The position numbers and the translations under genes are program-made. Below are positions 1-63,928 of a stretch of 63,928 nucleotides of DNA, one piece after another. Under the pieces are notes generated by a model. The model had not been told where the DNA came from and made no database searches. It was given only the letters and a program-made list of their open reading frames with translations. Each line of letters begins with the position of its first letter. Within the stretch, counting starts at the first letter, position 1. The stretch covers positions 1-63,928 of IMG/VR virus record IMGVR_UViG_3300012147_000014; one strand, 5' to 3'. This DNA is from a virus (lineage: Duplodnaviria > Caudoviricetes).

Positions 1-11
1 AAAAGGAAAGT
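1..11. repeat. 11-nt terminal direct repeat (copy at 63918-63928)
   Basis: AAAAGGAAAGT at both window ends; the two genome arms converge here. Confidence 0.7.
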
Positions 12-168
12 GGTAGCTCTCAACGACTTATATAATAGTTTTCTTTTCTACGGTGGTGCTCTTTTTAAGCTCATAATACTATTGAGCTTGACAGGCGGCT
101 TGATGCTTGGCTTCACGAGCGTAGCGAGTGCACGGTACTGCTCTGCTTCATGTGCTGCTACTGCCCCT

Positions 169-780
169 TCACCCTACCGATACATCGCTCTCGATCTCAT
201 TACCCCACGAGCACCAGCCTTCCCGCTTACGCCTTGCAAATAGCTCAAGGTATGGGCCAGGACTCACGCCCTCTACCATGTCTTGAAGGGCGTCGGGCTT
301 GCGGCTGTGCTGCGGCTTACCAGTTGCGCCATATTGGCGCTTCCAGTTGAACCACGTCCCCTTGACTCTACCGATCGCTGGCAATGTGCCACGCCTACAG
401 AACAGAATATATTCGGTCGATATACCGTAGGCACCGCCCAGCCCTCCTCCCATCGGGTTCTTAGCCCACACCAGCAGGGTGCTTGGCTTGAAGCCCCACG
501 CTCTCGCGATCTTGTACGCGTCCTCAACGTAGCGGTTGATCACCCAGAGATAAAGATGCGCATCCTTACACGCCAAGTCACCCACGGGCAAGGCGGCAAT
601 CTCATCTACCCTCATTGATCCGTAGGGTAGGTCGCGAGACGGGCGACTCACCTTGTCCCACGACTGCACACCATTTGCGTCGAGGCAGTAGGGCGCTCCG
701 GCGGGCCCGGCCTTAACCTGCCAAGGTGGGTCGGCTACTATGCAGGTGTACTGCGCGGGGACTGGTGTGTTGATGTTCAT
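169..780 (-). CDS. MT-A70 family adenine methyltransferase
   Basis: IVADPPW, HLYLW, HSRKP, YLELFAR, WGNE motifs. Confidence 0.9.
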   Translation of the reverse strand: MNINTPVPAQYTCIVADPPWQVKAGPAGAPYCLDANGVQSWDKVSRPSRDLPYGSMRVDEIAALPVGDLACKDAHLYLWVINRYVEDAYKIARAWGFKPSTLLVWAKNPMGGGLGGAYGISTEYILFCRRGTLPAIGRVKGTWFNWKRQYGATGKPQHSRKPDALQDMVEGVSPGPYLELFARRKREGWCSWGNEIESDVSVG

Positions 781-814
781 AGTTTCTTTCCTTGCATTGA
801 CTAGTGATCTAATT

Positions 815-1681
815 TCACCAGAGAGAAGTTTGAGCCTCTGTCACGTTACGGAGCCAAAGGCATTCAGTGCGCTGCCTAGCACCGTCTGCAAGCGCACGCC
901 GTTCTACGCGCTGCCAACCAGCGAAAAGTTCATCGTAAAGTGTCGAGCGATAGCCACTTATTATGACCATTCCTTCTAATCCGTTGAGGCCTCCTGCCAT
1001 TTTGATATGGTCATCGACCGTCATTTCGTGCCGGTAGTCTTCCCCCTTGTTGCGAGTCTCAGGCACATGCGGGGGATCGACATAATGCAGCGTATCCCTG
1101 CAGTCGTGCCTCTGCATTACTTCTAGCGCGTCCCGATTCTCAATTACGACGCCTCGTAGCCGATCAATCATCGCTGGCATTGCCTTCGGGTAGTTCCGCC
1201 AGTCTGCCGCTGGAGTAGTCCCACTGCGATTAGAGTTCGAGCGGAATCCAGTATTCTGATTGTGAGAGTTCGACCCGAATCCCATATATGACCGAACCAC
1301 AGTCCGACGCGCTTGCTCCATTGGATCGCCTGAAGGTTCGTAGCTCTCTTTGAAATCCACCCGCGAGAATGGTGTGAGTTCGAGCTGCTCGACCAACTTA
1401 CGGCCGTCGCCACGGATCACCTTAAAAAGATTTACGATCTCACCATCCAAGTCGTTATACACCTCAGCATAGCTTCGATCTTTCCGCATCAAGACAGATC
1501 CGCCTCCACCATAGGGCTCGATATACACCCGATGAGCCGGAAAGTAGCTGATTATCCACGGAGCGAGTATCCACTTGCCACCATGCCATCGAACGACCGG
1601 ACGGGTAGGTGAACCAGACGATTGAGTATCAACTCCATTACGCGCCGTTCGTTCCTCACTATGCTTCATTACGTGACTCAT
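815..1681 (-). CDS. Dam-like (D12 class) N6-adenine DNA methyltransferase
   Basis: RWHGGK, YIEPYGGGGSV, EVYNDLD, YVDPPH (variant of DPPY). Confidence 0.9.
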   Translation of the reverse strand: MSHVMKHSEERTARNGVDTQSSGSPTRPVVRWHGGKWILAPWIISYFPAHRVYIEPYGGGGSVLMRKDRSYAEVYNDLDGEIVNLFKVIRGDGRKLVEQLELTPFSRVDFKESYEPSGDPMEQARRTVVRSYMGFGSNSHNQNTGFRSNSNRSGTTPAADWRNYPKAMPAMIDRLRGVVIENRDALEVMQRHDCRDTLHYVDPPHVPETRNKGEDYRHEMTVDDHIKMAGGLNGLEGMVIISGYRSTLYDELFAGWQRVERRALADGARQRTECLWLRNVTEAQTSLW

Positions 1682-1942
1682 CTATTTGTTCGATTGTGTG
1701 TATTTTTCGAGAAGGTCGAATGCCTGATCCTCTCCGATGTGTCCAGCCGCCACGTCAGCATTTAATCCCCCGCGATATTTATACTCGTTGAAGTCCATTC
1801 GGTGGCGGAAGTTTTTACTCCAGTCCTTCACCTCCCACTGGTATCGAGCATTTGCACGCTCAGCCACATGCTCGGATATTGGCATTATGGACAGGATCGA
1901 ACCAGGCGGATTATTCAATGTATTTCGCTTAGGCTCATCCAT
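1682..1942 (-). CDS. hypothetical protein
   Basis: ORF tightly packed in the - strand operon. Confidence 0.55.
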   Translation of the reverse strand: MDEPKRNTLNNPPGSILSIMPISEHVAERANARYQWEVKDWSKNFRHRMDFNEYKYRGGLNADVAAGHIGEDQAFDLLEKYTQSNK

Positions 1943-2243
1943 GATTATCCTCCTTGTTCAACCTGTAACCATTGTGCGTGTCCTCGGCCTCCATTGCTTC
2001 CAGAAGACTTTTTGTGATTTCAGCAGCTAGGCTGGATGCCAGCAGCTTTCGATCCGCCTTTAATGGTCGCGCTTCCTCTACGTAAAGCTCACCAAGAAGC
2101 TTCCCGAGCCTATCATCTGTAGTTCGGATTGGTCGAAACTGTTTGTGGTAGGGTGGCTTAATCTCAATGATTTGTGCCCATCTTTTGTAACTCAGAGGGG
2201 GTAATATCTCGACAAATAGCCTGTAGTTTTTTGAATGATTCAT
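1935..2243 (-). CDS. hypothetical protein
   Basis: ORF packed in operon. Confidence 0.55.
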   Translation of the reverse strand: MNHSKNYRLFVEILPPLSYKRWAQIIEIKPPYHKQFRPIRTTDDRLGKLLGELYVEEARPLKADRKLLASSLAAEITKSLLEAMEAEDTHNGYRLNKEDNHG

Positions 2244-2274
2244 CTTGTTTTGGTTGGCGGGGTTCTGCGCCCGT

Positions 2275-3144
2275 TTATACTTCTAAACTCTCCTGCACTG
2301 GTGCCTTTCCGAAAAGCCGAAATGTATTCACATCACAGTAGTCGTTTAAGCGTCTGGCAATGTCATGCCCTTTGGTGTGATCGTCTGAGAAGCGGGTATG
2401 GAGGTTTTTACCAGTGAATCGCGTTGTCATTATGATCGGCAAATCGTATTCAGTCCTTCGGTTGATCAGGTCGAACACGAAAGCACCAAGCCCCTCAGTG
2501 ATTAAGCTTTTACCGAAATCATCGAAGGCTAGAACTGGAACGGTTGCTAGCTCTTCGAGTAGTGCGTCGACACTCCGACTCTTAACGGCTGCAAAAAAGG
2601 CCTGGGTGAGCTTACTGCCGCAATATAGCCTCCAATTGACCCGAGCTCTCTCAACCCTAAGCATTAAGTGCCAGAGAGTCGTTGATTTACCCGCTCCACT
2701 CTCTCCGACTATGACAAGACCTTTACTTGATGCAGGATCCCACTTCATAGACAAGTCGTATTGCTTCCAGTCGATGCGTGGATAATTTTTACGGAGGATT
2801 GGCTTAATTTTACGATAGAGTGGCGGACATTGGCGATCCCACTTGGTTCGGTAATTCGCCTCTAACTTGTCGGCCTCATCCACTAGGTTGAGCGCGTTAT
2901 CGCAGTAGAGGTTAGCCACTTTCATGTGGAACGGTTCGCCCTCTTCTCCGATATGGTAATGGGTCTCCGCAAAGCAGTGTCCGCAGATAACGCACACCCC
3001 CGGTGTGCATTGAGTGTTCCCCAGCCGCTCAGCGTTTGTTCGCTTGCGAGCTTGCGCAACATCATCGGGGGTAGGGGTGCAGGTTAGTTCAGAATTTTCC
3101 ATTTTCGTATTCATTTTTCGTATTTTCTCCGTATTTGCCTTCAA
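2275..3144 (-). CDS. DnaC/IstB-like AAA+ helicase loader
   Basis: Walker A GESGAGKS, Walker B LAFDDFG, LPIIMTT; follows initiator gene; N-terminal Cys cluster. Confidence 0.8.
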   Translation of the reverse strand: MKANTEKIRKMNTKMENSELTCTPTPDDVAQARKRTNAERLGNTQCTPGVCVICGHCFAETHYHIGEEGEPFHMKVANLYCDNALNLVDEADKLEANYRTKWDRQCPPLYRKIKPILRKNYPRIDWKQYDLSMKWDPASSKGLVIVGESGAGKSTTLWHLMLRVERARVNWRLYCGSKLTQAFFAAVKSRSVDALLEELATVPVLAFDDFGKSLITEGLGAFVFDLINRRTEYDLPIIMTTRFTGKNLHTRFSDDHTKGHDIARRLNDYCDVNTFRLFGKAPVQESLEV

Positions 3145-3910
3145 GGATATTGGTGAGTGTTTCGGGTCGCAGAAACCATTCGATGTTAGCCACCCAATTT
3201 CGGCTATTTGTGCCTAAACAGAAATCACTTTGAGCCGCAATCGAGACGCCTTTTTGCCAGTTTTCGCGCCACCAAACCTCCTTGAGCCGCGCCCGCAAAG
3301 TCTTCCTGCGTCCTTCGCTAAAATTAGCGCACTTGCGGAAGACCCCTTGCAGGTTCCATAGCTTGATCAGGTCTGCTTCGACAGTTTGGTAAGGTTCAGG
3401 TTTTGATGAAAGTTTAAGTTCCTCCACCGCAGGCACAGTAGTGGTAGTTCTTAATACTTTCTTACCTTCTTTACCTTCTTCTTCTTTGTGCCCTTCGTGT
3501 GCCCTTCGTGTGCCCAAAGGTGTGCCCTTTGGTGTGACCTTGTAATTATCTACATTGTTGTAAGTGTCGTAGTTTAAGAGCTTTATGACGGTTATTGACT
3601 GTGCCCCAACGTGTGCCCTTTGGTGTGTCTCAATCATTTTCATCGCTGTTAAGCGCTTCAGAAAGACACGAACTTTCTTCTCTCCCCAATTCCAGCGTTT
3701 TGCGAGGTAGCGGACTGAGCCGACGAGTTCCCCGCGCTGTAATTTCAAGACTCCAACACCCCTTATGACGACCTCGACTTCGGATTTACCGAAGCGAGCA
3801 GTGCCAATCATATCAAACCACGCTTCAAAATCAGAGAACTCACGTTCCTGAGTCCACAGCGGGTTCGCAAAGATGCTGCGCCCTATTGGGAGATAGCCAT
3901 TTTCTTCCAT
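3089..3910 (-). CDS. phage replication initiator protein
   Basis: N-terminal wHTH-like (RGELVGSVRYLAKRWNW), C-terminal WVANIEWFLRP..ILEGKY; internal iterons. Confidence 0.8.
   Translation of the reverse strand: MEENGYLPIGRSIFANPLWTQEREFSDFEAWFDMIGTARFGKSEVEVVIRGVGVLKLQRGELVGSVRYLAKRWNWGEKKVRVFLKRLTAMKMIETHQRAHVGAQSITVIKLLNYDTYNNVDNYKVTPKGTPLGTRRAHEGHKEEEGKEGKKVLRTTTTVPAVEELKLSSKPEPYQTVEADLIKLWNLQGVFRKCANFSEGRRKTLRARLKEVWWRENWQKGVSIAAQSDFCLGTNSRNWVANIEWFLRPETLTNILEGKYGENTKNEYENGKF
3487..3630. repeat. putative replication origin iterons (GTGTGCCC-like, ~8 copies)
   Basis: (G)TGTGCCC-like units at 3487, 3497, 3508, 3520, 3532, 3600, 3611, 3623 inside the initiator gene, with an AT-rich gap. 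Confidence 0.7.
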
Positions 3911-4225
3911 GGGTTACCGGTGCCTACAAGCTCCAGATGCTACGGTTGCGCGGCATTTGACCCCGCAGTATGGGGCCAAGGAAGTCGCGGACTCTCAGTC
4001 CGGGCTTCCAGCCTCGGGCGACTGCTCTGGTGATCTTATTTAGGCCACTTTTACTGATTCTTTTTTTACTCATTTTTATTTTTGGTTGATTGGTTAAGTG
4101 AAGGTGTTGATTCGTTTCCTCCTGCTCGCAATTGATCGGCTCGGCTCTCGTCCACCACCAAGGTCGAGCATTCCGACTCCGGAACAAAGCGAGAGGGTAT
4201 TGATGATGGGAGTATCCATGTCATC

Positions 4226-5251
4226 TTACGCCTCTGGGAATCCGTTGTGCTCAACTCCGTCAAGCAGGCGACCGGCGGCTTTCTTTCCGACCTTGGTTGC
4301 GACTAATCCGTCGCAAAAGTAATACTTTAGACCCGTCTCACTACTTTCATTGTCAAGCGGTGCCCATTCGCCCCACTGCTTGAACAAAAACGGCACGCCA
4401 GCAGCCCTACACTGGTCGCGGAGGCTCAGTGCCCACTCTGGGGACATGGGGCGCGCCTTAGCCCCGCTCTCGCCACCGCAGATCACCCAATCAATGCCGC
4501 GCAGCCATGGAGAGAACCCGCTTGGGGTTCTGGGGCGCAGATCGACCGCCCCGAGCATTGGCTCGCAGGAAAGAAAGCGCACCCGAGCGGGTATATCCAG
4601 TAGTGCTGGAATCCGCTTTTCAGCATTCTCTTGATCTTCGACAGTAGTGCCCATCCACACGTTGTGCGGAGGGTTTCCGGTGAGCCAATCGCGGAGCCAT
4701 TTAACCAAAGGGTTCGGGTCATTTGGGTTGTTGTGAGCCCTGCAAATCTCATACACCTCACGCAGCATCTTCTCTACGTTTTCAGGCCGCTTAGTGAGCA
4801 GTAGCCAATCAAGGCAAGGTGTGCGGTAAATTAGATCGAACAGCCGTAACCGCACAAGCGTCAGATCATCAAAAACATTATCGATCGTCCCGTCCTTCCT
4901 GATCGGGCCAACCTTCCCCCCTTGGTAGTCTTCGAATACATCGGCCAGACTGGCGCAAAAGACGCGCGGCCGCTCTGGGGGGACGTAACCATCTTCGCTG
5001 AAGTCATGCAGCTCGGCGTCTATTTCGTCCTCGGCTTCGCGGTTCCATCTCTCGGGCTCTCGCCACATTGATTCGCTCGCTACAATCCGAGAAGCATTCT
5101 TTCCCCATGTCTCAATCCCTTTACCTCGAGCCACGCGACTCGGGGCACTGATCTCTGCGTAACAGTTCGAGCAGCCGGCGCTTACTTTGAAGCAGCCGCG
5201 CCAAGGGTTGAAGGTGTGGGTAGTCCATTCGATTTTTGAATTCTTTGCCAT
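4226..5251 (-). CDS. Gp37/Gp68 (DUF5131) family protein
   Basis: SKIEWT, NPWRGCxKVSxGCxNCYAE, LLLTKRP, FLSCEP, WVICGGESG, FKQWG. Confidence 0.9.
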   Translation of the reverse strand: MAKNSKIEWTTHTFNPWRGCFKVSAGCSNCYAEISAPSRVARGKGIETWGKNASRIVASESMWREPERWNREAEDEIDAELHDFSEDGYVPPERPRVFCASLADVFEDYQGGKVGPIRKDGTIDNVFDDLTLVRLRLFDLIYRTPCLDWLLLTKRPENVEKMLREVYEICRAHNNPNDPNPLVKWLRDWLTGNPPHNVWMGTTVEDQENAEKRIPALLDIPARVRFLSCEPMLGAVDLRPRTPSGFSPWLRGIDWVICGGESGAKARPMSPEWALSLRDQCRAAGVPFLFKQWGEWAPLDNESSETGLKYYFCDGLVATKVGKKAAGRLLDGVEHNGFPEA

Positions 5252-5257
5252 GCTTGC

Positions 5258-5812
5258 TTAGTGGGTTGATGTGAATAATTCAGATTGGAGGTCTTTGAGA
5301 GAGCGTTCGCGGGCAAGTTCCCCTGCGAGACGTGCCGTCTTGGTTTTATGGCAAGGAACGCAAAGCGTCTGATAGTTATCCAGACCGCATTCACCTCCGC
5401 CCCGCACGACTTCAATGATGTGATCAGCGTCCCACCAAGAGCGCGACAAGTCCGGAAAGCGACTCACCTCATGCCACTTGGAAAGATGCCTAACTCTGTG
5501 GAGACCATAGTGTGCCGAAGGGTAAACTGCCCGCGCGGAAATTCCCTTAGTCTCCATGTAGAGGCGGTGAAATCGGCGGCGCAACTTTTCAACGTCCCGC
5601 CCGCAATTAGCGCAGCAACCCTTGTCGCGCTCGAATACTTGCTGGCGCACATATCCGGGGTCGCTCCGCATTCTACCGCGATGCACGCACTCAGGACTAA
5701 ACCAATTGCGCTTTGGCGCGATTGGTTTTTTTCCGCACCCACAAGAGCACAGGTAGCCCTTGCCCGATGGATCCTTGATTGAGTTATTGGGAGTGCTTCG
5801 ACGAGTGCTCAT
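5258..5812 (-). CDS. HNH endonuclease
   Basis: VFERDKGCCANC, WDADHII...GG...LDNYQTLCVPCH. Confidence 0.85.
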   Translation of the reverse strand: MSTRRSTPNNSIKDPSGKGYLCSCGCGKKPIAPKRNWFSPECVHRGRMRSDPGYVRQQVFERDKGCCANCGRDVEKLRRRFHRLYMETKGISARAVYPSAHYGLHRVRHLSKWHEVSRFPDLSRSWWDADHIIEVVRGGGECGLDNYQTLCVPCHKTKTARLAGELARERSLKDLQSELFTSTH

Positions 5813-6249
5813 ACCTCAGCCTTGCTAAACTCAGGCAGTACAATCCATACGTCGGTGTAAGACTTTAGCGTCTCGGCCGTGTAGAATTTCGCATTTTCAC
5901 GGCCTTGATTTGGGTCATAGACCACGATCTTACGCTCGCCTAGTTTCCAGTGTAGGATCATCCGGTGAGTGCCACCTTCGATGTTTAGCGAAGGAACCGT
6001 CACCACATGGTAATGGTCGGGGAATAGTTGTGGCATCGTGCAAATATTGAAGAACATCCCTATTTTGTTCGCTAATTCGTATTCAGCCTGCCACGAGAGT
6101 CCGTCATCCGTGCCGGCCAACTCGATAACTTGGTCAACCGTCCAGCCAGATAACATCGCCCAGCATGTATGGACGCAGGTAGTTGAGTTGGGTTGAGCCT
6201 GGTGCCTTATCATGCCTCGACCTCCAGAAGTTTGAATGAGTAAACCCAC
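5809..6249 (-). CDS. hypothetical, peptidase C39-like (start probably ~6213)
   Basis: QxxxxTC...H...VYDP arrangement. Confidence 0.45.
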   Translation of the reverse strand: MGLLIQTSGGRGMIRHQAQPNSTTCVHTCWAMLSGWTVDQVIELAGTDDGLSWQAEYELANKIGMFFNICTMPQLFPDHYHVVTVPSLNIEGGTHRMILHWKLGERKIVVYDPNQGRENAKFYTAETLKSYTDVWIVLPEFSKAEV

Positions 6250-6797
6250 ACCATTGGGTTATCTTGCCAAGTGTTCTCCTTGGGGTTGATTGAATCCCAA
6301 AGCGCAATAAACCAGAGCCTTGGGTCAGGCCCGATATGCCTATTCGGAAAGGGGCAACCTTCTTCCATGCAGCTGCCTCGGTTGATCTCCTGTAACCTTT
6401 CGGTGCGAACCTGAGTAATGATAACGAAATGGCGAGCAAATGATTTGCGCATGAAGCGAGCAGTCGTAGGCTTGCTGATACCAAGCTTACGCTTGCGTAG
6501 GGCTTTCACATCGCTGGCCGTGAGCTCCATATTCGAGTTAGAGTCGGGCAAGGCAGGGGACTTCCAGTGGTAGAGCACATCAGCACAGCCCCCGTCATCG
6601 TCTATCGAGTAAGAGAATATTTCCAGCGGTTCGCTCAGATAGCAAATGTCACCCGCACTATACCTTGGCTTAACTGACCATTCCCTTACTCTACGGGTCT
6701 GAGTTTTATGACCGTCGAGCACCTTGCAGTAATTTTCCTCAATCATGGACAGCGGCTTTGCCGTGCTAAGTATGTCGTTTCTTTTCATTTTTTTCAT
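6210..6797 (-). CDS. ASCH/PUA-like phage protein
   Basis: GHKTQTRR, ERLQEI, LWDSIN, WQDNPMVWV. Confidence 0.7.
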   Translation of the reverse strand: MKKMKRNDILSTAKPLSMIEENYCKVLDGHKTQTRRVREWSVKPRYSAGDICYLSEPLEIFSYSIDDDGGCADVLYHWKSPALPDSNSNMELTASDVKALRKRKLGISKPTTARFMRKSFARHFVIITQVRTERLQEINRGSCMEEGCPFPNRHIGPDPRLWFIALWDSINPKENTWQDNPMVWVYSFKLLEVEA

Positions 6798-6817
6798 CGT
6801 TTGCTTGCGTTTGGTTG

Positions 6818-7525
6818 TTAAATTAGTGATTCGTCCGCTTCTGCGGGCTCATCAACGGGTAGTTGGAATTCAACCACTTCTTCATTTATGGTGCGGGGCA
6901 GTATCTTCGCCTTTACGGCCTCGCGCTCGTCAGCATAACCAACGATGAACTTGTCGAGTTCGCGGCCAACCTTCTCGGTAAAGTCGTCGCGCTCCACTTT
7001 TAGCAGAAACGGATTAAGCCCTGGGAAGTAGCTAAAAAAATACCAAACATCTAACCCCGTGACGGCCATTGAGCCATGCACTTGCAGCTTGTAACTATTC
7101 GGCAATCTACCCTCCATAATGTAGCCTACGTGGGTATCAACGGCAGGACACTTAAGCTCCAAGCCTGCGCTCCATGTGCTTATCGCATGATTCATTATGA
7201 GACCGTCAGGTGAGCACCCGACAGGCGCTTCATCATCGCGGGCGACGAAACCGACCTGAGTAACCTGGAGTCCGGTGAGGTCGGTAAAAGCCCTCCGCGC
7301 GTCGGCCTCGTGCTCATTGCCCCAATCAGTATGGCGGTTGCCTTGCCATTCGTTTGGGTTGTCGACTAAGACCTCGCGGGCGAGCTTGCGCATATACCCG
7401 ATCGCTTGCTTTGAGATCGCCCCGCTAGGCGTGAGTATCTTGTCGAACTCGCTAGCAGTGGCTCGGCCAAGGCGGACTTGCTCCCATGCCTCGCTGCCTT
7501 GGAGTAATTGGTCTAGTACGATCAC
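6818..7525 (-). CDS. YqaJ/lambda-exonuclease family recombination nuclease
   Basis: QGSEAWEQVRLGRATAS, GCSPDG, LELKCP. Confidence 0.9.
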   Translation of the reverse strand: MIVLDQLLQGSEAWEQVRLGRATASEFDKILTPSGAISKQAIGYMRKLAREVLVDNPNEWQGNRHTDWGNEHEADARRAFTDLTGLQVTQVGFVARDDEAPVGCSPDGLIMNHAISTWSAGLELKCPAVDTHVGYIMEGRLPNSYKLQVHGSMAVTGLDVWYFFSYFPGLNPFLLKVERDDFTEKVGRELDKFIVGYADEREAVKAKILPRTINEEVVEFQLPVDEPAEADESLI

Positions 7526-7950
7526 TCAAGCCCCCCTTCTTCGCCTTGACTCAAGTCCATAGGACTGTTCGCAGATAGGATGGCCTTCTGCATCTCATCC
7601 AGCGTGCCGAGCAGCTCTTTCTCGACAGCTGCCTCTTCATCGCGCCAAAGCTTTTTAGGGAACGTGCCTCCCTTGCTGGCCGATCCTAGTGTTACGAGCG
7701 CCAAGTTATGAACATATTCCGTATAATGACTGTTCACCTTGGCCGCCTCCTTCAATCGCTCTTCTGGCGTGCCCTTGATGTATTTAATGAGATAGCTCTG
7801 GTCTGGCGGAGAAAAACCACCGCTAACAAAGCCTAGCTTTTTTAATGCCGCCTGCATCTCCTCGCGGAAAACTTTCAGCCTAGCTTGAACGCGATCGTTG
7901 GCGCGGGACTTAACAATCCTCCCGAAGGTTTCTGCGTCTGTGATCTTCAT
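7522..7950 (-). CDS. hypothetical protein
   Basis: overlapping stop/start with neighbours. Confidence 0.6.
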   Translation of the reverse strand: MKITDAETFGRIVKSRANDRVQARLKVFREEMQAALKKLGFVSGGFSPPDQSYLIKYIKGTPEERLKEAAKVNSHYTEYVHNLALVTLGSASKGGTFPKKLWRDEEAAVEKELLGTLDEMQKAILSANSPMDLSQGEEGGLE

Positions 7951-9041
7951 TCTGCACCCCCACCATCAAGCAGTTTCCAGCCCTCCATGAGCTTGTCAGC
8001 GAACACCTGAGCAAGCTCGATATTTCGATGGTGCTTTAAATTGCCCCGTGCTACCTTGAGTGGCGCAAATGCCAGCTTTAAACGCTCCTTAAAGTCGGCC
8101 ATTTCTTCGGCTACCGTGGGGCCTAATCTCTGAGCCGCCGAACCCATTTCTTCCTCGCTCGCATTGCGCGGAATTGTCACAGAACGAGCGGTGGAAGAGA
8201 TCGTGACTGAATCACCGACAAGGGGAGCCGGGGCGTGAGTTCGTGAGGTCGCTTTTTCTTCGACCACGGTAGAAGTTGACTTGCTTTCATCCCCAGCCCG
8301 ATTTTGCTCCTGAGCGGCGGCCAGCTCCTTTGCTTGAGTGGCGCGAAGCGCTGCGGCATCGGCCTCTAATTTCTCCTGCTGGGCTTTGAGCTTAGCCGTT
8401 TCCTTCGCAAGGTTTGCGCGTTCAAACCGGCGCGACATTTCGACAAGGAGATCAGACCTCTTCATTTGCTCGAGCTTCTCTTGGTCGGGCATCAGCACGG
8501 AAGCTTCGGGGTTCTCCGCTATCATTTCCTCCATAGCCTGACGGGTGGCAACGATCTGGGCATTGACCGACTCAACAACGTCATTGGCCGCCCACTTAAT
8601 TGTATCGATCGTGCGCCGGCCCTTTATTGCCGCCTCGATCTGCGGGCGATAGCCATCCTTTAAGATCGCTTTGATTGAGTTGACGGCATCCTCAACGATT
8701 TCTTTCGCGCGAGTTGCCTTACGCTCCTTAATCTGCCGATCAAGCTTGAGTCGCGCCTCGCGAGCAACGGCGCTAACGTCGTCAATTGCCGCAAAGAGTT
8801 TCTGAATGTCTTCGGCCTGCTTGAGCGCTTCCTCTTTGGATTCTTCGAGCGCTTCCTCGGCCCCCTTGAGCGACTTCACGTTCTTTGCAGCCGCATCAAA
8901 ATCGGCATCCGTGGATAGCTCGTAATTGAGCGCGCGAATCTGTTCTTTAAGCTCGGCGCTCCACACATCAAAATTGCTTTTGACAATCTCGCCCTTGATC
9001 TGAATCGCAAGGGCAGTTTGGGTTTCGGTTTGGACACTCAT
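7947..9041 (-). CDS. coiled-coil protein of recombination module (DUF1351-like)
   Basis: long heptad pattern; lies between annealase and exonuclease. Confidence 0.55.
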   Translation of the reverse strand: MSVQTETQTALAIQIKGEIVKSNFDVWSAELKEQIRALNYELSTDADFDAAAKNVKSLKGAEEALEESKEEALKQAEDIQKLFAAIDDVSAVAREARLKLDRQIKERKATRAKEIVEDAVNSIKAILKDGYRPQIEAAIKGRRTIDTIKWAANDVVESVNAQIVATRQAMEEMIAENPEASVLMPDQEKLEQMKRSDLLVEMSRRFERANLAKETAKLKAQQEKLEADAAALRATQAKELAAAQEQNRAGDESKSTSTVVEEKATSRTHAPAPLVGDSVTISSTARSVTIPRNASEEEMGSAAQRLGPTVAEEMADFKERLKLAFAPLKVARGNLKHHRNIELAQVFADKLMEGWKLLDGGGAE

Positions 9042-10081
9042 TATACAAGCCCCCCTTCTTCTTCGCTACCATTATCCACCGATGCAATGCTCGTGACCGT
9101 CGAACCCTTTTCAGTGGTCTCGTATTCAACGAAGACTTCACTGCCTTTTAGCTTCAGCATGGTCGAGCCAATCGTCTTACTGAATGTGCCAATCTTGAGA
9201 GTCTTACCCTCCAAGAAGAACTCGCCGATCCATGCAGTCCACGGCCGTTTCGCGCTGGGAGGACTTTCCTTGATTTCCACATCGGAAAGCACCGCGACCG
9301 GTCGAGAAGAATCAGCACCCGACGGCATCTGCTCCTCGCTGGGTGCCTTTGCCTTTTGCGCCGGCGTTTCCGTGCTTGATTCCAGCTTAGGCAGCTTAGT
9401 AGGATCCACTTCGGTTTTCCGAACGTAAGTGCCGCCATCCGTATCAGCCCTCTTCATTTGATTGAAGTCGACCGCTTCATCGTCGGCGATAACGCCAAAG
9501 ATTACGCCAGGTGCATGTGCCCGAGCCCATTCGCGCGCCCCGCGGTAGCGCAGTTGTCGCTTGTAGTTCTGGCTGTTGCCCCACGGGGAATTGTCGCCCG
9601 TAGTTTTCCATTGCTCGACCGTGCCCTCGACCGTGCGCGGGTTTTCTTCTCCAGAGAATAGGCCAGACACGACCACTCCAAGCTTGTCGCCTTGCGCCTC
9701 GTCAAAAACGAAGTCCAGCTTTATACCAAGCTTGGCCTCAATCACTCCGTGGATGAGCTTACCCTCCCACATTAACCGTCCATAGACCACTGACGCGCAG
9801 GCCGCTACCGCGAAAGGCGACATTGCCCATCGGTGCGCTTGCTCGACTACGAGAAAACAGTTGGCTACACGTTGCTGGAGCGGAAACTCGGTGAACGTGC
9901 CTGCCTTCTTGGTGCCTCGAAGCGTGTCGGGGACAAGGGTTGAGTGTGCCAACATTTCGGCGATCTTGTAGAGGCTTTCAAATACCTCTGGATTAAACAC
10001 AGTTGCCTCGTGGGCACCCGTGGTGACTAGCGCAGACCCATTGGTCGGGACAAATGATTGGGGGGATAGGAGATTACTCAT
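9041..10081 (-). CDS. RecT-like single-strand annealing protein
   Basis: NCFLVVEQAHRWAMSPFAVA, QLRYRGAREWAR..APGV..GV. Confidence 0.75.
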   Translation of the reverse strand: MSNLLSPQSFVPTNGSALVTTGAHEATVFNPEVFESLYKIAEMLAHSTLVPDTLRGTKKAGTFTEFPLQQRVANCFLVVEQAHRWAMSPFAVAACASVVYGRLMWEGKLIHGVIEAKLGIKLDFVFDEAQGDKLGVVVSGLFSGEENPRTVEGTVEQWKTTGDNSPWGNSQNYKRQLRYRGAREWARAHAPGVIFGVIADDEAVDFNQMKRADTDGGTYVRKTEVDPTKLPKLESSTETPAQKAKAPSEEQMPSGADSSRPVAVLSDVEIKESPPSAKRPWTAWIGEFFLEGKTLKIGTFSKTIGSTMLKLKGSEVFVEYETTEKGSTVTSIASVDNGSEEEGGLV

Positions 10082-10118
10082 ATTTGCTTTATTATTTTAG
10101 TTCTAGTTTAGTTGAAAT

Positions 10119-10679
10119 TTACAAGAGTTGGCCTTGGGCGTCCGGCGGTTTCTTTTTTGATTTGCGGGGCTTTTTCTTCTTCTCGGCCATGACCAGTTTA
10201 CCTGATCGCCATAGTTCGGCAGTACGGAGCACGCAGAGCGCGTCGGCCTCGTCTTCGCCCGGCAACGTATCGAGATTGTAGATACTCATCGCCGCATATT
10301 GCATGCGCTTCTTACCCGCGTGGCCGTTACCGCTGGCAGTAAGCTTTACCGTGCCCAAGGGAAAGCCCTTGCAGGGAATACGAGCGTATTCTGCAGTCAG
10401 GAGGGTGACGGTCAGCCAGCCAGACCAAAGCCTTGTCTGAGCCTGCGTGCTTTGAAATTGAACGTCCTCGAACGCGAGGAACTGCACATTGTTGGTGCTA
10501 ATTTGGAGCCGCAGCCACTGCATAAAGCGCCAGATTCTCTTGCCCTCGGAGTCATAGGATTGTTTCTTGAAAGGTTGCTCGCCGTACTGAACGGAGCCGT
10601 CGACATCGCGACGAGCCCAACCGCAGTAAGTCCCTAGATCAAGAGCCAGCACAGCCCCGCCAGTATTTTGAGTTTCCAT
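10119..10679 (-). CDS. RuvC-like Holliday junction resolvase
   Basis: VLALDLG, AFE, VKLTASGNGHAGK, DEADAL. Confidence 0.8.
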   Translation of the reverse strand: METQNTGGAVLALDLGTYCGWARRDVDGSVQYGEQPFKKQSYDSEGKRIWRFMQWLRLQISTNNVQFLAFEDVQFQSTQAQTRLWSGWLTVTLLTAEYARIPCKGFPLGTVKLTASGNGHAGKKRMQYAAMSIYNLDTLPGEDEADALCVLRTAELWRSGKLVMAEKKKKPRKSKKKPPDAQGQLL

Positions 10680-10690
10680 GGTGCTGCGAG

Positions 10691-10894
10691 TTAGTTTTTT
10701 TTGCGCAGAGCAACACGCCCAGTAGGGGTCTCGATAATCTCAGACGCTATCCCGGAACGCGCGAATCGATCGCGCTCAAGTTGCAGCCACTCGATCGAAG
10801 ACAGGCTGCCGTTAGGCGTCTCGACTCTCTCATGCTTTCGCAAGCAGCGAGTCACTACCCGAGGATCCACGCGAACGTTTTGTATGCAGACCAT
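10691..10894 (-). CDS. hypothetical protein
   Basis: coupled to upstream ORF. Confidence 0.5.
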   Translation of the reverse strand: MVCIQNVRVDPRVVTRCLRKHERVETPNGSLSSIEWLQLERDRFARSGIASEIIETPTGRVALRKKN

Positions 10895-11217
10895 TACGCA
10901 TCACCCCCTTCTTTTGGATCAATGTCGGCGAGCTCTCGCGCCCTTATCTTCTGCCAATCTACAAATCGCAAATGGCCGGAGCCATTTTGGACGATGGCGC
11001 TAGATTTATCCTGCGAGTCGCCAATGAACGTAGCCGGAGACCACTCCATTTCAGCGGACTCAACCATAACAGCGACTCCATTGGTCAGCTCGGGAATATC
11101 AATCACGGTCGCCCCGTGAGCCTCAAGCGCCTTAACTTCGAGACCCCCAGCAAAGCTAGAGTGGCCTTGGGTGAAAACCACGAACGCAGGCACTTGGATC
11201 ATCTTGAGGCGGCTCAC
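10894..11217 (-). CDS. hypothetical protein
   Basis: coupled ORF. Confidence 0.55.
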   Translation of the reverse strand: MSRLKMIQVPAFVVFTQGHSSFAGGLEVKALEAHGATVIDIPELTNGVAVMVESAEMEWSPATFIGDSQDKSSAIVQNGSGHLRFVDWQKIRARELADIDPKEGGDA

Positions 11218-11774
11218 TCTTCGCCCCCTTCCACTACTTCAAAGTCGGCGTCTTCGACAACAATGTCGTCGAGAGGTAGCTCGCCCTCACTATCGTCCTC
11301 TTCGGGGAGTGGCATTTGCTTGCGCTCGCCATTGATATACCTGATAGCCTCAGTCGCGACCTTATCGATCTTGAGCGCTTCGTCGTCGGTGACGCAAACG
11401 GCGTCCTCGCTCTCCGCGGTCACTTGGAGTCGTGATGTGTTACAGTTCGCGGGCCCGCCTTGGCGGAGCTTACGATGCGCTCCAATCATCACCTTGTAGT
11501 GAGCCTCAGCGCCAGCCGTATCGGTCTTTCCGTAAAAAAACGAGAGTGTTGTCACGGTGTAGTCCTCGAGGCGTAAAACGCCCTCTTCTCGGTAGGTGCG
11601 GACTGTCGCGGTGAGGGCTTGCAGTGACTCTCCTAAAGAGTCCAAGGGAGCCTCTGACTCCTCGACGGAGTATTTGCCCCAGTCTCGGATGGTTTCATTG
11701 AACTCCTGCCAATAAATAGTGACCTCATTGTCACTGGATAGATGGACTTTTGTTATGCGGATTGTCGTGTTCAT
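11214..11774 (-). CDS. hypothetical protein with acidic C-terminus
   Basis: 186-aa ORF, A-rich leader. Confidence 0.6.
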   Translation of the reverse strand: MNTTIRITKVHLSSDNEVTIYWQEFNETIRDWGKYSVEESEAPLDSLGESLQALTATVRTYREEGVLRLEDYTVTTLSFFYGKTDTAGAEAHYKVMIGAHRKLRQGGPANCNTSRLQVTAESEDAVCVTDDEALKIDKVATEAIRYINGERKQMPLPEEDDSEGELPLDDIVVEDADFEVVEGGEE

Positions 11775-11894
11775 GTTTGCTTTCTTTTTTTGGTTTTAGT
11801 TCCGCGCGGGTTGCGCGGTAAATTATTGACAAAGGCTAGAGGGTGGGGTTGATTCCTGCTTCATGCGTGCGGGTCGTTCCGCCTCATGTTTGCC

Positions 11895-12203
11895 TTAGAC
11901 TCCAGTTAGCTCGCTAGCTGGAGTCTTCTGGTTTTCGGGCACTTCCTCGAAGTTGTCGGCAACCCAGCGCTCCATTTCATCGCGGCGGACGATCAACATC
12001 CTGCCTTTGCCATCAGATCGCTTACGCCGCATGACTCGAAGCCTCGCAGTGCCCGTTTCAGTGATCGCCGAATTTAAGACCGACACACTGGGCCCAAAGA
12101 GGGCTGAAGCTTCGTTGAGGCGGAGGAATGTCGCCGTGCTGCGCAAAAGAACTTTCGCCATTTCCTTGCCGATCATGCGGGCGCTTTTTGCGTCAAGGGT
12201 CAT
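11895..12203 (-). CDS. excisionase-like DNA-binding protein
   Basis: FLRLNEASALFG...IVRRDEMERWV; downstream of Cro-like gene. Confidence 0.5.
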   Translation of the reverse strand: MTLDAKSARMIGKEMAKVLLRSTATFLRLNEASALFGPSVSVLNSAITETGTARLRVMRRKRSDGKGRMLIVRRDEMERWVADNFEEVPENQKTPASELTGV

Positions 12204-12397
12204 TTCTGGCTCCCTTCATTAAGCATCATTTCAGCCTTCTCGCGGAGCGCATCAATGATGACCTGCTTTAGTGGCTTATTCTCCTGCAGGGCGCGACGTT
12301 GGAAAAACTGTCTCTCGCCTTTGTCCAGTTTATTAAAATCAATATTTACACAATTTGCGTCTTCCATATTGCCAATTAGGTAAACAAAATTACGCAT
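12200..12397 (-). CDS. Cro-like small regulator (start probably 12367)
   Basis: divergent from repressor; TTGACA on - strand at 12397-12402. Confidence 0.45.
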   Translation of the reverse strand: MRNFVYLIGNMEDANCVNIDFNKLDKGERQFFQRRALQENKPLKQVIIDALREKAEMMLNEGSQK

Positions 12398-12474
12398 GTC
12401 AACTAATAAACTGAAGTAATTTCAAACAATTTTACGCCATAAGGACAAATGGTAATAAATTAATCGTTTTACAG

Positions 12475-12843
12475 TTGCAACTTTGCGTATTCCGTGTAAT
12501 CAGTAGCGTAATGACTGACCTTATTGAGATTAGAAAATGGCTCTCTAGTAATGGAAGAGATCGTAATTGGCTTGCCTTACAGTGTGGCGTGTCTAAGCGA
12601 ACCGTTGACGGTTGGTTTAGTAGCGAGCGCAAACTGCCAAAACTAGCCGAGCAGTTCATTGAGCGAATCATGCAGGAGAATAGTTTCGGCGAGATTCAAA
12701 TGAGCTTCAGTGACTGGCAGCTCATAAACGAAGCCATGCGCTATTCAGGCTACACGAAGTTTGACGAGTTTGCAGTTGATGCTGTTAAAAGTTACGTCGC
12801 GCAGAAAAATAAGGATGCAGGGCAACCATTAACCAACAAATAA
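12475..12843 (+). CDS. HTH (Xre/CI-like) repressor (start probably 12511)
   Basis: RNWLALQCGVSKRTVDGWFS HTH; divergent switch near integrase. Confidence 0.7.
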   Translation: MQLCVFRVISSVMTDLIEIRKWLSSNGRDRNWLALQCGVSKRTVDGWFSSERKLPKLAEQFIERIMQENSFGEIQMSFSDWQLINEAMRYSGYTKFDEFAVDAVKSYVAQKNKDAGQPLTNK

Positions 12844-12851
12844 AAGTAAAT

Positions 12852-13106
12852 ATGAAAAGAGCCCTGATACTTCTATTCCTTTCCATTGCTCTAGTTTTAG
12901 GCACGGCCTGCACAAAAGAGCCGACCGGCTACGAAACTAAGATACATTTTGTCGTCGATAACGATTACTTAACGAACAAGAACTTTGAAGACTTGATGGT
13001 CGACAACTGGGAAGTTATCAATGTTCGTCGCGCGACCTCGACACGCTTTGGCCCGAATGAACGGTGGGGCAACGAATACACCATGCGAAAGGCTACCTAT
13101 GACTAA
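12852..13106 (+). CDS. small lipoprotein, possible superinfection-exclusion moron
   Basis: signal peptide with lipobox-like LGTAC; directly follows repressor. Confidence 0.55.
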   Translation: MKRALILLFLSIALVLGTACTKEPTGYETKIHFVVDNDYLTNKNFEDLMVDNWEVINVRRATSTRFGPNERWGNEYTMRKATYD

Positions 13107-14242
13107 ACCTTAGCCAGCTCCGACCGCAAGTGCTCGATCCTGACATGGGTATAGCCTCGGTTAATTGACTTGTCTGAGTGGCCGACGAGCGCCATGCGAT
13201 CAACCTCAGAGACCCCGACCTCATTGAGCGCCGTGCTCAGTGCATGCCTGAACGAGTGAAACGAGTATTTGCTCTGCGTCCGGCCAGGCTGCCCCTTTAT
13301 GTATGGCTGCTCAATTCCGATCGCGGGCAAGATAGTCATCCGAAACACATGAGGAAAGCCTGCTGTGCCTGTCTGGGGCAGTCGCGATAGCTCTGGAAGG
13401 ACATAGCTACCCTTGAGCCTGCGGAACCACCAGCGTAGATGTCGCTCAAGCCTCGGGTGTATCGGCACCGCAAATAAGTCACGATTCTTTAGGCGAGGAA
13501 ATCGTATCACCGACTGCTCAAAGTCGACCGCAGCACGAGACAACTCTCGGCAGTCACGATCACGTTGACCAGTATAATATCCGATCAAGAATAGTATGCG
13601 CCACTCCGCGGTGTTTGTTCGTAGAAGCGCCTCCAGATGCTCGCGAGTGAATGGCACCTTCACGCTCGCATTTCGGTTCACTTTCACAGGCGTCAGTCCG
13701 ACGAACGGATTCTCGATCAAGACACCCTGAGCCAGCGCTTCACGGAACGCAGATTTCAGGAATACAACTTGATTCTTGATTGTGGCCGGAGCGGCACCTT
13801 TGACGAGTCGATCATCACGCCACTGAGCCAGCGCCGCCGTATCGATGAACGCCATAGGCCTGCTGGCCGCAGAACCCATGCCTACCAAAAATTGGTTGAT
13901 GTATTCGCGGTAACGCTTCCGGGTGCCCGCAACTACGTGCTTGGTGTTGACCGCGTAGAACCGGTCAAGGAATTCACGGGTGCTCGACGGATTGACTAGC
14001 GATCGCATGCCAGCCGCGCCCGCTATCTCGTCAAGGAGCGAAAGGACACGCTGACGAGTGAGTAGACCCCTCTTAGCGAGATTACCAGCCTGCTCAAGCC
14101 GTAAAGCAATCTGTAACGCTTCATTCTGATACTCCTTGGATTTACTCGTAAACCCTGTCGATACCTGCTTCCGCTTACCATTTGGTAGCGAGTAGCACGC
14201 CACCCAGCAATTTCGGTCATTTCTCCATCTTACACTTGCCAT
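13103..14242 (-). CDS. int: tyrosine integrase
   Basis: YTGQR, HSFRH, LVGH, GYTH catalytic set; ATG at 14242 (ORF track extends to 14305). Confidence 0.92.
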   Translation of the reverse strand: MASVRWRNDRNCWVACYSLPNGKRKQVSTGFTSKSKEYQNEALQIALRLEQAGNLAKRGLLTRQRVLSLLDEIAGAAGMRSLVNPSSTREFLDRFYAVNTKHVVAGTRKRYREYINQFLVGMGSAASRPMAFIDTAALAQWRDDRLVKGAAPATIKNQVVFLKSAFREALAQGVLIENPFVGLTPVKVNRNASVKVPFTREHLEALLRTNTAEWRILFLIGYYTGQRDRDCRELSRAAVDFEQSVIRFPRLKNRDLFAVPIHPRLERHLRWWFRRLKGSYVLPELSRLPQTGTAGFPHVFRMTILPAIGIEQPYIKGQPGRTQSKYSFHSFRHALSTALNEVGVSEVDRMALVGHSDKSINRGYTHVRIEHLRSELAKV

Positions 14243-14349
14243 AGGCAGAAACTGCGCCCACAAATTCGCCCACGCAACATTATTCACATTACTCGCATTG
14301 CGCACTTTTCTTATTAAAAAATACGTAATTGAAGTGTTTTTAGGTCAAT

Positions 14350-14373
14350 GTTCGATTCCGTCTACCCGCACCA
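14350..14373 (+). other. attP core identical to a tRNA 3' end (T-loop to CCA)
   Basis: GTTCGATTCCGTCTACCCGCACCA next to integrase; CGCCCAC arm-like repeats at 14255, 14267, 14428. Confidence 0.8.
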
Positions 14374-14471
14374 TTTATTACATAAGCTCTTACCTGCTAG
14401 CGTTTTGCAAGGTTTATAGAAATTAAACGCCCACAGATGGTTGCACTGTTAATCTAATGGTGGCTTTGCAC

Positions 14472-14498
14472 GTTCTATCATTAAAATAATGATAGAAC
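14472..14498. promoter_or_regulatory. ATCATTA-N3-TAATGAT palindrome (1 of 10)
   Basis: 12-bp arms; other copies start at 33674, 43622, 43694, 45558, 46708, 47241, 50026, 52752, 58039. Confidence 0.75.
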
Positions 14499-14553
14499 CA
14501 CTCTGGCGGCTATGAAGGAGGACAACTAACCCCCCCCGAGAGCATCTTAGTAG

Positions 14554-14973
14554 CTAAACGGCCAGAGTGGCTTTAAATCGTGGGCCGAACCATGCGACCA
14601 TGTAATACATCACACTCGCTTTTGCGCGGTTTACGCCTGCAGTAAGCATAGCCTCATGGAAAATCTTTGCGGCTGTTTTGCTGCTGATCCCCGTTGAGCC
14701 TAATAACTCGCACAGATAGTCGTGGATGACCGCTGCACGCTGGTAGCGGCCAAAGGGAGGGATTAATCGCCAAAACATACGGGGCACGCTAGCAAAATCC
14801 GTCCGGTAGCCTTGGGGAGCCTCAATCACCTTACCAGTTATCTTGGAGTAATATCGTAATGGACGGAGTAGTTCGTATGGGCGTTCTCTGATAGGAACGT
14901 CGTGCGCCTTGAGAAATAGATCGGTAAGAAATCCACCTGCCTCGGGCTCTGCTTTATAAAATGATGTGGTCAT
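14554..14973 (-). CDS. DUF1353 protein
   Basis: GYRTDFASVPR, AAVIHDYL. Confidence 0.85.
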   Translation of the reverse strand: MTTSFYKAEPEAGGFLTDLFLKAHDVPIRERPYELLRPLRYYSKITGKVIEAPQGYRTDFASVPRMFWRLIPPFGRYQRAAVIHDYLCELLGSTGISSKTAAKIFHEAMLTAGVNRAKASVMYYMVAWFGPRFKATLAV

Positions 14974-15084
14974 TTGTCTTCAGGGATTGGGATTTTTGAA
15001 TTAGGAAAGAGCCATTTGCGGAAATGATACCACGCAAGGCGGCGATGATAGCCCGGGTTACTGTCGGTTGCTCCACGCATTCCA

Positions 15085-15816
15085 TCACTTCCAAATTTGC
15101 CACCATCGGCGTACTTTTGGTTTAGACTCGTATTTCCCGAGTGGTCGCTCGGTAGGGAATGTGATCGACGGGCGCGTAAGCATCAACTGTCCGACATCGG
15201 CAAAGCTCATGTAGACTCGCCCGTCGACGCCGTGCCTTCGCCCCCACGACTGAACAAATCCAATACGCTTATTTTCAAAATCAACCTCGTCGGCGCAGAG
15301 GCAGTGCCCGCCCTTTTTGCGGCCAATGAATCGTATAACGCCGTAGAAATCTGGCTCAAAACAGCCTTCACGCCACTCGGCACCGACAATCACGGCTCCT
15401 TTAAGGGAGAGCGTTTGAATCAACTCTTCAAAATTGAATATCCAGCGGTATTCGCCGATTACGCCGATCTTTGTAAGAAATCGCATCAAACCGGTTACGC
15501 TTGTGCCCTCGTAGTTGCTTCCCGGCCATTGGTCGTGATCCTGCGCTCCGTCGTAGAACAGCCGTGCCAGTATTTTGCTGACTGACTGCTCTAGTGGAGC
15601 ACACGCAAACCAATGAGCGGCACCAAAGCCCACGCATTCGCCTTCATCACCTTGGTCGAGCCTGGGCTTACACTCCCATCGTTTTGACTTCAGCTCGCCG
15701 ACCGGAGCCGACAAGACGCTACTCATGCGAAAGTCTCTGTTGCGCGGATCTTGAGCAAGCGATACATCAAGCTTGCGGCCTCGGTGGAGGCGAGAGTCTG
15801 AGCGGCGGTGCTTCAT
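15085..15816 (-). CDS. papain-like (C1) cysteine peptidase
   Basis: LDQGDEGECVGF, GGHCL, QSWG. Confidence 0.8.
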   Translation of the reverse strand: MKHRRSDSRLHRGRKLDVSLAQDPRNRDFRMSSVLSAPVGELKSKRWECKPRLDQGDEGECVGFGAAHWFACAPLEQSVSKILARLFYDGAQDHDQWPGSNYEGTSVTGLMRFLTKIGVIGEYRWIFNFEELIQTLSLKGAVIVGAEWREGCFEPDFYGVIRFIGRKKGGHCLCADEVDFENKRIGFVQSWGRRHGVDGRVYMSFADVGQLMLTRPSITFPTERPLGKYESKPKVRRWWQIWK

Positions 15817-16583
15817 TATTTTGTCAGCGCGAGGTAGGTGTTGTGATCGACATTGCCGGTGTCGGGATCGGTGGCGATCATTAGCGCGTTGAGCTTTGTT
15901 GCCCTATTTCGGTGATCGGCGGCGATTGCAGCGTCGTAGCTCTCGGCGGTCATGGCATACTGCTCGTCGATGGGCACGCCATCGCGGTAGGCGTAATAGT
16001 CGCGGCACCATGCGCGGGTCTCTGCGCTGGTTAGATAGCCCCATAGGCTGAGGTCAATCGGATCATTTACGCTAGATGTGGTGAGTGGCTGTGAGAGTTC
16101 GGCCCGCGTGATGCTTGCGGCTTCGCGTATCCAGCCGACTGCCTGGGTGACGGTGACGAGAGATTGAGCGTCGATCAGTGTTGTGTCTCTGTCGGCTAGC
16201 TGTGCGCTCACGTAGGCGCTCACGCCGTCGATTAGGTTGAGCACTAGCACGGTCTCGGTGGGTGTGAGTTGCGCCCAATCGATCTCGTTTTTGAGCGACT
16301 GCGTGACGTGCTCGACCGTGTATGCCGTGCCGTCGCCACCGGTGATGAATTCGACGTAATCGAGGTGTTCGAGGACGCTGGCGGCTCGGGCTGCATCGCC
16401 GTCGATATACCGCACAGTGGCGATTTGGATGACCGCTTTACTGGCGATAGGATTGTCAGCGACGATGCCGCCGACGTTACCGACTGTCGCGCAACCTGGC
16501 ATCGTGATGCCGATAAACGCGATTAGTGCGGTGACGAGCATCGCGGTTAGAGAGCATCGGGTTTGTTTTTTGTAGTAGTTCAT
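15816..16583 (-). CDS. putative lipoprotein (lysis region)
   Basis: hydrophobic N-terminus followed by MPGC. Confidence 0.55.
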   Translation of the reverse strand: MNYYKKQTRCSLTAMLVTALIAFIGITMPGCATVGNVGGIVADNPIASKAVIQIATVRYIDGDAARAASVLEHLDYVEFITGGDGTAYTVEHVTQSLKNEIDWAQLTPTETVLVLNLIDGVSAYVSAQLADRDTTLIDAQSLVTVTQAVGWIREAASITRAELSQPLTTSSVNDPIDLSLWGYLTSAETRAWCRDYYAYRDGVPIDEQYAMTAESYDAAIAADHRNRATKLNALMIATDPDTGNVDHNTYLALTK

Positions 16584-16609
16584 GGGTGTTTTGTGGGTTG
16601 GGTTGGTGG

Positions 16610-16984
16610 TTATTTTTGCTGAATCGATTTGTCTAATTTGTCCTCCATGCGGGCTAGCCGCGTGGTGATTGCGTTGATGACATCTTTGAGCTTGTCGTCG
16701 GTGTAGTCACGGTTGCGCAATTCTAGGGCATTGCCGTGGCTCTGACTAAAACGTTCACCGCTAGCGCGAAACATATCGTCGAGCGACTGCTGGTTGCGAA
16801 GCCTGCCGAGTTCGGTCTGCTGATTGCTGACGACCTCTTTGATCTCGACGCGCCAGTCGTTGAGCGATTGCAGATCCTTTTGAGTCTCGACGCGGAAGCC
16901 GATATAGCAGGCAGCACCGACTATGATCGCGGGCAATAACCGTTTGATCCAGTCGTTTGCGAATAGTTTAAAATCGTCGGGCAT
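16610..16984 (-). CDS. single-TM coiled-coil protein (holin/spanin-like position)
   Basis: N-terminal TM, coiled-coil tail. Confidence 0.5.
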   Translation of the reverse strand: MPDDFKLFANDWIKRLLPAIIVGAACYIGFRVETQKDLQSLNDWRVEIKEVVSNQQTELGRLRNQQSLDDMFRASGERFSQSHGNALELRNRDYTDDKLKDVINAITTRLARMEDKLDKSIQQK

Positions 16985-16993
16985 GTGTATTGT

Positions 16994-17545
16994 TTACCAG
17001 CTGATTGCGGCGATTTGATCGGCAGTGGTGGCTGCTTCCACGGCTTCGAGTTTTGCGCCCTCAATTGCAAATGCGGTAACTTTGCGGACAACACCCTCAT
17101 TGAGCGCTAGGGCGAACTGTTCGCGGCTTAGATCACGGCGAACACCATCTGCGCATTTGTAACCAGCAAAGATTTCCTTTGGAGCTAACATTTGGAGCAT
17201 CATTTGAATGTCGATCTGAGTCTGTACATCTGTGTGAAACGGAACGCCAAAGCTCGTCATTAGCGTCCCTTGCCAAGCTGCGTCGCGCTCTTGTTTAAGC
17301 GCTTGAATCTTTTCGAGCTTTTGCTCGGCTAGTGTCAACGCTGCCACTCTGTCGAGTTCGCGCTTTTCGAGTAGTGTCATAAGCTCACCTTCAACTAGGA
17401 ACACAGGCTTCTGCATGGATTCAAAATCAGTTGCTTGTTGATTACTAATCTCCACAGCTTCCAAATCCTCTAGTAGATTTTGCGGTTGAGTGTCGTTAAT
17501 TCGGCGGATGCGTCTGCGCTCGATGTTTACAATGGCGTATTTCAT
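16994..17545 (-). CDS. DUF4376-like tail fibre-associated protein
   Basis: LKQERD...VEAATTADQIAAISW C-terminus. Confidence 0.65.
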   Translation of the reverse strand: MKYAIVNIERRRIRRINDTQPQNLLEDLEAVEISNQQATDFESMQKPVFLVEGELMTLLEKRELDRVAALTLAEQKLEKIQALKQERDAAWQGTLMTSFGVPFHTDVQTQIDIQMMLQMLAPKEIFAGYKCADGVRRDLSREQFALALNEGVVRKVTAFAIEGAKLEAVEAATTADQIAAISW

Positions 17546-18339
17546 AGTTCTTGAATCCAGTTGAATTTTTGGTTGATTTGCTCAGAGAGATTGCGGCCTA
17601 GTGTGTCGTGCCAGTCGGGGACGAGTGGTTTGACTTCGGGTCGTATGACATGATCCCCATAAGGGAACCCCACATCATGTTCTTGTGTGTATTGCTGCAC
17701 GTTCTTGGCGTCGTGGATGACTGATTCTTCGCCTAGGTAATCCCAGACCTTGAGCATGGTGCCTTGTGGGTCAGTTGTTAAATCTTCTGCGTGCACGAAG
17801 TGCAGGCGGTCTTTGAATCTTAGGGCTTCATGCAACCGTTCGATGGCGATACCAATTGGTGGGCTTGAGAGCCAGCCATTAACGCGCTTCTCGATGGTTG
17901 TCCAGTTGGCTGGGTTGGCTTTTTCGATGCCGTTAAATACTTCGGGGTGTTGACGGCGTTTCTTTTCAAAGCTGCTAAGGATTGCCCGAACATCACGCAC
18001 TGGAACAATGACTTTAGCATCTGGCCATATCTTGAAGAGTTGATCCAAGTGACCTACCCACGAGCGGCATTTGTCGACCACGACAGGTCGGTCGGTTAGG
18101 GAGTTAAAAGCGTTCTCGCAGCCCGCCTTGACGTAATCAAGATACATTGGCTCAAGGACATTCTGCATGTCTGTGGCCTTTGCCTCCTCGGTTTGAAATA
18201 CTTGCCTAGCTATATAACCAATCTCATGGAGTGCGCTGGTTGGTGTGCTGTGGACGCGGGGATTCTGGGCGAGTAGTTGCATTAGCAGGGTGCTACAAGC
18301 GCGGGGTAAACCGCTTACGAAGTGTAATTGTTTAGCCAT
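17542..18339 (-). CDS. sulfotransferase family protein
   Basis: FVSGLPRACSTLL PAPS loop, VVVDK, VRDVRAILSS. Confidence 0.85.
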   Translation of the reverse strand: MAKQLHFVSGLPRACSTLLMQLLAQNPRVHSTPTSALHEIGYIARQVFQTEEAKATDMQNVLEPMYLDYVKAGCENAFNSLTDRPVVVDKCRSWVGHLDQLFKIWPDAKVIVPVRDVRAILSSFEKKRRQHPEVFNGIEKANPANWTTIEKRVNGWLSSPPIGIAIERLHEALRFKDRLHFVHAEDLTTDPQGTMLKVWDYLGEESVIHDAKNVQQYTQEHDVGFPYGDHVIRPEVKPLVPDWHDTLGRNLSEQINQKFNWIQEL

Positions 18340-18341
18340 GA

Positions 18342-20633
18342 TTATAGTTTGACGACATCAACGCTGGTGTTACCGCCGATTGTTAGCCCCGTTCCTGCTG
18401 TCCATGAATCCTTAACGGGTTGTGCCGCGTCCACTGGAATCGTGATCACCAGTGACGCATTCGTCCCTGACAACATGTTGGACGCTGAATCAATAACTGT
18501 TTTGTTGATATAGCAATCAATGGACGTTAGAGCGCTGCAATCACGGAACGCAGAGCTGCCGATTGACGTGACAGAGTCGCCAATCGTGACACTCGTTAGA
18601 CCGCTGCAAAAAAGGAACGCATAGCTGCCGATTGTCGTGACAGAGTCGGGAATCGTGACACTCGTTAGACCGCTGCAAAAAAGGAACGCAGAGCTGCCGA
18701 TTGTCGTGACAGAGTCGGGAATCGTGACACTCGTTAGAGCGCTGCAATCACGGAACGCAGAGCTGCCGATTGACGTGACAGAGTCGCCAATCGTGACACT
18801 CGTTAGACCGCTGCAATAACTGAACGCATAGCTGCCGATTGACGTGACAGAGTCGGGAATCGTGACACTCGTTAGAGCGCTGCAATCATAGAACGCAGAG
18901 CTGCCGATTGACGTGACAGAGTCGGGAATCGTGACACTCGTTAGAGCGCTGCAATCACGGAACGCAGAGCTGCCGATTGTTAGTAGTCCCTGGTTTAAAG
19001 TGACAGACTCAAGGCTTAGACTAGATTTAAACGCATCTGTTCCGAGCGATGTCACTGATCTACCGATTGAGGCATGTTCAACATTCGAGGGCGTGTCACC
19101 CGCTACAAGTTCTCCAATTACGAGCTTACTGGTGACAGCCCCCGTAGTCGTTGCGGAAAAGAGCGTCTCTTGGAGACCGCTATGCGCATCCACTCCGAGC
19201 TTAATCATCGCAGGCGACATGCTGCGGATAGCCGCCTCGGTGCCTGCGATGATTTCGGCGTTGGTGGCGGTGACGCCCGAAACAAGTGCCTGCCAATACT
19301 TGTTTGAGTCGTCGTCGGGATGCACAACTTGAGGAGATTCAGCCGGCCGGCTGGCTGAGGTTTCCAAGACCCACCAGCGCGACACTACGGATGCCCCTAT
19401 TACGATACGAGGAAGAACGACCACGGAGCCGACTGCGAGGGTTGCGGCCACTATGGAGTCGAGGTCGGTGCCTGCGCCGCCCGTGAGCCCAGTGATGGCA
19501 GAAAGTGGGCGGGCGTACCGCTGATCGCCTACGGACTGCGCGACCAATGGTGACCCCGAGGTGTCGCTCGAGATATTCTCTCCAAGCCCGTCGTTCACGA
19601 TCTCGCAATCGTACCGGTACGATGTCGCGTTCCCGTCAGCGTCTTTGATCTCGATCTCAAGGTAAGCGAAGGCTATTCCGTTTTCGACAGCATTGGCGTC
19701 TAGGTAGTTTTGAACTGCTGCGCGACGAATCGAAAGGCGGCCGGTCTTACCCTCGTAAGAGAGAAGGCCGGTCGCGCTACCCGTCATTTCAGGTTGATTG
19801 GCAAGGGCTAGATCGCCAATAAACTCAATAAGCCAGGAGCCGGATGCGACCTTGGTGACGATCACCGCAGCGTCCGCAATGTTGGAGAGTGCTATAAGGG
19901 CAGCCTGGACGGTTGCGGCGGTGGCGTCGTAGCTGATACTCGCGGTAGTCTGGCCATCGAAGCTCAAAGTAAAGTTACCACTGCGCGGAAAAGGGGACAG
20001 GGAAACTTTTTGCACCTCATTCACGGAGCCGGATCCTGCCTGAACAGTCGCGACGACGACTGCCGCAGCCGGAATGTCTGCCCAGGTGGCTTGCTCGGCA
20101 AGCGCAGCCTGTTTAATGCGAAGATATTGCACGCTGGATGAGTCAGCGTCACCGACATTCTCCTCGTGAATTTGAGCTTCACCTGAAGGTAAAATCAGTT
20201 CGGCATTCACCCCGAGCAAACTTCGGGTGCCGGGGTCGTCAAATTTGATTCGCCATGGCCCGCCCGCCTCGCCCGTAACTGTAACGTCTCCGGCGGTAGC
20301 GATTGATGCGAGTCCATTGATCGCAGTCTCGAGAGCCGCCGCAGTGACGCTATAGGGAAGGGCGGCAGTTTCGTTGCCCCCAAATCCAAGGGTGAAGGTT
20401 CCCCCCGTGACAGCTTGATCGGGATTAACGATGCCGACCCGCATACTTCCGCCTGATGGAAAGGAAATGGGATCAAACCCCGCATTGGCCTCTTCGGAAG
20501 TCTTCTTGAGCTGGAGGTTGATCGAGGGGTTGTCGCCCTGGAAAAACCGGAAACCGGATAGCATCAAAGTAGTGTCGAGACGTTGATGTATCGAACGTGA
20601 AGTTTGGTCTAGCCACCAGTTGTAATCCGCCAT
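18342..20633 (-). CDS. tail fibre/receptor-binding protein with C-terminal BspA-type LRRs
   Basis: GGTFTL...TAALPY repeated domains; six 23-aa LTSVTIPDSVTSIGxxAF repeats. Confidence 0.8.
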   Translation of the reverse strand: MADYNWWLDQTSRSIHQRLDTTLMLSGFRFFQGDNPSINLQLKKTSEEANAGFDPISFPSGGSMRVGIVNPDQAVTGGTFTLGFGGNETAALPYSVTAAALETAINGLASIATAGDVTVTGEAGGPWRIKFDDPGTRSLLGVNAELILPSGEAQIHEENVGDADSSSVQYLRIKQAALAEQATWADIPAAAVVVATVQAGSGSVNEVQKVSLSPFPRSGNFTLSFDGQTTASISYDATAATVQAALIALSNIADAAVIVTKVASGSWLIEFIGDLALANQPEMTGSATGLLSYEGKTGRLSIRRAAVQNYLDANAVENGIAFAYLEIEIKDADGNATSYRYDCEIVNDGLGENISSDTSGSPLVAQSVGDQRYARPLSAITGLTGGAGTDLDSIVAATLAVGSVVVLPRIVIGASVVSRWWVLETSASRPAESPQVVHPDDDSNKYWQALVSGVTATNAEIIAGTEAAIRSMSPAMIKLGVDAHSGLQETLFSATTTGAVTSKLVIGELVAGDTPSNVEHASIGRSVTSLGTDAFKSSLSLESVTLNQGLLTIGSSAFRDCSALTSVTIPDSVTSIGSSAFYDCSALTSVTIPDSVTSIGSYAFSYCSGLTSVTIGDSVTSIGSSAFRDCSALTSVTIPDSVTTIGSSAFLFCSGLTSVTIPDSVTTIGSYAFLFCSGLTSVTIGDSVTSIGSSAFRDCSALTSIDCYINKTVIDSASNMLSGTNASLVITIPVDAAQPVKDSWTAGTGLTIGGNTSVDVVKL
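18525..18980. repeat. 69-bp tandem repeats encoding LRR units
   Basis: near-identical DNA units, e.g. GTGACAGAGTCGGGAATCGTGACACTCGTTAGA. Confidence 0.9.
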
Positions 20634-20666
20634 AGATGGGGGCGAGTGTCAACGGCAGGAAAGGGG

Positions 20667-20946
20667 TCAACCACATCGACACCCTCTTTGAGCTGGCCTC
20701 TCGGCGCATTGTGTTATCGCGTGGGCTGTTTATCCCGCGCTTCTGCATGTTGCCATGCAGTTCAGACTATCTCTTCGGCGGCTAGGCCGTGGGGCGCTCG
20801 TGGGTAGATTACTGGCCGTTCTGGCCTCGCTACCTAGTCGTTGCACCTTCAATCGCATTCCTGCGAAAGCTTGGCTCAGGATTGTCCGCGTGGGAGTTTC
20901 CCTGAGTTCACCCCATAATGCCCGATGTCGATGTCGATGTGGTTGA
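20667..20946 (-). ncRNA. group I ribozyme core, intergenic, closed by a 15-bp stem
   Basis: P AACTCAGGGAAA, Q AATCCTGAGC, R GTGCAACGACTA, S AAGAGATAGTCT; P3, P4, P6, P7, P7.1, P8, P9 pairings visible. Confidence 0.8.
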
Positions 20947-20953
20947 AAAATCA

Positions 20954-21694
20954 TTAGTAGAGATAGGGTAGATAGTAAACGTCGCAGTCCTTGACAGCTC
21001 GTAATTCTGTCAGCCGTCCTGAAAGTCCTTGCGATGGCCTGTCCTCTCCGTCGTGGAACTCAGTTGCTCCACCATCATACCCTGCCCACATCCATGCGAT
21101 GATGCAGAGGTTCCACACTTGCGGGAGGGCGGCGAGCGCGGAAAGGCTAGTGCTTTTGCTAACGAGAAATGCCTCTAGCCCCGTTTCAATATTGCTGAGG
21201 TCGGTCGTAGTCGGCACCCAGAAGAACCCTGAATCCTCTGCGGCAGGCAACCACCCGCAGGTCTTCCCCGTAAAAGGGAAGCCCGTGCCCACGCTTACGC
21301 CTCTATAATCATATAGGTGGTAAGGGACTTCTTCGGATGGGAATCTGTATCGAGTAAACGCGCTATCTAGATCGACTGATCCACCGCTCGTCCGAATGCC
21401 GTAGGCGTCGCTTACATGGTAGCTGCCAAGATCGCCGAACCGCTTAGTCTTATTGATCGTTGGCGTGCCGCTCACCGTGAAGGGATCAAGGTTGATGTCA
21501 TTCCACCTCAACATTCGCGTGCAGTAATGCATATACTTCTGCACGGCGTTACCCGCGTTGCCGATAGATTCTTTTTGGAAAAACCCGTTGGGGTTGTCTT
21601 GCACACCATCGGCCTGCGAGACATAAGGTAGGCCAGGCACGTAGCAAGTCGGCGCGTCGGAATCGTCTTTATTGTTGGGTAGCCAGATTGCCAT
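20954..21694 (-). CDS. tail-region hypothetical protein
   Basis: position in tail operon. Confidence 0.6.
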   Translation of the reverse strand: MAIWLPNNKDDSDAPTCYVPGLPYVSQADGVQDNPNGFFQKESIGNAGNAVQKYMHYCTRMLRWNDINLDPFTVSGTPTINKTKRFGDLGSYHVSDAYGIRTSGGSVDLDSAFTRYRFPSEEVPYHLYDYRGVSVGTGFPFTGKTCGWLPAAEDSGFFWVPTTTDLSNIETGLEAFLVSKSTSLSALAALPQVWNLCIIAWMWAGYDGGATEFHDGEDRPSQGLSGRLTELRAVKDCDVYYLPYLY

Positions 21695-23289
21695 TAGGGG
21701 GACGGTGTTTTGGGTTCGGTCATCATGATGTAGCTCTCCTTCAGGTCGTCGCCATCACAGACCATAGTTGAGCGAAACTTAGCCACTCCCGACGCGGGTA
21801 AGTCGACTAGAGCGGCGGTAATTGATTTGGCGTCCTGATCGTCTATTATTATGGAGTTTGGCGAGATAGCCGTGCCCACCTCCGAGGTTATGTCACCTGC
21901 AAAGAAAGACGCTAGATCCTGAACATTCACATGGGCTGAGCCCATGCGTAGGTAGGATAGCTCAGCGCGAATGGGATCCACTACGAAGGCAAAATCGGCC
22001 CCACCTACAAGACTAAGTTGACCCGTAAAACCTATCGTAAGGTCTGCTACTCCATCGGTGGAGGCTCCCCCGATCTTAAGGTTTCCTGCATCGTAATCCG
22101 CCCACGGGACTCCGGCACCCGAAAGGGCAGAAAGGTCAATATCATCAGTAGCAAAGGTGCGGATCTCGTCACCATTGGGCATAGTGATGAGCTTAACCTG
22201 AATCGACTCACCGCTTGGAACTTCTCCCGCATCAAGCAAGAACTCCCCCGCTGCTGTATCGACGCCTTTAACGGTCGCTGGCCGAATGTCCACATACTCG
22301 CTCAGGGCTGTATTCGCGGCTAGTAAGTAACCTGAGTCGTCCTCTGCTCCGCCCGCGAGTGAGCCGACACCAATATAGCCGCCCGCCGTTGACCAATACG
22401 CCCCCGCCGTCTCTTCCGTGCCGAGCTTAGTGCCAATCTGAAAGGCGGGTTGCCCCTCCGTGGCACCGCCGCGCTGGAACTCGCCGCCATATCCGTTGAT
22501 ATTGAGGTCTTCCTCTGTCCAGATGGTGAGGTCGGTAATTACCGTGGGGTCAGCGGTTGTGGGGGCCTCGTCGGAATTATAATCCTGCCCGAATGTAACA
22601 TCGTTTTCCGCCTCATCGAATCCGAGCCATGGTGGGCGCGGAGGCCAGCTCAGGAAGCCTGCCGTGAGATTCTCCACGACTCCCACCGATAGGACGCTGC
22701 CCGTCTTGATCACCTCGACCGTGCCGACCTCAAGCAATACTTCTCCGTCCTCCGGGGCGATTTCTCCCTCCTCCGAGGCGATTTCTCCCTCCTCAACTGC
22801 CCACTCTATAGCAGTCACTTTTTTGCCTACGGCTTGATCTATCGAGACGCGGACAAATGCTGTGTAGTTCCCGGCAGCAGACAGGGCAATGGGCTCGGCC
22901 GGGGTGATGTCAAATTTCGCAGGCGCAGTTGAACCGACGGTGTAATCGTAGAGGAATGACGGCACGACATCGACTAGCACATCGCCATTATCTGGGTCGA
23001 TCGCCGTTTTTATTTTAAGAGGGTAATCGGACGATCCACCGCCGCCGCCGCCGGGAGTTCCGGAGAGCGAAATCGTGTGCGGGTTGAGTAGGTTTTTTGT
23101 GATATACTTCCCCGACACTATGTTGTCTCCACGCGCCAAAGCCTTGATCGCCTCTTGCATAGAATTTAGGCGCTCTTGCGTCTTCTTCCATCTTCCGTTC
23201 CCGACCGCCACTTCGGTCAGTTCGGTGAGTAGTTGCCCTAATTTACTCATAAGTTCAGGTTTCGCTGTAAATGTCTGGGTTCGCGCCAT
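21694..23289 (-). CDS. tail tip/minor tail protein
   Basis: position; poly-Gly linker; acidic beta-rich sequence. Confidence 0.55.
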   Translation of the reverse strand: MARTQTFTAKPELMSKLGQLLTELTEVAVGNGRWKKTQERLNSMQEAIKALARGDNIVSGKYITKNLLNPHTISLSGTPGGGGGGSSDYPLKIKTAIDPDNGDVLVDVVPSFLYDYTVGSTAPAKFDITPAEPIALSAAGNYTAFVRVSIDQAVGKKVTAIEWAVEEGEIASEEGEIAPEDGEVLLEVGTVEVIKTGSVLSVGVVENLTAGFLSWPPRPPWLGFDEAENDVTFGQDYNSDEAPTTADPTVITDLTIWTEEDLNINGYGGEFQRGGATEGQPAFQIGTKLGTEETAGAYWSTAGGYIGVGSLAGGAEDDSGYLLAANTALSEYVDIRPATVKGVDTAAGEFLLDAGEVPSGESIQVKLITMPNGDEIRTFATDDIDLSALSGAGVPWADYDAGNLKIGGASTDGVADLTIGFTGQLSLVGGADFAFVVDPIRAELSYLRMGSAHVNVQDLASFFAGDITSEVGTAISPNSIIIDDQDAKSITAALVDLPASGVAKFRSTMVCDGDDLKESYIMMTEPKTPSP

Positions 23290-23953
23290 CTGGGCCAGAC
23301 AGCTTCCACTCTTTTGATCGCTGAAATGTCTTACCTCGTTGCGAATAAGGGTTGGAAATCAGTATCCAGTCGCGGCCAGCTGGCGTCGGTGGACTGCCGT
23401 CGGGGTTATCAATCTTACCAATAGCCTGAATATCGCTATCGCTTGGGGCGCTTCGGGCACTCCATATCTTGCGCCAAACAACTTCTCCATAGCTCAAGAA
23501 AGCTTCCACGCCTGCAAGGTTTCTTTTTCCCGGGTAGTCTTCGCCGTCCACTTTGGCAGGGAAGCCCGTAAATTTACCGTCCTCGTCGGTTACATCATCC
23601 AGTGTAAGCCCTGCGCCGGAAAGTATCTGGTCAAAGTTTGGGTGGCCTTCGATTGCAAACTCACCAGCTGAGTTGCCTAGCTCATAAATGGGCTCACTTT
23701 CATTACCCTCGATGCCAAAAAACTCGCCATCAATTGCGACAAATGCCCCCACGCCTCGCATTGACCATCGCTCGAGCTCAAGCCATGGAAATAGCGGGTG
23801 TCCTGAGTTGGGTGCAGGTACGGCCGCCCTGAAGTTGTCGGGGTCGGTCATCCAGGTGACGCGCCCTTGGAAGAGCCCATATCGATCTTGCGATACGTCG
23901 TGCACCTTATTCAGCCAAACGCGGCCACTTCTGAACCTGTATGTAATTCCCAT
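23255..23953 (-). CDS. distal tail/hub-like protein
   Basis: immediately after tape measure gene. Confidence 0.5.
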   Translation of the reverse strand: MGITYRFRSGRVWLNKVHDVSQDRYGLFQGRVTWMTDPDNFRAAVPAPNSGHPLFPWLELERWSMRGVGAFVAIDGEFFGIEGNESEPIYELGNSAGEFAIEGHPNFDQILSGAGLTLDDVTDEDGKFTGFPAKVDGEDYPGKRNLAGVEAFLSYGEVVWRKIWSARSAPSDSDIQAIGKIDNPDGSPPTPAGRDWILISNPYSQRGKTFQRSKEWKLSGPDGANPDIYSET

Positions 23954-23955
23954 GT

Positions 23956-26775
23956 TTAGATCGGGCCTCCTTCGCCTATGATGGCGTCAAGTTTCGTGTT
24001 GCTGGACTCAAGTGCTTTCACCATACGGTCGCGTGAGCGCTGGGCGGGATCGCTGCCAGAGGCAAAGCCTCCGAGCCCGAGCCGCTGGAATTGATCGGCT
24101 ACAATGCTTGAGCCCTTCGCTTTCTCTTGAGCGCCGATTTCGGCTTTGAGTTGGCGCTCTGCCATCGCTTCGGCGTCACTACGAGTCATGTCGCCTTCAA
24201 TGATGTTCTGGAGAGTAAGGGATCGTAGGCGCTCTTGGTCTTCGATTCCCCGCGCACCCCTCTTGTCTCCTTTAACGCGGGCTTCATTGGCCGCAATCTC
24301 GACGGCTTGGTCGCGACGGAAGTTGCGCGTGTCGGTATCGCGCTGCTCTTTTCGGTTAGCAAGCTCGCCGTCAGCAATACCAGGGTCTAGTCCTTGGTCG
24401 AGCAGTTCTTGGCGGCGCTGGGATAGGAACACCTCGTCTTTTTTCGCTTCTAATTCTTGGCGGGAACGGCGAACATTACTCATGTTGCCCCTACCTGCGT
24501 GATAAGTAAGAGAGCTTTCCATATCCGCGATCTCGAGTTGATCCTTAGCCAGCTTGCCCGCGCGCTCACGCTCTTTGTTCTGCAAAAGAAGCTCTTGGGT
24601 AATCTGCTCTTGCTCAGCCTTCAAGCTATTGAGATTCTTAAGGTCATCCTGAGCGTTTATTGATCCCTCATCCCATGCGCCCAGAGATGCGATTTTGGTG
24701 CGGATTTCTTGTAGTCGCCTAAGCGCTGCAATCCGTAGGTTAATTGGGGCGAGCTCATTACGCGCCTGAGCACGCTCCTGCTTGGCACGCTCCTGCTCGG
24801 CTTCTTGCGCCCCCACCCCGAATCCCCTGCTACCAACGCCAGTAAATTTCCCGTCTGGCGCATCAGGCATAGCTCCCTTGATCACATTTGCTCGGCCTTC
24901 GAGTTCGGTAATGCTATCAGCTATTTTAGTATCGAAGTCGTTGGATTTTCGGTTACCTTCCCGCAGTTCTGTAGCAACATTGATGCGATCTTGAATGTCC
25001 TTTTGGCGCTGTGCTAGTAAGACAGATTTCTCTTCGCCATTTGCGCGAGCCATTAGGCCACTAAAAACTACGTCCTTGATTTGCTTTTCGAGTTTCAGCC
25101 GCTCAATGAGGTCGTCCTTGTCGCGGCTGTCAGTTAAGCCCTCCGTGCCTTTGGCGCGCGCTCGCTCAAGTCGCTCTTCCGCATCCCTTGCCCCTTTCTC
25201 AGCAATCGCAACCCCTTCCTTGTTTCCGAAAAATTTCTGCCTATCCATAGCCTTGGCCTCGGCCAGTGCCTCGTACGACTTGATAAGTGAAGCGACTAGC
25301 TGACGCTCCGCTTCCATCTTTTCCTGCACAGTCGTGATCGCACGAGCCTGCTTGTTCGCTTCCTCCCGAACGCCCTTCTGGGCTTCCTTGAGGTCGTTCA
25401 AATACTGAGTCTGTTCCTTGGTCGCACGGTGCCATAGGTAGAGGCTGGCGATAAGGACGCCGACGGCTGCGGCGGCGGCACCAATGGGAGTTACCAGGAC
25501 GGCAAACGCGGCCTTGAAAGCAGCTCCCACTAAACCTACAATAGCCTTGAGACCTTTCATTATGCCCGTAAGTATCTTTCCTCGAATCGTTGACCCGGCG
25601 ACGGCTGCATCCATCGTCTTGGTTCCGGCGGCAGTCGCGAACATGTTAGCGGCTGTTTGCTTGAGCGCTGCGCTAAGTGAGCCGAGTTGGCTCCTGAGCA
25701 CCTTGATGCCATTTATCGTGACGGCGGCCTGCGCGAAGATCGCCGCAGCGCTAAACACAATGAAAGCACGCATCGCAAGGGTAGCTGCGGTCGCTACGGC
25801 CTCCATGGCGGCCTTGTTTTGCTTAATTTTATTCGTAAAATCGCCCATCATCCCCATTGCCCGGAGGTGATCCCCTAGTTCTGCGATCACCGGCGTAAAG
25901 GCTTCAGTCGCCACGATGGCGGCCTTAATGCCGTCCTTCTCGCGCTCAAGGAAGTTGTTGCCGAAACCCCGCGCCATCGCGTCTTGAGCGTCGAGCAAGG
26001 TTGAGCTCAAACCTTCTGCGGTTTGAGAAAGTAACTCCATCCCGCCCGCGTTGCGCTGCAGCTGTTTCTCGACTAGCGCCCACATACTGCGGGTACTTGC
26101 GCCCGCCTCGGTAAGTTGTTCGATTTCGCGGCGCACCGAACCAGAGACGACCCCCATTTCCTGCAGCCGCATCATGGCTTCACCCGTAGGGGCTCCACTC
26201 TTGAGAGCATCGTAGAGTCGCCCGACCCAGAAGGAGACCTCTTCGAGCGGCCGTCCTGCGATCGCAGCACTGTCGCCGATCATGCGCAGACCCGCAGAAG
26301 TAGCGAGTGCGCCTTGCGTCATAATCTCCAGCAGGCGCGAAGACTCAGCAATACCTTTGATTGAAAAAGGAGTGGTTTCGGCAAATTTAAAAAGTTCAGC
26401 AAGGCGCGTTCTAGCTGCCTGAATGCCTCCGAGCAGTGGAGTGAACTGAGTGACGAGCTTCTCCATGCCACGCGCTTCTTTCAGCCCGTCTGCCATGAGG
26501 CGCGTTTGCCCCACAACTAGACTCATTGCGTATCCAATGCCGACGACGGCACCAGAGATTAGTCCGAGCGGGCCCAATACTCGCGTGAGCAAAATGCCAC
26601 GAAGACCTGCCCACGACGCTTGCGCGGCACTGCCACCGGATGCCAAGATGATACCAGGTTCAGCCAGATCGCCAGCCATGTCGCCCAAGCTGTTCTTGAA
26701 CGCGGCCTTGCCAACGAGCTTAGGTCGAACGCTCGCTTCAATGGGTACTTTTTTGGGCGTGTTGGGTTCGTCCAT
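23956..26775 (-). CDS. tape measure protein
   Basis: FAETTPFSI motif, Ala-rich helical, hydrophobic segments, 939 aa. Confidence 0.85.
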   Translation of the reverse strand: MDEPNTPKKVPIEASVRPKLVGKAAFKNSLGDMAGDLAEPGIILASGGSAAQASWAGLRGILLTRVLGPLGLISGAVVGIGYAMSLVVGQTRLMADGLKEARGMEKLVTQFTPLLGGIQAARTRLAELFKFAETTPFSIKGIAESSRLLEIMTQGALATSAGLRMIGDSAAIAGRPLEEVSFWVGRLYDALKSGAPTGEAMMRLQEMGVVSGSVRREIEQLTEAGASTRSMWALVEKQLQRNAGGMELLSQTAEGLSSTLLDAQDAMARGFGNNFLEREKDGIKAAIVATEAFTPVIAELGDHLRAMGMMGDFTNKIKQNKAAMEAVATAATLAMRAFIVFSAAAIFAQAAVTINGIKVLRSQLGSLSAALKQTAANMFATAAGTKTMDAAVAGSTIRGKILTGIMKGLKAIVGLVGAAFKAAFAVLVTPIGAAAAAVGVLIASLYLWHRATKEQTQYLNDLKEAQKGVREEANKQARAITTVQEKMEAERQLVASLIKSYEALAEAKAMDRQKFFGNKEGVAIAEKGARDAEERLERARAKGTEGLTDSRDKDDLIERLKLEKQIKDVVFSGLMARANGEEKSVLLAQRQKDIQDRINVATELREGNRKSNDFDTKIADSITELEGRANVIKGAMPDAPDGKFTGVGSRGFGVGAQEAEQERAKQERAQARNELAPINLRIAALRRLQEIRTKIASLGAWDEGSINAQDDLKNLNSLKAEQEQITQELLLQNKERERAGKLAKDQLEIADMESSLTYHAGRGNMSNVRRSRQELEAKKDEVFLSQRRQELLDQGLDPGIADGELANRKEQRDTDTRNFRRDQAVEIAANEARVKGDKRGARGIEDQERLRSLTLQNIIEGDMTRSDAEAMAERQLKAEIGAQEKAKGSSIVADQFQRLGLGGFASGSDPAQRSRDRMVKALESSNTKLDAIIGEGGPI

Positions 26776-26776
26776 A

Positions 26777-27526
26777 TTAGTCGTCGAGGGTCAAATTAGG
26801 TAATTCAAAGGACAGTTCCTTTAAGAGCACCTTGCGCTCCTTCGCTCGAGCCTTCTGCCAGGCTTGAACCAGTTTGAAGCAATCGTCCGCAAGTAGGCCG
26901 GCTTCTCTAAGCTGCGTAGCGGGCGCGATCGCTTCGCCTCCGCTCTTTAGCGCTTCGCAGAGTGCCGCCATACCGTCGCGCAGTAGATTGAGCTTTGCCA
27001 TGCCTTCCTCGCTCTCAGGCTGCACGAAGTCGAGATCATCGCCGCTGTGGACGCCCCGGGCGGCCTTGAGCCATTCACCCTTACCGACGGGGTAGTTCCA
27101 TGCCTCTTTCTCTGATAGCCCCAAAAGCATGAGGCCTGACACTCCAGAAAGAGATTGTGGCATTTGACCTCGGGTAGCTGTCGCACGCTCAGAAATCCAA
27201 AACTCTGGGCCTTGTGTGTGGAAGCTAATGTACCTCCCGAACTCAATCGCTTGCTGCTCTACATCGCGGAGACGTATCGCGGAAAGCCATCGAAGCCACT
27301 TTGGGTACGATCTAGCCTGCCGGGGATAGCGAGTGCGGCAAATACAAGTAGCGATATTTATCGCGCCTGCGAGCACCCTAGTCTCGTCGACCCCTTTACC
27401 GTCGATGAAAGGAGAATCGCTAGCCTCCAACTGAAATAAGTGCCAGTATGAAAAAGGCCGGAGTTTCCGGCCTAGTATGGTGAACCGACCCCCTAATACG
27501 GAGTCGCTGTATCGGGAGTCTTGCAC
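26777..27526 (-). CDS. tail assembly chaperone-like
   Basis: between tail tube and tape measure genes. Confidence 0.5.
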   Translation of the reverse strand: MQDSRYSDSVLGGRFTILGRKLRPFSYWHLFQLEASDSPFIDGKGVDETRVLAGAINIATCICRTRYPRQARSYPKWLRWLSAIRLRDVEQQAIEFGRYISFHTQGPEFWISERATATRGQMPQSLSGVSGLMLLGLSEKEAWNYPVGKGEWLKAARGVHSGDDLDFVQPESEEGMAKLNLLRDGMAALCEALKSGGEAIAPATQLREAGLLADDCFKLVQAWQKARAKERKVLLKELSFELPNLTLDD

Positions 27527-27535
27527 ATTCTCCCG

Positions 27536-27877
27536 CTAGGTGGTGATACCGTCATAGCCCTTGGCGGTGATGCTGGCTTTCTTCCAATCGCGATTAGCCC
27601 AAGAGGTCTCAACGTTGGTCATGTAAAGGGTAACCCCTTGCGCTACAAACTTGGTGCCGGGAGCAGGGGGGTTTCCCGTAAACTTGCCCGATACGGTGAC
27701 TTCGTATTGAAGGCCCCCAATCGCGTAAGCTTCAACAATACCAAGATTATTAACCCCCTCTTCATCTACCTGAACGGAAGATCGGAGTGTCGCACTTTCC
27801 AAGACCAGACCCGTGATAGTAATTTGATTGGTCGGAATGCCGAAGGTATATTGAGTTCCTTTTACTGCTACTGTCAT
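27536..27877 (-). CDS. tail tube protein (putative)
   Basis: small beta-rich protein, position. Confidence 0.5.
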   Translation of the reverse strand: MTVAVKGTQYTFGIPTNQITITGLVLESATLRSSVQVDEEGVNNLGIVEAYAIGGLQYEVTVSGKFTGNPPAPGTKFVAQGVTLYMTNVETSWANRDWKKASITAKGYDGITT

Positions 27878-27905
27878 AGCGTCTGCAGTATGTCAACTGA
27901 ACCCA

Positions 27906-28343
27906 TTATGCTTCCAGCACGGCCAAGACCAGTCGCATGCCGTCGCCCACGTAGTCGCCCGAATCACCTCCACCGATTGACTCAATAAACCATCCTTTCA
28001 GGAAGACCCCTGGAACAATTCGCCCGTGCGCCCAAAGGGGCAGGTTGCCCTTGAAAATACCCTGTAGTTTACCAACCGCTTCTTTGCGCTCAGCATGGGT
28101 GCTGTGAGCGTAATGCGCCATCCGGATCACATCAATCGGCACATTATAGATCGGCCCAGAAGGAAGCTGCGGTTCCGCATCTTCGCCCTCGGGTTGCATA
28201 ACTGAAATGTAAACGGGGTGCGGTAGGTCGCATGTTTGGTCAGATCCTTCGACGATCAGATCAGCCACTCCGGGGAGTGCTCGGCGTATGATCGCGGCTA
28301 CGAGTTCTTCGCATTTGAGAGTGATTGCACTGTTATTGGACAT
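27906..28343 (-). CDS. tail terminator-like
   Basis: position and size. Confidence 0.45.
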   Translation of the reverse strand: MSNNSAITLKCEELVAAIIRRALPGVADLIVEGSDQTCDLPHPVYISVMQPEGEDAEPQLPSGPIYNVPIDVIRMAHYAHSTHAERKEAVGKLQGIFKGNLPLWAHGRIVPGVFLKGWFIESIGGGDSGDYVGDGMRLVLAVLEA

Positions 28344-28521
28344 GGGTGTTTTCCTTCCGGGTTTTATTGCGCTCGATCCTCTCCACCTCGCGCTGTATAG
28401 ATCGAGCTACGGGTGAGCGGTTGCCTCGCTTAATGTTGTCGGCTACTTCCACCACAGACTGCTCAACCGATCGAAGATCAGACTTAATTTCGTAACCTAC
28501 ACTCAGACCCTTACCACTCAT
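28333..28521 (-). CDS. hypothetical neck-region protein
   Basis: coupled ORF. Confidence 0.4.
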   Translation of the reverse strand: MSGKGLSVGYEIKSDLRSVEQSVVEVADNIKRGNRSPVARSIQREVERIERNKTRKENTHVQ

Positions 28522-28832
28522 GCTCCGGTGCCCTCGATGTTGAATCGCGCCGTGCTCGCGGTCAGTGTCGGCTTACTCGTGATACGCGCCAGCCCATCGG
28601 GGAGAGTGATCGAACCCCCCTCAGCGCCGGCCGCCGTTGTCCAGTCGATTAGCTTCATCGTAACGCGCCCACTCATCACAGTCCTGCGCCCGCCCCGCGA
28701 GCCCCGTTCTGTGCCGGCCTCATTGACCTGGACGATCGCTTGGTAGTCTCCGCCGTTAAGCGTGACTGTATCGCCCATGCCCAGTTTGAGAGCTTGTATA
28801 AGGGATTTAGCCATGAAGGTTCTGAAGCTCAT
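28518..28832 (-). CDS. head-tail joining (FII-like) protein
   Basis: position, ~100 aa beta-rich. Confidence 0.5.
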   Translation of the reverse strand: MSFRTFMAKSLIQALKLGMGDTVTLNGGDYQAIVQVNEAGTERGSRGGRRTVMSGRVTMKLIDWTTAAGAEGGSITLPDGLARITSKPTLTASTARFNIEGTGA

Positions 28833-28850
28833 TGCCTGTATCGAGTTGTC

Positions 28851-28886
28851 AAAAAAAACCCACCCTTCGCGAGAAAGGTGGGTTTT
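28851..28886. terminator. bidirectional intrinsic terminator
   Basis: AAAACCCACC...GGTGGGTTTT hairpin with A and T tracts. Confidence 0.7.
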
Positions 28887-28935
28887 GATCTACAACTAAT
28901 TATCCCTCAATAACTACGTATCTTATGCAAAAATG

Positions 28936-29340
28936 TTAAGCCGTCGGATCAAGGATCGCATCAAGGGTAAGCGTTCCAGCGGTACCACTTGTATTGGTCA
29001 CGAAGAGAGCGGTAATGTCAGTGGTCACGGCGTCTGCTTCGGTGTCGACAAATGCCGCTCCGTTGGTCGAAGGCCAAACGTAAGGCACCCCGGCGGCGAG
29101 CGTAAATGTATTACCCGCTTCAGTGCCGGAGTTCGTCTCGACAAGCATATCTTGGTCAGCTAAAAGCATGAAAGATTTAGCTTGAGACACATCAAGCGCA
29201 AACGCTACTTGAAGGTCAGTAGAGCTGTCGGGGATCGGCTCTTGCACTCGGTGACTCGCCCCGCCTGTTACTGAGTGACTCTTAGAGTACAAACCGGAAA
29301 TATCTCCAGAAACACTGATCTGTATAGTTGCGCTTGGCAT
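28936..29340 (-). CDS. virion structural protein (hypothetical)
   Basis: Thr/Ser-rich, follows capsid gene. Confidence 0.5.
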   Translation of the reverse strand: MPSATIQISVSGDISGLYSKSHSVTGGASHRVQEPIPDSSTDLQVAFALDVSQAKSFMLLADQDMLVETNSGTEAGNTFTLAAGVPYVWPSTNGAAFVDTEADAVTTDITALFVTNTSGTAGTLTLDAILDPTA

Positions 29341-29388
29341 GGCTTAAAGTTCTTTGGGTTGCGTTAAAATTGGAGGCTAAACACCAGC

Positions 29389-30375
29389 TTAGTCAGCCGA
29401 AGTCGGGATGAGGATACCGCAGTTCTCATTGACAATCTTCTCGTCCGTATTGTGGCGGACGCGAACAATATCAGAGCGGATTCCTTCTTCGCGGTAAGAC
29501 TCAGTTACGAAGAAACCGGGGGAATCTTCTTCCCATACAATTGTGCGGCCTGCGCCGCCTGCTTCGAGGACGCCGCCCATGACGCAACCCATCCAAATAT
29601 ATGATTTAGACCAGACAAATTCCATATCGGCTGCGGTGGCTTTGCCTGTCTTCTTCTTCGTGTTCTCGTAGGCCGATTGGCCGATATAGAGCCTGATTGG
29701 AAGCTGGAGCATTTCAGAAATAAAGGCTTCGACTGCGCCAACTCCCATGATCTTGCTGCTTGAGTTTGCGCCGAAGATGCGAGTCGAGAGTAGGGTCGAC
29801 ATACTAATGCGATCCCAAAGCTCGTCGCTCATGGCGATCGCATTGGGGCGCTCGAGCAACTTGAGCATTTGACTCTTCGCTGCCTTCATGTCCTGCAAGA
29901 AGTCGATCGTGGCGAGGTTGGCAGCCTCGTAGGCTTCAACCGGATCAAGGGTTGGAAACACGGTGGTGTCGAAAATCTTATTCTTGACCCGGATCTCGTG
30001 GTCGAGGCGGATGGTGCGAGTCACACGTTTGAGTGCCACTGTCTCAAGCGCATAGTAGCGGGCCTTGTCTGCCTTTTCGGAGTCGTCGACCGCTTCTTCG
30101 AGACCGCGATCCTTACAGGAGTAGCTATCCGCTTCGTCGGTACCATCAATGCGAGGGTAGGAAGAGCGGGGCGCGCGGAGCGTGCCATTGCCATCAGAAC
30201 TGCGAGCAAGCTGGCCTGTGCGGAGGCGGAGGCGCTTGTATTCGCCGGTCTTAGTGCCGTAGCCGACATAAGGCATGAGAGCCTGGCCGATGTAGCCTTC
30301 GTCGGCATACATTGCTTCTTCGACAACTGCTTGGAGATCAGGCCGGATTTCGGCGCTTGTATTTTCGTAGGCCAT
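29389..30375 (-). CDS. major capsid protein (lambda E-like)
   Basis: 328 aa, position; PNAIAMS..W and ESYREE..RSDIVRVRH motifs. Confidence 0.8.
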   Translation of the reverse strand: MAYENTSAEIRPDLQAVVEEAMYADEGYIGQALMPYVGYGTKTGEYKRLRLRTGQLARSSDGNGTLRAPRSSYPRIDGTDEADSYSCKDRGLEEAVDDSEKADKARYYALETVALKRVTRTIRLDHEIRVKNKIFDTTVFPTLDPVEAYEAANLATIDFLQDMKAAKSQMLKLLERPNAIAMSDELWDRISMSTLLSTRIFGANSSSKIMGVGAVEAFISEMLQLPIRLYIGQSAYENTKKKTGKATAADMEFVWSKSYIWMGCVMGGVLEAGGAGRTIVWEEDSPGFFVTESYREEGIRSDIVRVRHNTDEKIVNENCGILIPTSAD

Positions 30376-30431
30376 AAATGGGTTTCCTTAGTAGGTGGTG
30401 TGTTTTGTGAGTGAAAAAGGCGGGCTAGTTT

Positions 30432-31100
30432 CTAGTTGCCGGAGATTGTGGCGGTGGCGGTCTTAACGATGCCCCCGATCGATACGTTCACGTGCATAGC
30501 GCCGTCGGCTGCTGTGATTGTGAGAACAAGATCGCCGTCGGCGTCTGTCGCGCATTCCAGGTCGCCGTGGGCGGTGTGGCTGGTAATAACTGCGCCGGTC
30601 GTTGCGGCCACCGAAGTTTCGGCGGGATTGACTGCCCCCAAGGCGGTGTTAGAAAGCCAGGCTCGGACAAGAGACAGCTGATTCGATTCAACCGTAGCGG
30701 TTGCAGTGCCGTCTTCGTTATCGACTACAGCGACTGAGAAGTCTTCAGCGTCGACTTCGGGATCAAGGAGCAAGCACTCAATCTCTGCGTTGGCACCGGG
30801 AGCGGCTTCCTTGGTCAAGCCAAGTTTGATCGAACCGGTTGCGCTGATAGTGCCGTCGTCACCAGCGAAGAAGGGCGCAAAAGCTGCAATGGCACCACTG
30901 GCTTCAAAGCCGAAAGACCCAGTGTCATTAAAAAGACGCACGCCAATGGGCGAACCGGATGCGCAACCGTGCTGCGTGATGCCGTGCCCGGCGTCGGTGG
31001 CGTCTGCATAGACGGCAGTCCCGCCACTGATTTTAACGCGGCGGCCATACAGGAGGGCTTCGCCTGCGATGAAAGTTTGCTTGGAGTTATCGTTGTTCAT
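30432..31100 (-). CDS. capsid cement/decoration protein (DUF2190-like) with C-terminal extension
   Basis: AGEAL..GRRVK, EASGAI, GLTKEAA..A..EIE. Confidence 0.65.
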   Translation of the reverse strand: MNNDNSKQTFIAGEALLYGRRVKISGGTAVYADATDAGHGITQHGCASGSPIGVRLFNDTGSFGFEASGAIAAFAPFFAGDDGTISATGSIKLGLTKEAAPGANAEIECLLLDPEVDAEDFSVAVVDNEDGTATATVESNQLSLVRAWLSNTALGAVNPAETSVAATTGAVITSHTAHGDLECATDADGDLVLTITAADGAMHVNVSIGGIVKTATATISGN

Positions 31101-31149
31101 GGTAAGAAATCGTTCCCAGTGGGTGAGTGAGTGAGTGAGTGAGTGAACC

Positions 31150-32487
31150 CTAGAGGTTAGTTACTTTGCCTCCGGCGCGGAATTCAGTGTAGCCGTCAGG
31201 GTCTTCCGAGATGCACTGGTGCCACGCTTTAGCCTTGGCGGATTGCGGCGTCATAGTGCTGTCTTTGGCAGTAAGCTCGGTGATCCGCTTAGCGACTTTG
31301 CTTTCAAAGGCGGCTTCGTCGGGATTCACCAGAGTGCCAGCGGCAGAGAAGTTAGTGGGGATCGGGCGACGACCAGCGCCGCTCAGTGCTTTCTTGAGCT
31401 GAGAGTTTTCAGATTGCAGCTCAGTGACCTTTTTGGCCTTTTCGGTTAGTTCGAGGATCGTCTTGTCGATCTCGGCGAATTCGGCCTTAATCGCAGCCTT
31501 TTCAACTGCGAGGTCTTTAGCGTCAAGCTTTGCAGTCAGGTTGGTGACTTGCTTGATGAGGGCGCTCATGGCAGTTGCAGTGGCGGTGCCAGCTTCGGCG
31601 GCAATTGCACCTTCGCCGCCTTCGCCGCCTTCGTAGCCTTCGCCGCCTTCGCCGCCTTCGTAGCCTTCGCCGCCTTCGCCTTGAGCGTAGTGCGCTTGGG
31701 TTTCTTGCTGAAGACTAGCGAGACCTTCATCCCCTTCAACTTCGGCAATAAATTCTTGAGCGGCTGCGAGGTCTTCGGCATCAATGCCAAGCTCGGCGGC
31801 TTGCTCTTCGGTGAGTCCGGCGATTTGGTAAGCTTGCGCCTCCGCTTGCTCGGTTTGCTGAGACTCAATGTATTGACCCTGCGCGTCGACTTTTTCAGTC
31901 AATCCAGAGATTGCGGCCATTACTTCGGCGAGAGTAGGTTCTTTAGGAATTGTATTTTCTGGTGGCATCTTATGGTTATTTGGGTTGTCAACTTTCTGCT
32001 GAAACAACCCGGTCGGATTGGCTGCAGGGTGGATTACGTAGTCGGTTGAAAGTAGTTTCTCACAGCGCGCCTTTACGCGTCCTTCAAAGATCACTGGGCT
32101 ATCGGGCTGCTTCATTGAAATGCTTAACCCGACGGTCTCGGGCTGCTCTTCGGCGGTCTCGAGTATCTGCGCAAATTGTGGGTGGCTCTTTAGAAGTTTC
32201 CAGTCGGCCAAAACCTTGTCATCTTTTCGGCGAAAATTCACCAGATGGCCGCATACCGCGTCGACGCCTGACCCGTGATTGATTTTTACTGGCACCTTCT
32301 TCTTTTCACGCCCTTGGAATTCGATCTGATCGAGCGTGGTGTCATCCACATCGATGTCGTGTCCAATCGCGGTAAGGTTTCCTGTGATCACAGAGACGCC
32401 ACGGATCATCCCCGCTTCGCGATCAACCTTCGGTTGCCCCGAATCGAGCTTTGCGTAAAATTGAACTAGGTTGCCGTCTTCTGCCAT
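31150..32487 (-). CDS. prohead protease-scaffold fusion
   Basis: VKINH, GLSI, STDYVIHPAANPTGLF then acidic coiled coil; ATG at 32487, possible internal scaffold start at 31968. Confidence 0.7.
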   Translation of the reverse strand: MAEDGNLVQFYAKLDSGQPKVDREAGMIRGVSVITGNLTAIGHDIDVDDTTLDQIEFQGREKKKVPVKINHGSGVDAVCGHLVNFRRKDDKVLADWKLLKSHPQFAQILETAEEQPETVGLSISMKQPDSPVIFEGRVKARCEKLLSTDYVIHPAANPTGLFQQKVDNPNNHKMPPENTIPKEPTLAEVMAAISGLTEKVDAQGQYIESQQTEQAEAQAYQIAGLTEEQAAELGIDAEDLAAAQEFIAEVEGDEGLASLQQETQAHYAQGEGGEGYEGGEGGEGYEGGEGGEGAIAAEAGTATATAMSALIKQVTNLTAKLDAKDLAVEKAAIKAEFAEIDKTILELTEKAKKVTELQSENSQLKKALSGAGRRPIPTNFSAAGTLVNPDEAAFESKVAKRITELTAKDSTMTPQSAKAKAWHQCISEDPDGYTEFRAGGKVTNL

Positions 32488-32524
32488 TTCAACGGCTTGG
32501 GAAGCGTCAACCCGCGCGGGCACG

Positions 32525-32555
32525 AAAAAGCCCCGGCCAGCTAAGGGCGGGGCTT
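32525..32555 (-). terminator. intrinsic terminator
   Basis: AAGCCCC..GGGGCTT hairpin with U-tract on - strand. Confidence 0.6.
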
Positions 32556-32581
32556 GGGTAAAGTATATATATGTTCGATTT

Positions 32582-32905
32582 TTACTGAGCTGGCTTCTTT
32601 TCCTTGCGTATGTGCGAGCCAATACGCCCGCCGATCGTTCCAAGAACCGCTGCGCCCGCAAGTCCGCCTACCAATTTTGAGCGCTTAAGGCGGCGAGCTA
32701 GTAATGATCCGACCGTTGCGCCGCCGATTATTCCAGCCCTGCTACCTTTAATCTCTTGACTTGAATCGACGCGCTTCTGCATCGCGTCATCTAGGTCGTC
32801 GTAGTATTCTCGACGAGGCGACTTAAACTCAGTTGGCGCAAGTGCCGATTGTAGATTGAGAATGCCGCGCTGTTGCACGTTGATTAGAATGGTTTGCTTC
32901 TTCAT
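32582..32905 (-). CDS. basic glycine-zipper protein (head region)
   Basis: GIIGGATVG / VGGLAGAAVLG. Confidence 0.55.
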   Translation of the reverse strand: MKKQTILINVQQRGILNLQSALAPTEFKSPRREYYDDLDDAMQKRVDSSQEIKGSRAGIIGGATVGSLLARRLKRSKLVGGLAGAAVLGTIGGRIGSHIRKEKKPAQ

Positions 32906-32909
32906 GGGT

Positions 32910-33089
32910 TTATCGGCGGCGCGCAAATTTAAGCCGTTCGCGGAGTGGCTTCACGTAGGCTAGGCGCATTTTCTCGGGTGTCGTATCGGAGGTTCCGGCA
33001 AACTGACCCATCTCATCACGTGAACGCTCGAAGTTGATCGTGCGCTGCAATTCGCGGATACGGGTCGTTTGATAAATTTGGAGATTCAT
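32910..33089 (-). CDS. 59-aa head-region protein with RDxxGxF motif (not in ORF track)
   Basis: manual translation MNLQIYQTTRIRELQRTINFERSRDEMGQFAG... Confidence 0.55.
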   Translation of the reverse strand: MNLQIYQTTRIRELQRTINFERSRDEMGQFAGTSDTTPEKMRLAYVKPLRERLKFARRR

Positions 33090-33098
33090 CAGGATGGA

Positions 33099-33638
33099 CT
33101 AAGCGCCACGAGCCAGCGCCTTGCTCGTGCGAGTAAGGAAAGAGCGAAGTCCGCCACGAGAGATTCGGCCAGCGCGGCGAACTTTCTTGACCAAACTAGC
33201 ATCAGGGCCTGTAACGCGGTCAGTGCCCTGGAAGACTCCGGAAACGCCAGTTTTAGCTCCGCGATAAGCGGTTCGGGCTTCGCGGCCTACTCGGCTAGCT
33301 TGCTCGCGAACACCAGCCGCGCGACTCATCCCACCATTGACCGTGCCGGTTTGTCTGCCCGTGACCCCTTCTCTGCTGTTGGCCATGCGTTCGCGGAGGC
33401 CTGAAATCCTCCTTTCGACACCAGAGGGGCCGATCGCGCCACTCATGCGGCCACGCGCATAAAGTCCACCCCCCACGGCACCGACTGCGGCCACGCCACC
33501 GATACCCGGGCCACCGCTTTCCTCTTGTCTGTAGCGCCCGTATTCATCGCGATACGCGAAGTCGGTCGTTTTCAGTTTAGCGTTCAGTTCAGCGATTTTG
33601 CGGCCGCGTAGGCGAAAGAGAATTGTTTGTGTGTCCAT
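33099..33638 (-). CDS. Arg-rich head-region protein
   Basis: RDEYGRY motif, Gly-rich hydrophobic segment. Confidence 0.6.
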   Translation of the reverse strand: MDTQTILFRLRGRKIAELNAKLKTTDFAYRDEYGRYRQEESGGPGIGGVAAVGAVGGGLYARGRMSGAIGPSGVERRISGLRERMANSREGVTGRQTGTVNGGMSRAAGVREQASRVGREARTAYRGAKTGVSGVFQGTDRVTGPDASLVKKVRRAGRISRGGLRSFLTRTSKALARGA

Positions 33639-33702
33639 GGTGCAGTTTTAAGAATGTCAAATGATGGGCTGGGCTATCATTATTTTAATGATAGAAGAAA
33701 GG

Positions 33703-36018
33703 TTAGGCGCGTTTTGGGAATTTTATTACTTTCGCCATAGGCGTAATCGGAGTCTTGTTGGCTTTACGCATGATGCCTCGAATTGCGCTTCTGCGGCTGG
33801 CGAGGCCATAGCTTCCAAGTCCGATACCAAGTATCCCGACCCCGATCGCGACATTGCGCTGAGTCCGGATACTGCCAACCCGCTCATGTGGTTTCTTCTC
33901 GCGACGATTTCGCGGGAGCGAGCCAGGCGTAAAAACGCGAGCGCTCTTACCTCGTGCATCACGAACATCCCATCCTGCCCCGCGAGTCTCGTCAGAGTCT
34001 AAGTAAGAAAGCTCTAGGGTGCGGCTTAACTGAGCCGTAAACACTGGCATATTCCTCCCGTGCTGGCGGTTAATGGCCGAGCCAATTTTACCCCCGTACT
34101 TTTTAAGCAACTTCGACTGATAACCTTGTGAGGCTGCGACACGGGACGCATACATGGGCGCTGCAATGGCCGCAGCTCCAAGCGCGTTCTTGAACCAACT
34201 TTTTTCGTAGAAGCGCTTTTTCTTGGGGTTTCGCGCACGGCCGCTTACCATGTCGTCAACGTCTTGCGCTGCCCCGCCTGCACGGCCTGCCCACTTGCGA
34301 GTACTCTGTGCCTTACGCATCATCCCCGGATAACTCAAGGTGCCAGAATACTGATTATTGTGATCTGCATTCGGAAGATTGAGCTCAATGACTCCGGTGC
34401 GATTTGCAGTCATACTACGGCTTGTGCCGCGAACGCCGCCAGTCAAGGGAGGAATATTTCTCCTGCGAGTGCTCTTCTTGACTACCTTCTTCTTAGCTAA
34501 CTTCGCGGCTTCTCTTGATGCCGTTCTTGCTGTAGCCTTGCCTTCACGGATTACGCTACCGCGCGCCGCATTCTCTGCTACCCGCGCAGCCTTCCGCGCA
34601 GTTGGTTCGAGGCTAGTGCCGGCCGCCCAATGGATACCTTTTTGAAATGGCACTTTAGGGCGAACCCGGTGGCGCATCGCCAGTCCACCCGCTATGGTGA
34701 GACCTGCGCCGACTGCAAACGGCGCAGCCTTGCGCAAGAAGCTGCGGTTATCTTCAAATTTATTGGTCTCAGGATTGATACCGGTCTTGCCATCCCATTC
34801 ACCACGAGCGCGAAAGTTGGTGACACTATCAATTGATTCTAAATGGCGAAGTAAGCGAGATTTACGGAGGCGAATTGAGAGTTTTGGAGTTTTCCGGACA
34901 GCACTATCAGGCCAATTCCGGTGAGCGCGTTCTAGTGCATGGGGAGTATTCAGCCCTTTTATGCTATCGCTGTATCCACTATTTTTCATGCCTGTATGGC
35001 GGACGCTAACATCAATTGACTTGCTATATTTTTGCTGGTGGTAGCCTTTGGCTTTCGATTGATCTCTAGGGAATCCCATTAAATTATCTGGCGTGTCCCG
35101 GTAAGGGCGCCCCCGACCTTGAAATTCAGTGACGCCCATGCGAGCACTGAAGAGCTTCCTTCGCCCACGAGTCGCGCCCTTGATAAGCCGATTTGCAAGC
35201 TTGCCGGTTGTCCAGTTCTTCGGGTTGGCTGAAGCGCGCAGTCGCTTCCCTATAAGGTGCGAATTCACAACAACTCTCTGTGATGCTTTATCGGCGCGTC
35301 TGGCAGTTCTCGCGGCGCTATGTGCAGTGCTTTTAGCGTTTCTGGAAATCGAATCTATATTGTCCTGCACAGAATCTACCACCTTGCCTGCCTTCAATGC
35401 AGTGCGGTAGGAGTAAAGCCCCAGCCCTAGACTGCCAACGACCCCTACGGTGTTGACGGCGGTTTGCACGTTGCGCTGCTTGCGCTCTTCTTGCTTGAGA
35501 GTTGAGCTGAAATTAGTGATACGACCTTCCATGGGGAGATTGCGAACGTCAAACTTCACCGGTGCCATCTTGCGCCCAGAGCGCACCCATTTCTTGAATT
35601 GATTAAGACCCATCGTAGTGGCGGATCCCATGCCTTTCCACCCTGGCGCATAGGCCGCATGGTAGGCGCGAATCGCTTCGTCCTTCGTAAAGAACCCGAG
35701 CATACATTTATGCTCGTCGAACTTGCGGGTCTTCGGTTCGACTTGGTTAATAATGACGATAAGCTCGCTTCGAGTGTGAGGCCCCATGAATACATCAATG
35801 TGGTCGCCGTCGCGTCCAGTCGTACCGCGGATATAGCCATAGTCGTACGGCATTACCGACGACCATTTCTTGCCGGACTTGTCTGTGCCGGATCGTGCCC
35901 CGCCTGCGGGGTTCTCGATCGAGATAGGCAACCCGTTCCATCTCAGTTTACGCTTACGGTAGTTGCCTGCACGTTTCTTCGCCTCAGATGGATTTAGGTC
36001 GGTGTGGTTCATGGTCAA
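33703..36018 (-). CDS. InPase-like domain plus basic modular protein (putative packaged/ejected polyprotein)
   Basis: ISIENPAG..RSG, YGYIRGTTGRDGDHIDVF, FDEHKCMLGF; located after portal gene. Confidence 0.7.
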   Translation of the reverse strand: MTMNHTDLNPSEAKKRAGNYRKRKLRWNGLPISIENPAGGARSGTDKSGKKWSSVMPYDYGYIRGTTGRDGDHIDVFMGPHTRSELIVIINQVEPKTRKFDEHKCMLGFFTKDEAIRAYHAAYAPGWKGMGSATTMGLNQFKKWVRSGRKMAPVKFDVRNLPMEGRITNFSSTLKQEERKQRNVQTAVNTVGVVGSLGLGLYSYRTALKAGKVVDSVQDNIDSISRNAKSTAHSAARTARRADKASQRVVVNSHLIGKRLRASANPKNWTTGKLANRLIKGATRGRRKLFSARMGVTEFQGRGRPYRDTPDNLMGFPRDQSKAKGYHQQKYSKSIDVSVRHTGMKNSGYSDSIKGLNTPHALERAHRNWPDSAVRKTPKLSIRLRKSRLLRHLESIDSVTNFRARGEWDGKTGINPETNKFEDNRSFLRKAAPFAVGAGLTIAGGLAMRHRVRPKVPFQKGIHWAAGTSLEPTARKAARVAENAARGSVIREGKATARTASREAAKLAKKKVVKKSTRRRNIPPLTGGVRGTSRSMTANRTGVIELNLPNADHNNQYSGTLSYPGMMRKAQSTRKWAGRAGGAAQDVDDMVSGRARNPKKKRFYEKSWFKNALGAAAIAAPMYASRVAASQGYQSKLLKKYGGKIGSAINRQHGRNMPVFTAQLSRTLELSYLDSDETRGAGWDVRDARGKSARVFTPGSLPRNRREKKPHERVGSIRTQRNVAIGVGILGIGLGSYGLASRRSAIRGIMRKANKTPITPMAKVIKFPKRA

Positions 36019-36103
36019 TCAATACCACCAAGCCCACGCGGTTGCAGTCAGCGGAATTGCAAACCACGCCAACGCGACGAGGAAGGTGAAAGAGAGCAGG
36101 AGG

Positions 36104-36484
36104 TTAATCCTCGCTACCAGTGGCGGCGTTATCGGCGGATTTCTCAGCTTGTCCATCAGCTCCGCGGCGCGCTCTAGATTTCCGGCTTCGAGTGCTTCTC
36201 GTATCTGATCCTTGATCAGACTGTCCGCATACAATGGTTGGCTCGCTTCGGGTGACGGTTTCTTTGATCGTTTTTGGCTCATAAGGTTCCTTTGCAATGG
36301 GCCCGAGTGTCCACTTGATTCCGCCCTTCTGGACGTAGTAGTGCGCGATCACTCCCTCGGAGTTGACCGCAACAAGGGCGAGTCGGTTGGGAGCGGTCAC
36401 AACCGTCCCGGCCAGCTCGAACCCCTCAGGCAATTCAATCGATTTAGGTTTAGCATCTCCGTAAACTAGGATGGATTCATTCAT
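36104..36484 (-). CDS. hypothetical protein
   Basis: coupled to portal stop; the overlapping 36019-36297 TM ORF is also plausible. Confidence 0.4.
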   Translation of the reverse strand: MNESILVYGDAKPKSIELPEGFELAGTVVTAPNRLALVAVNSEGVIAHYYVQKGGIKWTLGPIAKEPYEPKTIKETVTRSEPTIVCGQSDQGSDTRSTRSRKSRARRGADGQAEKSADNAATGSED

Positions 36485-38226
36485 GGTTGTTGTGTGGGTT
36501 GGTTGATGGGGCCGGCGGGCACCTCGGCGTCGCCTTGATTTGGCACAATGGATTCAGCTTTACCGCGAGGCATTTGGTAGGTGTAGCACAGTAACTCGAT
36601 CGCTTCGTCGCGTGGCAAGACTCCCTCGGCCACGTTGTTAATCACCTCTAGTATCTGCTTGGCCACTTTATCACCTGCGTCTTGAATCGTAGGCTTGATT
36701 TTCGGGGCAGGCTTCTGCGCGGCTAGGAGGTCGGCGAACATGCTAGTTGCGTTGCTCAAGCTTGGGTTGATGAGTTCAATCGGAACTCCTTGGAAGATTG
36801 CCTCCGCGTGAGTTTTCTTGATCTCGGAGATGCGTCCGCGCAAGACCTGATCAAAGTCGAGCCCTTGTGCGGCGACGAGCTTGCTTGCGGTGGTGAGCCC
36901 AGCATTGAGCATCGCTAGGTCGGCATTAGTTTGGTAGCCTAGGTCGGCGGTGATGTGTGCGCCGAATGTCCATGAGCCACCACTAGCGTCAGGCGCTGGC
37001 GGTAAGTCACCCATCAAGACTGCCTTCCGGAAGACCATATCCCGCAGTGGGTTTAATACCGATCGTTTAATCACGTTCTGCCAAGCGGTAATTTTCCGCT
37101 GAATTTGATGCGCCTCGAGTCGAGAATTTGCGCCACCGAAGCCCCGCATGTCAAAGAAGCCAAAAGGCAGATCAAGACCCATTGCTATGTCGCGAAGAGT
37201 GGCGTCGATTAGAGCGATAAATGCCCCGGAGGGGCGGTTGGAGGGCGGGAAGGCCGATACATCTTCACCGGTGGTCAGGCGCAGTAACTTATTTGGCACG
37301 ACGGACTGAGTAGGGGTGCCCTCGGCGGTCACCCCATCGAATTCGGCCGCACCTGTGCCTCGACCGCTACGACTGTCCTTCTCGAACACGACACCTGCGT
37401 AGCTGGCCGCCCACTTGGCCGCGCCGCGCTCCATTTCAAAAGACTCGTAAAGATCGTTGATCTGATCAAGGACTCGACAGAAAAATGAGATGCCACGAAC
37501 CTGGTCGGAGCTCTCCATGCTCATCAGCATTAAAATTTGTTCGGCGGGGATTACGCCATCAGGAACGGCTTTGTAGTTTCCGTGCTTATCGCGGTTAAAG
37601 ATTTCGTAGCCGAGCGGCTTACCTGAATCATCCATGAAGACTCCCGATACCTTATTCGGATCCACGTCGCCACCAGCAAGGTCGGGGTGCCCGATGCGGT
37701 CAGCCTCAATACACTGGAGGGAATAGCTTCTTTCTGTGTGGATAGGGTGAAAGGAGAAATCTCCATCCACGAGCATTTGGATAAAAGCCACCTTGCACAA
37801 GCCTGCTAGGTCAGTCATTTGACGCATATCGGCCTCATTTGTTGACCAGTTTTTCCAGTAGGCCTCGTAGATGGTATCGAGTTCATCGTCGCCCGTGTTG
37901 GCTTGATACATGATCTGGGGGATCACATACTCAGCGAGACGGTTGGTGGCGCAAGCAACGACAGGCACATCGCGGTAAGACTTACGCGCATCCCAAATAA
38001 GCTTTACGCGATCGCGCTGGCTCGCAGGGCTTTGGGTGGTGGCGTTCCTTGATCGCCCTCCTGATGGAGCGCGTCGTTTGCCCGGACTGGCGGCACGCCA
38101 CTGAAACTCGAGCATCTGGTGCCGGGCTTGCATGCGAGTGACCGCAGCCTTGGGAGCAATCTTGACCAAGCCGCGTTCAAAGCGGGTCGGCGCGAGCTGA
38201 TCTAATTTCTTTTGTAAATCGCTCAT
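36481..38226 (-). CDS. lambda-type portal protein
   Basis: LQCIEADRI, DQVRGIS, LRDIAMGLDLP, NSRLE. Confidence 0.9.
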   Translation of the reverse strand: MSDLQKKLDQLAPTRFERGLVKIAPKAAVTRMQARHQMLEFQWRAASPGKRRAPSGGRSRNATTQSPASQRDRVKLIWDARKSYRDVPVVACATNRLAEYVIPQIMYQANTGDDELDTIYEAYWKNWSTNEADMRQMTDLAGLCKVAFIQMLVDGDFSFHPIHTERSYSLQCIEADRIGHPDLAGGDVDPNKVSGVFMDDSGKPLGYEIFNRDKHGNYKAVPDGVIPAEQILMLMSMESSDQVRGISFFCRVLDQINDLYESFEMERGAAKWAASYAGVVFEKDSRSGRGTGAAEFDGVTAEGTPTQSVVPNKLLRLTTGEDVSAFPPSNRPSGAFIALIDATLRDIAMGLDLPFGFFDMRGFGGANSRLEAHQIQRKITAWQNVIKRSVLNPLRDMVFRKAVLMGDLPPAPDASGGSWTFGAHITADLGYQTNADLAMLNAGLTTASKLVAAQGLDFDQVLRGRISEIKKTHAEAIFQGVPIELINPSLSNATSMFADLLAAQKPAPKIKPTIQDAGDKVAKQILEVINNVAEGVLPRDEAIELLCYTYQMPRGKAESIVPNQGDAEVPAGPINQPTQQP

Positions 38227-38471
38227 TGGAAACTAGAGAAATCGGCAAAGCCGTGGCGTGGGGTTTTAGGAGCAGAGCGCTCACGCTTGATCTGAGAGGC
38301 TGCGCTCAATCGGTCACGGGTGTCGTTGGTTGATCGAGTGTAGCCGCTCTGCCCCTCAGTCTGTGTCACGTAGGGATTCTCTACCTGTTCTTTCAGCGTG
38401 GCGACTTCGGCCGCTAGTTCGGCATCCGTGTAACCATCATAAATCTCAACCCAATCTTCTTTCGCTCCCAT
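38223..38471 (-). CDS. gpW-like head completion protein
   Basis: 82 aa directly before lambda-like portal. Confidence 0.55.
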   Translation of the reverse strand: MGAKEDWVEIYDGYTDAELAAEVATLKEQVENPYVTQTEGQSGYTRSTNDTRDRLSAASQIKRERSAPKTPRHGFADFSSFQ

Positions 38472-38528
38472 GCAGTTGACGGTATTTCGTCAACCTCTAG
38501 GGCGGCATTTTGATTTCCATAATTCTCG

Positions 38529-39665
38529 TTACGCCGTAATCTCTCGCTTGGCAATTTGCCCAAACCGATAGGCTGGCTTGGGCTTCGGAGCAGGTTCAGA
38601 AGGCTCTGGCCGAGGCCTTCCCGCCAGCTCCTCATTCCAGGGTTCTGCTAGTGGCACCCCCATATCTCGGCTGATCCCATCAAATTGCTGCCGAGTGGCT
38701 TCGGCCGTTCGGCCTATGCTGCGTCCGGATCGAGCCGCAGCATCACTCAGACGCCTAAACTCAGAGCTTCGTTCTGCGTATGCGTCATTTGCTAGTAATA
38801 ACCTTCGAGCGCGGTCAATTTCTGCCCAGTCAAAGGGAGCGCCAGTAGCGGATCTGCGTATTGCAGGTGTATCCAAAGCTCTATTAAGAAATCTGCGCAT
38901 ACTTGACTCTTCTCGAACATGCACGTCTTCAGGCGGAACCAGGGCATCGCCAATAAAGGATGCCACTCGCCGAGCATCTGCCCAATCCTGAGCCCTCTCC
39001 TGATGTGACGCTTGGATGTTTGGCGTGATCGTAAAATCTCGAGCGATCCATTTTCTCTCTTCCGAGGTAGTCTCTTGACTAATTCCGCCCCGCACCGTCA
39101 ATTCAACTGAACGGCTGGAGTTGGAATATGCCTGCCGCCAAGTGACTTCTTGAATTTGGCCTCGAAAAAACTGCATCGGTGCATTCGAGTCGACTATAAA
39201 ACAGATTGGCCGTCCGTGAGAGAAAAGCTCGTCCCCCTCGTTTGGGCGCTCAAAATGTAAATGGAAAACTGCCGTGTGGGTCATCCTGGGCATTGGGGGC
39301 GGTATCGCCACATTTGTGCCTCTCCCGGTAGGCGGAGTAAATTCATGGTCGGGGATTCCGTGCATACTGACCAGATGGCCATAAAAGGCACAGTTCCGAG
39401 AGGGCGGATGGTAGCCAGAAGGGCGACCGATCAAAGTAATGCGGGCATTTACCTCTTTTCTATAAGCGTCATCGGAAACTTCTACGCCTTCAATGACTCC
39501 AGTGAAGCACCTTGGTGAATCCCCCGTGCCTGCTCTATACGACACAGTTTCAGTGGTGCCCACCCTGGATTGCAAACTTCGCTCAAACGCTGGATCATTA
39601 TGATCCCACCCAAGGGGGATTCTAAACTCAGCTCTGTGTTGCCCCTGACCTGTTTCGTTTGCCAT
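38529..39665 (-). CDS. hypothetical protein (ends in REITA)
   Basis: 378-aa ORF with two similar F.G.I..V beta segments. Confidence 0.6.
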   Translation of the reverse strand: MANETGQGQHRAEFRIPLGWDHNDPAFERSLQSRVGTTETVSYRAGTGDSPRCFTGVIEGVEVSDDAYRKEVNARITLIGRPSGYHPPSRNCAFYGHLVSMHGIPDHEFTPPTGRGTNVAIPPPMPRMTHTAVFHLHFERPNEGDELFSHGRPICFIVDSNAPMQFFRGQIQEVTWRQAYSNSSRSVELTVRGGISQETTSEERKWIARDFTITPNIQASHQERAQDWADARRVASFIGDALVPPEDVHVREESSMRRFLNRALDTPAIRRSATGAPFDWAEIDRARRLLLANDAYAERSSEFRRLSDAAARSGRSIGRTAEATRQQFDGISRDMGVPLAEPWNEELAGRPRPEPSEPAPKPKPAYRFGQIAKREITA

Positions 39666-39724
39666 GCGATGAATTGAGCATATTTACCTCGCCCGCGCAA
39701 TAACGCGTCGCGCACAAATTTAGC

Positions 39725-40378
39725 CTAAGCGTAAAGGCGCTCGCAGAACTGCTGAAGCGCTTGAAACTCTTGCCTGAGTTGTGCCTGAATAGCGAATTCC
39801 CATGTATCGACCGCACCGTGTTTGGCTTCCATATCTTCCGACCACCGGGTGAGCTTAATAAGAGTTATGGAGTGGGGCTCGGAGCCCCGAGAGTCATGGA
39901 TGTTTCCCTTATTTTCCTTCTCTTTCTGCAGCTCAATTGTAGTCACGACGCGGCCACGCTTGAGGGAGGCGTCCAGTTCGCGAGAAGAGAGGCGGAGGGC
40001 AGTCGCGGTTTCGATCCATTCGCGCCGGCCTTCATTGGTCTTCACCTTAGAGACGATCATGCGGTGCTGCGTGTAATCAAGGTTTTCGTTGCGCAACGAA
40101 ATCGGGAGATTGCGTGCCACGTAGGAAATGTCGGCAAGCGTTTGATAAGTCATTCCAGTGAGTTGCATCCACTCATCGTACTTACTGCCAAACTCGTGCT
40201 CGGCAAAATTGATTAAATCCCCTAAGCAAAACTGAGAAGTTCGGGTCAGTCGACCCACGTGTTCAATCGCTTTCTCGACGAGTTCCAGTGATGGCCGTCC
40301 GGATCCACTAAAGACAACCCCAGTGGGAGTCATTTCTATTCCAGTCGACGGCTCGTAAGGGATAGCTGCAAGTTCCAT
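39725..40378 (-). CDS. LmbU-like transcriptional regulator
   Basis: FCLGD...KY...TGMTYQTL...YVAR..P...R...L...H pattern. Confidence 0.65.
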   Translation of the reverse strand: MELAAIPYEPSTGIEMTPTGVVFSGSGRPSLELVEKAIEHVGRLTRTSQFCLGDLINFAEHEFGSKYDEWMQLTGMTYQTLADISYVARNLPISLRNENLDYTQHRMIVSKVKTNEGRREWIETATALRLSSRELDASLKRGRVVTTIELQKEKENKGNIHDSRGSEPHSITLIKLTRWSEDMEAKHGAVDTWEFAIQAQLRQEFQALQQFCERLYA

Positions 40379-40393
40379 GGTTCAGCCGCAAGG

Positions 40394-41035
40394 TCAACTA
40401 TCGCGCATCTTCAGGCTACGGTTGCGGGCTTTACGGTAGACCTCCCTCATGTTGAGAGAGCGCATAAACTGGCTGGGGCGTAACCCGAGCAACTTAGTTT
40501 GCCTGACGCAGCGCTTCGATATAGCCGCACGAGTCAGTCCGTGCTTACGGGCGATCGAGGCTTCGGTAATGTCGTCGAGTTCGCCTAAACCTGAACTAAT
40601 ACGAAAGCATTCGGCTTCGAGCCGAGAATTAGGTGCAGAGATGATCATGTCCAGAACTTGTCGTAGCGCATACCAGGTTCGCTCGTCGGCAGACAGTTCA
40701 GTAATCGGGTGAGCTGTTTTTGCTCCGCATTCAATTTTCTCGGCGGACTCCATAATCTCTTCGGGGTCGAGTTGACTGTCAGCGATCGGCAACTCTTCTA
40801 CGGAGATCCCGGAGTGGGTTTGATAGTCATCGCCCTTGAAGGCTATTCCTTTTCTTCTGGCTGCCTGCTTCTCATCTTTAGTCAGTCTGTTCCATGCAGC
40901 TCGAGGAACAATGTGCAGGTCGGCGACTTTATACTTGTCGAATTCTCGTTTTGAAAGACCAAGGAGGTGCCGAGCCATTTCTAGGCCCGCTTGTATGTCT
41001 CTCTCGGCTTCTCTGTGGTGTCCTGCTTCTGGCAC
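40394..41035 (-). CDS. HTH DNA-binding protein
   Basis: TEASIARKHGLTRAAISKR. Confidence 0.6.
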   Translation of the reverse strand: MPEAGHHREAERDIQAGLEMARHLLGLSKREFDKYKVADLHIVPRAAWNRLTKDEKQAARRKGIAFKGDDYQTHSGISVEELPIADSQLDPEEIMESAEKIECGAKTAHPITELSADERTWYALRQVLDMIISAPNSRLEAECFRISSGLGELDDITEASIARKHGLTRAAISKRCVRQTKLLGLRPSQFMRSLNMREVYRKARNRSLKMRDS

Positions 41036-41092
41036 GTTGCGCGTAACTTCCAGCGGTTTTATTTGCTTGTCAAGGGGTAGCCGCGCACAAAT

Positions 41093-42958
41093 TTACTCAC
41101 CTACGTGAGGCGGTGCTAAGAGACCTGCAATCATCGATAGCGCGATAATCATGCGAGTGGTTGATCCGTAGTGATCGTCGGGCCGCATCTGGTGCCAATT
41201 GGTCGTCTGTGACCCGAATCGGTCGACCATTTGCACCCGGCGATACGCGGTGAGTTGCAGCTTGTATTCGTGGAGCTCAAAGGGGTCGGCTCCGCGCGGA
41301 TTTTCAGCCGAACGTGGAGACGGCATTAACCACGGGGAAGAGAGTCCGCGCATGAGCAGCTCCTGTCGTTCGAGCATGACAGCTTTCTTAAACAAATAGA
41401 GCTTAATTGGCGCACTCGCCCTGTAGCGACTGGTGCCGACAAAGGGCTCAAGGAAGCTGATCTGGTAAGGGAGTTTTACTCCGTCGACATTATAGTAATC
41501 GCCCTTATCGCCCATCATGGCTTTCCAGTTATAGGAGCCATCATTCATCAGCCCGCTTTCGACGATGTAGGTCGCCACTTCTTCAGGCACGAAGCGAGCA
41601 TCGATCCCGACCTGCGAGGCGGGCACCCGGTTGTCCTCTTGGATACTCCGGAGTTCAGCGGACGACCAAGCTTTACCCCACGCGACGGCTCGGCTTCCTC
41701 CACCCGGCACTACGTCGCGAACCTCCCAGTAAAAGTGGCGGCCTCCCTTGGCCTGCACATCGATCGCCATAAATCGGCGAGGTTTTGTGTGCTTACGCGA
41801 GTCCATATCCCATGCTCGCATTGCTTGCTCGAAGGGTTCCCATGGCGCGCGCGGATCATAGGGCGACTCACGCTGATCAATGAAACCATCATCGTGCTTG
41901 AACTTGAGCCTGTCTTCCCATGCTAATCCAAGGCTCTCCGTCCAGAAAACTTTGAACGGCTGGTGGTCTCCGACCTCTAGCGCCGCGGTACCCTTGATGA
42001 ACTCTTCGACCATTTCAGTCCACTTAGTCCACCACGGAAGTATTGCATTCCAGTTGTAGGAAGTTCGGTGGCTCGGAGATTTGTCGTTGTGCTCGACCCA
42101 TTGGCCTTGTCTTTGCAGCCGCTTGCGATCGGCGGGCGTGTCTTTCCACCGGTGATCACATTCAGGGTTCCAGCAGTCGTAACGCACGGTGCGGAAAACT
42201 TCTTGAAAATCCCAAGTTCCAGAGGGGCAGGTCGTTTCGTTGCGATCCCACTTCATCCCGCCCGAAACATCCTCGCGACCCCACTCGAGAATATGCTCAT
42301 TGCCGCAGTCAGGGCACGTGAGGTAAAACATGTTCTGGTTCCCGCTCAGGTAACCTCGGTGCAAGTGGTCTTGCTCCATGTCGGGTGTCGAGATAATGAC
42401 TCGCTTATAGTTGGGGTAGGAGCGCGTCCGCTTACTAAACATTTCCAACGCCCCCTTGGGCCAGCTCCGGACTTCATCACCGAAGGTGTATCGATACGGT
42501 GTCTGTTGCAGCGTGTTAGCGTTGTTAGCCGATCCAATGACGAGCTGTGCTCCCGGGAAGTAAACTTCGAGAGTGTTCTTCGCGCCGCGCTCTGTCGGCA
42601 AAGCGTCTTTGGCTGGTTGGCATTTTTCAACCATTGGCCAGAGTCGCCCTTTTGCGAATTTCTTGGCTTCCTGTTCGTTCGAGGTCGCCCACAAAGTCGG
42701 GCCCGGATCCATCGCAATCATGAACAAGAGCATCACCATTACGAGCACGGTCTTGCCGCTTTGTGCGCTACACATGCAGTAAATCTCGTGAATCTCAGGG
42801 TCTTGAAAGTCCTCTAGTATCTTACGCAGCCAGCGGGCGTCTTCGCTGTCCCACGGGGTTCCCTGCGGGGTGTTGGGCATCCGGATATACTTCTCCGCCC
42901 ACTCCCATATTACAACTCGGGCTGGAGGGGAAAGTGCGCTTCGCAAACCCGCCTCCAA
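41093..42958 (-). CDS. terminase large subunit (lambda GpA family)
   Basis: SAQSGKT, FGDEV, IISTP, CPDC, AIDVQ, DDHY. Confidence 0.92.
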   Translation of the reverse strand: MEAGLRSALSPPARVVIWEWAEKYIRMPNTPQGTPWDSEDARWLRKILEDFQDPEIHEIYCMCSAQSGKTVLVMVMLLFMIAMDPGPTLWATSNEQEAKKFAKGRLWPMVEKCQPAKDALPTERGAKNTLEVYFPGAQLVIGSANNANTLQQTPYRYTFGDEVRSWPKGALEMFSKRTRSYPNYKRVIISTPDMEQDHLHRGYLSGNQNMFYLTCPDCGNEHILEWGREDVSGGMKWDRNETTCPSGTWDFQEVFRTVRYDCWNPECDHRWKDTPADRKRLQRQGQWVEHNDKSPSHRTSYNWNAILPWWTKWTEMVEEFIKGTAALEVGDHQPFKVFWTESLGLAWEDRLKFKHDDGFIDQRESPYDPRAPWEPFEQAMRAWDMDSRKHTKPRRFMAIDVQAKGGRHFYWEVRDVVPGGGSRAVAWGKAWSSAELRSIQEDNRVPASQVGIDARFVPEEVATYIVESGLMNDGSYNWKAMMGDKGDYYNVDGVKLPYQISFLEPFVGTSRYRASAPIKLYLFKKAVMLERQELLMRGLSSPWLMPSPRSAENPRGADPFELHEYKLQLTAYRRVQMVDRFGSQTTNWHQMRPDDHYGSTTRMIIALSMIAGLLAPPHVGE

Positions 42959-43596
42959 AACTCCCTGCTTGTGCCCAGAGTTTTTTTTTCATCGGGGATC
43001 GAAAGTCCCTCTAGGAGTTCGCGCATCCGCGCATCTAAAATCTTTTCGAGCGCGCCTTGGTCTTGGCCGGCCAGACGCTCGCTATTGCGCTGCGCAAATG
43101 TTAGGCACTCTTGCTTGAGGTCGCCGAACATACCGCCGAGCACTTGGATCACTTCATTGATATTGGCCGAGTCGCCTACGATCCGCTTATACTTCTCTTC
43201 TTTGATTAGCGCATCCATCTCGGCGCCTCGAGCGCGGGCGCTCTTGCCATCCTCCGATGTGTCCTTGAAATCCTTACCTGACGCCTCCATCCATGCTTGC
43301 CATGCGGGCACATTGAATTGCCTTGTCTCATCGCGACCCGGGTTGCCCGTTTCCTTGCTCCAAGTTTGCACGGTTGCTAGATCGCGAGAGAGCCGTATTG
43401 CTAGATTGCGGAAGGTTGGTGCGTGGTCGGCACTAGCGGGAAGCTTGCCGGTTCCTTTGGGGCGTCCGCCTGCGGCCTTCTTGGCCGCCACCTTCTTCGC
43501 GGACTTCTTCGCGGCCTTCTTTACGGTCTTCTTGGCCGCCACCTTCTTCACGGTCTTACTGGCGGGGCGTTTCTGTGCGGGTTTCTTTACGGCCAT
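42910..43596 (-). CDS. terminase small subunit (Nu1-like) with Lys/Ala-rich N-tail
   Basis: LAIRLSRDLATVQTW..GNP HTH; overlaps TerL. Confidence 0.7.
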   Translation of the reverse strand: MAVKKPAQKRPASKTVKKVAAKKTVKKAAKKSAKKVAAKKAAGGRPKGTGKLPASADHAPTFRNLAIRLSRDLATVQTWSKETGNPGRDETRQFNVPAWQAWMEASGKDFKDTSEDGKSARARGAEMDALIKEEKYKRIVGDSANINEVIQVLGGMFGDLKQECLTFAQRNSERLAGQDQGALEKILDARMRELLEGLSIPDEKKTLGTSREFWRRVCEAHFPLQPEL

Positions 43597-43806
43597 CAAT
43601 TTCAGCCAACCGTCAACCTATGGCTATCATTAAAATAATGATAGCCGAGTGCGCTCCTGTGCGATTCCTCCAGCATTTCCGCACAGACGTAGAGCATCAT
43701 TATTTTAATGATGCGGAGGTCTCGACTGAATAAGTCACAGCCCTTACCCTTATTGCGCCGAAGCGTACTATCGGCATAAGTTCAACTACAACCAACCAAG
43801 ACAAAT

Positions 43807-44235
43807 ATGACTGATTCAAATACACCTGAAGGATTCACCCTCGACGAATGGAGAGCCATTCCGCCCGCCCAACGGCTGCACCTCTACCTTTCCGGGGAGA
43901 TGGCCGACGACCCCCCCGAGGGCTTCGACGGCGAGAGCCCTTTCACCGTTGCGCCGTACGCTGGCATGGTGATCGACCCCAAAACCTTGTCGCTAGATTT
44001 GCAGCGGGTAATCCTAGAAGCCAACGCGGTTCTAGCTGGCTCCCCGTGGTCATCTGCGTGGAAGGCTAGCGATCCCGATTGCCCACGGCACTACCGCGCG
44101 CCGGGCGACGGCGGACTAACGATCGGCGAGGTCGACGATTTTTGCAGCGGGGCAGCCACGTGGTATCGCCTGGCGGATGGGCTCGATGTGAATTTGCACT
44201 ACGGGCAAGGAGGGTTCGAGATTGAGGTGATTTAA
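43807..44235 (+). CDS. hypothetical protein
   Basis: first gene of right arm. Confidence 0.55.
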   Translation: MTDSNTPEGFTLDEWRAIPPAQRLHLYLSGEMADDPPEGFDGESPFTVAPYAGMVIDPKTLSLDLQRVILEANAVLAGSPWSSAWKASDPDCPRHYRAPGDGGLTIGEVDDFCSGAATWYRLADGLDVNLHYGQGGFEIEVI

Positions 44236-44460
44236 TTTTGCAACGGGCGGTCTGACTTGGCCGGTTCTAACGTTCAATACTTAGTTATGTATAACTATGT
44301 TTAAAAACGTGTATTTGTTGCGAATAAGTCACTTATACTTGGCGGAATTTCAAATCTAGTCTATTTTAAGCGCCTATGGTTCGTGCTCAAAATTTCAGTT
44401 TTTTAAAGGTTCAAGTCTTGAATCTTTCTGAAAATTTGCGCGAATCTATAAAAGGCAAAT

Positions 44461-45360
44461 ATGAAAAATAACAAAAAAGTAACTAGTTATAGTGAGCGCG
44501 CGCAAATCTCAAAGTCAGTCGTACGCGCGTACAGGCAAATCAAATTCACTCCAGCGCCGGCCTTCAAGGCCTTTGCGCTCGCGGATGAATCGTTCGGAAA
44601 ACTTGCGTTTTCCTCTATTCCTTCGCGCGAATATCAAATGCAGAGCGACGTTGACGCAATCGCCTTTGCGCTAGCCTATCGTGTACAAGCTCATTTTCTC
44701 AAAACTCGTTTAGGCTGGAGTAGTGAACAAGTTCGGACTATGGAGAAAGCGAGCAAGACGAAAGCTGGAGCTTTTTCAGTAAAGGGGAAACGCTTTCTGC
44801 AGAGTCATTTACCTGCCCACAAGTCAGTTTCTCTTTACGATGAAAAGGGTAGGCTTTCAATATCTCCAGACTCTATCGAAGAAGCGGCACTCTCAGCGCG
44901 CGCCGTTCTTATAGCGTGCTGGAGTTTGAGAGATGAAAACGGAAAATTTCCCCTCGAGACTTTGGAAAATGGTAAAGTATTTTGCCCGGCCATTCGTCAA
45001 GCAAACAAAGCGGCGCGAATTGCGTTCAATCGTGAATGTGAAAGCGCTTTGCCTGAGTTTGAAACCGAGTCAATGGGATACTTGCCTGCAGGTCTCACTG
45101 ATTCGCCAGATAGAGAAGCTTTGCGAGTCTATGCGAAATCTATTCGCGAAATTCGCGCGTATTGGAAAGCGAGCGAATCGAGAAAGGCAAAGGCGGGGAA
45201 AAACGCTGATCTTTCACGGTTGCGCGAGATCGCATCTCACTCACTTGGGATTGCGTCAATTCGCCCTATTCAGTCCGCAAGCTACAGAAAAGGCCTGCAG
45301 CGTTTGCGTGAACGTCTCGAGCAAGGTTCAATGATAAGAAGCTTTCAAGTTTCTGAATAA
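44461..45360 (+). CDS. hypothetical, possible divergent sigma-like factor
   Basis: C-terminal LREIA..LG...YRKGLQRLRERL resembles sigma region 4. Confidence 0.4.
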   Translation: MKNNKKVTSYSERAQISKSVVRAYRQIKFTPAPAFKAFALADESFGKLAFSSIPSREYQMQSDVDAIAFALAYRVQAHFLKTRLGWSSEQVRTMEKASKTKAGAFSVKGKRFLQSHLPAHKSVSLYDEKGRLSISPDSIEEAALSARAVLIACWSLRDENGKFPLETLENGKVFCPAIRQANKAARIAFNRECESALPEFETESMGYLPAGLTDSPDREALRVYAKSIREIRAYWKASESRKAKAGKNADLSRLREIASHSLGIASIRPIQSASYRKGLQRLRERLEQGSMIRSFQVSE

Positions 45361-45632
45361 GTCACAAGCTTTACCCTTATATCGAGCCCGCATTCTTATG
45401 AATGCGGGCTCTTTTATGCACGCTTTCTTAGCGCGCAAGGGAAGGCAGTTTCTGAATAAGTCACAAGCTTTACCCTTATATTGGGCAATGAAGTGAAAGC
45501 ACTTGATAGCCCACTGGCAAGCGCCAGCTCCGATGCGAGCTAGGCCGCCAAGGTTTTTTGAATCTATCATTAAAATAATGATAGATTCAAGGCAAGCCAC
45601 TGACTGAATAAGTCACAAGCTTTACCCTTATA
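45348..45632 (+). repeat. CTGAATAAGTCACAAGCTTTACCCTTATA direct repeats
   Basis: 45348-45382 and 45447-45481 identical (35 nt), third copy 45604-45632; variants at 43724-43753 and 44322-44337. Confidence 0.85.
45384..45415 (+). terminator. intrinsic terminator
   Basis: GAGCCCGCATTC-TTAT-GAATGCGGGCTC-TTTT. Confidence 0.7.
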
Positions 45633-45688
45633 CTGAGCAATGGTTCAAACGGTTTGAATCATTCAAAATAACAAGACAAAGGAAAATT

Positions 45689-46564
45689 ATGTCGAATAAA
45701 CTAATATCCGTAGAAGAGCTTAGCTCCGGAACCCGCAAAGAAATCGTCTCGACTGCCGTTACGGCATTTGAGACTGGCCGCAAGGCCTATGTTGTCGCCG
45801 GCAAGGCGTGTGTAGCCCTGGCTTCCGTTTTGCGCGGAAAAGAGACTGTTTATGGCTTGCTTGAAAAAGCAGGACTTTCCAAGTCTCAAATCGCCAACGG
45901 CCGTCAAATAGCGATGGTCTACGAGACCTACGTCGCGACCGGAAAAATGACTGAGGTGGAGTTTGATAATTCCATCAATTACGGTCTCGCCGTGTCGTTG
46001 AACAAGCTCACGGCGAAAAACGCGACCATGGCGGAAGCCTACCTAGGCGAGCCCGAAGAGTGGAAGTCGCTCGCCGATACGGGAATGACAACCCAAGCGC
46101 ACAGCGATTTCCTCGTATCAGAAGCCAAAGCTAAGGCTGAGACCGATGCAAAGATCCATGCCGCGAAAGTTAAAGCGGAAGCTGAGAAGCTGAACGCTGA
46201 GGCTGAACCCGAAGCCGAAGCCGAAGCGGAAGTCGCGGTCGAGGCCGAAGCGGAGGCCGAAGCGGAAGCCGAAGCGGAAGCCGAAGCGGAGGTCGCGGTC
46301 GAGGCGGAAGCGGAAACGGAAGTCGAACCCGAAACGAAAGCAAAGGCCACAAAGCCGGACACTGCTCCAGTTCCAATGCCGAAACTCCCCATGCTTCGCA
46401 ATTCCCTCAACAAGCTTGAGGCACTCGCGACCGAAATCGCGATGGAGCAGCCCGGTCACGCGAATGAGGCCCTTGCCCTAGTCGACCAGTACCTCACGGC
46501 GATCAAGTCTACACTCGAAGTGGTCGCGACTAGCGAAGCTCAGCTCGAAAGTGTAAACTTCTAA
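45689..46564 (+). CDS. hypothetical protein with Glu-Ala repeat linker
   Basis: (EA)n tract at ~46195-46333; AAAGGAAAATT before ATG. Confidence 0.7.
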   Translation: MSNKLISVEELSSGTRKEIVSTAVTAFETGRKAYVVAGKACVALASVLRGKETVYGLLEKAGLSKSQIANGRQIAMVYETYVATGKMTEVEFDNSINYGLAVSLNKLTAKNATMAEAYLGEPEEWKSLADTGMTTQAHSDFLVSEAKAKAETDAKIHAAKVKAEAEKLNAEAEPEAEAEAEVAVEAEAEAEAEAEAEAEAEVAVEAEAETEVEPETKAKATKPDTAPVPMPKLPMLRNSLNKLEALATEIAMEQPGHANEALALVDQYLTAIKSTLEVVATSEAQLESVNF

Positions 46565-46582
46565 GCCGAGCAAGATTCAACC

Positions 46583-46614
46583 AGCCCGCACCTTCACCGG
46601 TGCGGGCTTTTTTT
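46583..46614 (+). terminator. intrinsic terminator
   Basis: AGCCCGCACC/GGTGCGGGCT followed by T-tract. Confidence 0.8.
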
Positions 46615-46757
46615 GTATTCAATTGGAGAGCCGTTGCATTTCTGAGCCGCTGCGACTTGTCCTCGGTATCCGCTGTCGCGGGTGCCCCAAACGATCGCTC
46701 AAACCCTGCTATCATTATTCTAATGATAGCTCACATAAACAAAACGAAAGGCAAATT

Positions 46758-46940
46758 ATGAATGTATCTATTAAAGGTAAAAAGATCATTATCGAGGCTG
46801 ATGTCACTGAAATCCCGCAACTCAGCAAGTCTGGGAAAACGCGCATCGTTGCGTCCAGCGGTGGCAACATTACCACTCAGGTCTTAGTCGATGGCAAGCC
46901 CGTGACCGTAGGTTTCAATGCCTACATCAAGGCTACATAG
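46758..46940 (+). CDS. small protein (SKSGKT..VAS.GG type)
   Basis: AAAGGCAAATT before ATG; 60 aa. Confidence 0.65.
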   Translation: MNVSIKGKKIIIEADVTEIPQLSKSGKTRIVASSGGNITTQVLVDGKPVTVGFNAYIKAT

Positions 46941-46954
46941 GCCACCTATTTCTA

Positions 46955-47225
46955 GCTCCCGTCGTACGGCAGGAGCCGCAACGGAGGACGCTTCGCGAGA
47001 AGCCAGTCTGTCTGCTCATTAACCATCAACCGAGTAGCGAAGCTCTGTAGTCTGAGTCCGGAAGAATCCCGTGGAACCTGCTGCCATGTGGTAGTCAGGT
47101 GAATGCCGTGGCCTAGCTTCCTTTCAGCACAACTTCGCTACTCACTCACTTTCACGCACAGGCAATGGGCGAAATGGCCGGAGGATAATAGCCCTCCTTG
47201 AGACTCGCCGCCTCTCTGTGCGTAT
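46955..47225 (+). ncRNA. putative structured non-coding element
   Basis: GAGTAGCGAAG/CTTCGCTACTC (47032/47143), ACGCACAG/CTGTGCGT and nested hairpins; no ORF in track. Confidence 0.45.
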
Positions 47226-47296
47226 ATCTCACGCTCATGCTTCTATCATTATTTTAATGATGGGGCGCACTAAGCAAAACCAACGAAAGGCAAATC

Positions 47297-47485
47297 ATGA
47301 ATGTTCTACCATATTTAAAAGTAATCTGGGTCGCCGGTGGCGTGACCTTTTTTCCGCTCAACTTCTGGAGCGTTGCTGAAGTCGAAGACAGTATCAACCC
47401 CGACGATGTGGCGGAAGTTCAATACGTCAAGATGGGCGCAGTCGAAGTGGATATTGAAAACGAAATGTCGGGGGAGGACGCTTAG
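47297..47485 (+). CDS. small acidic protein
   Basis: AAAGGCAAATC before ATG. Confidence 0.55.
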   Translation: MNVLPYLKVIWVAGGVTFFPLNFWSVAEVEDSINPDDVAEVQYVKMGAVEVDIENEMSGEDA

Positions 47486-47487
47486 CC

Positions 47488-47868
47488 ATGAGCAACAAAT
47501 ACTCAATCATACACGACAACGTGCTGCTCGACCCGAAAAAGGTAGAGAAGCTTTTCTCTGAAGTGAGCAACCCGCGCGACTACATGGCCGGGCTGCTTAC
47601 GATGGTCTTCCCCGATCTGGAAAAGATCGCCCGCATCGAAGACTATCCGCACGTAAACACTAAGACCACGCAGTGGCTCTTCCGTCTCTGCGTCGAGGCC
47701 GACAAGCGAATCCAAAACGAAGTGTTGAAGCTTCCGTGGCTCTCATCCGAGCGATGGATGGAGGGCGGCTACTGGCTTAACAATGGGTTCTCTACCGACA
47801 ACACCCTCGACGATTATGTCGTGAGCCCGTGCGCCGTCACCTACAAACACTCGGAGGCCGTCGCCTAA
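47488..47868 (+). CDS. hypothetical protein
   Basis: ORF in operon. Confidence 0.55.
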   Translation: MSNKYSIIHDNVLLDPKKVEKLFSEVSNPRDYMAGLLTMVFPDLEKIARIEDYPHVNTKTTQWLFRLCVEADKRIQNEVLKLPWLSSERWMEGGYWLNNGFSTDNTLDDYVVSPCAVTYKHSEAVA

Positions 47869-47964
47869 TGGGCTACGTCCCTACTCCCTTTGAGGCCGTC
47901 GCTTGGGTGGTCTTCCTAATGCCCGCTGCGCTCGCGGGCTTCTTCTTCATCCGTGCAACTTTTT

Positions 47965-48621
47965 ATGAAAAATTATCTTATCCAAGAGGTTCAAGAGCGT
48001 TCGGCGCTCTACGGCTCACAAACACTCTCCGACCGCGAATTGCTGGCGCTTATCATCGGCAATCTCCCCGTCGCGACTGCCTTGCTCGACATGGGCGAGA
48101 GCCTAAACAAAATATCGAAGTGGAGCCTTGAAGAGCTTTGCTTCGTGCCGGGTATCAGTAAAGCCACCGCGTCGAAACTTATGGCGAGCTTTTCATTGTT
48201 CGCCCGTAGCGCTCCACTTGACCGTGGATGCTTCACTACTCCAGATGCAGTCTCCCGCTACATGCACCCATTGACCGCCCCTCTGACGGTCGAAAAATTC
48301 TGGGTGCTCTGCCTTGATCGTAAAAATCGGCTGCTCAAGCGTGTCGAGATCAGCAGTGGCACTGCGACCAGTTGCTTGGTTCATCCCCGCGAAGCATTCC
48401 GCGCTGCCATCCTGCATACCGCTACCGCGATCATTGCGGTGCATAACCACCCAAGCGGCGACCCTGCGCCGAGCCGTGCCGACATGCAAGTAACGAGACA
48501 ACTCCGTGAGGCTTCCAAGATTATCGGCGTTGACCTCGATGATCACATTATTATGGGCGAGCGCGAGTTAGACCCGCTTGGAATCGGTTACTACTCATTT
48601 AGCGAGGCGGGGCTCATTTGA
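47965..48621 (+). CDS. radC: RadC/JAB family protein
   Basis: LSDRELLA, VHPRE, HNHPSGD..PS..D, DHII. Confidence 0.92.
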   Translation: MKNYLIQEVQERSALYGSQTLSDRELLALIIGNLPVATALLDMGESLNKISKWSLEELCFVPGISKATASKLMASFSLFARSAPLDRGCFTTPDAVSRYMHPLTAPLTVEKFWVLCLDRKNRLLKRVEISSGTATSCLVHPREAFRAAILHTATAIIAVHNHPSGDPAPSRADMQVTRQLREASKIIGVDLDDHIIMGERELDPLGIGYYSFSEAGLI

Positions 48622-48658
48622 GCTCGGCTCCACCAACAACCACAAATCAAAGGAAACC

Positions 48659-49861
48659 ATGAATGCCGTATTATCGACAAAGAGTTCTACTATCCACATG
48701 AACGTCAAGACGCTGCAACGCGCTTTGGCCGTACTCGGAAAAATCGTACCGAACAGCCCCAAACTGCCCGTAATGGAGTGCGTTGTTTTCATGGATGGCA
48801 ACATCCACGCAAATGACTTTGACCGCGAGCTCGTCTGGCGCGGCACCTTTGATCGCGACTTTGCGGCATTGGTGCCGCTCAAGAAACTCGCGGCAGCTCT
48901 TAAATCTGCGAAGCCCGGCGACACCGTGACGCTCGTCACTGAGGGCGAGACTTACACGGTTACTAGCGAGGATCCGGACGTAAGTCCATACCCCGCCGAG
49001 CGCCCGATACTGACGGTCTCCCATGATCGAGGGAGCAGTCAAATCATCTGCCGCGAACTCGAGGAATACAACACGTTCCCCCGTGGCGATTCCTTGGGTA
49101 GCCGCACAATCCACTCCAATCTCGCCGAGGACTTGAGTGATGCCGTAAAATTCGCTTCTGCGGATGAGACCCGCTATATCCTGAACGGTGTATTTCTGTC
49201 CCGTGAAGGTGCGATTGTGGCGACAGACGGACGACGCCTGCTCAAGATACCTAGTGGGGATATTGCCTCTTTACCGCGCAGTGTGATTGTTCCCGCTGCG
49301 ACGGCCAAGCTTTTCAGCCTCAAGGCACTGCAGGAGCGACCTTGCTCCGTTGAGTTGTTCGCTCACGTGGCGTCCGATTCGAATCCCGAAAATGCAGAAG
49401 CTAAATCCGCCCAGATCATTTTGGGTGATGGCGAGTGGACGATCGTTACCACTCTCGTAGAAGGGAACTTTCCGAATTACAAGCAGGTGATTCCTAAAAG
49501 TCCGGGGAACTGGATAGGCTTTCTAAGGAAAGCCGACGCCGAGAAGATATCGGCCTTCCTCAAGTCTGCACCGAAGTGCGGAAAGGAAGGTTCCGTCGCC
49601 GTAAAGATTACCGCTGATGGTAATGCCAAGAGCTTGCGCCTTGATGCGGGCTCCGAGATTACGGGGCGCTCTTCAGTGACGATCAATGGCATTATGACGC
49701 CTTCGCACGAGACCGTGGAGATTGCCTTCAACGCGCCATACCTACTAGGAGCACTCGCCGCTGGTTGCCTGACCTGGGCATTCAGGGACGAATTATCGAC
49801 GATGGTTGCCACTGGTGAGGATCAGCGCCTAGCAGTCGTGATGCCTCTGCGCCTGAGTTGA
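48659..49861 (+). CDS. DNA polymerase III beta-clamp homologue
   Basis: DETRYILNGV, VATDGRRL, EGNFPNYKQVIP, IAFNAPYL, VVMPLRL. Confidence 0.85.
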   Translation: MNAVLSTKSSTIHMNVKTLQRALAVLGKIVPNSPKLPVMECVVFMDGNIHANDFDRELVWRGTFDRDFAALVPLKKLAAALKSAKPGDTVTLVTEGETYTVTSEDPDVSPYPAERPILTVSHDRGSSQIICRELEEYNTFPRGDSLGSRTIHSNLAEDLSDAVKFASADETRYILNGVFLSREGAIVATDGRRLLKIPSGDIASLPRSVIVPAATAKLFSLKALQERPCSVELFAHVASDSNPENAEAKSAQIILGDGEWTIVTTLVEGNFPNYKQVIPKSPGNWIGFLRKADAEKISAFLKSAPKCGKEGSVAVKITADGNAKSLRLDAGSEITGRSSVTINGIMTPSHETVEIAFNAPYLLGALAAGCLTWAFRDELSTMVATGEDQRLAVVMPLRLS

Positions 49862-50073
49862 TGCCAGTAAACTACACCGCACGAATTTTGTGCGCGGCTC
49901 GACATTGCACGCTTGCCTTTCGCGGGCAGTGTCGAGTCGTCGCACCTCGTTTCCGCCATTTCGCCCATGAAGCCGACGAAGCCGACGAAGCCGACGAAGG
50001 CAAGGACGGCTGACCTTATATCCACGCATCATTATTTTAATGATGCTCAACCCAAACTCAACCAAGGCAAACA

Positions 50074-50961
50074 ATGAGTAACGAAAATAAAATCAAAGCA
50101 CTACTGAAAATCTCCTTTAAGGCGACTGGCATCGGCCTCAACATTCGAGACGAGGCCATGGAAGCCGAACTAGCGCGCAATCACCAGATGGACGCGAAGC
50201 GTGTCCGCACTACCAAGAAGATTCTTGCTGGTGCGATCGATCCGATCAACTCGGAAGTGGGTAAGATTCGCCGATTCCTCAAGCTGAACTCTTTCGAGGG
50301 TATCGGTGAGACCCGCATCATGGTAGCGGCCGAGAGCGACCGCATTCGCCGTCAAGTGGCGGTTCGCGTGTCTGCGGCCTACGACGCGCTAGATGCTCTA
50401 ATCGCGGACTGGGACAACCTGATCGAGATTGAGCGCCGTGAACTCAACGGGAGCTTCGACCCGACCAACTACCCGTCGAGCGGTGAAGCCCTGCGTAGCC
50501 TATTCTCTTTCGAGTTGCAAATCGAACCCATGCCTGACCCGCATCAGTTCAGGCTCATCCAAGAGCTGACCGAGACTGAGCGCGAAGACATGGCCGTGCG
50601 CCTCGAAGTGCAGATTCAAGCCGCGCGCGCCGGCATGGAAGCTGATACCATTCGCCGCACGCTTGATCTGATCAAGGAAGTGGCCGATACGCTTGGAGAT
50701 CCTGACAAGCCGATCGTGGATAGCGAAGGCCGCAAGGGCTGCATCCCGAAGCTCCGCGACCATTTGCAACGTCTCCCCGACCTCAATATTGAGGGCAACC
50801 CTGTACTGATTCAGCTACGCGCTGAAGCACTCGCAGCCCTAGACCTCAATGCCGAGAACCTCCGCGCCCACAAGGGCACCCGTAAGCGCGTCTCCTTTAT
50901 GGCCGATAACCTTCACAAGAAGTTCCAAGGCAGCTTTGGCGACCGTGCCATCACCGCATAA
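50074..50961 (+). CDS. DUF3150-like protein (ends in RAITA)
   Basis: FDPTNYPS..LRSLFSF motif; upstream of DUF1257/AAA cluster. Confidence 0.5.
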   Translation: MSNENKIKALLKISFKATGIGLNIRDEAMEAELARNHQMDAKRVRTTKKILAGAIDPINSEVGKIRRFLKLNSFEGIGETRIMVAAESDRIRRQVAVRVSAAYDALDALIADWDNLIEIERRELNGSFDPTNYPSSGEALRSLFSFELQIEPMPDPHQFRLIQELTETEREDMAVRLEVQIQAARAGMEADTIRRTLDLIKEVADTLGDPDKPIVDSEGRKGCIPKLRDHLQRLPDLNIEGNPVLIQLRAEALAALDLNAENLRAHKGTRKRVSFMADNLHKKFQGSFGDRAITA

Positions 50962-50973
50962 CCCAAATCCACA

Positions 50974-51471
50974 ATGAACGACGAAACTGAACTTAAGCCC
51001 ATCGACCGCCGTAAACCGCTGGCCGTTTCAATGATGCTAATGGAAGCGTTTGGGCGTTTTCCCGTAGATCCAGATATGTTCTATCGGGTCGCCCGTCGCT
51101 CCTCACGAGCCAAGCGCTACGACCCCGCCCGCGCTAAGACCGAAGAAGATGTGGAGCGCATCGAAGCGGCGCAGCGGAAGCGCGAGCGGAAGGCCGCCAA
51201 GAAATCGAAAAGCATTGAGCCGCTCGTTTCGGTTGTGCTTCCCAACGGCGCGTTCTACGGCCGCGTCAAGGGGGTAAAGTGCGAGTGTGGCGGGCAACTA
51301 AGAATAGACGGAGAAAACGACTGCGAAGACCCCGACTTTCGATTCCAAGTGTTTTGCGACCGGTGTAAAACTTGCGACCCAAATGGGTATCCAAGCTCAG
51401 AAGCCATCATCGGCGGTATCGCCTCTTTTTGGCAAAACACTGAGTTCTCTCATCCGAGGAACGAGGATTGA
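50974..51471 (+). CDS. hypothetical with Zn-ribbon
   Basis: CECG...CDRC. Confidence 0.5.
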   Translation: MNDETELKPIDRRKPLAVSMMLMEAFGRFPVDPDMFYRVARRSSRAKRYDPARAKTEEDVERIEAAQRKRERKAAKKSKSIEPLVSVVLPNGAFYGRVKGVKCECGGQLRIDGENDCEDPDFRFQVFCDRCKTCDPNGYPSSEAIIGGIASFWQNTEFSHPRNED

Positions 51472-51498
51472 GAGCAACGTTTTGTTCGATTCTTAATT

Positions 51499-51711
51499 AT
51501 GACAACATACATACCAGACCCAATAGAGAGAGGTGAGGCACGAGCGGAAGCCGCTTACGACGAGATGATTCAGCCCGAAGGCAAATGGAAGTGTCCTTGC
51601 GGGAGGATCTATGACCCCAAGGAGGAGGGGGAAAACTACCTCTATCCAGACCCTTACGCTCCGCCCTCATGTGGGCAGTGTGCCGAGGGGTATTTTAAAT
51701 CGAACAAATAG
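51499..51711 (+). CDS. small Zn-ribbon protein
   Basis: CPCG...CGQC. Confidence 0.5.
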   Translation: MTTYIPDPIERGEARAEAAYDEMIQPEGKWKCPCGRIYDPKEEGENYLYPDPYAPPSCGQCAEGYFKSNK

Positions 51712-52321
51712 AGTAGCCGATGCCGCCGAACAACCAACGAGAAAAGATACAATTATGACTACTGAAAACCAAAAACCTAAAACGAAGCCAGCGACTAAGG
51801 CATTGCCTAGCTCGACTGGTTCTCTAGCAAAAGGCGGCGACTTCTACAACGGGATCGAATGGATGGCTGCATGGATGGTTGATAACGTCGAGGTTCAAAA
51901 AGTATCCGAAGAGAAACTTCGCGTGTGGGCAACTAAAGCGTGGTTACAGCATATAGAAAAGCAGAACGGAGAGCTGAATCATGAGTGAGGATACTAGAGA
52001 GATTTTTGAGATGATGCATCGCCCAGTGGATCGTTCGAGATGGAAAAACCCAGTAATCCATAAGCTGGGGGATGACGGGCTCCCTAAGTGTGGTGGGGTC
52101 TTGGCTCTTCACAACTTAACAAATCGCACTCGCGTTAAATGGGACAAGGTAACGTGCAAAGCGTGCCTTAATCAAAGATCCAAATAATAATGCAACCTAT
52201 TGAATGAGCCGTAGAGGAGATGTAATTCCAGACCTCCTACGAGGGTGTATCATTGGATGCATCTTGATCGCACAAACTATAACGACTAGCTCTGGCACCG
52301 CCGGAGACGGCACTAAAAATT

Positions 52322-52675
52322 ATGAAAACAAACACAAACACCGAGGCGGCGGAAACCGTCCAAACAAGGAGCGACCAGGCGGTTGCTCCAGCAGCGACTT
52401 GTTCTCTGCATCTTTTTGAGATCAGCGCACTGGTCAGCTATCACGCTGTTATTCTCGCCGAATCGAAGGAAGCCGCACTCGCCGAGGTAGAGACATGGGA
52501 AAACGCATGGCACGACACCGGCGAGTTCGTGGACGTGTCCGACGTGGACGTGTTCGATGTCCGACCGATGAAGTCGAAGATGGAAGACTGGAACGACGAG
52601 GCGCACTGCTATACCACGGCTGCCGGTGATGCGATCCGCGCTGCCAAGGCTGCCCGAGATTCGGCGAACCAATGA
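52322..52675 (+). CDS. hypothetical acidic protein
   Basis: ORF in + strand cluster. Confidence 0.5.
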   Translation: MKTNTNTEAAETVQTRSDQAVAPAATCSLHLFEISALVSYHAVILAESKEAALAEVETWENAWHDTGEFVDVSDVDVFDVRPMKSKMEDWNDEAHCYTTAAGDAIRAAKAARDSANQ

Positions 52676-52805
52676 TGAGCGAAACTGCGAATAGCGCATT
52701 GTTTTCCCACGCATTTTATAGAGTTGAAAAACTCACGCAGTATCTAATCTCGCGGTCATTATTTTAATGATCGCATCAACCAAAACACACGAAAGGTAAT
52801 AAAGT

Positions 52806-53210
52806 ATGAGCCACGAAATTAAAGGAACCATCGAGGTTAAAGACCTCACCGCATTCGCGAAAGCGATCGAAGAACTCAAGGGGCGCTTCCACAAAAACAA
52901 GCGCAGCTACACGATGTATAAAGGCCAGATGCCTTGCGACCACGCTGCCTCATTTGAAGGCGTCAACTACGAGATTGGCCTCAAGGAAGAGCCCACTAAG
53001 CGCGGCACCTACACTCCAGTATGGGACACCTACGGCTCCGGGGGTCGTCACGACGGCAAAATGCTCGTCGAGCGCTGCGGCAAAGACATGGGTAAGCTCA
53101 AGCAGAACTACGGCCTGCACGTGGCCGAATGTGCTGCAAAACGTAAAGGCCACACCACTCGTCGCAAGCAAAAAGCTGACGGCACAATTCAACTCGTTAT
53201 CGGAGGATAG
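52806..53210 (+). CDS. DUF1257 (Ycf35)-like protein
   Basis: MSH start, YEIG, LKQNY, ADGTIQLVI. Confidence 0.7.
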   Translation: MSHEIKGTIEVKDLTAFAKAIEELKGRFHKNKRSYTMYKGQMPCDHAASFEGVNYEIGLKEEPTKRGTYTPVWDTYGSGGRHDGKMLVERCGKDMGKLKQNYGLHVAECAAKRKGHTTRRKQKADGTIQLVIGG

Positions 53211-53403
53211 CCACTAATGCCTATCCCTCTTTGCACATACGAATTGGTAGGCGAAGACGACTGGAGTCGCGGCCTATATCGGAACGAAGCTGGCCGCACC
53301 GTCGTGGACGTAGATGGCCAGCTTCATTCAATCTCCGACTGGGGTGAGCCTATCTCGCTCATCGGATACCCAACACCTAAACCAGAAACAAAGGAATAAT
53401 ATC

Positions 53404-53610
53404 ATGGCAAAAGAACACGTAACTATTGATTTCTCGCCTGACGGCTCCGTCAAGGTAGAAGCTCACAATTACACGGGGAACTCCTGCGAAGAGGCGACCC
53501 GTTACATCGAAGAAGCGCTCGGTGTCGAAGGCACAAGCAAGAAGAAGGCTGAGTTCTACAAAGCCTCCCGTAAGGTCAGCGCGAAGCAAAAGCTTGGGGG
53601 TGTCCGGTGA
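53404..53610 (+). CDS. DUF2997 protein
   Basis: PDGSVKVEA..YTG.SCEEATRYIEEALG...KAEFY. Confidence 0.8.
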   Translation: MAKEHVTIDFSPDGSVKVEAHNYTGNSCEEATRYIEEALGVEGTSKKKAEFYKASRKVSAKQKLGGVR

Positions 53611-53879
53611 GTGGCGGGCATATCATCAACTTCCGTCCTGACGGATCATTCGACGGGCTCCACACTGACCGCACCGACCTCTCTGAGATTGGTAGCATGG
53701 AGGTGAGGCGCGCGTCTTGGGTGAATTTCAATGGCACTTCCCAGAAATGGGAAGTGCGCTGGAAGCCGCAGGCGAAAGCGTCCGTATTCACGCACGAGTC
53801 GCGCGAGGAATGCCTCGCGTGGGAGCGTGAGCAACTTCAACAGGAGCCCCCGTATGAACTGGAAACAGCGACTCATTAG
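53607..53879 (+). CDS. hypothetical protein of DUF2997 cluster
   Basis: VRRASWV...SREECLAWE. Confidence 0.55.
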   Translation: MSGGHIINFRPDGSFDGLHTDRTDLSEIGSMEVRRASWVNFNGTSQKWEVRWKPQAKASVFTHESREECLAWEREQLQQEPPYELETATH

Positions 53880-54070
53880 CGAGGCCGTGAGCCGTGTCCG
53901 CGCGGTTCTCACCTTCAGCGCCGACGAGAAGGGAGCTCGCCTCAATGGAGGCATTCACCTCGATCATGGGCAGGGCGGCTACGAGTTACCGTCGCCCAAG
54001 AAACCAACACGCAAACGCGCTAAAAAGCGCACAACCCGATAACGGTAACCACTAATCAGAAAGGCAAATT

Positions 54071-55654
54071 ATGATCTCAAAACGAATCGAATACTACTCA
54101 CGGGCGGGCTACCCCTGCCTATTCATTCCGACGCACGAAGAGCAGCGGATCGGTCGCGAAATTATCGCTGGCCTACAAAGTATCACCAAGGACATTGAGG
54201 GCGAGCCATGCCCCGCCCGCGAGGTCTACTCGTGGTCTTGCACCCAAGGCCTGAACCGCGTCGACACCGAGGAAGCTGGCGACTCTGACATGGATAGTCC
54301 CGTTGAAGTCCTGCAGGCGTTCCTTAACGTGGCGCGTCCGGGATCCGTATTCATCCTGCAAGACTTCCACTTGTTCTTAGATGATCCTTCCCCTCACATT
54401 ATCCGGCTCTTCAAGGACGCACTGGAGCACGCTAAATCGCACCAGAAGATGATGATTATTATCGGCTGCCGCGTCGTGCTTCCGCCTGAAGTCGAAAAGC
54501 TTGTCACGCTGGTTGAGTTCAACCTCCCGACCACAGAAGAGCTAGCTGAAGTGGTGCTTGATCCGCTGGCCGAATCAACTGGCGTTGTGTTGACTCCCGA
54601 GGCTCGCCGCAGCCTTGCCGTAGCCGGTGGCGGACTGACTAGCTACGAGTTTCAAGATGCGCTTGCACTCTCCTACGTGGAGGCGAAGAACGAGCACGGT
54701 AAGCTTGAGTTCTCTGAGAGTGTTGTTTATCGCGAAAAGATTCAGAACGTCAAGAAAAGCGGGTTGGTCGAGCACATTGAAAGCAACCTCAACCCCGACG
54801 ACCTTGGCGGCCTTGACGTGTTCAAGGAGGCTATGGGCAAAGTCCGCAAGCTGTTCAGTCAAGAAGCGGTCAATTTTCGGTTGCCCGTCCCGAAGGGCTG
54901 CTTGCTTGTCGGCCCTCCTGGGTGCGGAAAATCTCTCAGCGCAAAAGTTAGCGCCGTAATGCTAGGAGGCATTCCACTTTTCAAGTGCGATATGGGTAAG
55001 ATGTTCGCTGGCATCGTCGGTGCTAGCGAGGCGAACATGCGCAACATGATCGACCTCGTGGAAGCCATGAGCCCATGCGTTCTCTGGCTCGACGAAATCG
55101 AGCGCGGTCTCTCCGGCGGAGAGTCCTCTGGCAAAACTGACGGAGGCACGACCGATCGGATGATCGGCACCTTGTTAAACTGGCTGCAGGAGAAGACGAA
55201 GCCCGTCTACGTTATCGCAACATCCAATGACACCTCTCAGTTGCCGGCTCAACTTTTGCGGGCTGGCCGCTTTGATCAGCTTTGGTTTGCCGACCTCCCG
55301 AACGAAGTTGAGCGTGTAGAAATTTGGAGCATTATGATTCGACGCACCGAGGGCGACCCAGCGAAATACGACCTCCCTATGCTAGCCGCCGAAACCGTAG
55401 GCTGGTCGGGTTCAGAAATCGAAGCACTCTGGAATGATGCGCGGATCGACGCCTTCGCTCGCTCCGACGACCCAGCGAGCCCGGAAGAGCCGCATACGCT
55501 TGAAATCTGCAATCTCTCAAGATTCCGCACCCCTCTTTCTAAGAGTCAGTCTGGCAAGATCGAGAATATGCGTAAATGGGCGGAAGCCCAAGCACGCCCC
55601 GCTACCTCTCCGCTCAAGAAGTCCCAAGCCAAGTCGGTTCGGGTCTTGAACTAA
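54071..55654 (+). CDS. Ycf46-like AAA ATPase
   Basis: GPPGCGKS, LWLDEIE, ATSN, LLRAGRFD; degenerate N-terminal AAA domain. Confidence 0.88.
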   Translation: MISKRIEYYSRAGYPCLFIPTHEEQRIGREIIAGLQSITKDIEGEPCPAREVYSWSCTQGLNRVDTEEAGDSDMDSPVEVLQAFLNVARPGSVFILQDFHLFLDDPSPHIIRLFKDALEHAKSHQKMMIIIGCRVVLPPEVEKLVTLVEFNLPTTEELAEVVLDPLAESTGVVLTPEARRSLAVAGGGLTSYEFQDALALSYVEAKNEHGKLEFSESVVYREKIQNVKKSGLVEHIESNLNPDDLGGLDVFKEAMGKVRKLFSQEAVNFRLPVPKGCLLVGPPGCGKSLSAKVSAVMLGGIPLFKCDMGKMFAGIVGASEANMRNMIDLVEAMSPCVLWLDEIERGLSGGESSGKTDGGTTDRMIGTLLNWLQEKTKPVYVIATSNDTSQLPAQLLRAGRFDQLWFADLPNEVERVEIWSIMIRRTEGDPAKYDLPMLAAETVGWSGSEIEALWNDARIDAFARSDDPASPEEPHTLEICNLSRFRTPLSKSQSGKIENMRKWAEAQARPATSPLKKSQAKSVRVLN

Positions 55655-55709
55655 ACCACAACCTGTCGGCGCGGGCATACCCGCGCCGGCATAACCTTCT
55701 GCAATAAAC

Positions 55710-56189
55710 ATGAAGATACACAAATTCATCACTGATTCCGACCACGGCATGCACTGCGGCCTCTTCTTAACTGAAGCCGAAGTCGAAGCCGCCATGCGAG
55801 ATTACATGCTCGGCCACAAGGCCGACATTCCTGAAGATGCCGGCCTCGAAGCCATGGGCGAATACTACTCCAAGTTCGGCCTTGGCGATAACTACATGAA
55901 CTGGGACTCCGAATGGGTTGACGTGCCAGATGCTCAACCCGAGTCGGATCACATCAAGATCAATCACTTCCTAACACTCGCCATGCTCGGCACCAGCGCA
56001 GGAAGTTCCACGGGCGAGAAGCGCGCCCACCGTCTTGCCTGGCTGATGCGCCAAGCTATCGAAGAATGCGCAGGTATCGACATAGACGGAGCCAAGGGCG
56101 CAACATTACTAATGAAATATGCCAACTCCGGCGGCGACGGTTTTTGCATGGTTCGAGATTTACTTCAAGAAAGGGGATTCACGCTATGA
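55710..56189 (+). CDS. hypothetical protein
   Basis: ORF in cluster. Confidence 0.55.
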   Translation: MKIHKFITDSDHGMHCGLFLTEAEVEAAMRDYMLGHKADIPEDAGLEAMGEYYSKFGLGDNYMNWDSEWVDVPDAQPESDHIKINHFLTLAMLGTSAGSSTGEKRAHRLAWLMRQAIEECAGIDIDGAKGATLLMKYANSGGDGFCMVRDLLQERGFTL

Positions 56190-56746
56190 AAAAACTCACC
56201 GATGACGAACGTCACGACCTGATCGGCCGCACGATCCGTAACTTCAAGCAAGGCCGCCAGTGGCTGCAAGATATGCTTGACGCTGGAATCGGCTTCCATT
56301 GGGACGAAGACCCTTACGCAATTGTTTACTTTGGCGGCGAAAAGGCGGGGCAACGCTTTTTCTGTAGTATCGAAGCGCAGTTTGTCTCGGCCAACCTCAA
56401 CAAGTGCCGCAAAATAGCCGGAGACGAAACGATCTTCTGGGAGGAAATGGCACCCGATACTGGCCTTACCCCTACCCTTGCCTCTGTTCCTGTCCCTGCT
56501 CCGAAACTGTTCTACTTACAGCTAAAGGGAAACCATGGCTTTATGATCTGGTGGCGCGCGGGCGACCACGGTTACGGAACCTGCATTAAGGAAGCCCGGG
56601 CTTGGACGAAGGAGGAACTCGACAGAGAGGTCTCTAGTACTGACGACAGTAAGAAGTATAGAGTCTGGCCTAAGGATTTAATTGACGAAGCCGCCGCCCG
56701 CATAGGCAGCGGGGCTATCTGTGAACTGGAGTCCGCCCCGGCATGA
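56186..56746 (+). CDS. hypothetical protein
   Basis: ATGA overlap with upstream ORF. Confidence 0.55.
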   Translation: MKKLTDDERHDLIGRTIRNFKQGRQWLQDMLDAGIGFHWDEDPYAIVYFGGEKAGQRFFCSIEAQFVSANLNKCRKIAGDETIFWEEMAPDTGLTPTLASVPVPAPKLFYLQLKGNHGFMIWWRAGDHGYGTCIKEARAWTKEELDREVSSTDDSKKYRVWPKDLIDEAAARIGSGAICELESAPA

Positions 56747-56997
56747 ACTCGCCAAGTGAGCCAAAGGAACTGCCGCGCTTGCCCTGCGATATGACCTGCA
56801 AATGCGGGCATACCGCATGGTGGGAGCGGTTCAGCGAAGATGACCAAGGCGAAGAGCTTCCGCCGAGCATCTTTCGTTGCCCCGGCTGCGGGTGGATGTG
56901 GGAACGCACCTACGCACCCGCTCCCGAGTTTTCAAACTCACTGCGCGTCGTCGTTATTAAAACACTCTCCTATCAAACATCACTCAATCTAAAATAA
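56743..56997 (+). CDS. small Zn-ribbon protein
   Basis: CKCG...CPGC. Confidence 0.5.
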   Translation: MNSPSEPKELPRLPCDMTCKCGHTAWWERFSEDDQGEELPPSIFRCPGCGWMWERTYAPAPEFSNSLRVVVIKTLSYQTSLNLK

Positions 56998-57000
56998 AAT

Positions 57001-57363
57001 ATGGAAATTCCAATTACAGTTAATGAAGATCTAATCCCGTTTCTCAAGTTGGAGCCACTCTGGGCTAAGGGTGTTGAGCGCCAACACAACCTGCACTCGC
57101 TTGTTAATGTGATGCTCATTAAGTCGCCGCAAGATTCAGGAGGGTTGCTGGAGGGGATACTCGCCAGCGCAGCGAAGCCTCGCTTCTTGGTCGTCGCAGC
57201 CACCCGCAGCACGAAGCCATGTGACTGCAGACTCGAAGGCTGTCAGCAAATCGACGGCAATAAGGTCACGTACTCGATGATGTATCGCGACCTCATGCAA
57301 GCCTGCCGCGATGCAGAGACAGAATTTCTCCGCCTAAATCCACCACTAACCCATCAACCATAA
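57001..57363 (+). CDS. hypothetical protein
   Basis: ORF in cluster. Confidence 0.5.
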   Translation: MEIPITVNEDLIPFLKLEPLWAKGVERQHNLHSLVNVMLIKSPQDSGGLLEGILASAAKPRFLVVAATRSTKPCDCRLEGCQQIDGNKVTYSMMYRDLMQACRDAETEFLRLNPPLTHQP

Positions 57364-57737
57364 TGAGCGTAAGAACATACAATATCACCCTTGAAGACGG
57401 TTCAAAGCATAAAATCAGATCCACCGTCACTTACGGCGAAATGCTGCAAGATGCGATCAAAGAATTTGAACACGAAATCGCCAAGATTGAAGAGACCACG
57501 CAAAACGCCGACGGCTACCTTGAGTGGCTAAAGCACCGGAACAGAGAGTATTTCGCCGACGACGTGCTTAAATTTATGTATGTCACCGATGGCACGATCG
57601 ACGACGAAAGCGACGACGAAATCAGCGGAGCAGACTTCGCGGAGCACGTCCTTTTTCTTGCGGGCGAGCAAGGCTTGACTCCGCACCGCTACTTTGAGGA
57701 TCGACGCGACGCCGACCAGACTTGGATGACCCGCTAA
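57363..57737 (+). CDS. hypothetical acidic protein
   Basis: ISGADF motif; coupled start. Confidence 0.5.
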   Translation: MSVRTYNITLEDGSKHKIRSTVTYGEMLQDAIKEFEHEIAKIEETTQNADGYLEWLKHRNREYFADDVLKFMYVTDGTIDDESDDEISGADFAEHVLFLAGEQGLTPHRYFEDRRDADQTWMTR

Positions 57738-57755
57738 CCTTAACCACAGAAACAC

Positions 57756-58022
57756 ATGGAAAACGACCTGTCCGACCCAAAAAGATATACGCTCAAGAAA
57801 ATAGCAGACATGACCACGGTCAAGTCCGGTCTATTCGATCACTATGTAGATTACTGGTGGCCTGTGACGCCAGATGAAGAACTGATCTTTTCCCATGGGA
57901 GGTCTCCGCAGTGTAATCCGGATAAACGGATCGTTGCTCGCCTTCTCAGAATGTATCCGACATGCACCGCGCGTAAGATTCCCGTGGTCTTCATCCCTAT
58001 TGATCCGAGCGACTACTGCTAG
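57756..58022 (+). CDS. hypothetical protein
   Basis: SPQCN motif. Confidence 0.5.
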   Translation: MENDLSDPKRYTLKKIADMTTVKSGLFDHYVDYWWPVTPDEELIFSHGRSPQCNPDKRIVARLLRMYPTCTARKIPVVFIPIDPSDYC

Positions 58023-58056
58023 TCGCTGGAACCACCTATCATTAAAATAATGACCC

Positions 58057-59655
58057 ATGACTGAAACCGTAATACGCCCACCGATTCCAAGGAGGCAGAA
58101 GGGTAAAACACTTGACCAAGACGGCCTCCAAGAAGCGCTGGATAGCTCGCCTGATGTGCTCAATAAAGGCACGGCGCAATTCTTCACGCCAAAGGATTAC
58201 GCGCGCGTCTTTGCGCTGCCACTTTCGCCAGTGCGCCCCGTGATATTCGACCCTCATTGCGGCGATCATTCGCTGCTCAGCGGAGCCAGTTTTGAGCACA
58301 CGAAAACGCTACTCGGCACCGACCTTGACCGTCGGTCGCAGTCCTCCCAAGTCCGCACAATTATCGGCGATCTAAATAACATTCTGCCGCTCATGCAGCA
58401 GGCTAAGTGTTACTTTGATTTACTCGTTATGAACCCGCCCTTTGGGCTTCGCTGGCCAGCCCCAGAAGTCAGCCTTAAGCACCGGCGCCCGTCTCGGGTA
58501 ATTGATGGAGTTGTCCACATGGATAGCGTCCAGGCGTCGTGGTTGATCGCACTTGACCGCCTCTCCGAGTATGGCGAGGGCATGATGATTGCGCCGCAAC
58601 CAGTTGTCGAAAAGCTCATTGTGCCGTGTCCAACCTACTCACGAGTCTGGATGCACGTCACCTTGCCGCAGTTCTTTCCCGGCGTGCGGGACACCCGCAA
58701 GATGGCCGTGCTCTACTTTGCTAAAAAACACCGCAACGGTGGAAAGCCGTGCAAGGTCAATATGCCGAGCTCCGCCCTGCAGGTTGTCGCTCAATATATG
58801 CGGCGCTACGCTAACCAGCGCCCAACATGGCTAGGCAAGACTGAGCGCATTGACGTAGGGACTCGCCACATGCGCGACACAACGACTCCCGAGCGCTTCC
58901 TTATGGTTCGTGAAGAGTGGGAAGCCCGTAAGCGCCAGAACCGCCCAAAATTCAACATTTGGCTGGGTGACAACGGATACATCGGCACTCACCTTTCTGG
59001 CTTTGATCAAGTCTCTCGCCGCATCTCCAAAGACTTGGCTCGGGCACTCCACGGGCTGCGGGGTCGCCGGCCTGTCGAACTCGTACTCACTAAGAGCGAT
59101 CGGCTCGCACTGCTCCACACTGTCCGCGAGGCGGGCTGGAAGGTTGACCCTAAACTGATCAAGGCTGTCGAGTATTCCGTTCAGGAATACCACCGCTCAC
59201 GCACTCCCTTTACCAAGCCCACCCTAGCTATGCGTGTGGCTTGGGCAGAAGAGGAAGACCGGCTTACTGCGGCCAACGATTGGCTTGGCTTCAAGGCCGG
59301 AGAAACCTATCGCTTAACAAGCGATACCTTCGAGGGTCGTAAAATTGAGTTTCGCGAGAACCCTGACCTCGGGGAAGAGGAAGTTCTCGTGTCCGGCCAA
59401 GAGTTGATGATCTGCGTCAACGACTCCGTTGGCCAAGTCCACGGATTCACTCAATACGCGCTCGATAAAGACACAATTCGCGCTGAATACGAAGACGACG
59501 ACGATACCTGTCGAGTCCTCTCCACTGTCGATGAATTTCACTCTATTCGTGATCTGATGCTGCACTTCAACATGCCGGACGTTCCCGACATAGCTGAAGT
59601 CAGTCCAGACCTTTACCAACACTACAGAAATAAACTCAAAGCACTAGAAACATGA
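58057..59655 (+). CDS. N6-adenine methyltransferase-like protein with C-terminal extension
   Basis: QFFTP, FDPHCG, MNPPFG. Confidence 0.75.
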   Translation: MTETVIRPPIPRRQKGKTLDQDGLQEALDSSPDVLNKGTAQFFTPKDYARVFALPLSPVRPVIFDPHCGDHSLLSGASFEHTKTLLGTDLDRRSQSSQVRTIIGDLNNILPLMQQAKCYFDLLVMNPPFGLRWPAPEVSLKHRRPSRVIDGVVHMDSVQASWLIALDRLSEYGEGMMIAPQPVVEKLIVPCPTYSRVWMHVTLPQFFPGVRDTRKMAVLYFAKKHRNGGKPCKVNMPSSALQVVAQYMRRYANQRPTWLGKTERIDVGTRHMRDTTTPERFLMVREEWEARKRQNRPKFNIWLGDNGYIGTHLSGFDQVSRRISKDLARALHGLRGRRPVELVLTKSDRLALLHTVREAGWKVDPKLIKAVEYSVQEYHRSRTPFTKPTLAMRVAWAEEEDRLTAANDWLGFKAGETYRLTSDTFEGRKIEFRENPDLGEEEVLVSGQELMICVNDSVGQVHGFTQYALDKDTIRAEYEDDDDTCRVLSTVDEFHSIRDLMLHFNMPDVPDIAEVSPDLYQHYRNKLKALET

Positions 59656-59945
59656 TTGATCTAACACCACCTATTCCATTCAGCACCACGCCGCGCTTCC
59701 TGTTCGCAGATAGCGCGTATGGCGAGGGCGAGGGCGTGACTTATCGCTTCTTCGTCGTCCACACATCACACCCGCGCATGGTAGTCGAGGTCATACCCGA
59801 CGACGCAGGCAAAGTAGAGTTTCGTATGGCCGAACAAATCGACCCTTTTGCCAAAAACACTATCGGGGTTCTCATGCAAGAAATCGGCGAATTTGCCGTC
59901 GCTCAGCTCAACGCGAGAATTGAGGAAAGCGAAGAGGTCGAATAA
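59652..59945 (+). CDS. hypothetical protein
   Basis: PRFLFAD..FVVHT.HPR. Confidence 0.55.
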   Translation: MIDLTPPIPFSTTPRFLFADSAYGEGEGVTYRFFVVHTSHPRMVVEVIPDDAGKVEFRMAEQIDPFAKNTIGVLMQEIGEFAVAQLNARIEESEEVE

Positions 59946-60063
59946 CAATTTAGGTTCGTCGTCGCGCCTAGATCAGTAGCAGAACAAGTCGTCCGGAGAG
60001 TAGTGACCTCTAGTAAAAAGATTACTTGGATGCAGCTAAATATCGAAGCGTGGTTACGGCCCC

Positions 60064-60300
60064 ATCGCTCTAGTTGGAGCTTGGCTATCCAAAACTGTTT
60101 CCGAGGTCTCGTGCGCATCGCCGAGGTTCAACCGTTCGCAGGAATCAGTAAAGCAAGGCCGTTGGTTCCGATCACCCGGGCTGCAACCGCCGAGCTGGAT
60201 CTCGTAAGTGGGAAGAGGTCGCAAGCGACCTCCGAAATCCCCATCGGCGGATGCCTCCCGGGTTCAATGAAATCAACTTCGCAAGCCCAACTAGAGTGAT
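60064..60300 (+). ncRNA. retron-like msr-msd unit 1
   Basis: a1 60064-60083 pairs with a2 60282-60300; conserved msr 60082-60151; msd hairpin 60161-60277. Confidence 0.8.
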
Positions 60301-60430
60301 AAACTTTCAGGCAAATCAACAAGCTCATGGGACTGAAGAGAAAGGAAACCCGATCGGGGGGCGTAGTGACCCTCTAGCAGAAAGTCGGTAGATCTGAGTA
60401 TCTGAAACCATAGGTGAGTTGTGACTCCTG

Positions 60431-60647
60431 GCACCCAAATGAACGTCTGGCTATCCAAAACTGTTTCTGAGGTCTCGTGCGCATCGCCGAGGTTCAACCG
60501 TTCGCAGGAATCAGTAAGAACGTCCCGCGTTCCTGGAGAACTAAAGCCTGAATGCGTGCCGTATATTTCCTTAGTGAGAAGAAAATATACCCGCACGCAT
60601 TCCTGCTTTAGTGATCCAGGAACGCTTCGCAGGCCTCGTGAGGGTGC
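60431..60647 (+). ncRNA. retron-like msr-msd unit 2
   Basis: a1 60431-60449 pairs with a2 60630-60647; msr 60448-60517 (69/70 identical to unit 1); msd hairpin 60527-60625. Confidence 0.8.
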
Positions 60648-60687
60648 AAAACTTTCATCCAACTAAATCAACTAAAACCAATCCATT

Positions 60688-60912
60688 ATGGCACATCAAA
60701 AATACAGCAAATCGCAATACCAGCGCGACCTTGAAGACGGTATCGTCACCTACGATAAGGCGACGATCGAGCAAATCGAAAAGATACCAACCAGTAAGCA
60801 CGACCCGAAGAAGCGCGGCCGGAAAGCGAACACGTTCTCGCCGAACTTCATCCGGACACACCACGTCGATTTATTCAATGCTGCTTACGAGCGGTACTTG
60901 AAGAGTAATTAA
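60688..60912 (+). CDS. small basic protein between ncRNAs and RT
   Basis: 74 aa, A/C-rich leader. Confidence 0.6.
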   Translation: MAHQKYSKSQYQRDLEDGIVTYDKATIEQIEKIPTSKHDPKKRGRKANTFSPNFIRTHHVDLFNAAYERYLKSN

Positions 60913-60932
60913 CCATCACCCCAAGGAAATCC

Positions 60933-61856
60933 ATGAACCGAATTGAGATACCAAAGGGCAACGGCAAGACCCGCGTGATCTGGGTGCCGACAGCTACTGA
61001 AAAGCATATCGCTCGCGAAGTGCTCACCTCCTTGGAATCGGTCTATCGGCCTCGGGAGTGTGTTCACGGGTTTACCTTTGGGCGCAGTCCCGTCACCAAC
61101 GCACTCGCGCACGCGGGCGAATGGCGCTTCACCCTCTCGATGGATATTTCCGCGTTCTTTGACAACGTAGATGTTCGGAAGGTTACTGGGGTTATGTGGG
61201 CGGTAGATGGTGCCAACAACAGAGCCTTCGTGGAACACACTCCTGACTGCGATCTGCTCGCTTTCCCCGACTGTAGAGCCGTCCAAGGCCTGCCGTGTTC
61301 ACCTATTATCGCGAACATGGCAATGGATGATGCCGACGGCCGCATACTCGCCATGCGCGAGCAGTCGCGGCTTGGGTGGAATTTCGTCTACACTCGCTAC
61401 GCCGACGACCTGACCTTTTCCTTCAACCATCCTAATGTCGGGCGGCGCTTAATTGCAGCCATCCCGGGAGTGTTGGCCGACTACGGATTTGAGCTCAACC
61501 CGAGCAAGACGCACTGGCAGGAGGCTACCTGTGGCTACCGTAAAGTGACCGGCGTATCCGTGGGGAAGAGCAACATACATATTCCCCGATCAGTGAAGCG
61601 TAAAATCCGTGCCGCCGAGCACCAAGCTAAGGTCGGGATGAAGCCGAAAACTTGGGCGCGATTCGAGGGCAACAAATACCGCCAACAAGACCAACTCGAA
61701 GGACTCATGGAGTGGGCGACTCTCAAGCGTCCGAGGCGGCGCAGCACCGGCACCGTAGAATCGCCGCTGCCCGTCCACGGAAGTCGAGAAGTCCCTGGTC
61801 GGCCGCTCACTAGAAACACTTTCGCGACTGTCCAAGAGAGAGTCATCACGGCATAA
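60933..61856 (+). CDS. retron-type reverse transcriptase
   Basis: IPKGNGKTR, NALAH (region X), DISAFF, QGLPCSP, YTRYADD, VTG (region Y). Confidence 0.92.
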   Translation: MNRIEIPKGNGKTRVIWVPTATEKHIAREVLTSLESVYRPRECVHGFTFGRSPVTNALAHAGEWRFTLSMDISAFFDNVDVRKVTGVMWAVDGANNRAFVEHTPDCDLLAFPDCRAVQGLPCSPIIANMAMDDADGRILAMREQSRLGWNFVYTRYADDLTFSFNHPNVGRRLIAAIPGVLADYGFELNPSKTHWQEATCGYRKVTGVSVGKSNIHIPRSVKRKIRAAEHQAKVGMKPKTWARFEGNKYRQQDQLEGLMEWATLKRPRRRSTGTVESPLPVHGSREVPGRPLTRNTFATVQERVITA

Positions 61857-61873
61857 TTAAAGAAACCTAACCT

Positions 61874-62119
61874 ATGATTAAATCAAAATCCTTCGGACAA
61901 CTTGCAACAATGCTTTCAGAAAAGCACGGGAAAAACCGACTGCGGTCGCACTTAGGTTTGTCGTGGCGCGATTTCAATATGCGGTTAAAGGGGTACCTTC
62001 CCCCTGGCTCGCGTCAGTGGCTATTTAGAGCTGACTGGGCTGAGGCGAGCCAAGAGATAACAAATCAAAACCCGAACGGTTCAAGTGAGCCAACTCAACC
62101 AAAACCAAACCATGCTTAA
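61874..62119 (+). CDS. small HTH-like protein
   Basis: RLRSHLGLSWRDFNMRLKG. Confidence 0.45.
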   Translation: MIKSKSFGQLATMLSEKHGKNRLRSHLGLSWRDFNMRLKGYLPPGSRQWLFRADWAEASQEITNQNPNGSSEPTQPKPNHA

Positions 62120-63890
62120 ATTCAAAAATTTCCAATTGGACGACCTGGCGCGAGCCGGCTGTCGTGATTCACTCATTCTCTCGTGGGACAAAGGCGGAGG
62201 CAAGACCTACGCCGCATTCGCGTGGCCTCTCATCAAAGACGCCAAGCGTGTTCTGATCGTCGCGCTCGAAGACCTGCACCCGCAGTTCAAGGACACGGCT
62301 CGACAGTTTGGCTACAGCCTGCTCCCACTTACGTCGATCAGCGACCTCTACTCGTGGAAGCTCGACAGGAAGAGCAGGGTCAATAAACCGCAGTTCTTCA
62401 TCACCACCTTCCAGCAGCTCGGCTACAACGCATCCGACGAAACCGCCGGCGAAGAAAAGTTCGATGGCTCCGTGGAGTATCCGGCTACAGTGATCAAGAG
62501 CCGCAAGCAACTAATCAAGGGCATGCAGTCTAAGGTGACTTTCTTGGAGCTTTCGGAGGGTGTCGGTGAATCTCAAAATGGTATTTTCTGCACCTTAAAG
62601 CCATCGCTCGCGACTATGCTGGCGACACACGACTCATTTGACTGCGTTGTGGTCGACGAAGGCGTGCGGCTCCAATCGACTGACTCCTATATTTCAAAGG
62701 GTGTCCGGCGGCTTGAGCCACTTTATCGAATGATTATGACCGCGACTCCGATCAAAAACCGACTAGAGTCGTTCTTTTGGCTCGGGCATTGGGTTGCAGG
62801 CTCTCCGAAAGTTGCAAATGAAATTTGGCCTTATGATCCCACTTCCGAGTCCCGTGAGCGTTTCGCGAATGACCACTCACAGGAAGATCGATTTCTCACG
62901 CGGGAGGACGTTTACTTCGAGACGAATCGAAAGACGAGGAAGATTGCCAAGCGGTCGGCGCGCATTTGCAACATTCACCGCCTATGGAAACTCCTCAGTC
63001 CGCTAGTTTTGCGCCGACGGAAGTGCGATTTCGGAGAGGATATTGTGCCGAAACTCTTTCATTTTGTCGCCGTCCCATTTGGCGCAGCGCAGAAAAACAC
63101 CTATCGGGAGTGGGTTGAGAATCCTCCGACGGTAACAAAGGATGGGGCGGATATTAAAAACGCCCGAGTTAGAGCAGCTATCCAAATCGGCTTGCTGCGC
63201 CAAGCGGCGCTCTGCCCAAATTCGATTAAGCTCTACCCTTATCAAAGTGGTGAAGCTATGACCCCGAAACTCGCCGCTGTTCTCGGAATTATTTCGGAGC
63301 GGTTGATGCTCGGCGAACAAGTGATGGTTGGATCAAGTTTTCACGACTTCTCTGAAACACTCGACGGCCTACTTCGCGGAGCTGGCGTGGCTAGTCTTCG
63401 GCTTGACGGCCTGACCGCACCAAAGAAACGCGGAGCTCTCGCTCAGAAATTTAAGAACCGGGAGTACTCTGTTATGGTTGCCGGCCAAAAAGCGATGTCG
63501 GAAGGCCACTCTTTCGAGTGCTGTAACAACCTTATCGTGCCATCGATTGATTGGGCGTTCGATGTGAACGACCAAATCATCGACCGGGTTCATCGGCTCA
63601 CCTCGACCAAGCCTGTAAATATCTGGATCATCCAAACGGATGATTCGATCGATCAGCCGATTGCCAAGCTCTTCAAGGACAAATCCGATTCGTCCAGTCT
63701 AGCTTTTGACGGGGTTCTGACGGAGGAAGTTATTCAGGAGGTGAGCCTTCAGCAACTTGCGAACACTGCCTGCGAAACTTTCAACTCGGCCTCACAGACT
63801 CTCGATGAGAGTGCTCTCTACGAGGACTGGATAGCCAAGCTGAAACCGAAGTTGAGAGAGGCTCAAGCTTGTTTCTGTGCGAAATCCTAA
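62112..63890 (+). CDS. SNF2-family helicase
   Basis: DKGGGKT, VVDEG, TATPIKN, RLDG, SEGHS, QIIDRVHR. Confidence 0.85.
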   Translation: MLKFKNFQLDDLARAGCRDSLILSWDKGGGKTYAAFAWPLIKDAKRVLIVALEDLHPQFKDTARQFGYSLLPLTSISDLYSWKLDRKSRVNKPQFFITTFQQLGYNASDETAGEEKFDGSVEYPATVIKSRKQLIKGMQSKVTFLELSEGVGESQNGIFCTLKPSLATMLATHDSFDCVVVDEGVRLQSTDSYISKGVRRLEPLYRMIMTATPIKNRLESFFWLGHWVAGSPKVANEIWPYDPTSESRERFANDHSQEDRFLTREDVYFETNRKTRKIAKRSARICNIHRLWKLLSPLVLRRRKCDFGEDIVPKLFHFVAVPFGAAQKNTYREWVENPPTVTKDGADIKNARVRAAIQIGLLRQAALCPNSIKLYPYQSGEAMTPKLAAVLGIISERLMLGEQVMVGSSFHDFSETLDGLLRGAGVASLRLDGLTAPKKRGALAQKFKNREYSVMVAGQKAMSEGHSFECCNNLIVPSIDWAFDVNDQIIDRVHRLTSTKPVNIWIIQTDDSIDQPIAKLFKDKSDSSSLAFDGVLTEEVIQEVSLQQLANTACETFNSASQTLDESALYEDWIAKLKPKLREAQACFCAKS

Positions 63891-63928
63891 AATATTTTTT
63901 CACAGATAAACCTCGAGAAAAGGAAAGT

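What the first reader, a model, noticed from the sequence alone, without database searches (positions are those of the whole stretch)
20667..20946. Intergenic group I ribozyme core with no visible P1, clamped by a perfect 15-bp stem
Seen on the - strand: P (20897-20908), Q (20874-20883), R (20835-20846) and S (20764-20775) elements. Also P3 GGGGTG/CGCCCC, P4 CTCAGG/CCTGAG, P7 GACTA/TAGTC, a P7.1-type GGTAG/CTACC insert, P9 with a GCAA loop, and a candidate omega-G near 20707. It lies after the stop of 20954-21694, and an in-frame TGA precedes the tail-fibre ATG, so it interrupts no evident gene. The ends pair (20667-20681 with 20932-20946), and I find no P1/IGS 5' of P3. Inference: a stand-alone, possibly permuted or trans-acting ribozyme that cleaves, circularises or processes the late mRNA ahead of the tail-fibre gene.
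Basis: partly seen in the sequence, partly recalled or inferred. Interest (0 to 1): 0.8.

Follow-up and report, generated by a model that had tools for sequence, protein, structure and literature searches.

The report
Permuted group I ribozyme in phage 3' UTR
A real, conserved self-splicing-type (group I) RNA enzyme sits just after a phage structural gene without interrupting any gene, and its parts are arranged in a rotated order that should cut the messenger RNA and release a tiny RNA circle instead of splicing.

Summary
Rfam finds one group I ribozyme in the window (20743-21005, minus strand, 59.4 bits). All the listed core helices are there, and so is the perfect 15-bp end-to-end stem.

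The upstream 246-aa gene ends at its native stop, so no gene is interrupted. Every relative of that gene with downstream DNA carries the same ribozyme at the same place: 6 of 6 viral contigs and 19 of 19 metagenome contigs. The clamp and core helices covary.

Its best partner lies downstream of the omega-G (G20707): GCUC at 20693-20690, with a G.U wobble. The same layout recurs in unrelated gene contexts. One locus has two such ribozymes in tandem between convergent genes.

The 3' splice site therefore lies upstream of the 5'-splice-site-like U|C. This is a naturally permuted (back-splicing) topology. Predicted products are a message ending at omega-G, a downstream RNA starting with the added G, and a 16-nt circle (15-527 nt in relatives).

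The chemistry is inferred, not shown. I found no RNA data and no paper describing this in phages.

The parts
20954..21694 (-). Upstream gene, 246 aa (P0001). Family of unknown function in the late structural module. Its native stop TAA is at 20956-20954.
   Evidence: ORF list. Translation. 14 homologues of 231-289 aa all end at the same C-terminal motif. No Pfam or PHROG hit.
20932..20946 (-). Clamp helix, 5' strand. It starts 7 nt after the stop codon.
   Evidence: Perfect 15-nt inverted repeat I6. The homologous helix in relatives has other sequences.
20920..20923 (-). IGS-like GGGC, five nt 5' of P3. G20922 is the wobble G.
   Evidence: Sequence. It aligns with the GGGCC of relatives. It occupies the same place as the IGS of the conventional Aes508 DNA polymerase intron, read by eye.
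20743..20914 (-). Catalytic core P3-P9 of subgroup IA type: P3, P4, P5, P6/6a, P7, P7.1/7.1a, P8 and P9 (GCAA loop).
   Evidence: RF00028, 59.4 bits. RNAalifold consensus and pair counts.
20719..20740 (-). P9.1 hairpin, followed by the conserved GAUAACA motif (20718-20712).
   Evidence: Alignment columns 231-252 show 5 pairs with changes on both sides. The motif is shared with 21 conventional introns.
20707..20707 (-). Omega-G. The 3'-splice-site bond is G20707|C20706.
   Evidence: Homology to conventional introns that end CGAUAACA-N(3-6)-UG|exon 2. The junction in L056/L078 was checked by reading frame by eye.
20691..20706 (-). 16-nt 'mini-exon' between omega-G and the wobble U. This is the predicted circular product.
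   Evidence: Coordinates. The segment is also 16 nt in L004 and L014, and 15-527 nt in other members.
20690..20693 (-). Substrate strand GCUC of the P1-like helix. It pairs with 20923-20920. The predicted cleaved bond is U20691|C20690.
   Evidence: It aligns with GGCUC|AA of relatives. In 10 of 13 elements the homologous helix is the top-scoring pairing, and it always carries the G.U. In the window itself it has only 4 bp and is not among the top 3.
20667..20681 (-). Clamp helix, 3' strand.
18342..20633 (-). Downstream gene, 763 aa. It has BspA-type leucine-rich repeats and tail-like segments. It is a neighbour, not part of the conserved module.
   Evidence: Pfam LRR_5 at 4e-59, and tail PHROGs. 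Downstream genes differ in relatives.

Best explanation
The element is a catalytically intact group I (IA-type) ribozyme in the 3' untranslated region of a late structural gene. Its connectivity is circularly permuted at the P1 loop.

The guide strand (GGGC, 20923-20920) sits directly 5' of P3, as in conventional introns that lack P2. The strand it pairs with (GCUC, 20693-20690, with G20922.U20691 as the reactive wobble) lies 16 nt downstream of the omega-G (G20707). The 15-bp clamp (20946-20932 with 20681-20667) extends the opened P1 loop and holds the two ends together.

With the 3' splice site upstream of the 5'-splice-site-like bond, ordinary two-step group I chemistry would run as back-splicing:
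1. Free guanosine or GTP attacks U20691|C20690.
2. The freed U-3'OH attacks G20707|C20706.

Predicted products:
- the upstream mRNA, ending in the folded ribozyme at omega-G;
- a downstream RNA that begins with the added G;
- a circular 16-nt mini-exon.

My guess at the biological role is RNA-level 3'-end formation and separation of the transcript from what lies downstream.

What is shown: the core, its conservation, its position, the clamp, and the pairing pattern. What is inferred: catalysis, the two cleavage sites, the circle, and the role.
For: 1. The core is real: RF00028 at 59.4 bits in the window and 65.8-92.9 bits in relatives.

2. It is not in a gene. The upstream protein aligns to the last residue of 14 homologues. 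The segment after omega-G is 15, 16, 18, 22, 25, 60, 64, 97 or 527 nt in different members, so there is no conserved reading frame.

3. The linkage is obligate. 6 of 6 IMG/VR loci and 19 of 20 metagenome loci hold it right after the stop. The 20th locus, L010, ends inside the gene.

4. The structure covaries. On 12 sequences, 94.9% of cells are paired against 87.3% in shuffles. 39 of 83 pairs change on both sides. 0 of 500 shuffles reach this. Slid controls give 32-42%. RNAalifold finds the clamp on its own.

5. Omega-G is fixed by homology. 21 conventional introns share the P9.1-CGAUAACA motif and end N(3-6)-UG|exon 2.

6. The guide-like strand occupies the IGS position of the conventional Aes508 intron.

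7. In an unconstrained search, the P1-like helix is the best pairing between the 11 nt before P3 and the region after omega-G in 10 of 13 elements. In every one of those, G.U is the second pair from the 5' end of the guide strand (the first in L003). The inner pairs are wholly different between lineages: GGGCCUU/AAGGCUC, GGGCUU/AAGCUC, GGAUAG/CUAUUC, GGCCC/GGGUC, UGCCCGU/GUGGGUA, GGCAA/UUGCU.

8. The same layout occurs in other gene contexts: L243 after a gene of 1785 aa or more, and L235 after an unrelated 228-aa gene. In L235 two such ribozymes lie in tandem between convergent genes, so nothing on that strand is left to splice into.

9. Conventional relatives with the same P7.1 signature do have a local P1 plus a P2 hairpin.
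Against: - No RNA data exist, so no cleavage, G-addition or circle has been seen.
- In the window itself the P1-like helix has only 4 bp and is not among the three best pairings. A competing GCAUU/AAUGC pairing spans omega-G.
- The window's Rfam score (59.4 bits) is the lowest of the family, and its P5 is weak.
- On the 12-sequence alignment the P1-like helix taken alone is weakly supported. It is 86.7% paired against 81.8% in shuffles (3 of 500 reach it), and its changes on both sides are not significant (148 of 500).
- Shuffles of each element's own 45-nt region give p = 0.012-0.52 per element.
- With 165-nt search regions, cognate and non-cognate strands are not separated.
- A 15-16-nt circle is sterically demanding, so the second step may not occur.
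- L017 lacks a long clamp (by eye), so the clamp is not universal.
- The biological role is a guess.
Confidence: 0.55

Rival explanations
1. It is a domesticated, non-catalytic structured RNA. The group I fold, closed by the clamp, only serves as a bulky 3'-UTR structure that blocks 3' exonucleases or helps termination. The GGGC/GCUC contact is a tertiary pseudoknot with no chemistry.
For: The position at the 3' end of a transcription unit is conserved. Several relatives have a T-run right after the clamp 3' strand. The scan finds no intrinsic terminator on the ribozyme's strand after it in the window, L014 or L235. Statistical support for the P1-like helix is moderate.
Against: P7, J8/7, J6/7 and the omega-G context stay at the level of active introns: 80-101 bits in relatives. 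The G.U wobble is kept at the same pair while all neighbouring pairs change between lineages. A purely structural role does not need these features.
Confidence: 0.15
2. It is a one-step ribozyme of the GIR1 / lariat-capping kind or a hydrolytic kind. The clamp corresponds to DP2 and GGGC/GCUC to P10. The only reaction is at the bond after omega-G (hydrolysis or branching). It cuts the message there and leaves the downstream RNA with a modified or plain 5' end.
For: GIR1 lacks 5' and 3' splice sites. Its active state needs DP2 and P10, which are formed by sequences 5' and 3' of the core (PMC3679873, passages read). That is the same overall topology. In L017 and L235 Rz1 the stem after the core includes omega-G itself (by eye). 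Hydrolysis at the 3' splice site is a known group I side reaction (PMC3679873).
Against: No Rfam family other than RF00028 matches, even at E<=10. I recall a separate Rfam GIR1 model but did not verify it. The core is canonical rather than rearranged. The three nucleotides after omega-G are not conserved: CGC, CCU, AAC, AUC, ACU, CGU, CAG. A conserved G.U wobble is the hallmark of P1, not of P10.
Confidence: 0.15
3. It is a conventional cis-splicing intron whose P1 I failed to recognise, for example Rfam's P1 at about 21001-20983 inside the end of the upstream gene. It would join that gene to a short or long downstream exon.
For: The Rfam alignment covers model positions 1-253, including P1/P2. 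An ATG overlaps the stop (TAATGA at 20956-20951).
Against: Rfam's P1 carries non-canonical pairs and lies at non-homologous places in L004, L005 and L007. Splicing there would remove the most conserved C-terminal motif. The post-omega-G segment varies by lengths that are not multiples of 3, and it changes by RNA-type compensatory substitutions. In L235 no same-strand gene follows.
Confidence: 0.05
4. It is a trans-acting ribozyme whose guide strand targets another phage or host RNA.
For: The guide strand is exposed 5' of P3, as in engineered trans-cleaving forms (recalled, not seen).
Against: The guide has only 4-7 nt. A matching strand is always present in cis at a homologous place. No trans target was searched for.
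Confidence: 0.03

Closest known systems
Conventional phage group I introns of subgroup IA (Rfam RF00028). Examples: the Aeromonas phage Aes508 DNA polymerase intron, and 21 IMG/VR introns that share the P9.1-CGAUAACA-omega-G end.
   Same: The P3-P9 core, the P7.1 insert, the P9.1 and omega-G context, and a guide strand directly 5' of P3. DNA similarity is 77-91% over 43-98 bp of the core.
   Different: Conventional introns have a local P1 hairpin (and often P2), interrupt a gene, and ligate the flanking exons. Here the substrate strand lies after omega-G and no gene is interrupted.
Engineered permuted intron-exon (PIE) constructs, and the natural back-splicing group I intron of mushroom-coral mitochondria (Chi et al. 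2019).
   Same: The 3' splice site lies upstream of the 5' splice site, so standard chemistry gives a circular exon.
   Different: PIE is man-made and usually opened in a peripheral loop (recalled; seen only in search listings). The coral case restores a protein-coding mRNA from misordered exons; I know it only from a passage in PMC8637638 and did not read the paper itself. Here the break is in the P1 loop, the 'exon' can be 15-16 nt and is non-coding, and the host is a phage 3' UTR.
[quoted passage not shown] 2021, PMC8637638).
   Same: A self-splicing ribozyme class found in a permuted order. It stands alone rather than interrupting an ORF, and it is predicted (and there shown) to make RNA circles (passages read).
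   Different: A different ribozyme class and chemistry. Those were tested in vitro. This one was not.
GIR1 / lariat-capping ribozyme of twin-ribozyme introns.
   Same: It derives from group I, has no conventional P1 or splice sites, and its active fold depends on pairing between sequences 5' and 3' of the core (PMC3679873 and PMC4167309, passages read).
   Different: GIR1 has a rearranged core and makes a 3-nt lariat. It is eukaryotic, nucleolar, and sits upstream of a homing endonuclease mRNA. Here the core is canonical, no other Rfam family matches, and a P1-type G.U is conserved.

Membership tests
Group I intron ribozyme (RF00028) | Covariance-model score above the curated gathering threshold over the P3-P9 core | tested here: met
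   59.4 bits against a gathering score of 50. Relatives score 65.8-100.9 bits.
Group I intron ribozyme (RF00028) | P7 pseudoknot with flanking J6/7 and J8/7, and P3/P8 nesting | tested here: met
   P7 GACUA/UAGUC is invariant in 12 of 12 sequences. P3, P4, P6, P8 and P9 are 94-100% paired and show changes on both sides.
Group I intron ribozyme (RF00028) | Local P1 hairpin: the 5' exon ending in U, paired to a guide strand just downstream | tested here: not met
   There is no complementary strand between the stop codon and P3. Rfam's P1 is inconsistent between relatives. A G.U-containing helix forms instead with a strand 3' of omega-G.
Group I intron ribozyme (RF00028) | Terminal omega-G at the 3' splice site | tested here: met
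   G20707 aligns with the omega-G of conventional introns that share the CGAUAACA motif. It is invariant in the 12-sequence alignment.
Group I intron (as an intron) | Interrupts a gene, and its removal restores a continuous coding or RNA sequence | tested here: not met
   The upstream protein is complete. The post-omega-G segment has no conserved frame. L235 has a convergent gene downstream.
Subgroup IA | Extra P7.1(/P7.2) between P7 and P3' | tested here: met
   P7.1 and P7.1a are 100% paired, and 5 of their 9 pairs change on both sides.
Permuted (back-splicing) self-splicing ribozyme | The 3' splice site lies upstream of the 5' splice site on one transcript | tested here: met
   The order in sequence is omega-G 20707, then U20691|C20690. 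The same order holds in 13 of 13 elements examined. The sites are inferred from homology and pairing, not mapped.
Permuted (back-splicing) self-splicing ribozyme | A circular exon and G-tagged 3' fragment are produced | not testable with these tools
   No RNA run holds the sequence.
GIR1 / lariat-capping ribozyme | Match to the family model; rearranged core; conserved 3-nt lariat fold after omega-G | tested here: not met
   Only RF00028 is reported at E<=10. I recall a separate Rfam GIR1 model but did not verify it. The three nucleotides after omega-G vary between members.

The most novel reading that the evidence does not exclude
Aquatic phages carry a previously undescribed class of naturally permuted group I ribozymes in their 3' UTRs. 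These ribozymes back-splice. They act as RNA-level terminators or processing sites, and they also release covalently closed RNAs of 15 to more than 500 nt. The variable 'mini-exon' is a cargo slot: a 64-nt insert in L005, 97 nt in L003, and a 527-nt insert with two 28-29-nt tandem-repeat arrays in L023. The cargo would give stable circular decoy or sponge RNAs during infection.
Probability: 0.3. Interest if true: 0.9.

Novelty: new variant of a known kind. Interest (0 to 1): 0.8.

Why it matters
Group I ribozymes in bacteria and phages are known as introns inside tRNA, rRNA or protein genes. I also recall, without having checked it, one riboswitch-controlled 5'-UTR case.

This would be a conserved family with three unusual properties. 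It sits in 3' UTRs. It has lost the local P1. It presents its own downstream strand to the guide sequence. That would make it the group I counterpart of the permuted group II introns described in 2021, and a second example, after GIR1, of a group I fold recruited for something other than exon ligation.

It gives a directly testable prediction: GTP-dependent cleavage at one named bond, and a tiny circle. It could explain how some phages end or cut late transcripts without protein factors. It may also offer compact natural scaffolds for making circular RNA.

Tried and rejected
- RNA evidence: the look-up of sequencing runs listed 14 runs, all DNA. No RNA holder is listed.
- Laying the contigs of 4 DNA runs on 20300-21400 gave no joint, so no ribozyme-less DNA variant was seen. 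Cover was partial.
- Prophage or host search with the protein family in genome contigs: 61 pattern matches, none a relative.
- The first IMG/VR scan with the single protein found nothing. The alignment was needed.
- Function of the 246-aa protein: no Pfam or PHROG hit. The AlphaFold2 model had mean pLDDT 51.9, so I did not search with it. The ESM Atlas gave nothing above 0.78. There is no homology to the 228-aa gene of L235.
- Statistics on the P1-like helix:
  - On alignment A2 alone the covariation is not significant.
  - 'Best helix' searches over 165-175-nt regions pick other helices in several members. Cognate and non-cognate strands are not separated.
  - One script used faulty anchors, and I discarded it.
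Only 21 had a group I context, and all were conventional introns.
- The pattern CGATAACANNNTTGNNNTCGC gave 90 loci. Only 4 had a core, and all were already known.
- ARAGORN finds no tRNA or tmRNA gene in the L002 insert or in the window.
- The idea of a coding extension of the upstream gene through the element was rejected (see rivals).
- A GIR1-type lariat was rejected, because the nucleotides after omega-G are not conserved.
- The paper PMC4040574 (crystal structure of the lariat-capping ribozyme) is not held.
- Five literature searches found no paper on a permuted or 3'-UTR group I ribozyme in phages. The library lacks most subscription journals. Supplements were not consulted.

Full report
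**What is there**

The window is a complete 63.9-kb virus record. Its late module lies on the minus strand. It holds the terminase, portal, major head protein and several unnamed proteins. These are followed by a 246-aa gene (21694-20954), the feature itself, a 763-aa leucine-rich-repeat tail-like gene (20633-18342) and a sulfotransferase.

Rfam finds exactly one RNA family in the window. It is the group I intron model at 21005-20743 on the minus strand, at 59.4 bits against a threshold of 50. Nothing else appears, even at E<=10 on 20600-21020.

The 15-bp perfect pairing of 20946-20932 with 20681-20667 is confirmed.

**It interrupts no gene**

The 246-aa protein has 16 database relatives. I aligned 14 of them, all 231-289 aa long. 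All 14 end at the same C-terminal motif as the window's protein, to the last residue.

The downstream gene is preceded by an in-frame TGA.

Rfam's alignment of model positions P1/P2 falls inside the coding 3' end. It has non-canonical pairs. In three relatives it lands at non-homologous places. I treat it as forced.

**It is conserved and tied to the upstream gene**

I searched with the protein alignment.
- 6 of 6 IMG/VR loci carry an RF00028 hit (79.5-92.5 bits) that starts at or just before the stop codon. These loci are about 37-43% identical in protein.
- 19 of 20 metagenome loci scanned do the same (65.8-92.9 bits). The 20th, L010, ends inside the gene.
- Two further loci, L030 and L031, hold the core by motif.
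- A DNA pattern for the family's 3' domain finds it in IMG/VR only on contigs already known from the protein search: 4 of 90 pattern loci.

The downstream genes differ between relatives. In 23 of 26 loci with downstream sequence, a TGnTATAAT-type promoter-like site lies between the element and the next gene. This count is by eye. The scan was run on L014 alone, where it gives TTTACT-16-TATAAT preceded by TG. The window has no such site.

So the conserved position is the 3' end of a transcription unit, not the front of the tail-fibre gene.

**Structure**

I aligned 12 distinct sequences, including the window.
- RNAalifold recovers the clamp, P3, P4, P5, P6/6a, P7.1/7.1a, P8, P9, P9.1 and a hairpin after omega-G.
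- With P7 and the P1-like helix added, 94.9% of 994 cells are standard pairs, against 87.3% in shuffles.
- 39 of 83 pairs change on both sides.
- 0 of 500 shuffles reach any of the five measures.
- Slid controls give 32-42% paired.

The clamp has different sequences in different lineages: 17 bp in the window and in L004, 12-14 bp in the main clade, and 15 bp in L003. L022 differs from the main clade by a compensatory pair. One member, L017, has no long clamp (by eye).

**Omega-G**

A pattern for the P9.1-CGAUAACA motif retrieved 21 conventional introns with a group I context. They end CGAUAACA-N(3-6)-UG, followed by exon 2.

In L056 and L078 the reading frame across the junction places the 5' splice site after AUGGGU. 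That strand pairs to a local GCCCAU. Omega-G is then the G of AAAAUUG. This was read by eye.

**The missing P1**

Directly 5' of P3 the family has a conserved G-rich strand: GGGC at 20923-20920 in the window and GGGCC in most relatives.

In the conventional Aes508 DNA polymerase intron, the guide strand that pairs with the 5' exon end occupies exactly this position, followed by a short joiner and P3. That record annotates a group I intron, and Rfam scores it at 73.3 bits (the pairing was read by eye).

In the family there is no complementary strand upstream. I searched without constraints for the best helix between the 11 nt before P3 and the region after omega-G.

The top helix lies at a homologous place in 10 of 13 elements. 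It starts 17-26 nt after the conserved TAAC in short-exon members, inside the loop of the post-omega-G hairpin, and in most members it is followed by two or more A. Its second pair is always G.U, with the U on the downstream strand (the first pair in L003).

The inner pairs differ completely between lineages:
- GGGCCUU/AAGGCUC
- GGGCUU/AAGCUC
- GGAUAG/CUAUUC
- GGCCC/GGGUC
- UGCCCGU/GUGGGUA
- GGCAA/UUGCU

A helix that keeps one G.U while everything around it changes is the signature of P1.

The weak points are these.
- In the window the helix is only GGGC/GCUC, and it is not among the top three.
- L022 ranks third and L005 second.
- Shuffles of each element's own region give p = 0.012-0.52.
- On the close-relative alignment the helix taken alone is not significantly covarying.
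- Wider search windows do not discriminate.

**Topology and predicted chemistry**

The order on the RNA is: clamp 5' strand, guide strand, P3-P9.1, omega-G, a short segment, the U|C of the P1-like helix, then the clamp 3' strand. The 3' splice site therefore precedes the 5'-splice-site-like bond. This is a permuted intron-exon arrangement, opened in the P1 loop and closed by the clamp.

Standard group I chemistry (PMC3679873, passages read) would proceed in two steps:
1. Exogenous G attacks U20691|C20690.
2. The U-3'OH attacks G20707|C20706.

This would give an mRNA ending at omega-G, a G-tagged downstream RNA, and a circular 16-nt segment (20706-20691).

The segment is 15, 16, 18, 22, 25, 60, 64, 97 or 527 nt in other members. 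That rules out a conserved reading frame and shows a loop that tolerates insertions.

None of this chemistry has been observed.

**The layout is not confined to one gene family**

A pattern for the P7/P7.1 signature found 20 IMG/VR loci.
- Five are the known family.
- Six are conventional introns with a local P1 (UGGCGU paired to GCGCC) and a P2 hairpin.
- Nine show the permuted layout in other contexts.

L243 follows a structural gene of at least 1785 aa (81.6 bits).

L235, with 7 identical copies in other samples, has two ribozymes in tandem (100.9 and 86.2 bits). They follow an unrelated 228-aa gene and end against the stop of a convergent portal gene. Each has its own guide strand, omega-G and downstream G.U partner, with segments of 15 and 25 nt.

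With no same-strand gene downstream, exon ligation into a coding sequence is excluded there.

**Role**

This is inferred. No conventional intrinsic terminator is found on the ribozyme's strand after the element in the window, L014 or L235.

The simplest role is RNA-level 3'-end formation. The ribozyme would cut read-through RNA off the late message and leave a compact fold at its 3' end.

Conservation of omega-G suggests the second step also matters. That is why I rank back-splicing above plain cleavage.

Three alternatives remain open and are scored as rivals: a purely structural element, a GIR1-like or hydrolytic one-step ribozyme, and a conventional intron.

**Comparison with what is known**

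- The core is an ordinary phage IA group I ribozyme. DNA similarity to many phage introns is limited to the core.
- Natural permuted group II introns that stand alone and make circles are described in PMC8637638 (passages read).
- The same paper cites a coral mitochondrial group I intron removed by back-splicing (Chi et al. 2019; I did not read it).
- GIR1 shows that a group I fold can lose its splice sites and depend on 5'/3' pairing (PMC3679873 and PMC4167309, passages read).
- Engineered PIE constructs and the riboswitch-controlled group I ribozyme of Clostridioides difficile are recalled, not checked.
- Five full-text searches found no report of a permuted or 3'-UTR group I ribozyme in phages. 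The library lacks most subscription journals.

**Verdict**

It is wrong about the absent guide strand and about the link to the tail-fibre gene.

I rate the element a new variant of a known kind. Interest is high. Confidence in the permuted, self-processing mechanism is moderate, at 0.55.

Noticed in passing
L002 4827-4892 (same in L031): A 65-nt insert in the P5 loop of the ribozyme scores as the tRNA-like domain of tmRNA (RF00023, 49.8 bits against a threshold of 47). It ends in CCACCA. ARAGORN calls no gene there.
   Followed up: partly
L023 1564-2090: The segment between omega-G and the G.U partner is 527 nt here, against 16 nt in close relatives. It holds two arrays of 28-29-nt tandem repeats, with 3.5-3.8 and 2.9 copies. 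The flanking stem, partner strand and clamp are intact.
   Followed up: partly
L235 8711-8216 (minus strand): Two group I ribozymes lie in tandem, about 50 nt apart, in the gap between a 228-aa gene and a convergent portal gene. The same stretch is found on 8 IMG/VR contigs from different samples.
   Followed up: yes
L014 2611-2638, and the equivalent place in most relatives: A conserved TATGATATAAT (extended -10 type) promoter-like site lies just downstream of the clamp, before the next gene. It is absent from the window, L017 and L022.
   Followed up: partly
window 20946-20921: The clamp 5' strand lies in a threefold CATCG(A/G) repeat, so the 3' strand could pair in two registers 6 nt apart. 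A GCAUU (20921-20917) / AAUGC (20710-20706) pairing that spans omega-G is also possible. Either could be a switch.
   Followed up: no
window 20730-20954 (minus strand): A 74-aa ORF starts at an ATG that overlaps the upstream stop (TAATGA) and reads straight through the ribozyme core. It is probably spurious.
   Followed up: no
window 17542-18339 and 13103-14305 (minus strand): A sulfotransferase-family gene lies directly after the leucine-rich-repeat tail-like gene (Pfam Sulfotransfer_3, 1.1e-18). An integrase (PHROG 1, 1.6e-42) suggests a temperate phage. No related prophage was found in the species-representative genomes.
   Followed up: no
L243 5389-5660: In this member a CUUUGAC strand just 5' of the guide strand can pair with GUCAAAAG. 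That overlaps the G.U partner strand, giving a mutually exclusive alternative to the P1-like helix (by eye).
   Followed up: no
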